DNA from: Tricharina praecox
Taxonomy: Eukaryota
Assembly: GCF_024521635.1 (NCBI RefSeq)
Contig: NW_026250407.1
Span: 1,550,001-1,614,000, forward strand
Reading direction: 5' to 3'
Length of the DNA: 64,000 nt
The notes beneath the pieces were generated by a model. The model made no database searches, was not told the DNA's origin, and worked only from the letters and a program-made list of their open reading frames with translations. The translations under genes were made by a program, and so were the position numbers. Shown here piece after piece: positions 1 to 64,000 of the stretch (positions within the stretch are counted from its first letter, which is position 1; every line of letters begins with the position of its first letter).

Positions 1-2
1 GC

Positions 3-482
3 AACCAGTTGGACTACTATCTGGACCAGACTTGCAGCCAGGATACTATCGAGGGTGCTCAGTATCTCTCTCTTCATTCTCGCATCAGCAGCAACAAGCC
101 AACTTTCCGTCGCATCACGTTTGACATCGAGGGAGACACCACTTCATTTGTTCTCAAGTCGTTCAAGGTTTCCACCAAGCCTATCGGCAGTATCTCCAAC
201 AACGACTATGCTGGCATTGTCTACTGCGCCTGGACCGTCGAGGACCAGTACTACGTTGGATATCCGAGCGTCTGCGGTGACATCAATCTCAGCGGCCCTC
301 AACCGTTCCAGCAACTGGTGGAACTCAATTGGAGCAATGTCGCATACGTCGCTTTTGCCGGTGTTCAGAACTACAAGAAGCCTCCGACCTACAAGGAAGT
401 TGCGAGCGCCTCCAAGGGTGCTAAGCCCGTCGAGTTCCAGATTGACGACATTCGTGTTTGCGTCCCGGATGATGATGTTTAG
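3..482 (+). CDS. 3' part of a hypothetical protein (beta-rich domain ending ...VEFQIDDIRVCVPDDDV); the gene begins upstream of the window
   Basis: Frame is open from the window edge to TAG at 480-482, with C-ending codon bias; T-rich 3'UTR-like sequence follows. Confidence 0.6.
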   Translation, partial: NQLDYYLDQTCSQDTIEGAQYLSLHSRISSNKPTFRRITFDIEGDTTSFVLKSFKVSTKPIGSISNNDYAGIVYCAWTVEDQYYVGYPSVCGDINLSGPQPFQQLVELNWSNVAYVAFAGVQNYKKPPTYKEVASASKGAKPVEFQIDDIRVCVPDDDV

Positions 483-1121
483 ATTTTCATTTGATTTTCG
501 CGTTCGATGTTTGTGATGTTTCTAATGATTCCGGATGTGGGGTTCTCGGAGTGGTAGTAGGTGGTGGATTTTGTTCATGCAATTAGTGTTTTTTTACGCC
601 AAAAGCATTGCTTTTACTGTGTAATTCTGTGTTTGAAAAGTTTGTGTAATGATACGAATGATTGGTGCTCTTTGCACAAATGTTTTGTCAAGCGACTGGA
701 TTTCGATCACGTAGTGTTGCCATCGGGGAGTCGCTTCAATCTGAAGGTTATCTTCCATAGAGATTCCGCGGACAGGGTGAACCGTGAGCCTAGAAGCATC
801 TATGGATTCATCAGAATTTGCGGAAATATATCCATAGAGAAGTAAAGTTCATAAGGGCCAGAGTTCGTTGTGGGTGGGAAGGTCTTCTGTGTACTTTCGC
901 ATTCTCCATACACTAGCCGAGAGCTACTTTTGACTCCTCAACTCTCCATTCACACCTCCTCTACTTTCACAACTGTTTATAACCCTCCACTCGCACCACC
1001 TCCTCTACTTTCGCAACTACCCTCCACTCGACCCACAACTCCTCCTCTACTTTCACAGCTACACGCAACACCAGCGCACTCCACACCTCTCATACTACCT
1101 AGACAGCCAACGAAATCCATC

Positions 1122-1670
1122 ATGGCAAAGACGAAGACAATCGCCCGCCCAGCAGCAGCAGCTACGCGCACCTCGACGCGCATCCAGAAGAACAAGAACA
1201 AGAAGGCGGCCAGCGCGATTATCGCCAGCGCAATCCCTACCACCGCCATCCCCGTTCCCCCCGCAAAGCGCTTCGTCGGGCCCCTCCCCCTCGACCCCAT
1301 GAGCCCCGACGCAAAGCTATTTCGTGCTGGCTGTGCTGGCGGTGCTGGCATCAGCATGGTGATCTGCTTCAAGATCAAGAGTAAGGCACTTGATGGTGCG
1401 GACTTCCTCCCCCCTCCCCCCCCCTCCGCCCGCCACCGTGGAGCCCGGCTGACAGTCAGCGCAGCCGCCCTCGCGAAGAAGATGAGCCTCCTGGAGCACC
1501 CGGATCGTCCCGGGATGTTGATCCGTGGTGGCGACGACTCCGTTGAGGCTCACGATGTGGAGCGGGAGCTCAAAGAGATGAGGAAGCGGGCGGTGGAGCA
1601 GCTCGGCGGTGGGGAGAGCTGCGAGAGGGTGGCGAAGAGGTTGGGGGATATGCTCCTTGCTGAGTCCTGA
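1122..1670 (+). CDS. Hypothetical basic, low-complexity protein (MAKTKTIARPAAAATRTSTRIQK...)
   Basis: ATG at 1122 in an atcATG context after a pyrimidine-rich leader; intronless 182-aa ORF; no recognisable domain. Confidence 0.45.
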   Translation: MAKTKTIARPAAAATRTSTRIQKNKNKKAASAIIASAIPTTAIPVPPAKRFVGPLPLDPMSPDAKLFRAGCAGGAGISMVICFKIKSKALDGADFLPPPPPSARHRGARLTVSAAALAKKMSLLEHPDRPGMLIRGGDDSVEAHDVERELKEMRKRAVEQLGGGESCERVAKRLGDMLLAES

Positions 1671-2020
1671 TGGCCTACTTCATCGACCAGTTTCAGATGC
1701 CTGAAGCCTGAAGGCATACGAAGAAGAAGACAACTAACTACTAGACTCTTGAGGACTAAGCTCACGGAGCTGAAGAGATCAAGAGATCAAGAGGCGGAGG
1801 AGAAGCAGTGGAGAATGGAGGATGGCCTGGCGGGAGAGGGTGGTTAATTGGGACCCTCAGTAACCAGTTTGGCCTGGAAGTTGGGATCCACGGTGATGGA
1901 CTCTGGAGTATATGCTATTGAGAATTTTTTTAGAAAATGTTTCTTTACACTTCACTATTCTTCTAGCTTTTTCTTCATGTTGCGGTGTTGCAAATGTAGC
2001 CTGTCGGCATCGGAATGATC

Positions 2021-3075
2021 ACGGGCAGCGGCTGGGCCCCACTGCGGGGCCTTGTTAGCATTTAGACTTGTCTCTCTGGTGTGGGGTTTATCGTTATGTG
2101 CCCGGTGGCGAGAATATCATCATGTCTTGAGTTTATTTTGACCACGGGGTGGTGAAGGGGGGGGGGAGTCTAGGTCTGTGGGGATGTATAAACGTTAAAA
2201 TAGTAGAATGGAAAACTTATTTGATGCTTTTTTTGGTGTATTATTACATTATGTAATGCTGTTATAGCAAGAACGAGCGTTCAAAGCTGGGGGTCGAAAC
2301 TGTCCTTCAGTCTCATCCACTAGAAGATGCGAGAAAGCAACTCAAGTGCGCCGGACAGTGGACACATCCCATTCCGTCACATGATATCACTCTGCTCAGC
2401 ATTCCCACTGCAAAAACGTGAGTTTTACGGCTGTCTGTGGTGCAAACCCGCCATTTTTGGGCTAGTTGAGGGAGTCTTGGGAGACATGGTGAAATCAAAG
2501 GCTGCCGGAAAGTTTCGTAGGCCTATACTGTCGGCATCGGAATGATTATGAGCAGCGGCTGGGGCCCCACTGCGGGGCCTTGATACTTGTTAGCATTTGG
2601 ACTTGTCGCTGCGGGGTTTTATGGTTATGTCCCCGGTGGCGAGAATAGCATCATGCATTGAGTTTATTTCGACCACGGGGATGTTGAGGGGGGTCTAGGT
2701 CTTTGCGGATCAGTATAGAGTTAAGTAGTAGAATGGAAAACTTATTTGATGCTTTTTTTAGTGTATTATTACCTTTGGTAATGCTGTTATAGCGAGAACG
2801 AGAGTTTACAGCAGTGGGTCGAGTACTGTCTGTTTAAAGTTCAGGCACACTGGAAGATGCGAGAAAGAAATGAAACATAAGCTTGAGTGCGGCGGACAGT
2901 GGACACATCGCATCCCATCATGTGATATCACTCTGCTCCGCACACCCACTGCAAGAAAGGGAGTTTTACGGTAGTCTGTGGTGCAAAACCGGCATTGTTG
3001 GGCTAGTTAAAGGAGTCTTGGAAGGCATGGTGGAATCATCCACTGCCGGGAAACTTCGTATGGCTATATCCGTCT
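2021..3075. repeat. Diverged tandem duplication, two units of about 510-545 bp
   Basis: ctgtcggcatcggaatga starts at 2021 and 2528; shared blocks tagtagaatggaaaacttatttgatgc, ggacagtggacacatc and gagttttacgg..tctgtggtgcaaa occur in both units. Confidence 0.9.
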
Positions 3076-3782
3076 CGGCCTTCCCCCTCCGTCCGGCGAT
3101 ACCATCTGCGACGAGCATCAAGAGTTCACGACCACCACCACCACCACGACCACCACCACCACCACCACCGCCACCACCCTCACCACCAACCCCGCCCTTG
3201 CGATTACGCACAGCAACTCTATATATCGTGCAGACGTGCCTCCCTGCGATACCCTTTCGGCGGTCCTGGCAGATCTAGCGGTAGTTACCGACGACTGCGA
3301 TAGCATCCTCGCTTTTGAGACTATGTACACACGAAATTGAGTTATGTGGGGAGAGAGAGAGAAAACATCAATTTATTGCCGCATGTAGCCTTACTAGACT
3401 ATGGCGACCACCAACTTCCCAACCTTTCCTGCTAGCTCCGCGGGGTCGAGAGAAAGCTCTGCCACCATGGCCCGATGCTGCGCCGCTGCCTAACAACTGA
3501 GTTATGTGGGGTTGGTGGTTAGGTTAAGCTTTTTAGGAACGATGGCGAACTTCGGGTTGTGTTTCATTACTAAAGTTACATCTAGATAGCTTCTAGTTAG
3601 AGTGTGGGTAAGGGTTTTAACTTTTGGCGATGGGATCCGTGGAGACCATATTCCTTTTTCGCTTAGGAATTGACGACCAGCTTGGATGTCGATCACACGG
3701 GAGAAGTTTGACTGTTCAAAGCTAAAGACCGTTTTAACGGCAAAGTCTATTCTCCATTCAGCATATAATATTTACATTCCAC

Positions 3783-5777
3783 TCAATGAGAAAACCTAAA
3801 ATCCAACCTCTTATTCCCCCTATCCTCGGTAATGTTAAGGTACTCTTCCTTCTCTTTCAGACTCATCGCATTCCACAGCGTATCCCTTGTTTTATTCCTC
3901 CAGATGTAATAAGCCTTCGCCGCCACGAACAGGACAATGTTGAGGCCGCAGATGCCGATCAGCACGCGGTTGCCTTTGCGGTAGAGGGGCTTGTCGTTTT
4001 CGCGGTAGATCTACGAGCTTTGTTAGTGGGGAGTCGGCAGAGAAAGGGAGGTGCGTGAGAAGAGGTAGTTAGGTACGTTTGAGGCAATGATACTGCCCGC
4101 CTGAACGGTCATGTTGTAGATTGCACTGCCGACTGTGCGAGTGCGTACCGAGCCAGCGTTGCGAGAGGTTAACGCCACCTGAGTTGTGCCGATCAGTCAT
4201 CGTTAAATACGGGTGCGGAGGACGGAGTACTTACGATAATAGCATGGATGTAAACATGCCCGACGATGAATGTGCACGCGGCATAGCGTCCCCACACTGG
4301 CGCGGCGGCGGGAAGCGTGGCGAGCACTGCGAGTGGTATCAACAGCCAAACCTGGCCGACGACGCCGAGCAGTAACCGTTGGTTGATTCGTTCCGAGAGC
4401 CAGGTGATAATGAGGAGGACGATGATGAAGATGCATTGTGCCGGGATCGTGAGTAGGTTGGTTTCTAGAGTGCCGAACCCGAGTGAGCGTAGGGTCAGTG
4501 TGAGGTAGCTGGTCATGGGCGCAGAAGGAATGGTCCAGGTAAGGCCGATCAGATAAATTGGCCCTGGATCAAGTCAGCAAATAGCCTGCGGCGTCTAGGT
4601 GGGAGAAGAGAAGCGTACACATATCGTAATCCTTCAGGGACTCCCACAGCAACTTCAGTGTTACCGCTTGGCGATTATGCATATCACCTTTACTAGGATC
4701 ATCCCGCAGAATCCGATTGACGAGTATCACCTCCTCGCGCTCACTAAACCAACCATCATTTCCGCGGAGTCCTCCCTTCGTCTGTGTCGGCGACGGCGGC
4801 ATATAGAACCAACTCAGCAGTCCAATGATGGCCGTGAGCGAGCCCTCCAGCGCAAACAGCCAGCGCCAGCCTTCCATCCCGTTCACTCCGCGTAGACGAA
4901 GGATCCCAAAGGCGAGAAATGCCGATACGATTTGGGTGCTCATGTAGGCGGTCCAGAAGAGAGAGAGCCGGAAGGGTAGCTCTTTGGTTTTGTAAAAGTA
5001 GGTGAGGTAGAGGATGACATCGGCGATGAAACTAGTTTGGTCAGTAGGGATAAGATCGTGGGGGTGGATGGGGACGACGAACCCTCCTTCAATCAAGCCA
5101 AGAAGACATCTGCACACCACAAAGGAGGCATATCCATTCATTTTTGCCTGGCAGCTGGCCACGATACTCCACGAGACCATCTGAATTCTGCAAGAGACGC
5201 ATCAGCCAGGATCATCCACTGCCTTCGAAGTCGGTATACGTACGGAATCCATCGATCCGGCCCAAGCTTTTTACTGATCAGCTGTGACGGGAGTTCCGCA
5301 AACATAAACGAGATGTAAAACACCGTCTGTCCCCAGTTGTACTGATCCGTCGTGAGCCCCAGATCGTCCAGCATGTTATCCGACAGCGCCTGCTGAATAT
5401 TCCCTCTATCCAATTGCAGGGCGAAGAACATGAGGCAGCACCATGATGCGACCCTATAGTCGATCTTCTCTTGCAGTCAGCAATACGCCACAGAGAATTT
5501 GAATAGGTATCCTAACTTTCTTGACGATCCTTTTCTCCTCTACCTCCGTCCATTCCGCTGCCGGATCGTAGCGGTGGGCGCCTTCGTACTCCGCGATCGG
5601 CTTGTAGAAGCGATTCAGTGACGTTTCATGGCTGAAGGCGCCGCCGCCGTCGGCACTGGAGTAGGCGGGGATTGAAGTACTGGAGTCTGTGCCGCCGGCT
5701 TCCTTGTGCTTGGTGGAGGTTATGCTGGAGGCTGTCGAGTCGACCTTCGGAGCTGGAGGGAGGGAATAATCAGCCAT
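3783..5777 (-). CDS. MFS transporter, allantoate permease (Dal5/ACS) family, Soa1/AstA-like putative sulfur-compound transporter; multi-exon
   Basis: Motifs [70 protein letters not shown] and C-terminal [12 protein letters not shown] introns include 5465-5516 and 5188-5243. ATG at 5777. Confidence 0.92.
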
Positions 5778-7654
5778 TGCAGCGACAGAACTTGAGGAAT
5801 CGATGGAGTTTTCATATGCCAAGTACGGGTGTCTTATGTCTTTCCGACTTCTTTGGCTGCTACACCGAAGACGATCATGGCAAAGGCAAGCTGCAACAAA
5901 AGGTTGGTAGTATCAGCAACTGCACACTCCCGAGGAAGGTAGAAGACGGTACCGCTGGAGTGGGGGTATTCCCCGTTCCCTTCTGCCCCACCATCAATGA
6001 GGTGACGAACAGGCAGTGTGACGACAGGACGAAGGATAGATATCCACATTCTTCTCATTGGCTCACGCACGGATGGCCGTTGCATCGCTGAATTCCATCC
6101 GAGATGCGGTCCCGGAAAGAATTTATATTGGGGGGTGATATGCTGGCGAATCTGGCGGACGCGGTATCTATGGCGAAAGCGAAGGGTGCGATTGCAGAAC
6201 GGTCAGGATTGCATGGGTTACGTAGAATTACCTCTCCCACGCCCTGGGATGGATGTTGCATGAATAAGCGCGCAGGCGGCATGTAATCTACATACGGAGA
6301 AGTTGACCCTCGCTTCGCTTGGATGCAGCCGACTGGAGCGATCACGTCAAAGTGGGTGTCGGTCACACAAAGATACGGTTTGAAGTTTGAACTTACGATA
6401 AGGTCGCGCGCGTGACGGAACGCGAAACTGCTTTTCGGCAGCAGCACATGGGAAGATTAACACGGTTAACCAGCCCCCACGTCCGGAATGCTATGATGTA
6501 TTTCTTTTTCGGGTTCTTCATTGATCGTGTGCAGCCTATTTGGATTAGGTCTGGCGAGATTCACACCTCTAAGTTGGTACTTTCTGCAGCCCCCGATTTC
6601 GGGCTCTTGAGGCAATAACTGGCCCTCCGCCAGGCTAAGCAGCAGTATGCTTTTTACACAAGGCTCTGTGTCTGAGCTGGGCTCGAATTTCAGGGCTATT
6701 TCATTGCTTCACCATATTCGTATTCAGCCTATATGAGACTACGGCGTAAATTTGTTGCTTTTTTTGCCCACACTCCCGTCACGACGAGTGAATAGCCCGC
6801 CGCCTGGACCGGATTGCTGGGATATAGATCAACTTTGATATTACTAAGATGGTAATCGAGTGACGATGGGAGGACGTCGGGTAGAGTGCCTTGTGCCCGG
6901 CAAATCATGTGGTAGTCCGGGACTCCGAGTGGTGGTGGTCGAAATCAAGCCTTCGGGAAAAAATGAGGATGCGGCGTCCAGAGCGTGCAATTGCCTAAGA
7001 CCGACGCTTTAGAATGCTTACTACACTCGGAATCAAAGAGCAAAGTACTTTTAGCCTCAGTGATGTTGCTGCTAGGATATTTCACTGGTGATTTTTCACG
7101 AAACCTCACCCGTCCTGTTGGCGCACGTCAATCTAGTATCACACGCGACAATCCTCAAGTGGCGAAGCTGTCGTTGCTCGGCGGTGTGTGGTGGAGGGGC
7201 GAATGAGGTTGGGAAGGAGAATGGATACTCAGAGGAAGATTGGATGATGTGAGGATGGGGAATGGAAGTGAGAATCGCTGGGCTAGCGAGAGATCAGCGC
7301 TGTGATGTAACTACTGGTAGTTAGTCGCTTCATTCAAGCTTTGCTGGCCCAATCAGTCTACGATAGATGCACTCGGCATCACTCGCATAGATGATGGCTG
7401 ATGTTGATTATCTGAGATTAGATCTGTAGTACGGCCGCTGGCTCGATCATACAATGGCCTCTAGCTGGTACCAGTGTCTTTCATTCAAAACCAAAAGGGA
7501 TACCGAAAATCATGAGCATATCACCAAGCGCAGCGAGCGGAATAGAGGCCTCCGATTTTTTTAAAAACCGGTGGAGAATGGGCTGCTTAAGGTTGGGGTG
7601 TCGGATCGGCTTCGAATAGGAGTCCCCAACGTCCTCTTTTTTACCCATCACGTT

Positions 7655-7731
7655 CGCCACAGCACGCGTCACAGCACCCGCCACAGCACCCGCCACAGAG
7701 CTCGCCACAGCACTCGCCACAGCACTCGCCA
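7655..7731. repeat. 12-bp minisatellite (gccacagcac[tc]c) x about 6
   Basis: Directly visible tandem units. Confidence 0.85.
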
Positions 7732-8135
7732 TCAGTCTGACCTCACACGGTAAACGTCACACCCACATGTCGAGCTCTCCACCTTCCCAACTTCCCGCTC
7801 CAGGACGGTAGCGAGAAATGCCGAAGACAATTAAAGAGAGAACCTCACCGGACGTTATTCCCATCTCCGCCGCATGCGGAGCCGATGTACCGAATACAGG
7901 TTTCCGGAGCTCAAGGTTGCGGGAAAAGGGTATCCGAAGTAAGGGTGGTTTGATGTGACGACAGTCCTCCAACGTTCAACGTAGTCGAGACGTCATCATG
8001 TACACGAAGCGAGCTCAATATATATCCCTCCACGGTCTCCCACAAACCGATGAACAGCCTCCGCAAACTCTACAACGCCTATCCTTGAGAGAAAACGAAC
8101 GACCAGTAACAAAACGACCGTAAAACGAACTATCA

Positions 8136-9696
8136 ATGGCTCTCAACGCAGCCTCGAATCTGGCCGAGAAGGTTCTCGGCCGTGACTACTCCAACGTCGA
8201 CACCATCACCGACGTATCAAAGCCCGATGCTGCAGCCGGCACAGCAGATACGACAGAGACTATGAAGGCGCTGGCATGGTTTGGGAAGGGTGATGTGAGA
8301 GTTAGTATGTGCCTGCGACCTTCTCCCTTCTTTCTTTTCTCCCCATACTGACGAGAGAGAACCCCAGTTGAAACCCACAAGCCAAAGATTCTCGAGCCCA
8401 CCGACGTGATCGTCAAGGTGACCGGTACAACCGTGTGCGGCAGCGACATCCATCTGCTGCACAACGTGATCCTGCAGCTCAAAGCGGGCGACATCCTCGG
8501 GCACGAATTCGTAGGGCGGGTATCTGAGCTCGGCTCTGCAGTGACAGAGCTTTCTATCGGCGACCGCGTTGCCAATTCCTTTGTCGTCTCCTGTGGCGAA
8601 TGCAGATTCTGCAAGCAGAAGCTCACTACCGCCTGCGAGAAGACGAACCCGAGTAATGTGCACGGGGATCTGTACGGATCGAAGATGGGCGGGATCTTTG
8701 GATACAGCCATTTTGTGGGTGGGTATGCCGGTGGCCAGGCAGAGTATGTGCGCATTCCGTATGCGGCACAGAATTTGCTGAAGTTGCCGGACGAGGTGCC
8801 GGATGAGAAAGGTTCGCATCCCCTACATCTGTGTTTCAGTGCTCGATGCTAATTCCGTCCAGGCCTGTACCTAGCCGACATCCTGCCGACATCCTACCAC
8901 GCAGTTCAAGACACGGGCGTGTACGCCGGCGACGCCGTTGCGGTGTGGGGGCTGGGACCCATCGGCTTGCTGGTGTCGATGTTTGCCTTCAAAGCGGGCG
9001 CGTCGCGCGTGATCGGCATTGACGGAAACTTCCGCACCGAGTTTGCTTTGAAGAAGATTCCCGGGATCGAAGTGTTGGATTTCACCAAGCTCCCGCGGGG
9101 AAGGACTGTCACCGCCGAGATCCATGACCGTGTGCCGGGTGGTGTCGATGTCAGTATCGAGGCGGCCGGAGGGGAATATGCAAAGGGATGGGCACATAAA
9201 ATCGAGCTGGCGGTTGGGGCGGAGCAGGATACGAGCGAGCTGGTCAATGAGGCCATCACGTCGACGAGAAAATTCGGGCGCGTCGGGATTATTGCGGATT
9301 ATGTTGGCTGTATGTTACCGCTCTACCTTCGATGAAAGTGCTGATGCTGATCAAACAGTTACGAATCACTTCAACATCGGCTCGCTGATGGAGCGCGGGA
9401 TCAGGCTTATCGGCAACGGGCAATCTCCGGTACAGAAATGTGAGCGTCCTCATCGCCCCCACCTTTACATACCTAGCTAACAGGCCTTAGATTGGCCCGA
9501 ACTCCTGGCGATGGTAAAGAGCGGCGAGATCGATCCGACCTTCATCGTGACGCACCGGCTCAAGCTCGACGACATTGCGAAGTGCTACTACGTCCACGAG
9601 AAGAAGGAGCAAGGAATGGTTAAGGCGTACATCGAGACGCGCTTCTCGGCTCCGAGGGCCCCGGGGATTGATATGCCCGAGTTGAGTCGTTTGTAG
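8136..9696 (+). CDS. Zinc-dependent medium-chain alcohol dehydrogenase (formaldehyde dehydrogenase-like, YbdR-type); 5 exons
   Basis: CGSDIH, ILGHEFVG, structural Zn motif CGECRFC...C, GGQAEYVRIP, DILPTSY and Rossmann GLGPIG. Introns 8305-8367, 8812-8862, 9310-9358 and 9440-9490 join the exons in frame. Confidence 0.95.
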
Positions 9697-10098
9697 TCGG
9701 ATTTGAATATTATGTCCTTCAAACTTCCAAATTGAAGAATAACCTGTGACGTACGAGTGATATCCCATGGTCCCCAGCATCTGCTCTAGACCCAGCAGTC
9801 CTGGCTGTGCGACGCCACATTACCGACATATCCCAGCACCGGCCGCAAATAGAGTGTGGCTGCTGCTTCGCTGAGACACTTCATTTCCCTAGCGAATCGC
9901 ATTGTCGGTATGTAGCGTAGCACAAGAAGTCGCTAACAAATACGAGGATGTCCAAGTAGGCGAGAATGAGACAGACTGCTGTGATCTGTCCGGCTGCTCC
10001 CTATGAGACTTTGCCAGTTCCTGAAGGCTGAAGGCTGAAAGCTGAATCTGCCGTACCCAGTAGGCCCACGGCATTCGAAGTTGTGCACCAAATCAGAC

Positions 10099-11031
10099 AT
10101 GCAGTGGAAAGCAGCAGCACGAGCAGCAGCAGTAGCAGCAACGGTACTGGCGTTCGCCGGTACTTCGCCAGTCGCCGCACAGAAGGTCGCGATACAGTAT
10201 TGGTGCCGGCCCAACGAGGCGACCTGTAAAGCCCCCGGCGCAGAGGAGTTGAGTCTAAGTATCGGCTGTGAGTGCCCCCCTCCCCCCCCGTCCCTCTGCG
10301 TGTACATAGAGTACATACCGAACTCCACCCGAAGGCCGAAAGCTGAAAGCTGAAGACTGAAAGCTGATAGTGATATACCATAGGCCCAGCCCCCCACGGC
10401 GGCTGCGCATTCGCCCCCGACACCACAGAGCCAAGCGTGTGCTGCTGCGGCGCCAGCGAGATCCGGTGCTGGAAGGGTGGACAAACGTGCGATGGTCGGG
10501 CGTCACAGATGAGCGTGTGCGATTTCGGCGGGCAGAGTACCCCTTCCCTCCCCCCCCGCTTCCCCCCGCTCGTGCTGTCGCTGATGTGGTCAATGAGAAG
10601 CCTGGTGCTGCGACACTAAATGGGAGACCTGTGGAGTCAGCCCCGGACAGGAGGGTAGGTGCTACCTAAGATAGGGTAGGCCGCTGTTTTTCGGTTCCAG
10701 CCCCAAGTCTGGTTTTGAGACTAGCTCAACGTCAAAGTTTGACTTTGCTACGGTGGATGTCTTTGGGACGCATTTTAATACGGATACTGAGACTGGGGGG
10801 AGAGCGACGGCGACGGAGGCAGTGGCCACGATGAGGGGGGGACTGAGTGGGAGTAGGAGTGGGAGTGCGTCTACGGCCGCCGCGGGAACGGTAGAAACGG
10901 GGACTGCGATGGCGGGAGCGGCGACTGCGGGCGCGAGTGGAAGGTACGCGGTGGGTGGGGGGTTGCTTGTGGTTGCTCCGGTGGTGGTAATCCTGGGTTG
11001 TAGAGTGCTGAATGGACGTGTTGGCTTGTAG
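10099..11031 (+). CDS. Secreted Cys-rich protein with Ser/Thr/Gly linker and hydrophobic (GPI-signal/TM-like) C-terminus; contains an in-frame TAG at 10672-10674
   Basis: Signal peptide MQWKAAARAAAVAATVLAFAGTSPVAA. Introns 10268-10383 and 10537-10600 give a 14-Cys domain ending WCCDTKWETCGVSPGQEGRCYLR. The same frame continues past the TAG to ...AGASGRYAVGGGLLVVAPVVVILG...GL*. Confidence 0.7.
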
Positions 11032-12560
11032 GATGTGATATAAAATGGCACAATGTAGCTATGCTAGGCAATTGATGAAATGGATTTCGCGCCTGATGAC
11101 GGACTTGGTTTACCTGCACTCCGGAAATTTTGTAACCAGCCATCCCAAGTTCCCAAATTGAGCCACCTCACCTTGCCTTGAGGCCACTAATCTTATTCAT
11201 CGATCTCGAATAGGTACAGGATGGATGCAACGGTGAGTATACGGTATTAGGTAGGAGACCTAGATGTCATCACAGTAAATCACTCACCATCGAGTAATTT
11301 GCCATGAAGGAAATAATAACAAATTGCCCAATCCACCGTCCCCATAATTCGCAGCCCCAAATTGTAATCAAATTCAGTCCATTCCGCACCCTATTTAATA
11401 TCTCCCCCTAGTATCTCCCCTATTATCTCCCCCAGTATCTTCCCCAGTATCTTCCCCAGTATCTCCCCCAGTATCTCCCCTTGTCTCCCCCTTGTCTCCC
11501 CCTTGTCTCCCCCAAGTTCAAGTTCCAAGCACCTCCCCACCTCCCCCCACTCAACCCTCACACCTCAACCCCCACCCTCTCAACCAACCACCCCATCAAC
11601 ACCTGCCACGCGCGCTCCTTCAGCTCCTCCTCCGGATCGGCACCGTCCCACTCCCCTTCTCCCTCCACCTCCTCCTGGATTAATTCGAAGTCTTCATCCG
11701 GAGGGGCGGAGGCGTGGATCCATTCGTTGTCGTTGTTATTATTGTCGTTGGCGTTTTTACTGTCTGTTTTGGGAAGTGCAGGGAGAAGTGCGGAAGAACG
11801 GCGGCGGTGATGGGTATTCGGATGTAAGTTTCTAGAAGGTGTTCCGGAGCTGGCGGTGGCGGTGGTGTCGCTGGTGTTTCTGGTGGAGGCGGAGGTGGAA
11901 GAGGGGGTGGTGACATTGACCCATTCGGTGAGGTATACCCAGTCGGATGTGCGCCTTTCCCGCCTTTCCTGTTTTTCTCGCGTGTCTTGGCTGTCCTGGG
12001 TGTCCTGGGTCTTGTGTCGTTTGGCGTCTGGGAATTCTGACATTGTTGCGTCTGGGTAATCTGGCATTGTTGATTGGATGAACTTGTTGAACTTGGAGGA
12101 CTTTGTTGGACGTTGCCGTGAATGATGTAGATAAAGTTATAACTTTTTTGATGTGGTGTGTGATTTATTTGGGTAAAGTGCGCAGAAGGTGCAAGCTGAA
12201 AGGTAGGTGGAAGTAAGAGGAAGGCGGAAGCTGGGTGAAAGCTTGGTTAAGTTTTATCTTGGACGAGAGGGCGAGGGCGAGGATGAAGGAAGAACATTGA
12301 AGGACGGATTGCCGTGAAGGAATTGTATGCTGCCATGCTATCAACGATCGAATCCAGCATTCCTAAACCAAAAAAAATCTATATTCCATTCAGCGCAGAT
12401 AACCCCATATAATACAGTATTCCCACCAGTCTGCGCTTTCAGGATCCCAGCAGCGTATATATGTACATCCGCCAACACCCACCCCCACCCTCCATCTCCC
12501 ACTCTCTCCCTCTCTCCCTCTCCCTCTCCCTCTCCCACAGTCCGCACAGAAAGCAAGCAA
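11030..12560. repeat. Segmental direct duplication, copy A (partner at about 13875-15840)
   Basis: Collinear matches from tggcacaatgta(g/a)cta at the left end, through tatctccccc repeats and the ORF, to tccgcacag(a/c)aagcaag at the right end. Confidence 0.92.
11558..12067 (-). CDS. Orphan acidic, low-complexity protein, paralog A (169 aa)
   Basis: Intact ORF; conserved blocks shared with the 14508-15134 paralog: YPDATMS, TSDWVYLTEWVNVT, EWIHAS, DEDFE, EWDGADP.EELKERAWQVLMGWLVERVG. Confidence 0.7.
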   Translation of the reverse strand: MPDYPDATMSEFPDAKRHKTQDTQDSQDTREKQERRERRTSDWVYLTEWVNVTTPSSTSASTRNTSDTTATASSGTPSRNLHPNTHHRRRSSALLPALPKTDSKNANDNNNNDNEWIHASAPPDEDFELIQEEVEGEGEWDGADPEEELKERAWQVLMGWLVERVGVEV

Positions 12561-13874
12561 ACTGCAGAGTAGTAGGGTCCTACCATACATAACCTATCAC
12601 TCGTGCTGGCAATCTTTCTTGTTGGAAATGGTGATGAATATGATAGTAGAGATGTATCGTATTGTGCCTATAGAAGGTGGAGAGAAAGGTAGAGAGTCTC
12701 GACTGTGTAGGAAATAGGGGGTAAAGGCCCGTGCCTTCTACCTCAACTAAGCAGACGACTGAGATATTACAACACTTGTTTGCGTGAGCCCATTAGATTA
12801 TGCATTGATATGCAATACAGCCATGGTCTACTAAGATCGAATGCTAGAATGATTAAACAAAGAAAACTTAGATCGTGCGTTTAATGTCTACATCTAAATC
12901 CAAACTCTAAAGCTTGGGTATATCACTGCTGAAGTTTGAGCATGGTATGCATACACGGCACGCCCCCGCCGCTGGACCGTTCATGGAAACGTATCTCTCT
13001 CCCGCAGGCAACCTACAGGCGGAGGGTTACAGACATGTGTATGCAAGTATGTGTGGTTGGCCGAGTAATATCCCCATGGCCAGAGTGGGCGGTTTCGGTG
13101 GGCGGTGGACGGTCTGGACCACCACCACCTGCTGAAATCCACCACGGGACTCTTCCTCTTCCTTCTTTCTTCGCAGAGGACAAAGATAGTTACCTAGTGT
13201 ATGTACATACTTCAACCGTTTGGTGGGAACATGCACCAGTACACATCTCAATCCTCTGTGGTAGGATACAGTACAGCGCGGACAACCGGTAGTAAGGAAA
13301 GACGCTCTAGTACGGAGCATGTATCGATGTGATCTAGACGTTTTTGGCTTTGGCTTTGGCTTTCAAATGCACCCGTAATAGATGCAGAGTTTGAGCAAAC
13401 CCACCGAAAATAACCGTCACAAGGTTTAAGTTCCAGTGGCTCTATATCTCATAGAATCCTGTCCAAACGACTCGACGGGGAGCTTAACCATGTACATACC
13501 AGGTATAAGGTCCTTGGTTCGTCCGCTGTCCCTTCCTTTTCCTCCATCTCTCGTACCATCCTCACCATCGCCAGCCACTCGACTCAAGCCTATCCGCACC
13601 AATCTTTCGCTCACAGCATTTCCCTCATAACACCGTGTCCACTCGTCACATTCCTCCCACACACTCACTATCTCACAATGGGTATTCCGTATTACGTTGT
13701 CCCCACCAATTCTCCCGTGCAGCAGCAGCAGGCCGCCGTTGAGCCCGAGCGCGTCAAGCCGCAGAACGTGAGTCTCACTCCTCCCCCGATGTTTGTTCGA
13801 GATGGGATACCAAGTGGAGGATACAGGAAATCCCCGGCGACATGAAGATCGTCGATATCTTCGGATTGAAACTG

Positions 13875-15840
13875 GGGATACGATACAATATGGCACAATG
13901 TAACTACGCTGGGTAATTGATGAAATGTATTTTCGCGCTCGATGACGGAGATGTAGTTGGCCTACACTCTGGAATTGCGCTGACCAGCCATCCCGACTTG
14001 AGTCTTGAACAATTACATCTCGCCGTAAGCCAGCTGCATGTATTCATCGATCTCGAATACAAGATGAATGCAACTGTCAACGGTAAGTATACTTGAGTAG
14101 TGTACATCTGGATATCATCATAATGTATCACTCACTGAGAAGAGTGATCAGTCACGAAGAAAATAACAAATTGCATGCGCTCAGGTTTGAACACCACAAT
14201 CCACTCCAATCCACTCCGATTCAACAATACACCATCCTCACAGCCCCAACTAGTAATCAAATTCAGTCCATTCAGCACCCTATCTATCTAGTATCTCCCC
14301 CAGTATCTCCCCTGTCTCCCCCCAGTATCTCCCCCTAGTATCGCCCCTAGTATCTCCCCAAACTCTTCCCCAGTATCTCCAAGTCCCAAGTTCCAAGCTC
14401 CTCCCCCACCCGCCCCACTCACAACCACTCCCGAATCTCAACCCTCAACCCCCACCCGCAGTCGCTCTCACCCCTCACCCCCCAACCCTCACCCCCCCCA
14501 TCACACCTCAACCCCCACCCACCCTCTCAACCAACCAGCCCATAAGCACCTGCCACGCACGCTCCTTCAGCTCCTCGTCGGGATCGGCGCCATCCCACTC
14601 CCCGTCCCCCTCTCCTCCGTCAGCGGCCTCCTTCGGAACAAATTCGAAGTCTTCGTCCGGAGGGTCGGGAGAGGCGGAGGCGTGGATCCACTCTTCGGTA
14701 TCGTTGCCGTTGTTGTCGTGGGCACCGCTGGGAAGTGCACGGGGAAGTGCAGGGGGGAGTGTGGAAGAACGGCGGTGGTGGTGGGTATTGGGATGTAAGT
14801 TTCGGGAGGTCGTTCCGGAGTTGGAGGCAGCGGTGGTGGATGTGGTGGTGGTGGTGGTGGTGGTGGTGGTGGTGGTGGTGGTGGTGGTGGCGGTGGAGGA
14901 GTGGGAGGTGATGGAGTGGGAGGTGACATTGACCCATTCGGTGAGGTAGACCCAGTCTGATGTGCTCCTTTCTCGCCGTTCCCGGGTTCCTCTGGCTTCT
15001 TGGGTTTCTTGGGTGTCGCGGGTATCTCGGGTGTCGCGGGTGTCTTGGGTGTCCCGCATTTCTTGGGTGTCTCGCGTCTTGTGTCGTTTGGCGTCTGGGT
15101 AATCTGACATTGTTGCGTCTGGGTAATTTGACATTATTGCTTGCTTGGAGGACTTGCTTGGACGTTCCTGGAGGGTTCTGTAGATAAAGTGATAAAGTGA
15201 TAAAGTTTATGATGTGGATGATGTAGTGTATGGTTTTTTTGAGCATTGTGCGTGAAAGGCGGAAGGTGAAATGTGGAAGAAGGAAAATGGGTGGAAGGTG
15301 GAAGCTGGGTGGAAGCTGGGTTGGGTTTTATCTTGGACGAGGGCGGGGACGAGGGGGAAGGAACATTGAAGGATGGATTGCCGGGATGGAATTGTAAGTT
15401 GTATGGCTTCGGGATTGGGTTCTACATCGAGTCTGTGTCAGGCCTTTGTAGGCGAGATGGTGAGTATTGCAGGCTTGCGAGTGAGTGAGTGTTGTGGGGG
15501 TGAGATTGAATTGGTTCCATGATCCCGCATGCGCTTCACCAGCTATCACCCTCACCGACAACTGAACTCGCCCATTCACCCACTCAGCCTAGGCGTACAT
15601 TGAGCCTCTGGACGACGCAAAAACGGGTGGAGATGCACTATAGAGTATCATGCAGCCATGCCGTTAATGATCAAATTTAGCATTCCCGAACAAAAAAAAG
15701 TCTATATTCCATCCAGCGCAGAAAACCCCATATATACAGTATCCCCAGCAATCTGCGCTTTCAGGATCCCTACATTGTATGTACACCCCTAACTTCCCTC
15801 TCCCCCTCTCCCACTCCCCCATCCGCACAGCAAGCAAGAA
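13875..15840. repeat. Segmental direct duplication, copy B; carries about 260 bp of extra sequence at about 15387-15650
   Basis: Collinear with 11030-12560. Confidence 0.92.
14508..15134 (-). CDS. Orphan acidic, low-complexity protein, paralog B (208 aa, poly-Thr tract)
   Basis: Intact ORF; indels relative to paralog A preserve the frame. Confidence 0.7.
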   Translation of the reverse strand: MSNYPDATMSDYPDAKRHKTRDTQEMRDTQDTRDTRDTRDTQETQEARGTRERRERSTSDWVYLTEWVNVTSHSITSHSSTATTTTTTTTTTTTTTTTSTTAASNSGTTSRNLHPNTHHHRRSSTLPPALPRALPSGAHDNNGNDTEEWIHASASPDPPDEDFEFVPKEAADGGEGDGEWDGADPDEELKERAWQVLMGWLVERVGGG

Positions 15841-15842
15841 GC

Positions 15843-17317
15843 CTAGACCTTCTCCCCCTCTCCCGCCCATTCCCCCACCGCCCCCTCTCCCGCCCATTTC
15901 CTCGGCGGCACCCTTGGCGGCCCACCCGGCAACGGCACGAGCGTGAGCACCTCTCCGCCCCTCCACGCGCACGCCGCCGCCGCTGGCTGCGGCACCGCGA
16001 TCCCGATCCCAGCGGCCTTCCACGTCGTCGGCAAGCGCGGACTACCTGGCGACGCCGGCTCCTCTCCCGCGCTCCAAGTCCCGCCCGCGGCGGCGAGGTC
16101 GGTGCGCCATTCTTCCACTTCAGCCTGCGCATCTATCAGTCACTGGTGCAGCCTGCGGGGGTGGGTGGGGGAAGGGGTGGGGGGAGGGGGGAGGGGGGAT
16201 GGGGGGGAGCAACCTGGCTTTCCAGCCGCTCGTTCCGTGTGAGGCTGCCGAAGCTGTCCTGTCCCGTGACGGGCATGCGGATGCGGCGTCCTGCCTCGGA
16301 GGGGTGGGGTACCTGCTGGTGGTCGATATACGAGCGCCGGCGGTTGCGGACCGTGTGCATGAAGCTGTTGAATACTGGCGCGTTGGCGACGAAGCACGCT
16401 GTCATCACCTCTGTTCTCGCGATCAGTGTTGGTGAAGGGCAAATGAGGGCCGGGGGGAGGGAGGGGAAGGGGGGAGGTACCGATCGACGCCCAGAGGGTG
16501 CGGGACTTCTGCGCTACGCCGTTGCCGACGATTATGGGCATCCGGATCACCGTGATGCTGATCACGAAGAAGCTTACGCAGAAAAGCAGTGCGAGCTGCA
16601 CTTTGCGGAAGACGGGCAGCCGCACCCGGAAGATCAGTGGCAGCGGGATGACCATCAGGCAGATGTCTGTTGTGCTACGGAAAGATCAGTCGGTGGACTA
16701 CGGAAGCCTGAAGGGTGGGAGAAGGCTCCGTACATGTTGAGCGCTCCCATGGTCATCAGCTGAGCCTGCGCCTTCACGCAGCTGCCGGGGTCGGGCCACG
16801 CCTGCCAGTAGAGCTTGAACGGACGACACTCGAGCAGGCTGCTAAGCACGACGCCGACAAACGACGCAGCGACGAGCACATACGCCACCTTTATCGCCCT
16901 GCCATACGGATGTGTCTTTCCCGTGACCTTCTCGAGCCAGATGAGTATGCAGACCTTCATGCACCAGAGGAAACCCGCGTAGCAGATCCTGCCAGGCAGT
17001 ATCATCCTCGAGCCGAACCTGCGACGCTCGATCTCGTCGGGCGCCATGCGGTCGAGCGGGTGCAGCTCGCGGTCGAAGTGCACGGTGAAGTTGACGAGCG
17101 TCGAGTGTGTGCACGCGAGCCGCGTCAGCAGCGGAACCATCGCGAACGCCATCCAGAGGTCTTCGGTGAAGAATGGTTCGTTGCGCCGGTACCGCCACGA
17201 TAGCCGCGTTGCGATCACGAGCAAAGCGACGAAGGTGAACGCCCACAGCGTGGCGAGCGTCGTTGCGTCGTAGGACTCGGGCGATGCACTGCGTTTGTGC
17301 GGCGTGGAGGTGTCCAT
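15843..17317 (-). CDS. PTH11-like integral membrane protein (fungal rhodopsin domain, no CFEM); 4 exons
   Basis: Seven hydrophobic segments; motifs EDLWMAFA, LWCMKVCIL, LECRPFKLYW, NITTDICLMVIPLPLI, WASIEVMTACFVANAP. Introns 16675-16733, 16411-16480 and 16125-16213. Confidence 0.9.
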
Positions 17318-19824
17318 GGATCGATGGTTCCTGGAGAGGTTTATGGACGGGTCGACGGGTCGGGCAGGCTTTCATTCGTTCATTCGAGGCTTTCTTTCGG
17401 TCGCGGAGGGGTGGGGTGGGGTGGGATTGAATCGGAGGAGGGTGAGGGTTGGCCGTGGGAAGAACATAGGGAAACGAGGAGTGAGACAGAATGCTCGCCT
17501 TGAATCCTCAATGGGGTCTGGTCTTGTGCTGGGTGGGTGGTGCAGCACAAGCAGCCGAAAGCAGGTGCACGGCAACATTCCATTCTTAAGCTGCTGGGGA
17601 AATTTCGAGAAATTCCGATCCGAGGGACAGCACAGAGGGATGCAGGGGCGAAGACTCAAGAGCAGAAGATACCGATACATATCGCCGCTTGCATCGTTGC
17701 CCGCTGACGCCGGATTTGCACTTGGACCCCGCGCATGCAGACGCCTGATCAATCGTTTGTATTTGTGTGTGTGGGGGACTTCTGTCCGGTGCCATGGATG
17801 GGACATCCCAGTCCTCCGCCCGGAAAACCCCCTTCTCGGAAAAGAAAAAGACGCCTCTTCTTCACTTGCCGCATCGTCTGATAGGCTTACTTCAGGTGCG
17901 CCTTCTGTTTGCGGGGGTAGGGTGGATATTCACCGGGTTCTGGAACGAAAGCCGTTTGTACGATGGTCCGAAATCACAGCGGTCACTCGATCGGCAGGGT
18001 CTTTGGCACGTGTTACTCTGCAGTGTTACCGTGTTACAGTGTTACTAAGCGGAAGGACTGGCGACCTGGACAGTGGCGCACCCAGTACCGGCATGTCCCG
18101 TCATTTGGTCTCCAATCATGGCCCGTGACAGTGTGCACACATGTTCAGATGTTCATTCGCCATGCTGGTGTCCGTCAGAAACGTCAGCACTAGTTGACCA
18201 AGTACCTATTGGAGCAGACTACCGTAACTACGGGCGGCCACGAACGTCAACGGAAGCGACGCGGAGGCTGGAGGTTACTCTAGTTATGGGTAGCAGCGTG
18301 TCACGGGAAATTCTCGGCACGGGAACGTCTCACGTAGCGTAGCTGCGTAGCGGAGGTAACGGGGTGCAGTCCAGTCTGGTAGGTACACACTGTAACCGTG
18401 CCATGCATACAGTCTGCGGACACTCAACCTCCGACGACGCAACGAATGCGCGGCACCTTCATCACTCCCCCTGACACCTGCGATTCTGGTGCCAACGTGT
18501 CCGCCGGCATGGAGCACAACACAAACGAGGAGATCGCCGGGCGTCGCACAGCACTGGTGGTGTGGTGGGGAAGGGGGGGATGGAACCCAAGTACCGGTAC
18601 TCGGTATGTGTGAGGTAGAGTATGTACGACATCTGGATGTCTGTCTGTCTGTCTGGCCAGGTCAGGTACCCGCGCAGTTTTGCGTTGCATGCATGCATAT
18701 AGGGAGGTGGTATATTCCGGGTACATGTGCGAAGGAGCGGGGGAACCAACCGAGTGCGGTGACCCGTGAGACCGTGGGGTCGGGCGATCCCATACCCATC
18801 GGTCCCGCTCCGGCCTCTGGCCAATCAGCGGCCGGAGATTCGAGCGTGTGAGGGGGTGAGCGAGCGAGCGAGTGCGATGTTGTGCAAACGGCTGTGGATG
18901 GGATGTGAGGGGGTGTGATGTTGCTCAAGCCACATTGGCCGGCGCCGGCCAACCCGGGAGAAACAACTTGCTGATATGAAACAGCTCCGAGTCAGCGGCG
19001 TGGAACAACGGTAAACACCGTTCGTTCTATGTGGCGTATGTACAACGGTACAAGTGGGAGGCCTTGAGTCGTGGCCACGCCCTTTAGTTTTACGGGCGAC
19101 TAGTCGGGCTGCGGCGAAATGAGTGAGATTTTATGTGATTTGGAGTGGAGAGCAAAGCCTTCGCACTTGAGGCGGAATGGAGGTGGTCACGACATACCTT
19201 TGCACCTTGTACACACGGTACTTGCTGACAGCGCCGGTAACTAGCCTCGAGCCTAGCCGGATGGAATACGGGATGGAATACGGTACGCAGGGAAGACAGC
19301 TGCGCTACATACTAGCACCATTCTCACCCGAGACACCGAGAGCCAAGAGACGTTGTATGTTGAGCATACGGGACCGGGGAGTCGGGGACCGAACGCTTCC
19401 CGTCACCATCACAGATTCACCACGGTCCACCACCTGGGTACTTGGTTGACTGCCAATTCCAAATTTCCCATCACATCCGGATGCAACCACAGGTAGTAGG
19501 CCAGCGTCTCTCAGACTCCCACCTATCGTCGCGCGGTCCGGACAAAGTGCACATTCCTCGCTATCCTCAAGGCTCCAGCCACCACAGCCAGCCACCACAG
19601 CCACCCCTTTCGCGCACAAAGCAACCGAGGAAAGAAGCGTTATCCCCCACCCATGCGTCCCTTCATCGCAACTTGCAAGAGCCTAGAGGCATTCGATACG
19701 GCGATCACTGAGGAATGTGACATGATCTACATACCCATTTCATTTCTGCCGGGTAGAGGTGAGGTAAGGTGCGCAGGAGAAAGGCCGGAGGGGAAATGTG
19801 GCCGGATCCGTAGCGGGGGATTAG

Positions 19825-20140
19825 CTTCATAGAATCTCTCTCGCTCGCTGTCCTTCGTATGCATATTCGTATGGTACTCCGTGGCGAACACTGTCTGCTT
19901 ACTGTTTGAAAACTCGCATATGTATCGTATCCATGATCCATCTCGTGGAGCTGGAGGAGGAGGAGGAGGAAAGGGCATGCAGTTGGCGCACATATCAGGT
20001 GTGGAACAACGCTGGTTGCGTGGAATTCACTTCATGGAATATATCTCGCTGTCCTTCGTATGATGCTCCGCGTCGACCACTGTCTGGGTATCTACTTTGA
20101 AAACCGCGCATGTCATATCCATATCCATCTTGTAGAGCTG
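19825..20140. repeat. Short diverged direct repeat (about 110-130 bp, at 19825 and 20030)
   Basis: cttcat..tcgctgtccttcgtatg...cactgtctg...tttgaaaac...atccatct.gt.gagctg occurs in both copies. Confidence 0.7.
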
Positions 20141-21374
20141 TCGGGGAAATCCGCATCACCTGCCACAAGTGTACCTATCCTCACTCTGTACATACATCTA
20201 TCCCGAGTGACGGATATCAAATGGTAGAGCGTAACTGTTCGTATTGTGGGTTTCCGTCAACATCAGACGCATTGTGGCGGCAGTGGTCCGGTCCGTCGGA
20301 GGTTCTCTCAGCGGGCTGGCTGTTTGTTTTGGTTTGTTTTGTTTTGTTTTGATTGCTTCGGCATTGCTGCATGCGTCCAGAACTGGTCATGGTAAAACGT
20401 GAATGGGCATCGCGTTACATCGTAGCCCTCGCTGTGCGTGACTGTCTTCGGGTCAGACCCCACACGCACAACACACACCACCCTTCCTCTCTCACCCTTT
20501 TGCCTTTCTATCTTTCCTTCTCTCCTTTTGTTCATCCCACCCTACACCTTCCTCCTTACTTCCATTCTCTCATTCCCTCCCAGCCCTCCGGGGCATATAT
20601 CACCCACACTACCCATGCCCTTGTGGCAGTACCCGCGCCCAATAAGTACAATGCCAAACCTCAACTTAGACCCAAAAGAACCACTCAAACGATTGACGCA
20701 TCTCCTCACCACCATCATCCCACTCTCTCTTCCCCACCATCCTCCCCCTCAAGTCTGCCGAACAACAACGACAATGCCAAACCTCAAATTAGATGAGTCG
20801 GACAGCTCTTCAGAGGTGTCTTCCGTGGGTGGCCTGCTGTAAGCTCCCTGTCCCTTTAACATTGTGAACCCAGCTGCGCCAGAAGACCATGCTGACCTAC
20901 CCAGAATGGACCCCGCCACGACTTCGAGAACCTCTTCAGGATGGGCCTCGGCCCCCTGGGGTATGTCTGCTGCTTCCTCCCTCGCGCAACATTGGTTGAT
21001 GATCATGCTGATGGAATTCACAGGAGGCGGCTCGCAGGGCAGAGAAGGGCTACGCTCAGCTCAATGATCTCCCAGCAGCTTCGGCGCAGAGCATGAAACT
21101 ATCATTATGATCGGCAACCAACTGGATCACGGGCTTTGGTCGCACCATCGTCCGTGTCATGTACGGACTCGGTCTAGTTGTGGCGGTTCATCCGGAAAAT
21201 CCAGCGATCCGTTTCACCTTTCATCTCTTCCCATTCCACCAACAAACGACTCAATATTCGCTACACCAACTCCGACTTCGTACACGAGCCCTCCGCAAGC
21301 GAAGAAGATGTACGGCAGCAAGCTACGCTGGCACAAACATCATCTACGGATGATGAACCCTGTGGGGGAAGGAG

Positions 21375-21585
21375 GAGGATGAAAAGGAGAAGATGACCGA
21401 CGAGAAGAAAGAAAACGCAGAGGAGGAGGAGGAGAACGAGGAAGAGGAGGAGGAGAACGAGGAGAACGAGGAAGAGGAGGAGGAGGAGGAGAACAAGGAG
21501 AACGAGGAAGAGGAGGAGGAGGATGAAAAGAAGAAGATGACGGAAGAGAAGAAAGAAAATGCAGAGGAAAATGAGAAGGAGAAAT
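21375..21585. repeat. Purine-rich GAG/GAA/GAGAAC low-complexity tandem tract
   Basis: gaggaggagaacgaggaagaggag units; aagatgac(c/g)ga..agaagaaagaaaa(c/t)gcag repeated at 21390 and 21533, with a diverged copy near 21670. Confidence 0.85.
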
Positions 21586-22065
21586 CAATTTTGTTCTGTT
21601 TTTTTTTGTTGTGTTCATTCATTGATTGCATGCGAGCTATATGTAGATCATTGGAGGATGAAAAAGAGAAGATAACCGAAGAGGACAAAGAAAACGCAGG
21701 GACAGCAAGTTGGGGGGCTGAAGATGAAGGATTTGAGGGAAGAGATTGCAGAACATATGCGGAGTGATTACAACTTGTACTTGGATAGCCATCGGCAGTA
21801 TAAAATAAAAAAAAGCACTACTTTTCTACTCAGACTCGACCTCCTCCGATTCCACCGCATTTCTAGTTTGATGATTTTTCCGACTTAGAAAGCATGTGGC
21901 TTTGACGCCGCATCATGCGTGCAGATTGTTGTGATCGATCGGCAGTACTCAGCTCCCTCCTACTACATACCAATACCGATGGGATCTTTGTTGTTTGTGT
22001 GTACTGTAATTGCTCCTGCGGTGGTGAGATGGAACTTGGAAGGTTAGGTCCGGAGTACTAGTTGG

Positions 22066-22104
22066 GACGGTTGGACGGTTGGACGGTTGGACGGTTGGAC
22101 GGTT
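22066..22104. repeat. 8-bp microsatellite (ggacggtt)x5
   Basis: Directly visible. Confidence 0.9.
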
Positions 22105-24713
22105 CTTGTGGGCGTGAATTGTGATTGTCTCTTCTTCCACCTTCTTCTGATGTACGTATATGGAATAGAAAAGAATAGAACAGAGTAGAGCACCCGGAGG
22201 CTGGCCTAAGCTCGCCGCTCGACACGGCTCGACAGAACCCACTGCAGTTTCAGTTTGATAATCAGCTCAACATTAAACCTATTGCTCCTTTTGTTTGTTT
22301 GTTCTTACCACTGCACAGGTCCATTCATAGCAGCTCGCAGCTGGCCAATCGGCAAGCAGAGCGAGGTATGTACCTTCAATGATCAATCCCGTCCCTCGCC
22401 CACGCCCCATCACATCCCCTCCGAGTCTCCGACATCGTCGTCGTACCTCGTCCCAGCTGCTCGCCCGTAGGCTGTAGGCTGTGAGGTGAGGCACTGCCGC
22501 ACTGAGGCGGGCGGGTGACGCTCCGGTACCCGTATGTACTATGTAGTAAGTACTTACCTATGTAGGTAGGGCGGAAATTGGCATTCTCGACTTGAAGTAG
22601 TAAAGGTCGGTGGAGGAGGTTCGTGGGTGGGGAGGGGAAGTCTTGAGACTTGAGTTTCGGCGAAACGATTCACCGACTCTAGCAGAGGCCGCCACGTATC
22701 ATACTCCTTGACGGTAACTTGGTAAGCCCAAAGTCTGCAAGTTTGGATCTGTCGCCAGCCTCCTTCAGATACCCAAGTACCAACCGTATATATATTACTG
22801 GTCCCGCCCGCACGATATTCGTGATTCATGGCTAATCACTCACCACCCAGTGCTCCAGCCTCCAGCCTCCAGCCTCCGGTCCTGGATCTTCTGTGAAGGG
22901 GAAGTAAAAGAAGAAGTTAGAACGTCGCATGTGATACTATTACACAGATATATACAAAGTCAAGAGTCAAGACGTGAGCGGTAAGGATATCATGCAAGTG
23001 CAACTCGTGAAGCCCCTGACAGGCTGGCCCGTAAGTTGTCGCACCCAACGTTCCAGGGAGCTCAAGCCTCAGAGGCCCTAATGACCGAAAGCACTCACTC
23101 ACTCGCCAGTCGCCAGTCGCTAGCACTTTGACTGTTTGACAGCATACCGGTACTGAGCCTTACGCCCTTACTTCTATCACACCCACCACTCCACGACTGG
23201 TCCAACCTTCGACACCGAGCCTTCTCGTCTCGTTGAAATTCGTGATTCGTCCCCCATCCAATGACTCCAGTCCTCGCAATGTCGTACCCAGTATGTAGTC
23301 AAACCCGATGCGGAAGATGTCATTATTCAAATTTCATACATATCACGATTCACAAGCGGATGGGCCGGGAGATGGTGAGTGATGACATTCCGATCAGACA
23401 GCCTTGCAGTTCCTAACTCTTCAGATCATAGGATAGTAGGATAGTGGGATAGTAGGATGATGGATCTGGATCCTCGCTAAACAGTATTCGCGTCTTTCTA
23501 GAGGCTAGAGCTTGCATCCGGTTGAACTTTGGTCTCGTAGAGTCGTAGACACTAGAGTCGTAGTGAATAGAACTTCACGCTGGAAGGAAAATTCCGATGT
23601 ATACTTGGCAACTACTCGAGGTTCGAGAAGAGCAGTCGTATATTCACTACCTACCTGTGGACTTGCGTACTCCGCTGTGTTCGAACTTCGGAAGTGAAGC
23701 TCTGCTACCGGCAAGGGTTGGTGAAGCTCACCAGGCTGCAGCTTTGCACAGGGTATCACTCGCCCAGCATCTCCATCTTCCCAGCTTTTCCGACTGACAC
23801 GGCAGAGTTTAGCCACCACTAATATCTCCACGTTACCATGTAAGGTCTTTCTACACGGCTGGGCTCGAAATCTTGGCGAAGTTGAACGGATTTCAATAAT
23901 GAGCGAGTGAGAGTTCATGCTCACGCATATACAGTAGATACAGACGTTGAGCCCCGCGGCTTGGAAGTTGGAGTCGCTCTGCAAGGCTTGAATTTGAATT
24001 ATGTAGAGCCTATCGGCGTTAACTAGACTACCTGGGCCAGCGACTCGGCGTGCGGTCGGGACTCGGGAGGTCTTGGCCGTAGCCCTGGACTGGAGTGGAT
24101 CCCTGGAAAATCCCGTATGATGCCGTATCCGGTGCGGGGGGAAAAACAAAGGAAGAAAAAGGAAACACTTGCAAGGACGCATTTGGCTACTAGCTAGATA
24201 CCTAACTATTTATGCTGCCGCATCCCGAGGGCGGGAGTCGGGACCCGATAGCAGGGGGCGGGTGGGTAAGTATGTGAGGAACCGTGGGGATCCGATGAGG
24301 GGATTCCCGGGACCCCGCATTTGATGATTATGGTAGGTATTCTGCACCCGAAGCTTATCCACCGCCGAATGGATTGTCGATCTGCCTCGTGCCATCATCC
24401 AGCGGGGCGGATACGGTGTGAATTAAGGTACGGTAGCAATACGGCATGCCGGGCACAGCAAAAGCAAGAAGCGAGGTTCGATAAGGCCATAGAATACTAG
24501 TAGTTATAACTTATTGGCATTAACTATCGCGAACTATAACCCCGCACAAGATGTCGCTATCCAAAGCCATCCATCCACATCGCTCCTGCTAGTTACTTAG
24601 GAGAACAACCGCAAGCAAGCAAAAAAGAAAATAGAAAACCAGAACCCAGCGCTTCTCTATGTAATTGTGTACACCGTAGCCGAAAACCAAGAATCAGGAA
24701 CAGAAGAAACAAA

Positions 24714-24778
24714 AAACAATATGTACCGCCCACCGCCAAACAATATGTACCGCCCACCGCCAAACAATATGTACCGCC
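24714..24778. repeat. 24-bp tandem repeat (aaacaatatgtaccgcccaccgcc) x about 2.7
   Basis: Directly visible. Confidence 0.85.
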
Positions 24779-24814
24779 GGTATTGCAATCGACATCGGCA
24801 TCGGGCATCTCCAT

Positions 24815-25546
24815 CTACCTCCTCGCGCCAGCAGCCTTGATAGCCTCCAATTCGCGCAGCAGCTCGTCGCGCGGATCGACACGGTGGACCGGCTTCGGTT
24901 TCGAGAACGAAGAGATCTCGCCGTCTAGGCGCCGCACGCCATTATGCCTCGTCTTGATCGCCAGCATTATCGCCATTCGCTTCCAGTTCCTGCAAAAACA
25001 CACACGCGGAAACGCCGCTTGTCGTTAGTTACCTAGTTGGTGAACGAGATAGCTCCGGGGTTTTGCAGGGGTGGGTTGTGGGATGGGATGGATGGGATGG
25101 ATGGGATGCGATGGGTTGTGGGATGGGATGTGATGTGTGCGTCCGGGGTGGGGAGGGGACGGGGGCGCAACGCACGCTTCCTCCAGCACGCGCTTCATGC
25201 ACTTCGGCGCCATGACACTTCCCTTCCCAGCGTTCCCAGCGTTCCCACCCCTCTCCCTCTCACCCGTCCCCACCGTGCCGACGTTCCCCGCCAGACTCGT
25301 CTGCCACTCCTCCTCCTCCGACTCGCTGTTGCCCTCCGCCGCCGCCGCCGCCGCCGCCTCCGCCGCCGCCGCCGCGGCTCCGAGCTGCTTGCACGCGGCC
25401 GCTACGTGGTCGTTCGAACACTTCTCGTGGTACTTCCATGGCGCCGGCGGCGCGCGCGTCGTCCGCGGAACGGCGTCGCTGCTGTCCGACGATGGGACGT
25501 ACTCGGATTCGGCGGAGGTGCCGGGCTGATAAGGCGCGCGAGGCAT
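24815..25546 (-). CDS. Hypothetical protein, 2 exons, with poly-Ala tract
   Basis: gccATG start; intron about 24990-25175 (GTGCGT...actaac...tgcag) joins ...VLEEA to NWKRMAIMLAIKTRHNGVRR... in frame; GC-rich codons. Confidence 0.5.
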
Positions 25547-27554
25547 GGCTAGGAGGAGGGTGAGAGTGAGGGGATCGTGGTAGTGGGAGGGGGGTTATCT
25601 GCGACGACTTGGGGGGCGGAGGAACGCAGTCAGTTTGACGGACAGACAGACAGACGGGCGGACACACAGGCGATCGTGATCCCGGCTGGATGCTGGCAGG
25701 TCGGATACGGAAAGTGGACGGCGTGGGACTGGGTGTTACCCCGCAGATGTGCTGCTGGGAGCTGGGAGATGCGACCGTGTGTGTGGGGTAGTTAACGAGT
25801 GTGGGTATGGTAGACGATGTTTCGTTTCGTTTCCTCGGAGGCTTCTGGACGAGGGGGGGTGCTACGTAAAGAAAAGAGATGCTCGGCTCCCACCCCTTGC
25901 TCCAGTGGCGCTTAACAAGTAGAGTATCTGCCAGATGTCTAGGAGTAACGTATCTGAAAACCTTGAAGCTCAAGAAGAATGGCGAAACTTCTTTCTTTCT
26001 TCTTCTTTTCCTTTCTTTTCTGCCGCTGAAGCTATGGAATCTTCGGTGATTTGGCTCAAACTTTTATATGTGCAACGTCATCACATTGTTTCGCTCGCGT
26101 CTGGGTCTGGTCCTGGCTTTTTGGAACGAAAGCTTGCCACGGTGTGCCACCTGGGGCCCCGAGACCAGACCACAAGTCCGGGACATGGTTCATTCGGTGT
26201 GCCGAGATTTCCGAATGATGAATCCCCCCCAGGCCCCAGCTCCGAGCCGATGGATCATGGATGTGAGAATGAGATTGCTGAGTAATTTTGTTTCTGTGCG
26301 GTTCACGGCGATGCCGGGACCAGGTACCAGACTCCAGGTAGGCACGTGTCTGCGCCCCATATTCACAAACTATCATTCCTTCCTAGATGTCGCAAGTAGA
26401 ATGGAAGTTTTAAATCTAGGTATTTGGCAGTGGAGATTGGGTGAGGATCGTGTAACTAGGAGGTATGTGTACCTAGAATCTAGATGTACTCCAAAGTGAA
26501 CTTTGAGGTTGAGCATACTCTACTAGTACTCTAGACCTCTCGCGATGCCACTGTGGCTGGGGAGATGATATTATGGTGGCTGATGATCAGTGACCACACC
26601 TACCGACCGATATTCAGAGTACAGGCCAGCTTTCGCTCTCCGCCACCCCGCCGTCTAAAACTTAATGGCTATCGTCAGACAGCTGCCCGTCATGATCACG
26701 GCCGAGCTTCTTCTAATTCCAGCTACGAATAAAGAACCGTGGCAGCGGTACAGTATCGAGCAGAACCCGGCATAGTAGATCGACGGTCCAACAGAGTACC
26801 TAGACTGAATGGAGACTGTGAGGTTGAATGAATAATATGTACAGTAGAGTACCTATTCGCCGTCCAAGACCCGTGAAATCGAGTGATAATGTCATCGAAC
26901 TCTCGAAAGTTGAAACTCAAACGCCCAAACCATATTTTGCTTGTCACCATTCAGCACCCCGCACTTAAAGAAAACAACTGCACCCAGCCGTATTCAACTG
27001 CTCTTTGAACACCAGCCAGCCATCCGCCTTCAACTGCTCCCCCAGCACCAGACGGCGGTCCGATACTTACCCCACTGCTCCCTGAGATTGATGATATATC
27101 ATCCATCAACCACCGACCACCGAAGCGACAAACTCGAGCTTCGAGCTGCACCAAGTTCCGCTACCCTTCACACCGGTGCCCAAGTCCGACCTGATCCGGA
27201 AGTGCGTCGCATTCGCATTCGCATTCGCAATCACCGGTCATCGAGCCGATGCGGGCCAAGTTCTTCCGCGCCACTCTCGAATCTTGAGTTCGCAAGAAGT
27301 GGGCGCATTTTCGGCCCGGCCCTCGGAGTTTCGAATTCGTGCGGGGCACATTTGCTCCCAGGGCAACGATTGACGAAATGCTGCGCAATGGACGGAAGCA
27401 GACGGCGACTCGCGCATCCAATTCCCAAGCGAAGGTGAAGGCGCTGCTTTGGTGTTGAGGCGGCCACGGTTCTCTGGCCGGTATATCCGCGCGCGCGGTG
27501 CAATTGGTGGCTTGCAGTCGGCTCACTGCTCTTGGATTCTTGGATTCTGAGTGA

Positions 27555-27775
27555 CGGCACTGCCATACTGCCGTCGAGACTGCTGGAGGCTCAAGCTGTG
27601 TGTCTTTCGCTGATTGTGCGCTGCCATCGACACTGATAGAGGCTGGAGCTATGTGTCTTTCGCTAACTATGCGCTACCATCGACACTATTGGAACTGTGT
27701 GTCTTTCGCTGACTATGTACTGACATAGACACTGCTGGAGGCTGGGGCTGTGTGTCTTCCGCTGACTGTGCACCG
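27555..27775. repeat. Diverged tandem repeat of about 45-55 bp x4 (gctgtgtgtctttcgctga...gc.ccatcgacact)
   Basis: tgtgtctttcgct recurs at about 27599, 27652, 27698 and 27750. Confidence 0.8.
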
Positions 27776-29151
27776 CGATCATCAATGGACGGAACAAGCT
27801 AAATGGGCCGAACCAGCGCACCTGATATCCAAATTCGTCACTCATGGAGAGTTATCAAAATGTTTCCCGTATAAACGCCTCTGCCAACTTCTGCCATGCC
27901 CTCGAGACGAACGAACGGTGGATTTTTCGGCGTGCGCGAGCTCATGCGGACATGACCGGCTGTTTCGTTGTGGCTCAGCTGAGGGATTTCAGCAGCTGGT
28001 CAGCATCTCCACCAACACAGCAGTATGAAGAATGGACAATTATGAGACGGAGAAATAGCTGCCTTCCGCGGTGGGCAAGGAGGACGATACTTATTCGACT
28101 GAAGGCTGGAAGTGCTGCTCCCAAGGTGAAGGCCACTGGTGGGATGGGTACAGTACTATATGTACTGTCTACTATACACTCGCTGGCGCAAGATCTCCAG
28201 GCTATGGGCAAGGGTTCTCGTCTCATCCTGCCGCGCCACAGATGCCTGAGACCGAGCTCATGCCAGCCCGCGGTTGCCTCATTTGTTCTCCACACTTTCC
28301 ATGGCGGGCTTGGCCGCAACCCCATCCACTAACCGCTCGGACTCGGCTCTGCATGACGACTATCAATGCCACAGGGAGGTCCAACCACAGCCCCCGTCTC
28401 GAAAGACACAATTTCTTTTGAGCCTTTAGCACAACGGCAGCAGCCAGGGGTTATCGCAAAATGGGTGGCAGAGCGTACAGAAGGGTGCAGTAGAATACTG
28501 CATCTACGCTGGACAGTTACAGCAAGGCCCTGGTGCGGGAGATAGAGTAGGTACTCTACATAGAAGGATGGTGAGACGGACTCCCTCTCTCTTCCCTCCT
28601 TTCAACTTCTTCCAACTATCCAGCATCTCATCGACTCCTTTTCAACCGCCCCCAGCAAAATTGTCGAACGCCCGGGTATTCTACTCGCAAACCAACCGCC
28701 ATCCCACCACCTCTCCCCCTCTCTGCATTCCCGTCTCAGCCCTTGTGTCATCCGCTCTGCGTACAGGTTGTTGTACGGAAACAGAGAAACGAGTGCATCG
28801 ACGGCCGTGATCTGAAAAAGAGTGAGTCTCCCTCTCTCCTTCCCCTCAGCAAGTCATCCCTCCCAGCCATCCCTCCCCTCAGCAAGTCATCCCTCCACCT
28901 CCCTGTCACCTTCTTATCTTTATCGCCAGGAACAAGCGAGGAGCTGACCGCGTCACAGCCAAAACACAGAAAGAAACGAACGACACGCGATCGATTAACG
29001 AACCTCATTCCTCGTCCTCGCGTCCGCACGTATCCGCAAGTCACCTCCCGCGTCTCGGTCAGCTGCAGCTACCGTCCTCCTTGTCGCCGCTACTTAACCT
29101 ACCTCCCCCGACCTACACCGTCGACAAGCACCAACATCAACCACGCAAACA

Positions 29152-29882
29152 ATGGCTTCCGACCATGAATTAGATCTCGAGTACCGAGCGGGCTGCCGCG
29201 AAATCAGTTCGACCAACATCGTGAGTCTACCTGCTCTCTCCCGCTCGCTTACCGAGTACCTACCCGATCGTGGAGCTAACGGAGGCCGGGAGCCAGGACT
29301 CTTGCGCGTGCTTTCGCGAATCAGCTCAATGATATTTTCCTGCTCGACGACCAGCTCGACAAGCTCGACCAGAGTGTTAGTCGGAAGTGAGTTGCGCGAG
29401 TTCTCTTGATTTTCGTGTTGTGGCGAGCTCTCGGCCGATGGGAGCGCATAGATACCCCTTTTTTTGTTCCCCCGCGTCCTCCCCGCCGCGCGATCTCCCC
29501 CCTGTCACTGGTTTCCCGCCATCTCGTTCCACGGCAATTTCCCGCCCCCGCGCCATCCCTCTTTGCGCACGCCTAGCTAACAAGCGCAGAAAGCAAAGCG
29601 TCTCGTACCAAAACTCGGAGCTTGCGCTCCTCGAAGCGCGGATAAAGCAGGCCGAAAGCTGCTGGAGGAAAAGAAGCAGCGACTTGCTGGCCGGTCACCC
29701 ACGTCCTCGGCAAGAAGCAACGTCCCCGATTACGCGCCCAACCCCGCCTCTCGGCTATCGCGAAGGCAGATGAGCAGACCGCCGAGGACGGTGCCGAGCC
29801 GAAGGAGGGCTCCGCCGCTCAGGAAAATGGGTACCAGGCTAGACCGCCACCACCACCACCGAGCGTGCCCACCAACGTCTAG
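29152..29882 (+). pseudogene. Small coiled-coil protein gene resembling a conserved fungal hypothetical family, with about 3 apparent frameshifts (pseudogene or assembly errors)
   Basis: acaATG start; two canonical introns (GTGAGT...gctaac...cag at about 29221-29296 and 29387-29589). Spliced core TLARAFANQLNDIFLLDDQLDKLDQSVSRKKQSVSYQNSELALLEARIKQAE. Frame jumps are needed in exon 1, at 29655-57 (AE-KLLEEKKQRL) and before AIAKADEQ...PPPPPSVPTNV*. Confidence 0.6.
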
Positions 29883-30974
29883 GGACCGGGCACTCCCGCG
29901 GAATAGGCGGAAGGGAGGTTTAGACAGGATGGGGTGTTTCTGCTTTTCTTCGAGAGGGCGGTGGTCCGTGGATGCGGGTGCCGGTGGTTGGTGGTTGGTT
30001 GGCGGTGGTGGTTGGGGAGTTTTTGTTTATGTTCTTTTTTTTTATTTCGGCTTAGACTCATGGTTGATGATACTCTAAGCTTTCTTTCCTTCCTTCCATC
30101 TGCTCCTCCTCTTCGTTCGTTCCCTACTGCTTGTGTGGCCGAGGGGGGATAGATAGATCGCTATGTATTTTTTAATTATGGGTTTCTTCATCTTCATCTT
30201 CATCTTCGGCTGTTTGGACTTTCGCTTCTGTGCATAAGTATGGATGGTGGGCGCATGGGTGGGCGCGGAGAGGGAGGCGGAGCACGTGTGATGTGCGCGG
30301 TGGGTCCGCACGACTCACGAGTGTGGGAGTCTGGAGACATACCTGGGCGACTGATGTGGTGATGTGGTGATGTGATCGAACGGAACACGACGATTACGGC
30401 TGCACGTACACGGGGTGAGCGGACTGGGTGTGAATAACTCGTCGAAGTAAAGCCATAATTTTGCGAGGTGGGAAGGATATCATCAGTACACAGTAATATG
30501 TAGATGCAACGGATACCCGTATGTAAGCTATGCGCCCCGCACGATTCTCCAAATAGCCCTTCGATACGGTACCCCATGGCCCGAAGACCTGCACTTGGCA
30601 CTTGCGCACACAGTCAGAAGACCACGTGATCGACACTAGATAGTACCCATATATCACTCGCCGTCCGAATGACGGTTTGTGGGTGAGTGTTACGCTGAGC
30701 TGCTCCGAGTACCAGTCCCCCAACCCGAACTGGACGGAAGTAAAGTGGTTGCAGCCAGCCTCACCCTCGTAGACGTGATTTCACAGCCACTGCACACGGC
30801 CACTGCACACGGCCACTGCACACGACGTAAACGATAGTTCCAAATCCCGATACGACGCGCGCACTGAAGGGGCAGCTTCACGCACCAAGTCCAAAAAACC
30901 TCATGTCACCACCGGTCCCCATCTCCGGCGAGATATCCTATTGCTGCGGGGTTTCGTCTTCGTGCTTCCTAGAT

Positions 30975-31765
30975 ATCATACCAGGTTAGCAAACTTCCCC
31001 ACAGATTCACGCTAGGAAGGCGGTGTAGTAGGCAGTGTAGTAAGGGAACTCTTCAGTAATGAATCTTCGTCAGGATTCGGGACAATTACTTTTAATCCTT
31101 GAGTTCTGGGATGGGATTGGATGGGTGAGGGGGGTGAGACTGGACAGGTACTACCGTAGTAGCTGACTTACTTGAACTTAGAGGAATCCAGCTTGTTTGA
31201 CTGTTTGACTGTTTGGCGTATGGGTAGGTTTTGTACTCGTCTTTCCTACACACCATCCCGCCAACCAGGGCATACGGGTTAGCTAATTTCTACGACAGAT
31301 GGGGCTGGGAAAGCGGTGAAGTAGGCATGTGGATTGGACTCTTCATAGCGATGAACATTGAATCTTCGTCAGGATTCCGAAAAACCAGTTGTTAATCCTT
31401 GAGTTCTGGGATGGAAGGGATCGGAGGGGTGAGCTCGAGACGGGGCAGGTGGGTGGCTTATTTGAACAGTTGAGCTTGCGCGAATGCAGCTTGTCTGGCG
31501 GATGGGTGTATGGGTAGGTTTTATACTGTCTTTTCTACACATCATCCCGCCCATCGGGGGGCATACAGGTTAGCAAACCTCCCGTGATACAATCGGCTGC
31601 AGAGGTAATATAGTAGGAATGTAGATAGAACGCTTCATACTGATGAATTTTCGTCAGGATTCGGAGATTCGAATATTAATTCTTGAGTTCTGGGATTAGG
31701 GGAGGGATTGGGGGGTTGGATGGAGGGTGAGCTAGAGACGGGGTGGATGGCTTAGTTCAGTTAAC
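30975..31765. repeat. Tandem repeat of about 290 bp x about 2.7
   Basis: ttcgtcaggattc...ttaat.cttgagttctggga at about 31066, 31365 and 31650; ggttagc at 30984, 31277 and 31568. Confidence 0.88.
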
Positions 31766-32249
31766 TTACGCTACACAATGACTGAATGTCCTGTTCGTCC
31801 TGCATCTCGAACTTGTGGTTTGAACTTTGAAGATTGAGTCAGTGAAGTTAGGCTTCCGACGGTTCGGACGGAAAGGAGAAGCAATGGGTGTATAATCCGG
31901 CCGAACTCTTCGATCCGTATGCGCCTCATCATCAGCCCATTCGAGATCTATGGTAAAAATCCGCGCAGCCCACGTCAGCATAGACCACAAAATATATGCG
32001 ACAGAAAAACTGGTTTCATCTCTTCAGATTCATTCCAAGGTCATCCGGTCGTGTAGACTTCAGTACCTAAACTAACCCATCCTAGGAAGAAAAAAGCGGG
32101 AATTGGAATGTGAGTATGTCAATGATAAATCAAAGACGGCTTACCCCACTCAGTTGGCTGTTTTGCCAGCCTTCAGACCAAGGTTCGGTTGGCGGTGGTG
32201 ATGGTAGTGGTGGAGGCGATCTGCGTCCCGGTGCGCTGCCCTGGATCAC

Positions 32250-33665
32250 CGCGATAGTCGGGTCGGGTCCTTCCTGGAGAGATCGCGAGAGCGTCAGTGA
32301 AATCTTCGGCGTAGGTAGTAAATCGGGGGAAATCATTTTGGCAGTCGTCTCATCAGTTGGTAAGTTTGTTACTTCATGGTCAGGTAGACCTCGGTGTAGA
32401 TTGCAAATCATCCTCGAGATGTGTAGGTGACGGGATAGGGCGGAACAAAGACGGATTACCTTCGGAACGGATGCTGTGGATTCTGCGAAGGCGCCGTTGT
32501 TCGAGCAACCCGGATACTGGCCTGCAAAGTGAACTCCTCATGTCAGTGAAGTCTTCGGCATGATAAATCGGGAAACATCATTGTTGGCAGTCGTCTCATC
32601 AGTTCGATAGGTTTATTTCATGGCCCCGAAGACCTCAATGCAACTTTTCAAATCATCCTTAAGACCTTTAGGTGATGGGAGAGGGCGTAAGCTGGAAGGG
32701 AGGCGGATTACCTTTGGAACGGATGCTGTGCATTCCGCGAAGGCGCCGGTACTCGAGTGCACCGGGATGCTGGCCTGGAAACGGAATTTCTCATGTCAGC
32801 GACGTTCTTGACCATTCAAACCAGGAAAAATTATTGCGGTGGCCAGTCTCTTCAGATCGGTAGGTTTACTTCATGGTCACGTAGACCTCGGTGTAGATTG
32901 CAAATCATCCTTGAGATCTGTGGGTGATTGGAGAGGGCGGAATTTGGATGGGAGGCGGATTACCTTCCGAAAGGATGCTGTGGATTTTGCGAAGGCGCAG
33001 TTATTTGAACACACTAGGTCAGCCTAGAAAATAAATTCCTCATGTCAGCGAATTTCTTGACCATTCAAACTAGGTAGGAAAGTCATTGTTGGCAGCCGTC
33101 TCATCAGTTCGGTAGGTTTGCTTCATGGTCATGAAGACCTCAGTGCAACTTTCCAAATCATCCTTAAGATCTGTAGGTGATGGGAGAGGGTGGAACGGAG
33201 GAGGATTACCTTGAAAACGATGCTGAAGATTCTGCGAAGGCGATGTGATTCGGGCATACCGAGCCGGGTCATTCCTTGATAGATCGCACGAGCGTCAGTA
33301 AAATCTTCGGCGTATCAAGTCGGGAAAAATCATTTTGGTAGCCAGTCTCTTCAGTTCGGTAGGTTTACTTCATGGTCGCGAAGACCTCGGTGTAGATTGC
33401 AAATCATCCTTGAGTTCTGTAGGTAGGTGATGAGAGAGGGTGGAAAGTGAATTACCTTTCAAAAGAGTGTTGTAGGTCCCACGAAGACGGCGGTACTCGA
33501 GAAACCCGGTTGCTGGCCTGGAAAGCGAACTCCTCATGTCAGCGAAGTTCTTGACTATTCAAATCAGAAAAATTCATTGTTGGCAGCCGTCTCATCAGTT
33601 CGATAGGTTTGCTTCATGGTCACGAAGACCTCAGCGCATACGTTTATTCATCATTGAGTTCCGGC
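32250..33665. repeat. Tandem array of about 248-bp units x about 5.5-6 with alternating (dimeric, about 500 bp) higher-order structure
   Basis: g(c/t)cgtctc(a/t)tcag(t/a)t at about 32345, 32590, 32845, 33095, 33342 and 33586. ctcggtgtagattgcaaatcatcc at 32389, 32888 and 33386 alternates with ctca.tgcaactt..caaatcatcc at 32634 and 33139. Confidence 0.92.
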
Positions 33666-34049
33666 TCAGAGGAGGAGGAGGGAGGAAAGCGACGAACGAC
33701 TTACGTTCTAAAGGAAGCCGATCGTTGCTGCGCATATTTGGTCGTAGCCTAGAGAGTGAGTTTCATATCTTTAGATTTCTCGCCATGGTGCACCAGGAGT
33801 GATCGAGGTATGTTTACCAGTCTTGCCGGAATCGCAGATTTGTCGCCAGGACCGCGTACCTAGATCGGTTGATCATCCATGAGGTAGATGGCAGAGGATG
33901 GGAATAATGTAAACATATCGAGTAATACTCATAATACAGGAACGACCTGTCCAGGCGAGCGAGAAATTATCTGGCGATGAGCAGTACCGTGTGTTAGTAA
34001 AATCCTTTCAACCGATTAAACAAAGCAAACACCAGCGTATATCGATCAA

Positions 34050-34670
34050 CATTATCAGACTACAGTTCGAGTCGTCAGAGTCCCGGAGGACTGGCGTACT
34101 ATACATTTCTCATCCTGAGTTGATTGGGGAAGGGAAGGGAATAAATCAAACAAGCAACATGAATAACTTACATAATCTCCCTCGTTTTCCATGCTTGAGT
34201 CCCCCATCCGGTATTCGTCCTAGTAAGCTGCAGACTGCGTCATTAAAGTTCGCTCGACAGGTCAAAGCAGGAAGCATCCAGGCAATGTTTGTCAGTCTCA
34301 TTAGACTACAGTTTGAGTCGTCAGAGTCCCGAAGGACTTCCGTACTACAAAAGTTCTCATCCTGAGTTGATTGGGGGAGGGAAGGGAATATATCATGTAG
34401 GTAAGCAAGGACAACTTACACAATCTCCCTCGTTGGCCATGCCTGAGTTCCCTCATCCGATGTCGTCCTAGTAAGCTGCAGACTGCGTCAGTAAAGTTCG
34501 CTTGACCGATCAAAGTAGGAAGCATCCAAGCAATATTTTTCAGTCTCATCGGAGAAGAAGTGTATCGACAAAGTCTCGTAGACATCGGAAATGTAAACAG
34601 GTCATCATTGAGCTGGTTGGGGGGGGGAAGGGAATATATCATGTAAGCAAGCAAGGACGACTTACGATCA
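34050..34670. repeat. Tandem repeat of about 245 bp x about 2.5; each unit contains a minus-strand intron-like segment
   Basis: agactacagtt.gagtcgtcagagtccc at 34057 and 34303; gaagggaata.atca...acttac (reverse complement GTAAGT donor) at 34167, 34414 and 34659. Confidence 0.88.
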
Positions 34671-35442
34671 GGGGAATGTGTGTGAGATGGATGCGAGAAA
34701 TTGTGGAGGAGAAGAGAAGGGAGTAGAAAAGTAGAGGATAGAGAAGAAGAGAAAGAGGAGACGAGCGAGTGGGTCTTAAAGATGGGTATCCACGTCGATC
34801 CGCGCTACCGTTTTCCTCAGTTAGTAGAGGGTATGCCCTTATCGATCTATGAGTAGAACTAGCGCGAAGGCCTTGGTGGGAGCCGCATAATTTCGCCGCC
34901 TATGATATGAGGTAACTACAGGTCAAATCACTCAGAGTCGGGGGTGCTCTGGTCTCTGTTGTCGGAAGATCCGGCAGCGCTCCACAGAAAATGACTCGTT
35001 CGCGTGGGTCCAGGCGGAATAAATCCGAGCGCGCTTCAGTCCGGGTCGATAGCTCTGCCGCCTAGATACAGAACATACATACTCGGCTATGTCTCACAGC
35101 GCAGCTTCCCGCCTGCTCCCGGCTCCTTTGGTTTCCGCAACCGTCAACGTGGGCCATAGAATCCCGCTACCGTCCCGCTCCCGCTACTCCACCGCACATC
35201 GCTCGCCTCCCACCGAAAATAACCGACAAGCTGGCGTCGGTAGTCAGCTGCATCATCAGACCTCAGTCTACGGTGCGCGACAAAATTTGGGGAGCATGCT
35301 GAATTGACTAATGACTATTCTAAGCGATGAGGTGAGGGGAGGCTGATACCCCGGTTGAAGCCTTGTTTGGTGATTTGCCCAGAAGTGAATCACCAGATCT
35401 CTCCGTCTGTGGCTTGGGGCAGTGTTGATGCTCGTGTCTAGG

Positions 35443-36330
35443 TTTTTTTTGGTTTAATCATTGATTTCATGCAACCTACAGACCTATCTAGATCATGGCG
35501 ATATATACACACCCGCACACCGTTTCCGCAAGCTCCGCTTTCCACTCCGTCTCGCCGCCTCGACGCCCTCTGCTTCTTCGTCACAAGATGCCATGAAAGA
35601 AGTTGCGGGGAGGAACAGCGGGAGTGACCTCGGCACCCCGGCACCTCAAGCTCAGCGTCCTCCTCTTTCGCTCGCCTCATCTCCACCTGCCCACACCAGT
35701 GATCCAGTGGTGGCGACAAAGCCCAAGATGACCTGTCTGCACCGTCCGTCTGCGAACGCCGGAGAAGTCTCAGATCTCGAAGCGATCATTGCCTCCCCGT
35801 CTCCTTCCGAGCCTTACGTCCTCCGCCCACGAAATCTTCAGCTGGCTCTCCCATTCAGGGCAGCATTTGAAGAGTTGCTCCCGGGTCTGGGTCTGGGTCT
35901 GGGTCCTGTAACGGCAACATCCGCACCGCGCGGCGTGCTTCAGGGTGGATCTTCGTCCACTGGAGGTGCTGGAAGTGCTAGAGGTGAGGCTGTGCCGGTA
36001 CTTCTTGCTGGTGACTTTGCTGTCGGTGCATGCCTTGACCTCTTTCCACTCAGCCACCGCGCTTCAGCCTTCAGGTAGCAGGGCCTGCCACTCAGACTCC
36101 GCTCTCGGTGGGATTATTGGCAGCCAGCTTGGCCCGTCCGCCAGCCTTCTCTTTTCCGGGGAAGTCGGGGACGCCTTTGCCCTGTGCCGGGCACCATCTG
36201 ATCTCCATGGCAATCTCCGGCGAGGGCGGCGATGTGCTTACGTGCCTGGTTTGCGTACTTCCGGCTGGGGCCGCTTGCGCATACGTGTAGGTAGATGGTG
36301 ACTCTGACCCGGGCCCGGCAGCCGGTTGAC
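35443..36330 (-). mobile_element. Degenerate non-LTR retrotransposon (Tad/I-like LINE) 3' remnant: RNase H plus C-terminal Cys/His zinc-binding region
   Basis: Broken minus-strand frames give RVTIYLH...KYANQARKHIAAL, EIRWCPAQGKGVP.FPGKEKAGGRAKLAA (RNase H WxPAH..PGNE.AD..AK.AA-like) and CGCCRYRTQT...REQLFKCCPEWESQLKISWAE..GNDRFEI (CxxC...HLFxxC-like). An A-run at the 3' end reads as T8 at 35443-35450. Confidence 0.8.
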
Positions 36331-38757
36331 TGTCGTGGGTGCTTGTTTCCAGGCTGTGCGATTCACGATCTGAGCGAATAGTAAGTTAGTGAGCGAGTGA
36401 GGTTACATGAAGGACCTACCATGGATGGATGGAGTGTGCTCTAGGTAGATCGTTTTTGGGGGCCATGTTGGCACCACTGACCAGTACTCGCATGGCTACA
36501 GCCTGCAGGTATACAGGTACATTTCAGATTCGGACACACAGAAGGAAGGAAGGAAGAGGTGTTGCCATCCGCAAACTTCGAAGTCTAGACCTCCACTGGC
36601 ACCGGGGCGTCCAACAATAACCACCAGATCTCTTCGCACATTGAGTGGAAGCCGCGAGTGAGCGAGCTTCGCCCTAAGACTAGATTTGAGTATATCTCCG
36701 GCGTACCTACCCCAGGTCCCCAGCCAGTATGTCCTAAGCTTCTAGAAGCACATTCGCGCATCATCGTGTCAGCCCCTGTAGAGTATCGACTGGAACCACC
36801 AGTGAGTCGTGACGTGAAGCTCCTTCCCCAGCGCCGTATCGGAGGTGCACCGAGGTTTCTAAAATCTAAAATAGGCATATCGCGCGTGTGCGCCGCCGCG
36901 TGCGTCAATCCTGTAGGTACCATCATACGATTGCATACCGCATACCGCATACCGCACACCAGGCTGAGCTAACTACCGTTACATACCACAACTGCCAGCG
37001 CCGGCGTGCTGAGAGCCTGAGAAGCGTGAGTGGCTATGGCAACGGCCGGCGGCATGGAGGATTGGTGAGCGGCTTCCGCAGGCTCCGGAGGCGCGGGATT
37101 GTGTCGCCCGGGGTTATGTCGCGGGGTAGGTACAAGACGATTGTCGATCCAAAAGATCGCCGATCCCGCTGCCATGCCTTCATTCAGCGCCTGTAGAGTA
37201 GCGTCGAAACTTGAAACTTGAAATGCCAAGTTGTCAACTCGGACAAAAGCTGAGATGTTGGGGGCGGTGGCGTTACTGGCGTAGGGCTGTGAACTGCGGG
37301 GTTCGTTCATGACCATGTTCGGGATGGGAAAGTGGCGAGCACGTGCCGTTCGTCGTATTCACTAGGTGATGATCCCACTCTACAACTTCCCAAGCCCGGA
37401 AAGCTGAAGCCTGAGGCCTGAAGGAAAGAAGGATGGTTGGTTGCTGGGACGATCACGACAGGGATAACCACTCTACCTACCAATGCTACCATAGTACACA
37501 TAAAGCTTATGTAGACACTCACTTGACGATAGGAACGCACTCCCCCGTAACTCGTTACCGCACTCCACACCTCACTGCTCAGCATCGTCACACGCGCAAC
37601 ACACTCTATCTACGAGTAGAGTAGGTACGGCATTCATTGGACACCAGCACTTCGTCGCAACTTGCTCCGCCCCCGACTCCCCGAGATCACTGCAGGTCCG
37701 CAGGTCTGCAGCGCCGAAGAGTCCAAAGAGAGACGCTCAAAGCGACGGAAACGTCGGATAGCGGATGACATACTGCTCCGTTTCGCTTTCACTTCGCTTT
37801 TCATGTGCCATCCAGCCTCCACAGTCCAGAGCTGTTTCCCCCGCCAGTCCAGCCCGTCCAGTGACTCCAGTACAGCCCCGCAAAACTGCCGTTTAACGTC
37901 ACGGCGCCACGATATCCGTCACGATATCCGCCACTGGCCCACTGGACCACTGGCTTTCCAACCTCCAGACTCCAGCTCCACTCCAGCCCCAACTTCCACT
38001 CCCATCCCGCACAATGAGATGAGCACAGCAGAATCGTGGAAGTCCCAAAAATGGCCATCCAATGGGGCCATGGGATAGATCACTAGTTGAGGCCTCGATC
38101 TTCCCGCATGTGCTGGCCAGACGCACTGGCCGGATGGTAAGACTGTCGAACCAAACATTGCCACGTGCAAACAGTGAGTTCACTGTCCAGAGTTCTGAGT
38201 GGCAGAGTCTCCGGTAGAGTCTCCGGCAGAGTCTCCGCGTGGATGCGATATCCGATAGAGGTGGGAATGGTGGTGCATGACGATGGAGTAGTAGGAGTAG
38301 AGTACTTACTTCGTATGTGCTCGTGTGTAGGTACCTGTAGGCTGCCGGTATGTAGCTGACGACATTGTGTGTCAGCCTCGGGACGGTAAGTAGTAAGAAG
38401 TACCCTCCTTATGTACTGCCTACCGGTACCATGGCAATACCCAAAACCCTCAGGCGAAGATACCTTATCTACAGTAGATACCCCAACTTTCCCCAAGATC
38501 AAACACCCCATCGCTTTTTTTTCACAGTCGACCGACCGACTACAAAGCACTACCGGTACTAGCTCATGCCTTCAAGGCTTCATACCGGTACATACCAACC
38601 GCCGCCCGCCGACCGAACCCAAAAATAACTCCGCGAACGCCTCCCTGCAAAAAAAAGCCAAAGCAAACCTCAGAGCCCTACCCGTCCTATGTACCTTATT
38701 TATCCCCGTCATCATCATCATCATCGAACACCCAGATGTGCTCCAGCGGCAGCAGAC

Positions 38758-39143
38758 CTAGACAGTGACAGCCGTGGTGTTTGTGCCTGTGTTGGTGGGC
38801 GCGGCGGGAAGGTCCTCCTGCAAATTCACACCTCTCCGTCAGGCTTTGTGCTCCTCCGGCAGGTACTACTCTACCTATGCGCGGAAAAGAGAAGGGTGGA
38901 GGGGGTGGCGGAGGGTAAGGAAGGGGGACGCACAGGTTCGAAGATGACCTGGATCATGAGGCTGCAGGAGGGGCAGACGGCGATTTGCTGGCCGTCGCGA
39001 AGGTCGTCGAGGAGGATCTCGAAGCGGTCGCCACACGGGCACGGGTACGTGTACAGCTGCAGGGTCGCGTCGAAGCTCATGTCTTCGATTTCAATCTGGT
39101 CGTAGATGGAGAGCTCCTCGTCGAGGTCGAGGGAGGAGGACAT
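38758..39143 (-). CDS. DPH3: Diphthamide biosynthesis protein 3 (CSL zinc finger; Kti11), 2 exons, 89 aa
   Basis: [13 protein letters not shown]...[13 protein letters not shown]...[12 protein letters not shown]; intron 38818-38933; exon 2 EDLPAAP...VTV*. Confidence 0.97.
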
Positions 39144-39159
39144 TTGTGCGTATGGGGAG

Positions 39160-39206
39160 GGTGGCAGGTGGCAGGTGGCAGGTGGCAGGTGGCAGGTGGC
39201 AGGCAG
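39160..39206. repeat. 7-bp microsatellite (ggtggca)x6 immediately upstream of the DPH3 ATG
   Basis: Directly visible. Confidence 0.9.
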
Positions 39207-39830
39207 GCCCGACGCGGATGTGTAAGGCGTGTGGAGGGGGTGAACGGGGGTGACGGTGAACGGATGCAGATGGGGGTTTTGTATTGGGTGGGGTGGGTTT
39301 GCTGGTGGGGATGTTAGAAAGTAGTGAGTGAGTGGCCGATGGTTCGATTCGATGCCGTGAAGAAGGTTGTTTCGCTCCCGAGAAAGCAAAAAAAAAGTCG
39401 GTGGGGCTGTGCACCTGCATCGGTCAGCGCTAGTCTTTTAACCAATTGCTTGGCTGATTCCGGCACACGCTCGATTCGCTTGCGAATGCATGGAAATGGA
39501 GGGCACTCCGAAGTTTGAACGTCGAAGGGGTGGTGGAGGAGTAGAGTTGCAGCAGCTGGAGGAGGAGGGGGAGACATCGATTTACCCTTACTCATCCGCC
39601 AACACTTTTACCGTTACTCGTCCCGCCAACTACCCTACATCCCCCTACCCCCCAAGCCGTCGCAATCTCCATCTTCACCAGCCGCCAGCTCTACCACAAC
39701 CACCACCAAGCCCTTCTCCGCGAACCCATCGAACTTCCATTCTCCCTCACCCACAACCCCCGGTATACAAGCAGACACACCAACAACCACACTGCCGAGC
39801 CGTTCCGTCGACTGCCCCCAACCACACACC

Positions 39831-40178
39831 ATGACCACCCCCGGCGACGTCTCGTACACGGCGGAGCCGCAAATGTGCGTGACCAACTCATTCGACGTCA
39901 AGGGCGGCGGCGGCGACGAGCAGCTGCGCGACGAGCAGAAGCAGCGCAGCCAGCAGCACGGGAACTGGGACTGCCAGAGCTGGAGCTGTCTCGCGTGCTG
40001 CGCCGGCGGCAACACGGCCAACGGCGGCGACTGCGTCAACGCGATCAACGTGTGTTTTGCCGGCATCCTCATGGGCCTCGGAGAGATGTTCAACGCGTTC
40101 ACGGGCTGCTGCACTAGCTGCTGCCATTGCTGCGGAGAGTGCTGTGGGAACTGTTGCACTGGTGACTGCTGTACCTAG
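39831..40178 (+). CDS. Small Cys-rich protein (115 aa) with a hydrophobic segment and a CC-repeat tail (CYSTM-like or metallothionein-like)
   Basis: caccATG start; strong GC3 bias; ...VCFAGILMGLGEMFNAFTGCCTSCCHCCGECCGNCCTGDCCT*. Confidence 0.8.
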   Translation: MTTPGDVSYTAEPQMCVTNSFDVKGGGGDEQLRDEQKQRSQQHGNWDCQSWSCLACCAGGNTANGGDCVNAINVCFAGILMGLGEMFNAFTGCCTSCCHCCGECCGNCCTGDCCT

Positions 40179-40699
40179 GACAGGACCGCCGCCGTCGGTG
40201 AAGGCGGAAAGATCCAGCACCCAGCACCCGGGTGCTGCTAGTTGAACGCGCACGACACTATACTACCCTACACTACCACTTTACGCTACTCTACTTTACT
40301 TTCCTCTTCCCGGTGCAGATCCCCTGGCGGGCAAAAATCGCGACTCCTCCTGTCTACTACTTTACTACCACTACCACTACCACTACCTACCAACAACGAC
40401 ACATAGCGGATGATAATGGCTTCTTCGGTCTGTTTTGGCGTTACGGCATCCCTTTACTCTACTCTACATACCTACTGCAACCACATTTCCTTTCTTCTAC
40501 TCTAGCGACTGTTTTTCTTTTTGTCCGAGCGAGCGAACGTTACGGGAGTCTTTGGTTGTCGGCGATCGCATGGAGGGGCTTACGGCTTAATGACGAATTG
40601 GAATTTTGATTGGGTTGATTGAACGGATTGTTCTTGTCTGGTATTGATTCGAGGTGTCTTTGTCTTTGTCTTGGTGAATTAGAACATGGGCGGCCGGAG

Positions 40700-40846
40700 A
40701 GGGAACGGGATTGGGAACGGAATTGGAATTTGGGAACGGGATTGGAATTCGGTAACGGGATTGGAATTTGGGAACGGATTGGAATTTGGTAACGGGATTG
40801 GAATTTGGTAACGGGATTGGAATTTGGGTTAGGGAATTGGAACGGA
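40700..40846. repeat. Minisatellite of about 18-20 bp (g[gt]aacgggattggaatttg) x about 7
   Basis: Directly visible. Confidence 0.88.
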
Positions 40847-43568
40847 AGCGCAAGCAGTGGAGGACACAGATAGAGCTGACTTTGGAGGCAGGACAGGATA
40901 GGAATAATTGACTCGGGCATGAATATTGACATCTACGCCTATATAACATATTACCACGCACTCTCGAGTCTCGCGTCGAGAGCGGTAGCTACGCTACTCG
41001 TAAGCCACCGTGCCGTCTGTCCGTCACCGTGCCGTCTGTCCGTCACCGTGTCGTCTGTCCATCCTCCTCATCGCTGAGGCGTTGAGCCGTTGCACTCCGT
41101 GTGATCAATCCCGAGGCCGTCTTCCCGAGTCCCCCCAGCCACTAAAGACAAAGCGGGGTCCCGGCGGGCGGTGGCGGATTTCCGCTCTCTCTTTCGCAAG
41201 TCGCTCCTCACATAGCCGCGTGATACATATACCGTACAGAATACTTGCCGTCGGCATTGTCCGGCAATCCAGAATCCAGATTCCACATGTGACGTTCATT
41301 TTTGACATGCTGTAAGTAGTCGCCAAAAATAACTCTCTTTTTAGACTTGCAGAATTTCGCGCCGTAGCCTCAGGTAGGGGCTGGATTCTGAACTGGTGGC
41401 TGAAGGGGGATGCATAACGGGTTCAACTTTCAACTTTCATGCATGAGCTGTAAGGTGCCCTTAGCAATACCTCAGCCTCGCAGGAACAGCAAACACAAGA
41501 CAGCAGACAGCAGACGCCGCATAGCGGCGGCACTGCAGTGGCAGAGGGTCTGGCGTCAAGGAGAACGTTCTTTGAGGATTATATATACCCACCTACATGC
41601 TCTGATACTCTGATACTCACTGTTCTGGCCACTGCAGACGCAGGTCAGACTGCCGAGTTTCAACACTCAAAAGCGCGCGCTATGTGAACGGGAATACCCG
41701 TTGTATGTACTGGGGACCTGGAGGCTGAGGTGGGAAACGGTGAAAGTGATCCCATTGATCGCGAGATTCGAGATTCGAGATTCGCGATTCGTCAGTGATT
41801 TTCTCGTGAGACAATTGATTGTCGGATAAGGATAGTACTTTACTTAGGATAAGAGCAGCGAAGCGCCTGGGCCAACTACATACAAGTGTACGGTATGTAC
41901 GAAAAGTGCATTCTACGTTTTAACCATCACATATATTATTGTTTCCCGCATGCAGCATTCCGAAGAACCTGCTCAACTCGACGCTGGAAGCTATCACGAC
42001 TCGACGATGACTCGACAACGGCTGGTTTCCACTCCACTCCTCCTCCTCCTCCAAAAGTATCCCTTTAACACTTGTAATCTCTACCCGACCATTCTGGAAT
42101 CCGGACTCATACGTGGTATGTAAATAGCTAGTGTACCCAGTACTCGGGGCCTGGTTCTGGGACTCTGGGTCTGCTCTACCGGGGTCCGGTACCTTGGAAT
42201 CATCCCATAACTACTCGGTGGTATTCAGACCCGGGGAGTCGATTAGATGGCCAGTAACCAGTTTCATTTGTTCGAAAGATCTGCTCTGCGATCAGCCAGT
42301 TTACTTGACCAAGGACCAAGGATCGAGATTTGAGATCCTGCACGACCATGGGTCGGGAATGGTCTATGGAGCAGTGTCCTAACTCCTCAACTACCTAGGT
42401 AACCAGATATTTCGCTCCAGCCTCGGGGTTCACACGACCGAGTTCAAGGATGAGCCATTGAGTTAGGGATGAGCCAAGGATACCGTAGACAAGAGAGGGT
42501 ACATACCGGTAGTCTGCCCGTATATGGTCTGATCTCTAGTCGGCTTCTCCAGCAGTGGGATCCCCGAGTGGCTATTGTGTACGAGTGCGCCGCTGTGCCG
42601 GTTCGGCGTCGGTTCTGGCAACTGGCGGGATGGTCGTAGGCTGCGGTTCTGCGAAAAGGACATCCTCCCGAGTCTCGCGGTTGTGGAACTTGCTCCTCCC
42701 GTGCCGACTCCTTCTCCCCAAACCGAGAACGGACCTTTTTTGCCACGAACAATGCCCCTCCGGCTTATTATTTGGCCGAGCGTAGTCGCGACTGGCGAGC
42801 ATTAGCACCTTTAGGCTTTAGGCCCTTGAGACTATCCTCCTCTTCGCCCTCTTCCTTCCTTGCCCTGGAATTTAGATTTATCCATCATTCATGATTCGTT
42901 AAAGCGTGTGGTTCGGGTGACGGGTACCAGTTTCAACTTCGAATTCGAATTTCTGTCACCCGTTTCCCGTTCCCTGTCAGTCCAATGCCGAGACCACAAT
43001 GCGCCGCGGGAATGCGAAGCGACAGACCGAGAGGCGATCACGGCGTACCGCTCGTCTCGAACACTAGTAACCATACACCATTGTCCACACAATCACGTGG
43101 ATTCCTCAACTGCGGAGTTCAGTCCTTCCTGTAGTGCAACCTCACTGTGCAAGTCGCGTCGAAATTGGTGATCTAGTCTCGTGACTCGTCGACAGATGCT
43201 GCAGCCTGCCGGAAGCAAGGAGTTTGGCGTCTTGGTCGACAGAGGAGGGCGGTGAGAGGTTTTGTGGGTGGCCTTGGGCGAGGAAGATGCGTGATCCAAC
43301 GAAGTGTACATAACTGACAACTGTTGGTATGTATGTATCTGGGTCACCGGACTGTCCGTCCATCACCAGGGCTCTCGGGTTTTGAGTCCACCGTCCACGA
43401 AGGAAGAAAAGTTGGCGAATAGCAACGCCCTGTCGGTTGAAAGGTTTGTTAACGTGACTACCGGTGTGGAATTTAGCGTTTTATTGGAATACATAGTGGG
43501 AGGAGACGAGCGGCGGAGGAGGATTCAGGCCAATTAGACAGGCTAGAGCTCCTCCAGCTGATCAAGCC

Positions 43569-44003
43569 ATGGCTCAAGTCATGGCTCGAATCGGGCACGC
43601 GAGCGTTCCTCGAGTTGAGCAAGCGAGGGCTCCTCCAGTCGATCAAGATAATGCGCGAAGCGCGCAGGCGGAGGTATCTGCGGGCGGTCCAGCTGATCGA
43701 GCTACTGTATCAACCGCGCAGGCGAAGACTTCACCAACCTACCGCGCCCTGGCGTCAACCGAGGCGAGACGGCAGAGTCTTGCGCTGGAGAAGGAGAGAT
43801 TTGAATGGGAAAAGGCGCGTGTAGCGGAGGAGCTGGCGTACCGCATACAAATGGAGGAGCACAGACACCAAGAGGCTTTGCGTGTCGAGGAAAACAGGGC
43901 ACGGGATAGCTTGGCCAGGCTGCGGTTGCAGATGGCCGAGGCGGAGAATGATAGGAGGAAGATCCATGTCAAGAAAGCGCTTATGACTTATCTGTCTCGT
44001 TAA
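43569..44003 (+). CDS. Hypothetical coiled-coil protein, or the 3' part of a decayed larger gene
   Basis: 144-aa ORF with heptad-like LALEKERFEWEKARVAEELAYRIQMEE...; a possible upstream decayed exon ends in a GTATGT donor at about 43328. Confidence 0.45.
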   Translation: MAQVMARIGHASVPRVEQARAPPVDQDNARSAQAEVSAGGPADRATVSTAQAKTSPTYRALASTEARRQSLALEKERFEWEKARVAEELAYRIQMEEHRHQEALRVEENRARDSLARLRLQMAEAENDRRKIHVKKALMTYLSR

Positions 44004-45025
44004 TGGGCATGAGCATTGGGCTGAGAGTTGATACCTTGTTTCCTTGTTTGAAGTTTCCGGCAAAGCCCCCGCTGTGCTTTTCCTCTTGTCACTTGTACAT
44101 ATTTAATACATATACAGAGCTGTGGAGACAGGACTCCACCGTGCTATCCATCAATTTCGGGAAATGCGGGTATATATGATAGTTCTGTAGCGCTTAATCG
44201 ATCGCACCTTTCTCACGAACGACAGTTCCTATGTAGCAGCCTAGCAGGGCCAACCGCTGCCTGCCACTGCCCCAGTGCCGCCGTATGTACGAGCCCGAGC
44301 CCGCCGTCCCCCCTCCGGCCGCCGTGTTAGCTCTCGTATTCCGTGTGTCGAGCACACGCGATAACTCGGCTTCATGCCCCCTCCACGCGAAGACACCCTC
44401 CGGCCTCCGCCGTCCGCCGCTCGGATTCCGCAGATCCCCGGCTTCCGCCACTCGCCCCTCGCCCCTCGCGAGTCACTGCGCTCCCGAAGCCCCAGCGACC
44501 TCCGGAATGTCCTCAGCACCCCGCACCCAGCGCCCACCGCCGTCTGCCCAGTGTTACACACCCCCACGCTGCCACCACGGTTTCATGTTTAGTCTCGGGC
44601 ACTCTCACACAGTCTGATGCAGTCTCATGCATACACATGATGCAGATGATGCACATGATGCACATGATGCACACTCTCATACAGTTTCGTGCATCCCCAC
44701 CATGACACTGTCTCATCTTCAGACTTCACCTTCAAAGTTTTTCCCCCCAGTTGGCGGCGAGGGAGGAGATGCCGGTTTGGTTGAGCTGCCGGTTTGGGGG
44801 TTTGTGCCAAGACGGTTGCTTCTCTCAGACTTCAGTCCTGAGGTTGGGATTTGGTATGATGTGCCAGGTGTGGTGGGGATGGATGGATGGATGGATGGAT
44901 CATGGATGGGTCTGAATACCCGGATTGGTCCCGGATTGGTAACTCCGCACGTGGGATTTCTTCGCGATCAACTTCCAAGGTACCTACCGTACTATACTCC
45001 ACCGTACTCTACGTCGAGGCGACGA

Positions 45026-45106
45026 GGTGGACAAAGACGGGAACCAATATGGCCCATGGGTGGACAAAGACGGGAACCAATATGGCCCATGGGTGAGCCA
45101 ATATGG
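45026..45106. repeat. 33-bp tandem repeat (ggtggacaaagacgggaaccaatatggcccatg) x about 2.3
   Basis: Directly visible. Confidence 0.85.
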
Positions 45107-45596
45107 CTGGTTTATAAATGGAGTATCATGCAAAGAAAACAGGAGCCAGCCAGTCCGCTCTTTATACACCGTGGTCTGCATATACCGTATTTACCGTATA
45201 ATAGAGATAGAGATAGTGATAATCATGGTGATAGTGAATCGTGATAGTGGGGGGAAACACAGGCACAGCCTGGACACAAATTGTATGTACATACATAAGT
45301 ACACAAATGGAAGAAGCGAAAGACAAAGAAAAAAGTATGAGAACCAGTATGTGGAGAGGCCGACCCAAGGAAAAAGGTAGAAGCATATTTCAAAACACCA
45401 CGATCGCCAGCGAAGCTCAAAAACAACCCAATTGCAGTAAAACCCCAGAAAACCCCGCGCGCCACCTCCATAGCCGTCATCACCACCATATGTAGACCTT
45501 ATATGAAAAAACAAATGAAAAACCAAAGGAAAAAGGTTGTGTGTGCGTGTGCAACCCATCCGCCGTCCGTTCCTCCGTTCCCCAGGACCTCACAGC

Positions 45597-47841
45597 TCAA
45601 AGCATTTCCAAAAAACCCGTCGGCACCCACCCCTCTCTCTCCCGCTCCTCACCCTCCTCCCACTCCTCATTCTCGCCATCGAGCCTCCTCACGAAGCTCC
45701 AATTCTTATTCCTAAACAGGACCACAACGCGATCTCCGACCTCTATGGCAACCTCCCTAGTGAGCCTGGCGGTATATGCCGTCTTTGCGCGCGCCATCTG
45801 ATTCCTCTTGCGCGGGGCCTTGATCCCCTCCGGCGCGACCGAGATCCGAAGGCTACGCGCCGGCTCTGCGTCGTCGAAGACGGCGTCTTCGCAGATGTCC
45901 CAGTCGCTGGGTTCCCGTGCCGCGGAGGAGGTGGTGGAGAGCGAGGACGAGGTGGAAGAACAACTGACGTTGCTGGCTGATGACGTGTTCGAGAGGTTGG
46001 AGTATGCTGACGAGGTGGACGAGGTGGAAGAGGTGGAAACGTTGGATGGGGTTCTTGCGTGGCCGTACGGCGACGGGGGAGGAGGGGAGCGGCGCGAGGA
46101 GGCGTGTTGTTCCCGCCGCTCGAGTTCCTGTGCGAGGTGCGTAGTGAGCTCCGGCAGCTTTGTGGCGTCGAGGGCGGTGACGAGCTTGACCAGCTTTTCG
46201 ACCAGGACGCCGGCGTCGGCGCCGCCGTAGTTGAAGAAGTAGCGGATGTTGCCCTTGCCCATGCTGCGGCTGTTGTCGCGCGCGCGGATGAGCGTGCTGT
46301 TGCACGGCACCATGAAGCCGCTCTCGGTGATGCTGCTAATGAGATGCACGGGGTTGTCGATGTGCTGGCGCAGGACGGCCTCGCCGTCGAGGGAGTGCGA
46401 GATGAGCACGATCCCGTTCGTGCCCGCGCGGAGACTGGGCACGGCGTAGACGACGCAGCCCCGGAACTTGTCCCGGATGTCCGCCTGGAATGAGAACCCG
46501 TCGTCGACGTTACGGACGGTGTAGCCCTTGTCGGCGATGACGCCCTTCATGCTCATGGAGAAGATGTGGCCGTCCTGCACTGCGGCCTTGACGCCGATCG
46601 GATTCTTCGCGGCCAGCCGTGCCGTTTTCCGTATAAGACTCGCCATCTTCTCCGCCTCGGCCGCGGCCGCCACCCCCGACCGCGCCCACGGCATCCCATC
46701 CTTCTCGCTGAAGATCAGCCGCGTCATCGTGCTGATGGGCTGTCTGGTTGTGCCTTCGCCGTCGCAGGTCCGCACGCGGACTTTTGGGAGGTGCACAATG
46801 CTGCCCTTCCTCGTGCGCGTGACATGGCAGGGCTTCTCCTTCATCCTCCCATCGTCCTCGATGTCGATATACGTGCGCTCAGGGCGCTCGCCGAACCTCA
46901 GCGTCATGCGCGCGAAGCGCACATACGGGTCGTGGGCGAAGTGGATCTCCTCGGGGCCGTTGGCCAGCAGGATGTTGGTGCGCGACGCGGACTTGTACAC
47001 AGCGAAGCCGACGCGGTCGACCTTGAGGTCGATGCGCTTCCACTCCTGGTCGAGGAAGATCTCGAAGTCGACGGTGACCTTGCGCAGGTACGGCGTGGTC
47101 TTGGCGCAGTGCGTGATGAGGTAGATGCGGTTGCTAGAGTGCGGCGAAGGCACGCCGAAGTCGACGCCGAGGCCGAACGGGTGGATGTTGGATAGCGCTA
47201 CGTGACGCTTCGCGGAGATCGAGTCGAGAAGGATGACGAGTGTGCGGAATTGACTGTCCTGGGCTACGGGGGGCGTCAGCGCGGAACTTCACCCAAAGGG
47301 CGGTGGTTATAGTCATACAATCGTCCGCAAGTTGTATCCGCACGTAGTGCGCCGTCACGCCCTGTCCGCACTCGACACCGTAGATCTTCCACGAATGTGG
47401 GCGTTTGATGTCCCGTACGCAGCGAGTTTCGACGGTGGCGGTGAAGTGCGAGTGCTTTCCGGAGAATATCGGCGAGCCCGGAGAACAGAGCGCTATCAGG
47501 TTCACGCGGACCCTGCGAGCTTTTGCACGTGGCTCCAAGGAGGGACCTTTAGACGAGGCTATCGGAGACTTGGGAAGAGACCAGGCTATGTATTCCGTTT
47601 CTCTACGATGGGTAAGCATTGTCCGTCCACCGGAGGTCATCGAGGATGGAAACGTACATTTCCCGGATGATTCCCCGACGGGTTGCGATTTCTTGGAGGA
47701 TTTGATCTCGGCTTCACGATTGATGTCAGCCAATGGACGTTCCTCGTTCACTGGGGGGACCAACGAATGTGCAGACTCGAGCTGTGGGCACGACGAAGCC
47801 GACGAAGCCGACGAAGAAGGCGATACCATGTAGGGCGACAT
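45597..47841 (-). CDS. Large hypothetical protein with C-terminal SH3 domain; at least one, possibly two, homopolymer frameshifts in the 5' part
   Basis: C-terminus ARAKTAYTARLTREVAIEVGDRVVVLFRNKNWSFVRR...EGWVPTGFLEML matches the SH3 consensus. ccaccATG at 47841; likely intron 47603-47657; one extra C at 47268-47273 separates KFRADAP from VAQDSQFRTLVILL. Confidence 0.75.
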
Positions 47842-50800
47842 GGTGGATAAGATGGTATGTTGAAAGAGATTGAAAAGACCGCACAGCAGCAGAATAAGAA
47901 GAAACGAATGTAAACGGAACTGAGGAGTTAACGGAACGAGCACGAGTCGATCCAGCGGCTGGTATATAAAAAGGGATCAGGAGAAGAAGAAGAAAAGGGA
48001 GGGCAAATCATGCAGACGGCGTTGATATATGCACCCCTCCAACATTGGTGATGGCGGCGGCGGTACAAACTCTAGTTACAGTTGATCTCGCAACGAGGGC
48101 AGCTCGATCATCCCTGGCGGCGATCACACAGCCAGCCCTGTTGGAACGTGGAACACCGAAAGTGACAGAGAAGGGCGTCTAGCTGCATACGGCCTCGCTT
48201 GGTCCGACAGATTCTTTGCGACGGCGCATCCCCTGGCCGCATCGCATCTATCTCGTGTACCCCTCTTTTTTGAGGGGCGGAGGAGTGGAAACAGTGGGAA
48301 GAGTGGGAAATCCATTCGCCAGCCAGGACTCACGAGACGGAAAAGATCTAAAAACGGCCAGCAAAGACAGAATGGAACGGTGAACCTTCCATAGTGAAAG
48401 AGATCCGCGGTACGGACTAGAGTACCAGTATTCTAGAACGAGGTAACTACTCCACATTATTCAGCCAAAGTATTATCGCTCGCCATGCCCGCTGTTGTAT
48501 GTCTCTCCCATCTCCCCGAAGGTCTCACCAATTCCGTAATCCCGCCTCGTCCAGCGATGCGCCCCACCAAAGATTGAACCAACCATCTGCCAGCCGCGCG
48601 CAATAATAATTGACTTCCATTATTCATCTGGCAGATACAGCTTGCTGCTTCCCCCCACGCCTTGCCATGCGAAATAGCGCCTGCAATTTAGGACGGCTGA
48701 TACGGTGATACCGGTACATGTGGAAATAAGGTAGATAGCCTTCCGATATGAGACGGTGTGGCAAGTTGAGCGCTCTTCGAGCCCGGTTCCCAGTTCTCGG
48801 ACCCGCACGGACGGACGGGCACCAATGCATCATCCATAGTGACATGAAGCACTGTGCCAGCACCGGGGCGGGGAAGTAGCCGATGCATCTCCATCATCTT
48901 CATGAAACAGCATCTAATAACATCGCGAGAACGATTGGCGCATATCATAGGATCACTGGTTTTTGTCGCAAGAAAAGCGCGTTAATTAATTGAGTGAGGG
49001 ACATCGTGCCGGAGAAGAATGCATCAGCTCTAACTCAAGGCGGTACCTGAGAGGCGGTAGGCGGTGGTGACGGTTCCGCGATGGATCGGATCTCGACGGT
49101 GAATGTGAATGTGAATCCACGCTGCCAAGCAGATGAGATTTGATGTGATGTTTGAAGAGTCGCACGACATGCCGGGCCACCCCTATGCACAAGTTTTTCT
49201 CCGGATGGTTGCGGGCGGCGGCGTGAGCGAAAACAAACATATCTCCGCCTGCCCCACCGCCTCTCCGGTTGCTGAAACAAGCACTGCGCTCGTCGCTGGC
49301 TGCTGATGATGCCCAGGAAAAGAGTTTTCAGGTGTTCACTCCGAATCCAGATGGATCTTCCCTTCTTCCTTCCCTTTTTCTTTTCCCTTTTCCCTTTTCC
49401 TTCCAAAAACGCAACGAGAGAAGTGGACCCGACTCGGCGCGGTGGTGGCGAGCATGTGCGAGTCGCGATAGGTAATCCAGAAGTGTAGAGTGGTTTGTTT
49501 TATGCGAAGAGAAGCTGCGACGTTTCGAGATGCCAGCTAGTGGCTGTGGCTGCGGCACTGCACAACGTCAACGTTAAGTTAGCGTCTAGTGTCAATCGTG
49601 CCTTCCTTCCACTTCAGGGGCGAATGCCCAGGCTCCCAAATACCCCAGAATCCCATATGTTCCCAATATGGAACTCACTGTATCATAGTAGTTGCTATTA
49701 GGAATAGCGAACTGCCGTTTTCCGTTGTGCCCGCACGACAAGAGCGACGCCCAAGAGAGCTGGCTGCTGGATGTGTCATCCAAACGATCCCATCATGACG
49801 GTAGACTTTGTGGATATGTCTCAGAAGGATCCGGATACGCTCTTTTTCGGGCTGAAGAAACACACCGCGAATAGATCGTCGCTGTCGGAAAGTCGGAGTA
49901 TTTAAAACGTAACGGTGATCGCGACCGGAGAGTTCCAGCGACCGGCAGCTGCATCAGACGTCAAAGCGAGTGATCGGATCGATGCTCCGTTGCCCTCTCT
50001 ACCTTCCTCTCCCTCTCGCGGCAGTTCATCAGAACCAATCCAACCCAACCGGCAGACACACGCGCCGCCTGGGTGCAGGCTGAAGCAAGCCAACATCCAC
50101 CTCCGAATCTATTACGCGGTATAGGTACCTCGGAAGAAAGAAAACCACATCGACAGACATATGCAGCTGTTTGCATCACCCATCGCCAAGTGCCAACCGC
50201 CAAACGACGTCAAACGTCAAACTGCCGTGTTGTAACTTGTAGTTGTGTCCCTCTTCCCGAATTCCTCATTCCCCGCACCCCGCACCCCGCACCAGTGGAG
50301 ACATATCGATAACACAAGTGCCGGATCGGGCATCCATCCCCAGAAAGGTCGAACGAGCTCCCCAATCGAGTCGAGTCCGACCCGATCGCCCCAAAGCAGA
50401 GCGAAAACGACCTGCTACATGGGCACCCGATGATGCTGATGCAGTGATGCTCCGCATGCTTGTAGATTATGCAGCATACGGCTATCAGTCACAGTCACGG
50501 ATAGATGAGAGTTGAGACGCGGTGACGCCGTGGCGGGTCGGGGCTGTTGGTTGGCGTCTTGGTTGAAGAAATCATCGTCGGCTGGGGAACCATGGGAAAC
50601 ACGGGAGTCTTGGTGGAGAGGAGAGGTTTGCGCTCCCTCGCCCACTCGCCCACAACTTTGAATTGCACATGTTTGCACCTTGCTTGCTTCTGCTCGACGG
50701 TGGTGGTAGTGCTGACACGATAGGTATACCTAGTACATACGGCTGGCCATGTGAGCCCGGTACGATCCTTCGTTTGAACTTTGGGCTGTGCCACTGTGGG

Positions 50801-52791
50801 GGTTCGCTATAACAGCCTTGATGTATGTGGGCCCGCGCTGACAACTACCGGTTAGATATGCCCTGCTCTTCTCCACTCGTATACGTAGCGACGCAGATTC
50901 TCGACGGTGCAGAACGAACATCAAGTACTCATCTTGTTTTTGGCAGAGCTGAGCTGAGCAACGATCGATGATCATCGATCCTAACTTCCCAAGTGAGCGA
51001 AGCCATCGAGTCGACTGTCGTCCGGTTCCGGCGAATGATGAATCCCGCCGGTCCGAATGCAACCGCGTTCGTCCGTCCAGTACGGAAGGTCCTATACTCC
51101 CTATAGTTAGTAGTTACTCGCTTCCATCGCGAATCCATAGTCTACCATAGTAGTTCCAACCACGAAGAGATCATTAGATTCGTTACTAGTATAGTAGTTA
51201 GCACCCAAACCGATGATCGAGCTGCCAGCCTCGCGCGAACCCCCCCCCAAAACACTCCCACGTTTCCGGGAAGTGAGTGCATATGACATCTGCACCGCCC
51301 GCGTAATCGTATGTGCGGAACGAATGCGCAAACACAGATACCGATGTTCCGCAGCCACTCTGCGGAGCGGGATAGGCGAGGACAGCACAGGGTCTGGGTA
51401 AAACTGCCATCAAACCCACCGGGTGCACGATCGAGTCGCGCGTATAGTGCGGTAGACACCCATGCCTCGGCAGCAGCAGCAGTAGTGTTAACTAGAGTGC
51501 CAATCAGCACTGGCTGGGACTCTGGAAGAACAATCCAAAACATGCGGCACATACCACACACCAAACCTTAAATGTTTGGGGGCGGCGTTTACGCTTGCGA
51601 TGTCTGTCTGTGTGTGTGTGTGTTGGGGGGGGGGGGGGGGTGCGCACTTGCCCGCAACGAGTCCGGATGATCTCCCGGGCTTACTAGGCCGTGGGGTTGG
51701 GAACTTGAGGTTCGGAGGATCCCGGACTGCTGGGGGGGCCGTATCGGCATCGCCCGGTGCTGCGAGTCCGGAGTCGGGAGCCGGGCCCACATCGTGTCCG
51801 TCCGTCTCCGGATATGACCCGAGCCGTGGCTCGTGGGTGTCGTGCCGTCCATGCGTGCGAGGATGCCGTTACCCCGGCTTTTGTGGGGGACGGGGCATGG
51901 CAGTATGAAACTTGTAGTCTATAGGCGTGATGGACGGACGTTTCGACACCGCGGGAGCGGGAGCTGGCGTCGCGAGGTCGTGAGGTCGTGCGGATACGGG
52001 CAGCCGCCGTAATACTAGTTAGTCGGACGTAAACACCAGAGGTGTGGTAAGAGCGTGGTAATCGATTCCTCACCTCGGTCCTCCAGTACATACGGCTCCT
52101 TGCACGGGCCGAGCGAGGTTGGTTCGTTGCGACCAGGTGGACCGTGGGATCGGAATGGAGTGTACCGATTTGGCAGACGGCTCCTTGCCAATGCCTCTTC
52201 AGGCCTGAGTATAAAGGAAGCGCACACAGATGAGAGAGAGGAGATGGGGGGGGGGGGTTAACCGTCTATTCGGTAGACGATGATCATGAAAAAAGAGGAT
52301 GAAGAAGCAGAAGACCCTACCATGCCCGCCAACGTTGATGCCCACTACTAACCACATTCAGTTTCTCTCGCCGACAGGAGTCCTCCTTCACTTCCTCCTC
52401 TCGCCGACAGCATCTCTCGCTCCGCCAGGGGGTGGGATCGAAGTAGAGTGTACCCTGATGCGAGGGAGGATTGCAAACACTCATTTGCACATGGCAGCCT
52501 TGGTCACCGCAGATTCTGGCATCGGTGGAGGCTGGAAGAGATCGCCGCGAGTGAACCGAGACGGAATTCCATCACCAGATCTCACTTGTCCAGCCCCACT
52601 TTTTTCCCAGATGATGTCAAAAGCGATATAAATTCCCCAGAGCACTGCGACAACGATAAACAAACAGCAAAGACTTCAAACATCCCCCACGCCACCCCGT
52701 AGACCGAAGCAGACAAAAATTCCAAAAAACTCCATATCCCCCCCTTTCACCCTCACCTCCTCACTCCCACCCCAGTGACCCCTACACACAC

Positions 52792-53249
52792 TCAGTAACT
52801 TAACTCCTCCTCAAAGTCCATCACCGCCACATCCTCGTCCTTGATCCACTTCTCGCCCGCCTTCAAGAACTCCATGTGCGTTCTGTCGGCCTCCATGTAA
52901 TAGTCCCGATCGGCGACGGACTTGAACTTGAACACGAACGCGTGTGTGAAGCCTTTTTGGTACTGCTTACCGGATTAGCTCGTGTGCGGAAAAGGGGAGA
53001 ATGATAGGGCAAACGAACGGGGAACTTCGCGTTGCTCCGGTCTCGGCCGCCGGTGATGCTGAGGATGTACGACTCCCCCGACGGAAGGCGGCAGGCGGAT
53101 TTCAGTGAGAGGACGCCGTCGCAGAGCTGCGGGATATTATGTTAGTGAGGGCTCGGAGAATCCATATCGAGAATGAAACTTACTGCTTTTTCCTCGGCTG
53201 GGGTGATGGAGGACGGGACTCGGAAGAAGATGATGTGGATGATGGCCAT
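52792..53249 (-). CDS. Stress-responsive A/B barrel (Dabb) domain protein, 3 exons, 114 aa; missed by the ORF track
   Basis: Exons 53249-53184, 53126-53019 and 52962-52792 splice to MAIIHIIFFRV...YILSITGGRDRS...KGFTHAFVFKFKSVADRDYYMEADRTHMEF...VMDFEE, a typical Dabb pattern. Confidence 0.92.
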
Positions 53250-53864
53250 TGTTGCAAAGTTGAGTTGTTCTGGACGCTGGATGGTAATTGGAGCTTGGGT
53301 TCGAGTCGGTTGGAGGTTGGAGTTGCTGAGTGATGTTCGAGTGCTGCTGCTGTGATCTGTAAAGTAGTCTGGGGAAAGGGAAATGGGCGAGATTTATATG
53401 TGCATCATACTGCCTCTTGAGCGTCCGTGTTTCGCAGCTCACGCTTGTCCCGGACATACAGAGTTACGTGCGGAACATTGCTTGAACTGGAGCACTAACT
53501 GCAGTTACGGCTCCTGCTAGCTACGTCTGTCCTTGGTAATGGGATCTTTGACCTCCTCGACCATACCGAATTGTAACAAGTGTATGTGTGTGGGATGTCT
53601 GGTGTTCATACGGCAGCTTTTGTGCACGCTTGTCTCCCCTTCCTGCTTATCCGGAACTTGCTTCCGTCGCCTTTTTTTTTGACGATAGAAGTTTGAATCT
53701 TGCCTGCCAGTCAATACCCAATCGTATCACCGGTTATCTGCATACGGTGGTGAATAAAACACCGTCTCAGCAGCAGCCTCTCCTTCTTCTTCTTCCGCAC
53801 CCTTCTTCTTCGCCGAGGGAATCATCCGCGCAAAAAAACCTCGGACAAAGCCGTCGACCGGTGC

Positions 53865-55200
53865 AGGACTTGGAACAATCTCCGACCAGCTCACGTCCGG
53901 TGCGCACGGAGATCTCCACATCCCCCGCGCACCTGTCTCGCGATGAAGATTTAGCGTCGGACGATCACTCGGATATTGAGTCGCCTAACTGGAGCAACGG
54001 AGGCTAACTACAATTTTGCGGAGAGACACATGGTTCTTGACTAGCTTCCGCGTTTTCCCCAAGCCTCCTCTCGCTTGTGTGCTCGGCGCCGTGCGACGTG
54101 AGCAGACGCGCTGGATCACAGGTCAAACGCGGGTGGCTTTTTGCACTCGCGTGCCGAATCCGTAGGCGTAGAGTAAAGCAGAGTATCGATAACAAAGGTG
54201 CGTGCGTGCGTGGGGCTTCGGTCATGGCGTTCGGAGGCTGCGCGAGATGGGAATGGGACGCCGAAGCGGCCACGCCGAGTGTACTAGTCGCTCCGGTGCC
54301 GAGCCGGCGATGGACCTTCAACCGCGCAAACGCAGTGCAGCCGCAACGCGGGGCGCCGGTACTAGGGGCGATTCCTAGGGTGTCGGTCGCACCCACCGGC
54401 TATAGAGGGCGTTCAGGATGGGTTGTCCAGCTGTCAAAGCCGAGCAAGTCTATTAGCACCGGAGGTGCTCGCGAAGAAGAGCACGGTTGCTAGCAGACGG
54501 ACCGCCTCTCGGGACCGGCTGCGCCCAACCAAAGCGGGGCACCAATGAAACGTCCGGGGAAACATGCAAAGCGCCACGGGGTTGGACTACGTTGGTTGCC
54601 TGCGCTTTAGGTTTGACGTGCGCTACTTTAGTTGGCCACCATAGACTGCTCAGCCATAGTTCCCGAGGCCATTCACGCAGCCCAGTGCCCACCCCTCAGG
54701 TCTCCGCTATGCTTGTCGCTCATGCATGTTGGATCGTTTTGCTGACTGGAGTCTGGAGTCTGGAGGTCGAGGTAATTGATGCGATTCAACAATCCCATCT
54801 CGTTTCTTAGGCGATGTGTATAGATTTTGAGTGCCCAGCTGGCAGCCTCCACGGCACGGGGAATTAACGCCTCCCCACGGCTTCGACGATGATCGATCTT
54901 CAACTCTTGCCATTCTCCGAAACTTCGACGGTAACTCAGAACCACCCCTTCCCGATCGTCACGAACTGGTTCAGACAATCCCTTAAAGCGGCACCGTATT
55001 CAAGTATGCGGAACAATTCCCGACTCAATTCTGCACCTGTCTCGCGATCAGACTTTGGTTAGCACCGGACGGACGACTCACGAGCGCTTGGATATTGATC
55101 GCCTAGCGAACGGAGAGACACCTGGTTCTTCACTAGCTTCCGCTCGTGCCTAGACTTGGGCTCGCTTGCTGTCTGGCGGTCGTGCGACGTGAGCTGAGCT
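53865..55200. repeat. Diverged direct repeat pair of about 200-250 bp (53865-54110 and 55005-55200)
   Basis: Shared gcacctgtctcgcgat, ggatattga.tcgccta, cggagagacac.tggttctt.actagcttccgc and cgtgcgacgtgagc. Confidence 0.75.
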
Positions 55201-55399
55201 CAGCTGGGGGTGCGCACGTCTCTTGAGCGTGGACGCGGACGCGGCGGCGGCGGCGGTGGGAGTGCTGTTATGTAGAGTACGTGCAGTGTGTATTCTCTGT
55301 TGTTGCGTGGACGCGGATAGTGAGGGGGGAAGGAGTCGGGAGAGGGAAGGAGTCGGGAGAGGGAAGGAGTCGGCAGAGGGAAGAAGTCGGGACCAGGGG

Positions 55400-55403
55400 A
55401 TGT

Positions 55404-55455
<52 letters not shown>
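55400..55455. repeat. (TG)n microsatellite followed by a long poly-G tract; similar tract at about 51605-51640
   Basis: Directly visible. Confidence 0.9.
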
Positions 55456-55457
<2 letters not shown>

Positions 55458-56289
55458 GACTTAGGAGCAAGTTCGGTGCCGATCGGGGTAGAGTAGAAAA
55501 GGTTTATTTGATGGTTTTGAACGACTTACGAGGAAGCTTGCGATTGGCGTCTATCGGGTATGTATCCTACTCTGCTCCCTCACAATTCAACTTCCTGTCA
55601 CAGGATGTATCAGTAACATCTTTCCTCATCTCATTTATTGCTTCCCAGAAGCGGCGTTGACTCGAGAGTCGAGAATCGAGCCCTTGAGAGGCTGAAAGTT
55701 CTTTTGCGGAATTATGAACTTCCGGTCTCAGATGCTATTGCTGGGCCCATCACAAGGTGAGTATTCCTATCTATAATCGCTAGATAGTAGACCTTTGGAT
55801 CTCGCCCTCATCCTTCGGTGACAACCTGATCGAAGTACTTACCCGGAGAATATCGGGATTGATTCTAGGAGTACTTCTGTACGAATGAACCTCCGCGAAG
55901 GCACGTGACTCACTTCGCTGAAGAAATTCAGTCTGGTGTTCTTCAAGAGATTATCTGCAGGATTGATTTCATTTAAACCCTATGATACATGATATTCGTC
56001 ACCAGTGACGATCTTGTACCATTCATGCTGGGCTGAAAAACCATGAGTTCATGACCGACTAGGTAGCTAGAAAAAAAACAAGCACAGGCATAGGACCTAG
56101 GTAATCAATGTGCAATTATCGGTCAGGCCGAAAGGGCCGGAAACTAGAGTATCGCTTCCAGACAACGCTCAGCTCAACCAGTGCAGCTGTTCTCTCGCAT
56201 TCCCGCCGCTTTCCAACCCGCGCCACACTACCAGTATTCCCGACGCCGTCTGGTCAGTAGTCATTCTCGTCTCGCCGCGTTTCTGCCAG

Positions 56290-56562
56290 TTAGTAGCTCC
56301 ATGATTGGCGCTTCAAGTCCCTCCATATGCAAACCTTTAAGCAGTGGGGGTTTATGCAAGTTCTCGTCATCTTCGGGTTGGTCGTCCCGCAGGATGGACA
56401 TTTCCATCTGTACACGGGTGTTGCGGGTTTGGGGGCGGTTCCATTCGTGTCCATGTTTTTGTTTCGGGTGCCACTGGTCGCAGTGGTCGGAGATGTGGGT
56501 GTAGATACCGAGGTATGGTAAAAGCAAAGGAAGATTTTCAGAAAGCTATGTATGCTAGGCAT
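56290..56562 (-). CDS. Small hypothetical protein with a RanBP2-like zinc-finger motif
   Basis: WKCPSCGTTNPKMTRTCINPHC resembles WxCx2Cx3Nx6Cx2C, except the last spacing is x4. Start is uncertain (possibly the internal MDTNG). Confidence 0.45.
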   Translation of the reverse strand: MPSIHSFLKIFLCFYHTSVSTPTSPTTATSGTRNKNMDTNGTAPKPATPVYRWKCPSCGTTNPKMTRTCINPHCLKVCIWRDLKRQSWSY

Positions 56563-57526
56563 GCGAGTCGAGTATGATTTTGGACGGAAGAGGTTGTTGT
56601 TTTGCAGCAGCAGCGGTGGTCACATCAGACAGAAGATATAGCCATAGCTACATCAGAGATTTACAATAGCATTCACCTTGGTAGCAATTAAAAAGTTCAG
56701 GTTCAACTTGCTATGCGACTGACTGACTGAGTGCGAGTGATAATCATCGAGGCGGCGGCGTAGAGATAGCATATGAATTCCATAGTCCTGCGTTCTATTA
56801 GGGCCTCTGCCAATCCTTTCAGTAGAATTGATCATGTCCTCATACCGCGTATCCCACTCTCCGATCAGAGTTCTATATCATTGCTGCGGGGAAATTTCGA
56901 CCAGAAAATTGTTCAAGGAGACTTAATATGTCGCCTATATGTGCACGCTGGTATCAATAGGCGTAGCACCATTGTAAGCCAATAGGCTTTATCGTAGCAT
57001 AGGAGGATCTTATGGAGTGAAGGTGCCGACGATAGATGGGGAGCGATGCACATACTATAGATCGTAATGTACCAATGCTTCATGAGTGTCCCGGGGGTGG
57101 CTATGCGAGTTTCTCCCAACTCCCGAGGGTAGGGCTGCGTGAACGATGCAAAGGGGAGGATAATTTTCTGTTAAGTATCTACTCTCTCTGTTGGTGGAAG
57201 GGGCACACCCCAAATAGGAATTTATCAACCTTCAAAATTCGGATGTGGTTCTGAGGTCACAGGCGGGGAGCTCGCAAATCCTATCTCGATCATCTTATCT
57301 TCAACGAAGCACGCTCTACTCACAGCCTAGTGTACTCACATATGACGCCATGCGGCTCTGCCATCGGCTTTCCTCATGTCCCATCGTTTTCTACCTTGTC
57401 GCGTCTTCCCTGTGCCTGTCACTCAACCCCACATCAGACTTCGCGACTCCGACGATTCTCCCTGCGACAAAAAAACACTCAATTCCCTCCCACCACCCCT
57501 CCAACTCACCTCCTCCCGCTGCTTAG

Positions 57527-58250
57527 ATGTCCGTGCTCTCGACCATTTGCCGCGGCTTCGCAGCTAGCAAGACTCGCCTCGCCGGCATTACCAGCGGCAA
57601 TGGCCGCTTGATCGGCGGCACCACCGGCGGAACAATCCTCAAGGCCGTCGCTCTGCGCGGTGTCTACAACTTCCCTCACCACCAGGAGCCGATCCGCCGG
57701 TTTTCAGCCGCCTCGGTTTTCTGCGAAGAGGTGAAGGAGTCGGCGCTCGAATACGATCGCATCGCCAGGTCGACACTCGAGAGCTTGAGCGAAGCGCTCG
57801 ATGGTCTCGCCGAGGCGCAGGAGGGATACGATCTTGAGTATTCCGTGAGTCCACTTCCCTTCCTCCACTAATCTTTCCTTCGTGCCCATCTCATCCTTTT
57901 GTCGCATTTCCCACTTCTCCACCATTGTATCCCTTCCTTTCCTAATTGTCCTTCTTTTTACTACCTAGTGCGGCCATCCCTGGTCTAGTTCCTCGTGCTT
58001 ACTTCATGTTACTGATCGCTTTGCCCACAACCAGGCCGGCGTGATGTCCTTCAGCTCGCCCAAGGGCGTCTTCGTCATCAACAAGCAGCCGCCTAACAGG
58101 CAGATCTGGCTCTCGTCGCCCGTCTCCGGCCCACTACAGTTCCGTTACGACCGCGGTATCAATGCCTGGGTTGACATCCGCGGCTCCGGTAAGACGCTCG
58201 CCTCGGTCATGAAGGAGGAGTTGGGTATTCAATTCGAAGTCTACGCCTAG
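57527..58250 (+). CDS. YFH1: Frataxin homolog, mitochondrial; 2 exons
   Basis: Basic N-terminal presequence; EYDRIARSTLESLSEALD...YDLEYS, then intron 57845-58034, then AGVMSFSSPKGVFVINKQPPNRQIWLSSPVSGP. Confidence 0.95.
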
Positions 58251-59111
58251 CCTTAACAGCTGGAATTTCGATACGCCAATGCTCGAGTTGTTTTCGACTG
58301 CGATACCTTTTCTTTTTCTTTTCGTGCTCGAATAAAAAGAACATGGACGGACGGGCGTTGTGGAGTGCATTTTTCTCTTTCTTCACGATTGTTTTTTCTT
58401 CTCATTTTCTGTTGTTTGAACTTGGTGGAGCATGATCTGGGGGGCTTTTTACATCATTTGACTGGAGGGATGCGGGGCATCAAGGCGTTTGAAAGTTGCA
58501 CTTCGGTCTTCCATCGGTGTAGACCCATTCAAAGCTTGTGTTTGTGCTATAACCCGCCAACCTGGTACTCATATACCTACCTCGACTCCGGATTCCAGAC
58601 CGCGCTGCTCATAAATAGCTCACGCATCTACAATCCAGTGCTAGCACGCTCTTATACAATCATACTACGACTGCCAACTATCCCCCCTCCCTCCCCCGGA
58701 GTCCTCGGAGCGCCTGGCATCGTGACGTTTCCGCTCCGTCGTCTACGCCATGCTGCGATCCAGTAATATACCGTCCGGCTTGGTGTGCTTCGCCATGACG
58801 GGCTGAGCGCCCCGGCATCCTGCGACACTCCCGAACCAGGCTCCCCGTTCACATCCGATTTCGATCCCGGACTGCAATCAATTTACTCATTAAGAAGCAG
58901 TACCACGCGCCCAAGCAGTGTCATATCACCACTCGTTTAGGTCACACTCCCGAAGAGGCTGGTTTGCCATGGCAAAACATCCCCAAGACCTCACTCGATC
59001 AGATTCGCAAGGTGAACAAACAGCATAGAATTATGATCACACCCGACTACTTTTTTTAACTATGTCTTGTTCGCCGTCGGTGCCAGAAACACAACAGAGA
59101 GAGAAGATTGA

Positions 59112-61189
59112 TTAGTTCTCGTGGTCTTCGATGTAATCACCGTCGTCCATGTTGCCGTCGGCCAAGGCCAACCGGGCCTGCTGCTGCTGCTCAAGCCTCT
59201 GCAGGATCCAGCCCCAGCCGATGGCCAATCCAGCATCCCAACTATTGAATTCCGTTATCTGGATGTGGATCTCCCTCTCCTTGGCGAAGATGGCGGTCGG
59301 GTCGAGGTAGCTGTAGTTCGTACGCTCTTCGCTGATTCTGCGCGCGTGGGCGAACCGCAGCTCGGCGAGGGTCTTCTTGGCACGGCCGTGACGTTCGATC
59401 TGGCGGGGATGTGAGCGAATACCGGTGCAAGAGAGAGGGAACTTACCAGCCACGGGATGTCGTTGTTCCAGTCGTTGACCGACCAAGCCATGATGTTGAG
59501 CTGGGGGTGGTAAATCATCTCGGTGGGAGGAACATCATAGGTACTCGGGTCAATCCAGTCCTGGAGATTCTCATAGTAACCATCTGTGAGAGCGGGCGTC
59601 TGGTTGGAGTGAAGACCATCATCCGACGTAGCTCCAGGGTCATCGCTGATGTCGGCCGATTCATCGTAGGCTTCATTTTCTGGACGGAGCGAATACGCGC
59701 CGTGAAGTTGAGGATCAAACATTGCGGATTTCTTGAATAGATCTTCGGCTGGGCCAACCAAGTTGGAGATGGGCGGATAGGAGGGGGTTCTTGAGGCCGA
59801 CATCTCAATCTCATCGCGGGCTGGCTCTGGCTGGACAGCAGGCTCTGTCTCTTCGGTATCTGGCCTGGCCGTCTTGAGATCCCCAGCAGGAATCCGCAGG
59901 TTGGAGGAAGACGGATGTCCGGCCGACATGGCTAGTTGCGCAAAATTGATGATAGGATTGATTTCGGCAATCTGCTTAGAGCTGTTAGTGGCCGCAGAAA
60001 TTTTCGAGTGATTTTCATGCTCAGCTCCCATTTCAGAACTGGGAGCGACACCCACAAAACTGTTGTTAGCAGCAGAAAGCGAGGAAACAGCACTCACTTC
60101 ATCATCTGTAGGCTCTAAGCTAAAGACCTTGCCCTTGTCGATGACCTTCTTGGCTGCATGATTGGCTGGCTTCGCTTTGAGGCCGGTACCCACGACAGGG
60201 GAAATCTTGAACCGAAAGCGACCGTTCTGCGTGGCTAAACCTTCGATACTGGGACCGGCGGGCGGCACAAATGCAGGTCCTTTAGAAGCAGTAGACAGCG
60301 AAAGTGCAGGTCCCTTAGTCGGTGAGAGACTAGGGCCTTGAATAGATCCGAAGGAAGGCCCGTCGACACCGGTGGCAGCACCGAAGGCAGCACCGAAGGA
60401 AGGCCCAATGACAGCGGTGGAAGCAGCGAAGGAAGGCCCGATGACACCGGTGGCAGCACCGAAGGCAGCACTGAAGGAAGGCCCATCGACACCGGCGGCT
60501 GCAGCGAAGGTAGGCCCGTCGAAATCAGTGGCAGCGGCAAGAACTGGGAACTTTTGTTGAGGGACGGTAAATGCTAAAGGCTCTACTATCTTCGTAGCAA
60601 CCTGCTTGTCGGCAGCATCCTTCGGGCCCACATCAACAATCGAACGTTTACCTAGGTAGGATAGGTGAAACATACCTTCGGAGGCACCTCCACTGCCGCC
60701 TGTTTGGCTTGAACGGGACGATCGGAAACGAGCTGCAGATTAACCGAGATATTCCGCATTCGTCGCTGTTGATGCATTGGTTTCTGATGATGCATTGGTT
60801 TCTGATGATGCATTGGTTTCTGTTGATGCATTGGTTTCTGTTGAGGTGGAAGAGCAACAACATCCTGGGTATAGTTTTGAAGCTATTCCGCAAATCAGCA
60901 ATGACGGTAGGGATCGGGGAGGGTCGAAATTTCCCTCACCGTGGCTGCAAAACCATCGAATTCGTAGTCTGGGTCATAGGTGGATGGACTCGGCGTGGCT
61001 GTAGTTTTCGAGACAGAGTGGCCTGTTTCTGGTGACGTGAGGGAAGAAGATAGGTTTTGAAACTATCACCCGTGTCAGGAAAACAAAGGAACTGAGAATC
61101 AGTAACAGAGCTCAAACCGTAGCGACAAAGCGTTCGAACTCGCCATCACGGTCCGGCTCGGAATCGGCCATCCTGATGGAGGTGCCCAT
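59112..61189 (-). CDS. Hypothetical low-complexity protein of about 620 aa, 5 exons, with internal repeats
   Basis: Exons 61189-61118, 61062-60940, 60882-60676, 60619-59447 and 59399-59112 all join in phase 0 without stops; QKPMH(Q/H) and GPSF.AA repeats. Confidence 0.7.
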
Positions 61190-62419
61190 CTTGGATGGAG
61201 GGCGGAAGGGAGGGGCGGTAGTGGGTCGAATCGATCAATCTCGACCTCCAAAGTTGTTTGTGGGAAAGGAGGGATAACAGAAGAGAGGGGTGGGTTTTGA
61301 AGTGAATTCCGAAACGCTAGCCCTAATTACGGGATCGGGATATCTACAGATTGTGATCAATTCGAAGGGTTAGCGGTTTTAGAAAGACTGATCATACTCA
61401 CAAACAGCCCACTTCTCTCGCACCACCTCCGACTCAAGTGTCGCGTGAGTGGCCAGTCGTTTTACCCGATGGCGGATAACCTCACCACGGGAAACCCGTC
61501 CCGTAATTCTCTCGCAATTCCGTGCACGGGTGTTTCCACCACGCCTTCTTCCCTAAGACAGAACGGCTGTGTTTCTTTAACGAAGCACAGGTCCGAACCG
61601 AAACCGAGCTCCGCACCGGATAGACCGCATAGACTAGCTTCGTTCACGTGATGTCAAGCACTGCACCGACCACACATCACCACCGTGCCGTAAATTGCGG
61701 AGCCCGGACGTAGTGCAGTGCGGTTTCCCAGCGCAGTCCAATCAGTAGGGGTTTGGTTGCAATGCTCTTAACCAGACAAAACCGAAGTGGGAATGAGGGA
61801 TAATTGAAACGAAGCTGAAACGAGTTGAAGACGAGAAGTGAAGTGGACTCGGTGATGGTAGTGCGCATCGGTTCCGTGGCGAGATACCCAAGAACGGGTG
61901 TGGTCAAATAAAACTTTATCAATTGAAGGAGAGGTCTATGATGATGATGAGGTCGGTTATGTTTAATAGCAGACGAAGGGACCAGACGAAAAGAAAAGCA
62001 ACAATAGAAAAATTTGTCAACGTTCAACGACGGCATCGGGTCTGCCCTCCATAACACATAAGTCCCACCAGGTCCCAACAAGGTCGCTCCTCCTGAATAC
62101 AAGGTCCCAACAAGGTCTCCTCTCTCTGCTGCTCACCGATGCCTGCAAGCTGCCTCTCCCTTCGCGCCGCTTAGTAGTAGTGGATAGGTAACAGTCTACA
62201 CTGGGGCGTTCCTGATAGTGGCGACGGCGGAAATACCGTACTTCCGAAAACAGGCCGCATGCGCGAAAGTAAACGCCACGGGCTGAGATACCTAGTGATT
62301 TACCCTTCTGACGTGGTTCGTGTGCAGTGGGAAGGATGTGTCAGTAATTATCATCGAGAGACGCAACCCAAGAGAAGGACACGCGAGCCCAGGTATGCGT
62401 GACCAAGCCGGAGGGGTGC

Positions 62420-63740
62420 AACTTGATCCGGCAGCGGAATGTCAAGATATGGGAGTACGCTTCGCGGCACTAGGGCCTGGGGCCTAGGTTCTGTCGCGGC
62501 GGTAGGTGGGGGAGAATTGTGTGAGCGTTATTCTTACATAATTTATTCTCATGGTGGAACTGCACTGCGATTTATGTATCTTTGTGCGAGTTACAAACTG
62601 TAATTGCCTGTCGTAATCTAATCAACAATCTTATGTATGGATGTGCCATTTGTGACCTAAAAGGCCAACAACTAGTGTTCTCCATCGTCCGGTCCAGATG
62701 GTCAAAATGCCGGACGGTCCAAGCCTGGGACGGACGGGTCGGTCCTCATCCAACGGTGGAGGACGACCGTCCAAGTCACGTGAATATGATTTGGCTGGTT
62801 GAAAATTTCTTAGCACCGATATCCTACGCTCCACCGCGTCAGTTAATCCCTCACCGCTCCACAAGCTGTGAGAACTAGCAGTATTCCGACTGAGACGACT
62901 AAGGTGCAGCGCCCGGCCGCTTTCACAGCGCTGTATGCACAATTCCTCACTCGGCCACCCAAGGTCCACGCCCGAAATCAGGTTTTTACCTAAGGGTTGG
63001 CGGAGGACCGTCGACGGCCGTCTTGCGCTGTCCGTCTCGTCTGTCCGCTGAACGAACGCTGTCCGTCATCCTAGGCCCAGGATGGGACTCTCATGCTGAA
63101 CCGCGCAATACGTGTTCCGAACGGTGTAGACCAACCGCATGTACAACCTGATCACGCCGAATTCGGTATATCACCTCGCGTCCGATCCTCCGCTTCCGTT
63201 TCCGCTTTCAATACACACCACGCACTCGCTCGCCACCATGATAATCCTGACCTGCAGGTGCAAATACGTTAACCACCGGTGCGGCGCCGTCCGGCGGCGC
63301 AGAGGCGACTCCTCGTACCCGGACGCCGGCGAAATCATGATTCCCTGTGGGCACTGGATCTCGAGAGTGTGCTGCGCGATATGGGCCAGCAAGGTGCGCG
63401 GGGAACGCTACCCGCAGCCGCCCCGTCCCTGCGGCTGCACCAGTAGAGCGAGCGCGGCAGTCGGCCTTCCTCTGGGACCGCTTCGGATATCTGGTCGATC
63501 GCACCCTGGATAAGCCGACGAGGGAGGCGTTGGCGGACGCAAGGAGGCGGCGTAATGTCCTGCTGTGGAGGCACGATTTGCGGTACTATGGCCTTGCTAG
63601 TGGAGCCTGAAGCTGGTATGTAGGTTCTGTCGCGGCGGTAGGCGGGTGAGCACTGACAATTGCGTGGACTTCATTCTTATCTGTTCTTATGCGGGAAACA
63701 AACTGCGATTTCTTGTCCTAATCTAATCAATTATCTTACG
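62420..63740. repeat. Diverged direct duplication (about 62420-62635 and 63545-63740)
   Basis: An identical 22-mer taggttctgtcgcggcggtagg at 62486 and 63621, followed in both copies by actgcgattt and taatctaatcaa. Confidence 0.8.
63238..63610 (+). pseudogene. Small hypothetical gene or pseudogene; two overlapping frames suggest a frameshift, with a decayed paralog at about 62150-62480
   Basis: gccaccATG at 63238; the second frame ends RRRRNVLLWRHDLRYYGLASGA*, and the upstream copy reads RQRNVKIWEYASRH*GLGP. Confidence 0.4.
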
Positions 63741-64000
63741 TGCGTTGCGTCATAACTTATACCGATTTTTCGCCCGTCCAGACTGTCACTGTGGTTGGGA
63801 GTAGCAACTCCAACGGAGAGGGTCCCGCTACTTTTGCGCCATCGATTGTCCTCCAGCCACACAAAACTTCCAGTTGCTCCATCTGTGTGTATCGTAATGG
63901 ACCTCAATTGAACATGGCAATAGATGCTGTATGTATTGTACACTGCATAGCTCCGGTCATCCCGCCGTCAGTCACAGCAGAAACCCTTACTCTCTGTTCT

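Follow-up and report, generated by a model that had tools for sequence, protein, structure and literature searches.

A cysteine-rich gene of Tricharina praecox was found at 10099–11031 of the window, the 64,000-nucleotide stretch of contig NW_026250407.1 that was analysed here. Its spliced frame gives 131 aa with 14 Cys and then an in-frame TAG (10672–10674) in an AGA-TAG-GGT context. Past this TAG the frame has 118 open codons up to the TAG at 11029–11031, and the read-through frame is 250 aa in total. The feature is real, and its mechanism is most likely either truncation or editing. We read it as a recently truncated, formerly anchored gene, with a probability of about 0.48, and rank this reading narrowly ahead of an mRNA editing switch. 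A plain nonsense allele accounts for the data no worse than editing does. This figure and the gradings of the other explanations are our judgement, made without computation.

Gene Structure and Transcripts

Of six listed sequencing runs, the contigs of four were compared with the window over 8300–11500. None of these runs is catalogued as RNA, and X3 and X5 nonetheless contain spliced contigs. An RNA contig of X3 is spliced exactly at 10267>10384 and 10536>10601, which confirms the two canonical introns read by the initial annotation from the sequence. The 131-aa, 14-Cys product it proposed agrees with the translation, and an identical protein (P0004) stands in the public annotation of Tricharina praecox as a hypothetical protein. 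The spliced translation likewise bears out its in-frame TAG and the run of about 118 open codons behind it. At this gene, X5 supplied only an unspliced piece (10188–10372). An N-terminal signal peptide is predicted from a hydrophobic core in the hydropathy profile. The features of the gene are as follows:

10061..10063, + strand: possible 5′ UTR intron acceptor, inferred from the RNA contig start at 10064, with no joint
10099..10179, + strand: predicted signal peptide, about aa 1–27 (hydropathy judgement)
10099..10267, + strand: coding exon 1 (X3 RNA contig 18; public annotation)
10268..10383, + strand: intron 1, GT..AG, 116 nt (X3 RNA joint 10267>10384)
10384..10536, + strand: coding exon 2, Cys-rich core (X3 RNA contig; database match)
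10537..10600, + strand: intron 2, GT..AG, 64 nt (X3 RNA joint 10536>10601)
10601..10671, + strand: exon 3 to the stop, with Cys 11–14 and an unused GTAGGT donor at 10655 (translation, RNA contigs)
10662..10679, + strand: predicted small RNA hairpin with a 6-bp stem and a 6-nt loop, A10673 being the last loop base (folding)
10672..10674, + strand: in-frame TAG, codon 132, with the candidate editing base A10673 (sequence, RNA contigs)
10675..11031, + strand: 118-codon in-frame tail with a Ser/Thr/Gly/Ala-rich linker, a hydrophobic segment and 9 further residues with 2 Arg (ends at TAG 11029–11031)
10948..11001, + strand: hydrophobic segment, aa 224–241 of the read-through frame, best 15-residue Kyte-Doolittle mean 2.67 (hydropathy)
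11001..11003, + strand: out-of-frame TAG at the end of the hydrophobic segment, possibly a remnant of an ancestral stop, by weak inference (C-terminus test)

The Stop Codon in DNA and RNA

The TAG is genomic and is not private to the sequenced isolate, since it is common to the assembly, to soil DNA run X1 and to the divergent soil DNA run X2. The X1 contig (10295–11114) showed 0 differences and contained the TAG. The X2 contig (10559–10778) also contained it and had one difference, which is unlisted and so sits near the contig end, not at 10673. X2 represents a slightly divergent haplotype, with 7 substitutions and 1 deletion listed across the compared stretch. The genomic check for TAG that the initial annotation had proposed was therefore positive in both runs, and an assembly error behind the TAG is rejected.

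A second copy of the gene on contig G000:C57 was rejected both as independent support and as a repeat. Positions 1–66285 of that contig are a redundant copy of G000:C50 ~1532000–1599600, all 66 kb aligning to C50 at 99.0–99.5%, and the gene is consequently listed twice in the public annotation. The kinase matches on C13/C82 and on C17/C52 are likewise identical pairs.

Two X3 RNA contigs cover the stop. Contig 18 is spliced, continues unchanged past the 10655 donor (22 nt beyond) to 10676 and reads TAG, and contig 19 (10665–10822, 0 differences) is unspliced and reads TAG as well. These RNA contigs keep the stop, so the earlier question of whether it is spliced out is answered as far as they go. 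A>G at 10673 was seen in 0 of the 2 contigs, a count that refers to contigs only, at a depth of 4–8 and in RNA of unspecified stage; the site lies 3 and 8 nt from the contig ends, and contigs drop rare variants. The coverage of the tail by X3 contigs ends at 10822, with nothing from 10823 on, a gap that counts neither for nor against any reading. The two contigs meet around the TAG with a 12-nt overlap (10665–10676). Low depth suffices to explain this break, and a mixture of edited and unedited reads could be another cause.

The Tail Downstream of the Stop

The tail is rich in Gly, Ala, Thr and Ser (65 of 118 residues, 55%) and has an 18-residue hydrophobic segment near its end. Before this segment, the S+T fraction is 0.29 and the S+T+A+G fraction 0.65, values that qualify as the Ser/Thr-rich stalk of GPI proteins. 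Judged by this make-up, the tail is probably a real Ser/Thr/Gly linker with an anchor segment, at least as a relic.

The fungal GPI consensus of bioRxiv 10.1101/132464 consists of an omega site followed by hydrophobic, uncharged last 10 residues. The present C-terminus, with two Arg in its last 10 residues, fails this consensus; a hypothetical end at the hydrophobic segment passes it, and the out-of-frame TAG (11001–11003) stands there. That TAG could be what is left of the original stop, but the hint is weak, since the tail has 13 out-of-frame stop triplets. Of the GPI-signal or TM-like tail that the initial annotation described, the linker and the hydrophobic segment stand, and the canonical GPI signal does not. 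The read-through product would have the layout of a GPI protein but is not filed as one, because the C-terminal consensus failed. It may carry a short transmembrane anchor, or a GPI signal that has decayed.

The listed tail differences of X2 are Arg>Met at 10856 and, at 10953, the loss of 1 nt, which puts the last codons out of frame. Both are non-silent, and both rest on a depth of 2.7, at which errors are possible. A 133-codon stop-free antisense frame also lies over the tail (10662–11063, minus strand); nothing marks it as a gene.

Proposed Reading: A Truncated, Formerly Anchored Gene

We propose that this lineage-restricted gene originally encoded a protein in which a signal peptide was followed by an extracellular domain with 14 Cys, a Ser/Thr/Gly stalk and, at the end, an anchor of the GPI or membrane type. 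A single-base change would have produced the TAG three codons past the last Cys; the codons one substitution away from TAG encode W, Q, K, E, S, L or Y. What the gene makes today would be a 131-aa protein, soluble and secreted, whose Cys domain is complete, and the point mutation may have been tolerated because this domain stays intact. The tail would be kept in the mRNA as a relic under largely relaxed selection, and editing there, if any, would be incidental.

The unedited TAG in both X3 RNA contigs across 10673 (at low depth and near contig ends) is consistent with truncation. The failed GPI consensus at the present C-terminus points the same way, together with the earlier end, marked by the out-of-frame TAG, that passes it. 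So do the X2 differences: both listed in the tail are non-silent, and the two in its 1127-nt dehydrogenase contig are both intronic. The sequence motif around the stop is ordinary, there is no genome-wide TAG excess and no exonic TAG in the inspected kinases (all below), and the gene is an orphan. Against truncation, the TAG is common to the assembly, X1 and X2. All 118 codons of the tail have stayed open, but at ~0.3% divergence (our estimate) this is expected even without selection. A predicted hairpin loop holds the candidate base, the species has two Ame1 orthologues, as Pyronema does, and the genes known for premature stop codon correction (PSC) are also mostly hypothetical (43/71) and lineage-restricted (PMC10776026).

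The orphan status of the cysteine-rich gene is judged from sequence searches. Word-index protein searches at three length ranges matched only the 131-aa protein itself. Against 1.84 billion representatives, phmmer returned the protein and three other matches, which were repetitive proteins. Its protein cluster has 1 member, the ESM Atlas and Pfam gave no relative or family, and a protein and pattern search of its own genome gave no paralogue. A metagenome protein search yielded 79 stretches, none confirmed as homologues, and a degenerate Cys-pattern search of metagenomes yielded 21 loci with 0 homologues. The single-sequence AlphaFold model reached pLDDT 49 and had no PDB match. Nonsense alleles persist most easily in genes of the orphan class.

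Possible Sexual-Stage Editing

The second explanation is A-to-I editing of UAG to UGG in fruiting bodies, with a 131-aa secreted domain in vegetative cells and a 250-aa, stalked, membrane-tethered form in sexual tissue. We regard it as nearly as likely as truncation. The stronger version, in which editing would be a selected developmental switch of localisation, from secreted in mycelium to tethered in apothecia, is less likely.

Tricharina praecox is a post-fire cup fungus of the Pezizomycetes (Pyronemataceae), the family of Pyronema. In Pyronema confluens, 2772 sex-specific A-to-G sites have been reported, 149 of them stop-loss (PMC5381528), so the editing in Pyronema named by the initial annotation is documented, and its presence in the same family favours editing here. 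Pezizomycete editing arose independently, perhaps via Ame1 duplication, according to Feng et al. (PMC11087585), whose Supplementary Data 6 gives two Ame1 orthologues for T. praecox. The duplication favours editing, but its role in Pezizomycetes is only the authors' hypothesis. Our own-genome search found two close, intact Ame1-like DUF726 genes and a third, intron-containing and more distant one:

G000:C2:1047087–1048103: DUF726 gene
G000:C39:1430141–1431133: DUF726 gene
G000:C29:342519–343643: DUF726 gene

The site context was compared with the Fusarium rules (−2 Y, −1 U, +1 R, +2 G, +3 R, +4 R; PMC9600606), which come from a fungus whose editing is independent in origin. At A10673, U−1, G+1, G+2 and G+3 are preferred, and A−2 and U+4 are depleted, so that 4 of 6 positions are preferred. 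The −1 U and +1 G come automatically with any TAG. This leaves four free positions, of which two are preferred, and at least as many were preferred at 380 of 626 control TAGs. The motif fit is unremarkable. The favoured context named by the initial annotation therefore holds for U at −1 and G at +1 to +3, as an ordinary match that most controls equal or beat.

More than 62% of Fusarium editing sites lie in hairpin loops (PMC9600606), and A10673 was in a predicted hairpin loop in 7/7 folds (6 window sizes and the spliced mRNA) versus 222/626 control TAGs, with a probability of being unpaired of 0.54–0.98. As evidence for editing, the loop has a likelihood ratio of less than 2, and shuffled sequences fold just as stably (z −0.4). 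The hairpin rule, like the motif rule, derives from Fusarium. The position of the stop at the border of domain and stalk, in at least two haplotypes, also favours editing.

Editing is opposed by the lack of an edited RNA contig, by the tail end that fails the GPI consensus and by the tail frameshift that X2 may carry. A search of the freely accessible literature found no report of editing in Tricharina and no case of editing that adds a surface anchor. The editing switch put forward in the initial annotation thus keeps its anatomy, its lineage and a predicted hairpin-loop A, and lacks A>G in the RNA contigs and a GPI consensus end.

Other corrected stops were sought in the genome. In 774 kb scanned with a crude codon model, 51 candidates came up (24 TAG, 22 TGA and 5 TAA), and the two best TAG candidates were rejected by eye as intron acceptors. 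No excess of TAG before long frames was found, in a noisy comparison of 19/200 TAG with 19/206 TGA coding-like stops. Among 147 kinase matches, 30 bear a TAG; none of the 28 inspected by eye has an exonic in-frame one (low power), the TAGs being intronic or off-frame after an intron. The TAGs in the third DUF726 gene were rejected as corrected stops because they are intronic, and DNA-methylase matches were free of stops in 4/4 (low power). A kinase that we take to be DBF2-like, from its sequence, ends in TAA by three-frame translation. These samples have little power at the rate known from Fusarium, which has 71 PSC genes (PMC10776026).

Editing, if it occurs, would make this a stop-correcting site outside Pyronema, in another Pezizomycete, with an outcome of a new kind, a soluble versus an anchored surface protein, and it would bear on whether the Pyronemataceae lineage with duplicated Ame1 edits its mRNA. 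Without editing, the site would be an ordinary nonsense allele by which a surface protein lost its anchor, and the 131-aa protein of the public annotation would be correct.

Unlikely Alternatives: Splicing, Chance and Readthrough

A conditional third intron that removes the stop, most likely from the 10655 donor to CAG 10822 or GAG 10804, would give an anchored isoform of 194–200 aa. The initial annotation had found no frame-restoring acceptor for this donor up to about 10740. Beyond that point such acceptors do exist (10804 GAG, 10822 CAG, 10894 TAG and others), with a branch-like ACTGAG at ~10786–10791, and the RNA contigs use none of them. FgBUD14 offers a precedent, as it pairs PSC editing with alternative splicing of the stop-holding intron (PMC11156358). 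X3 contigs 18 and 19 are unspliced across the region, however, with no such joint listed, and all four translated candidate introns delete Cys128, the 14th, and leave 13 Cys. We consider this intron very unlikely.

It is also highly improbable that chance alone makes the tail open and anchor-like, as the ordinary G-rich 3′ UTR of a gene that always encoded a small secreted Cys-rich protein. Only 22 of 5000 dinucleotide shuffles were open for 118 codons. A linker-plus-hydrophobic-end filter, with thresholds set post hoc when the tail was already known, passed 4 of 2666 frames of 100 or more codons in 774 kb, the tail among them; one of the remaining three frames closely resembles it and forms a complete GPI-type end. 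In favour of chance, 12 of 4249 frames were anchor-like under looser thresholds, most of them probably non-coding, and 42 of 511 coding-like stops (~8%, contaminated by antisense frames and introns) precede 118 or more open codons. Trained on 114 long ORFs, the codon model gives no guidance on the tail. Its score of ~0 overall would suit a chance frame, but the proven coding part also scores low (0.044 per codon); the other frames of the tail score −2 to −47 in total.

The least probable explanation is leaky ribosomal readthrough of the UAG yielding a few percent of anchored protein, for which the in-frame, anchor-like tail would be suited and the AGA-UAG-GGUAGG context would not, being unlike the CAA-stop-CARYYA readthrough context of yeast.

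Comparison with Known Systems

Editing here would act as it does in the PSC and stop-loss genes known from Fusarium, Neurospora, Sordaria and Pyronema (PMC11156358, PMC7306014, PMC13123824). The T. praecox gene does have a genomic in-frame TAG in a transcribed, spliced mRNA. It cannot yet be counted in this class, since A>G, the defining feature, does not appear in the RNA contigs.

The Fusarium graminearum PSC pseudogenes PUK1, AMD1, FgAMA1, FgRID1 and FgBUD14 (PMC10776026, PMC11156358) similarly have a single in-frame TAG that can be restored to TGG, and a long coding-like frame follows the TAG in a gene of unassigned function with a low-complexity part. Unlike the present gene, they have demonstrated editing, perithecial expression and a conserved TAG. 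Their hosts are Sordariomycetes, and Pezizomycete editing is thought to be independent in origin. The unedited product of the Tricharina gene, in contrast to those of the PSC pseudogenes, would be a whole secreted domain that could plausibly function.

Stop-loss editing in Pyronema confluens (149 sites, PMC5381528) and in F. graminearum, where 403 genes including FgDBF2 are affected (PMC13123824), resembles the present case in a UAG within a predicted hairpin loop and an in-frame extension behind it. The characterised extensions are disordered, destabilising tails (24 aa in FgDbf2; PMC13123824), whereas the Tricharina tail would be a 118-aa stalk with an anchor.

The read-through frame orders its signal peptide, Cys-rich domain, Ser/Thr stalk and C-terminal segment as fungal GPI-anchored surface proteins do. 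It differs from them in the interrupting TAG, in the two Arg of the last 10 residues that break the consensus, and in a Cys domain that matches no Pfam family or solved fold.

Neighbourhood of the Gene

A gene at ~8200–9696 of the window is presumably a zinc-type alcohol/formaldehyde dehydrogenase, as we judge from its motifs, and its three introns are confirmed by spliced contigs of X3 and X5. Between this gene and the ATG of the cysteine-rich gene, the stretch 10020–10075 is similar to 10335–10410, where intron 1 passes into exon 2, with repeated GCTGAA units followed by TAGGCCCA. This suggests a small internal duplication upstream of the ATG. A 5′ UTR intron (donor candidate 9908) is also suggested, as the RNA contig begins just past an upstream TAG ending at 10063.

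Downstream, a diverged tandem duplication of the neighbouring minus-strand gene region occupies 11031–~12500 and 13876–~15800 of the window. Its identity is ~70% over the first 260 nt, and its left edge coincides exactly with the stop that closes the tail frame. Immediately upstream of the window, a long short-tandem-repeat array (G000:C50 ~1546800–1549600) contains a 945-codon minus-strand frame that is apparently coding.
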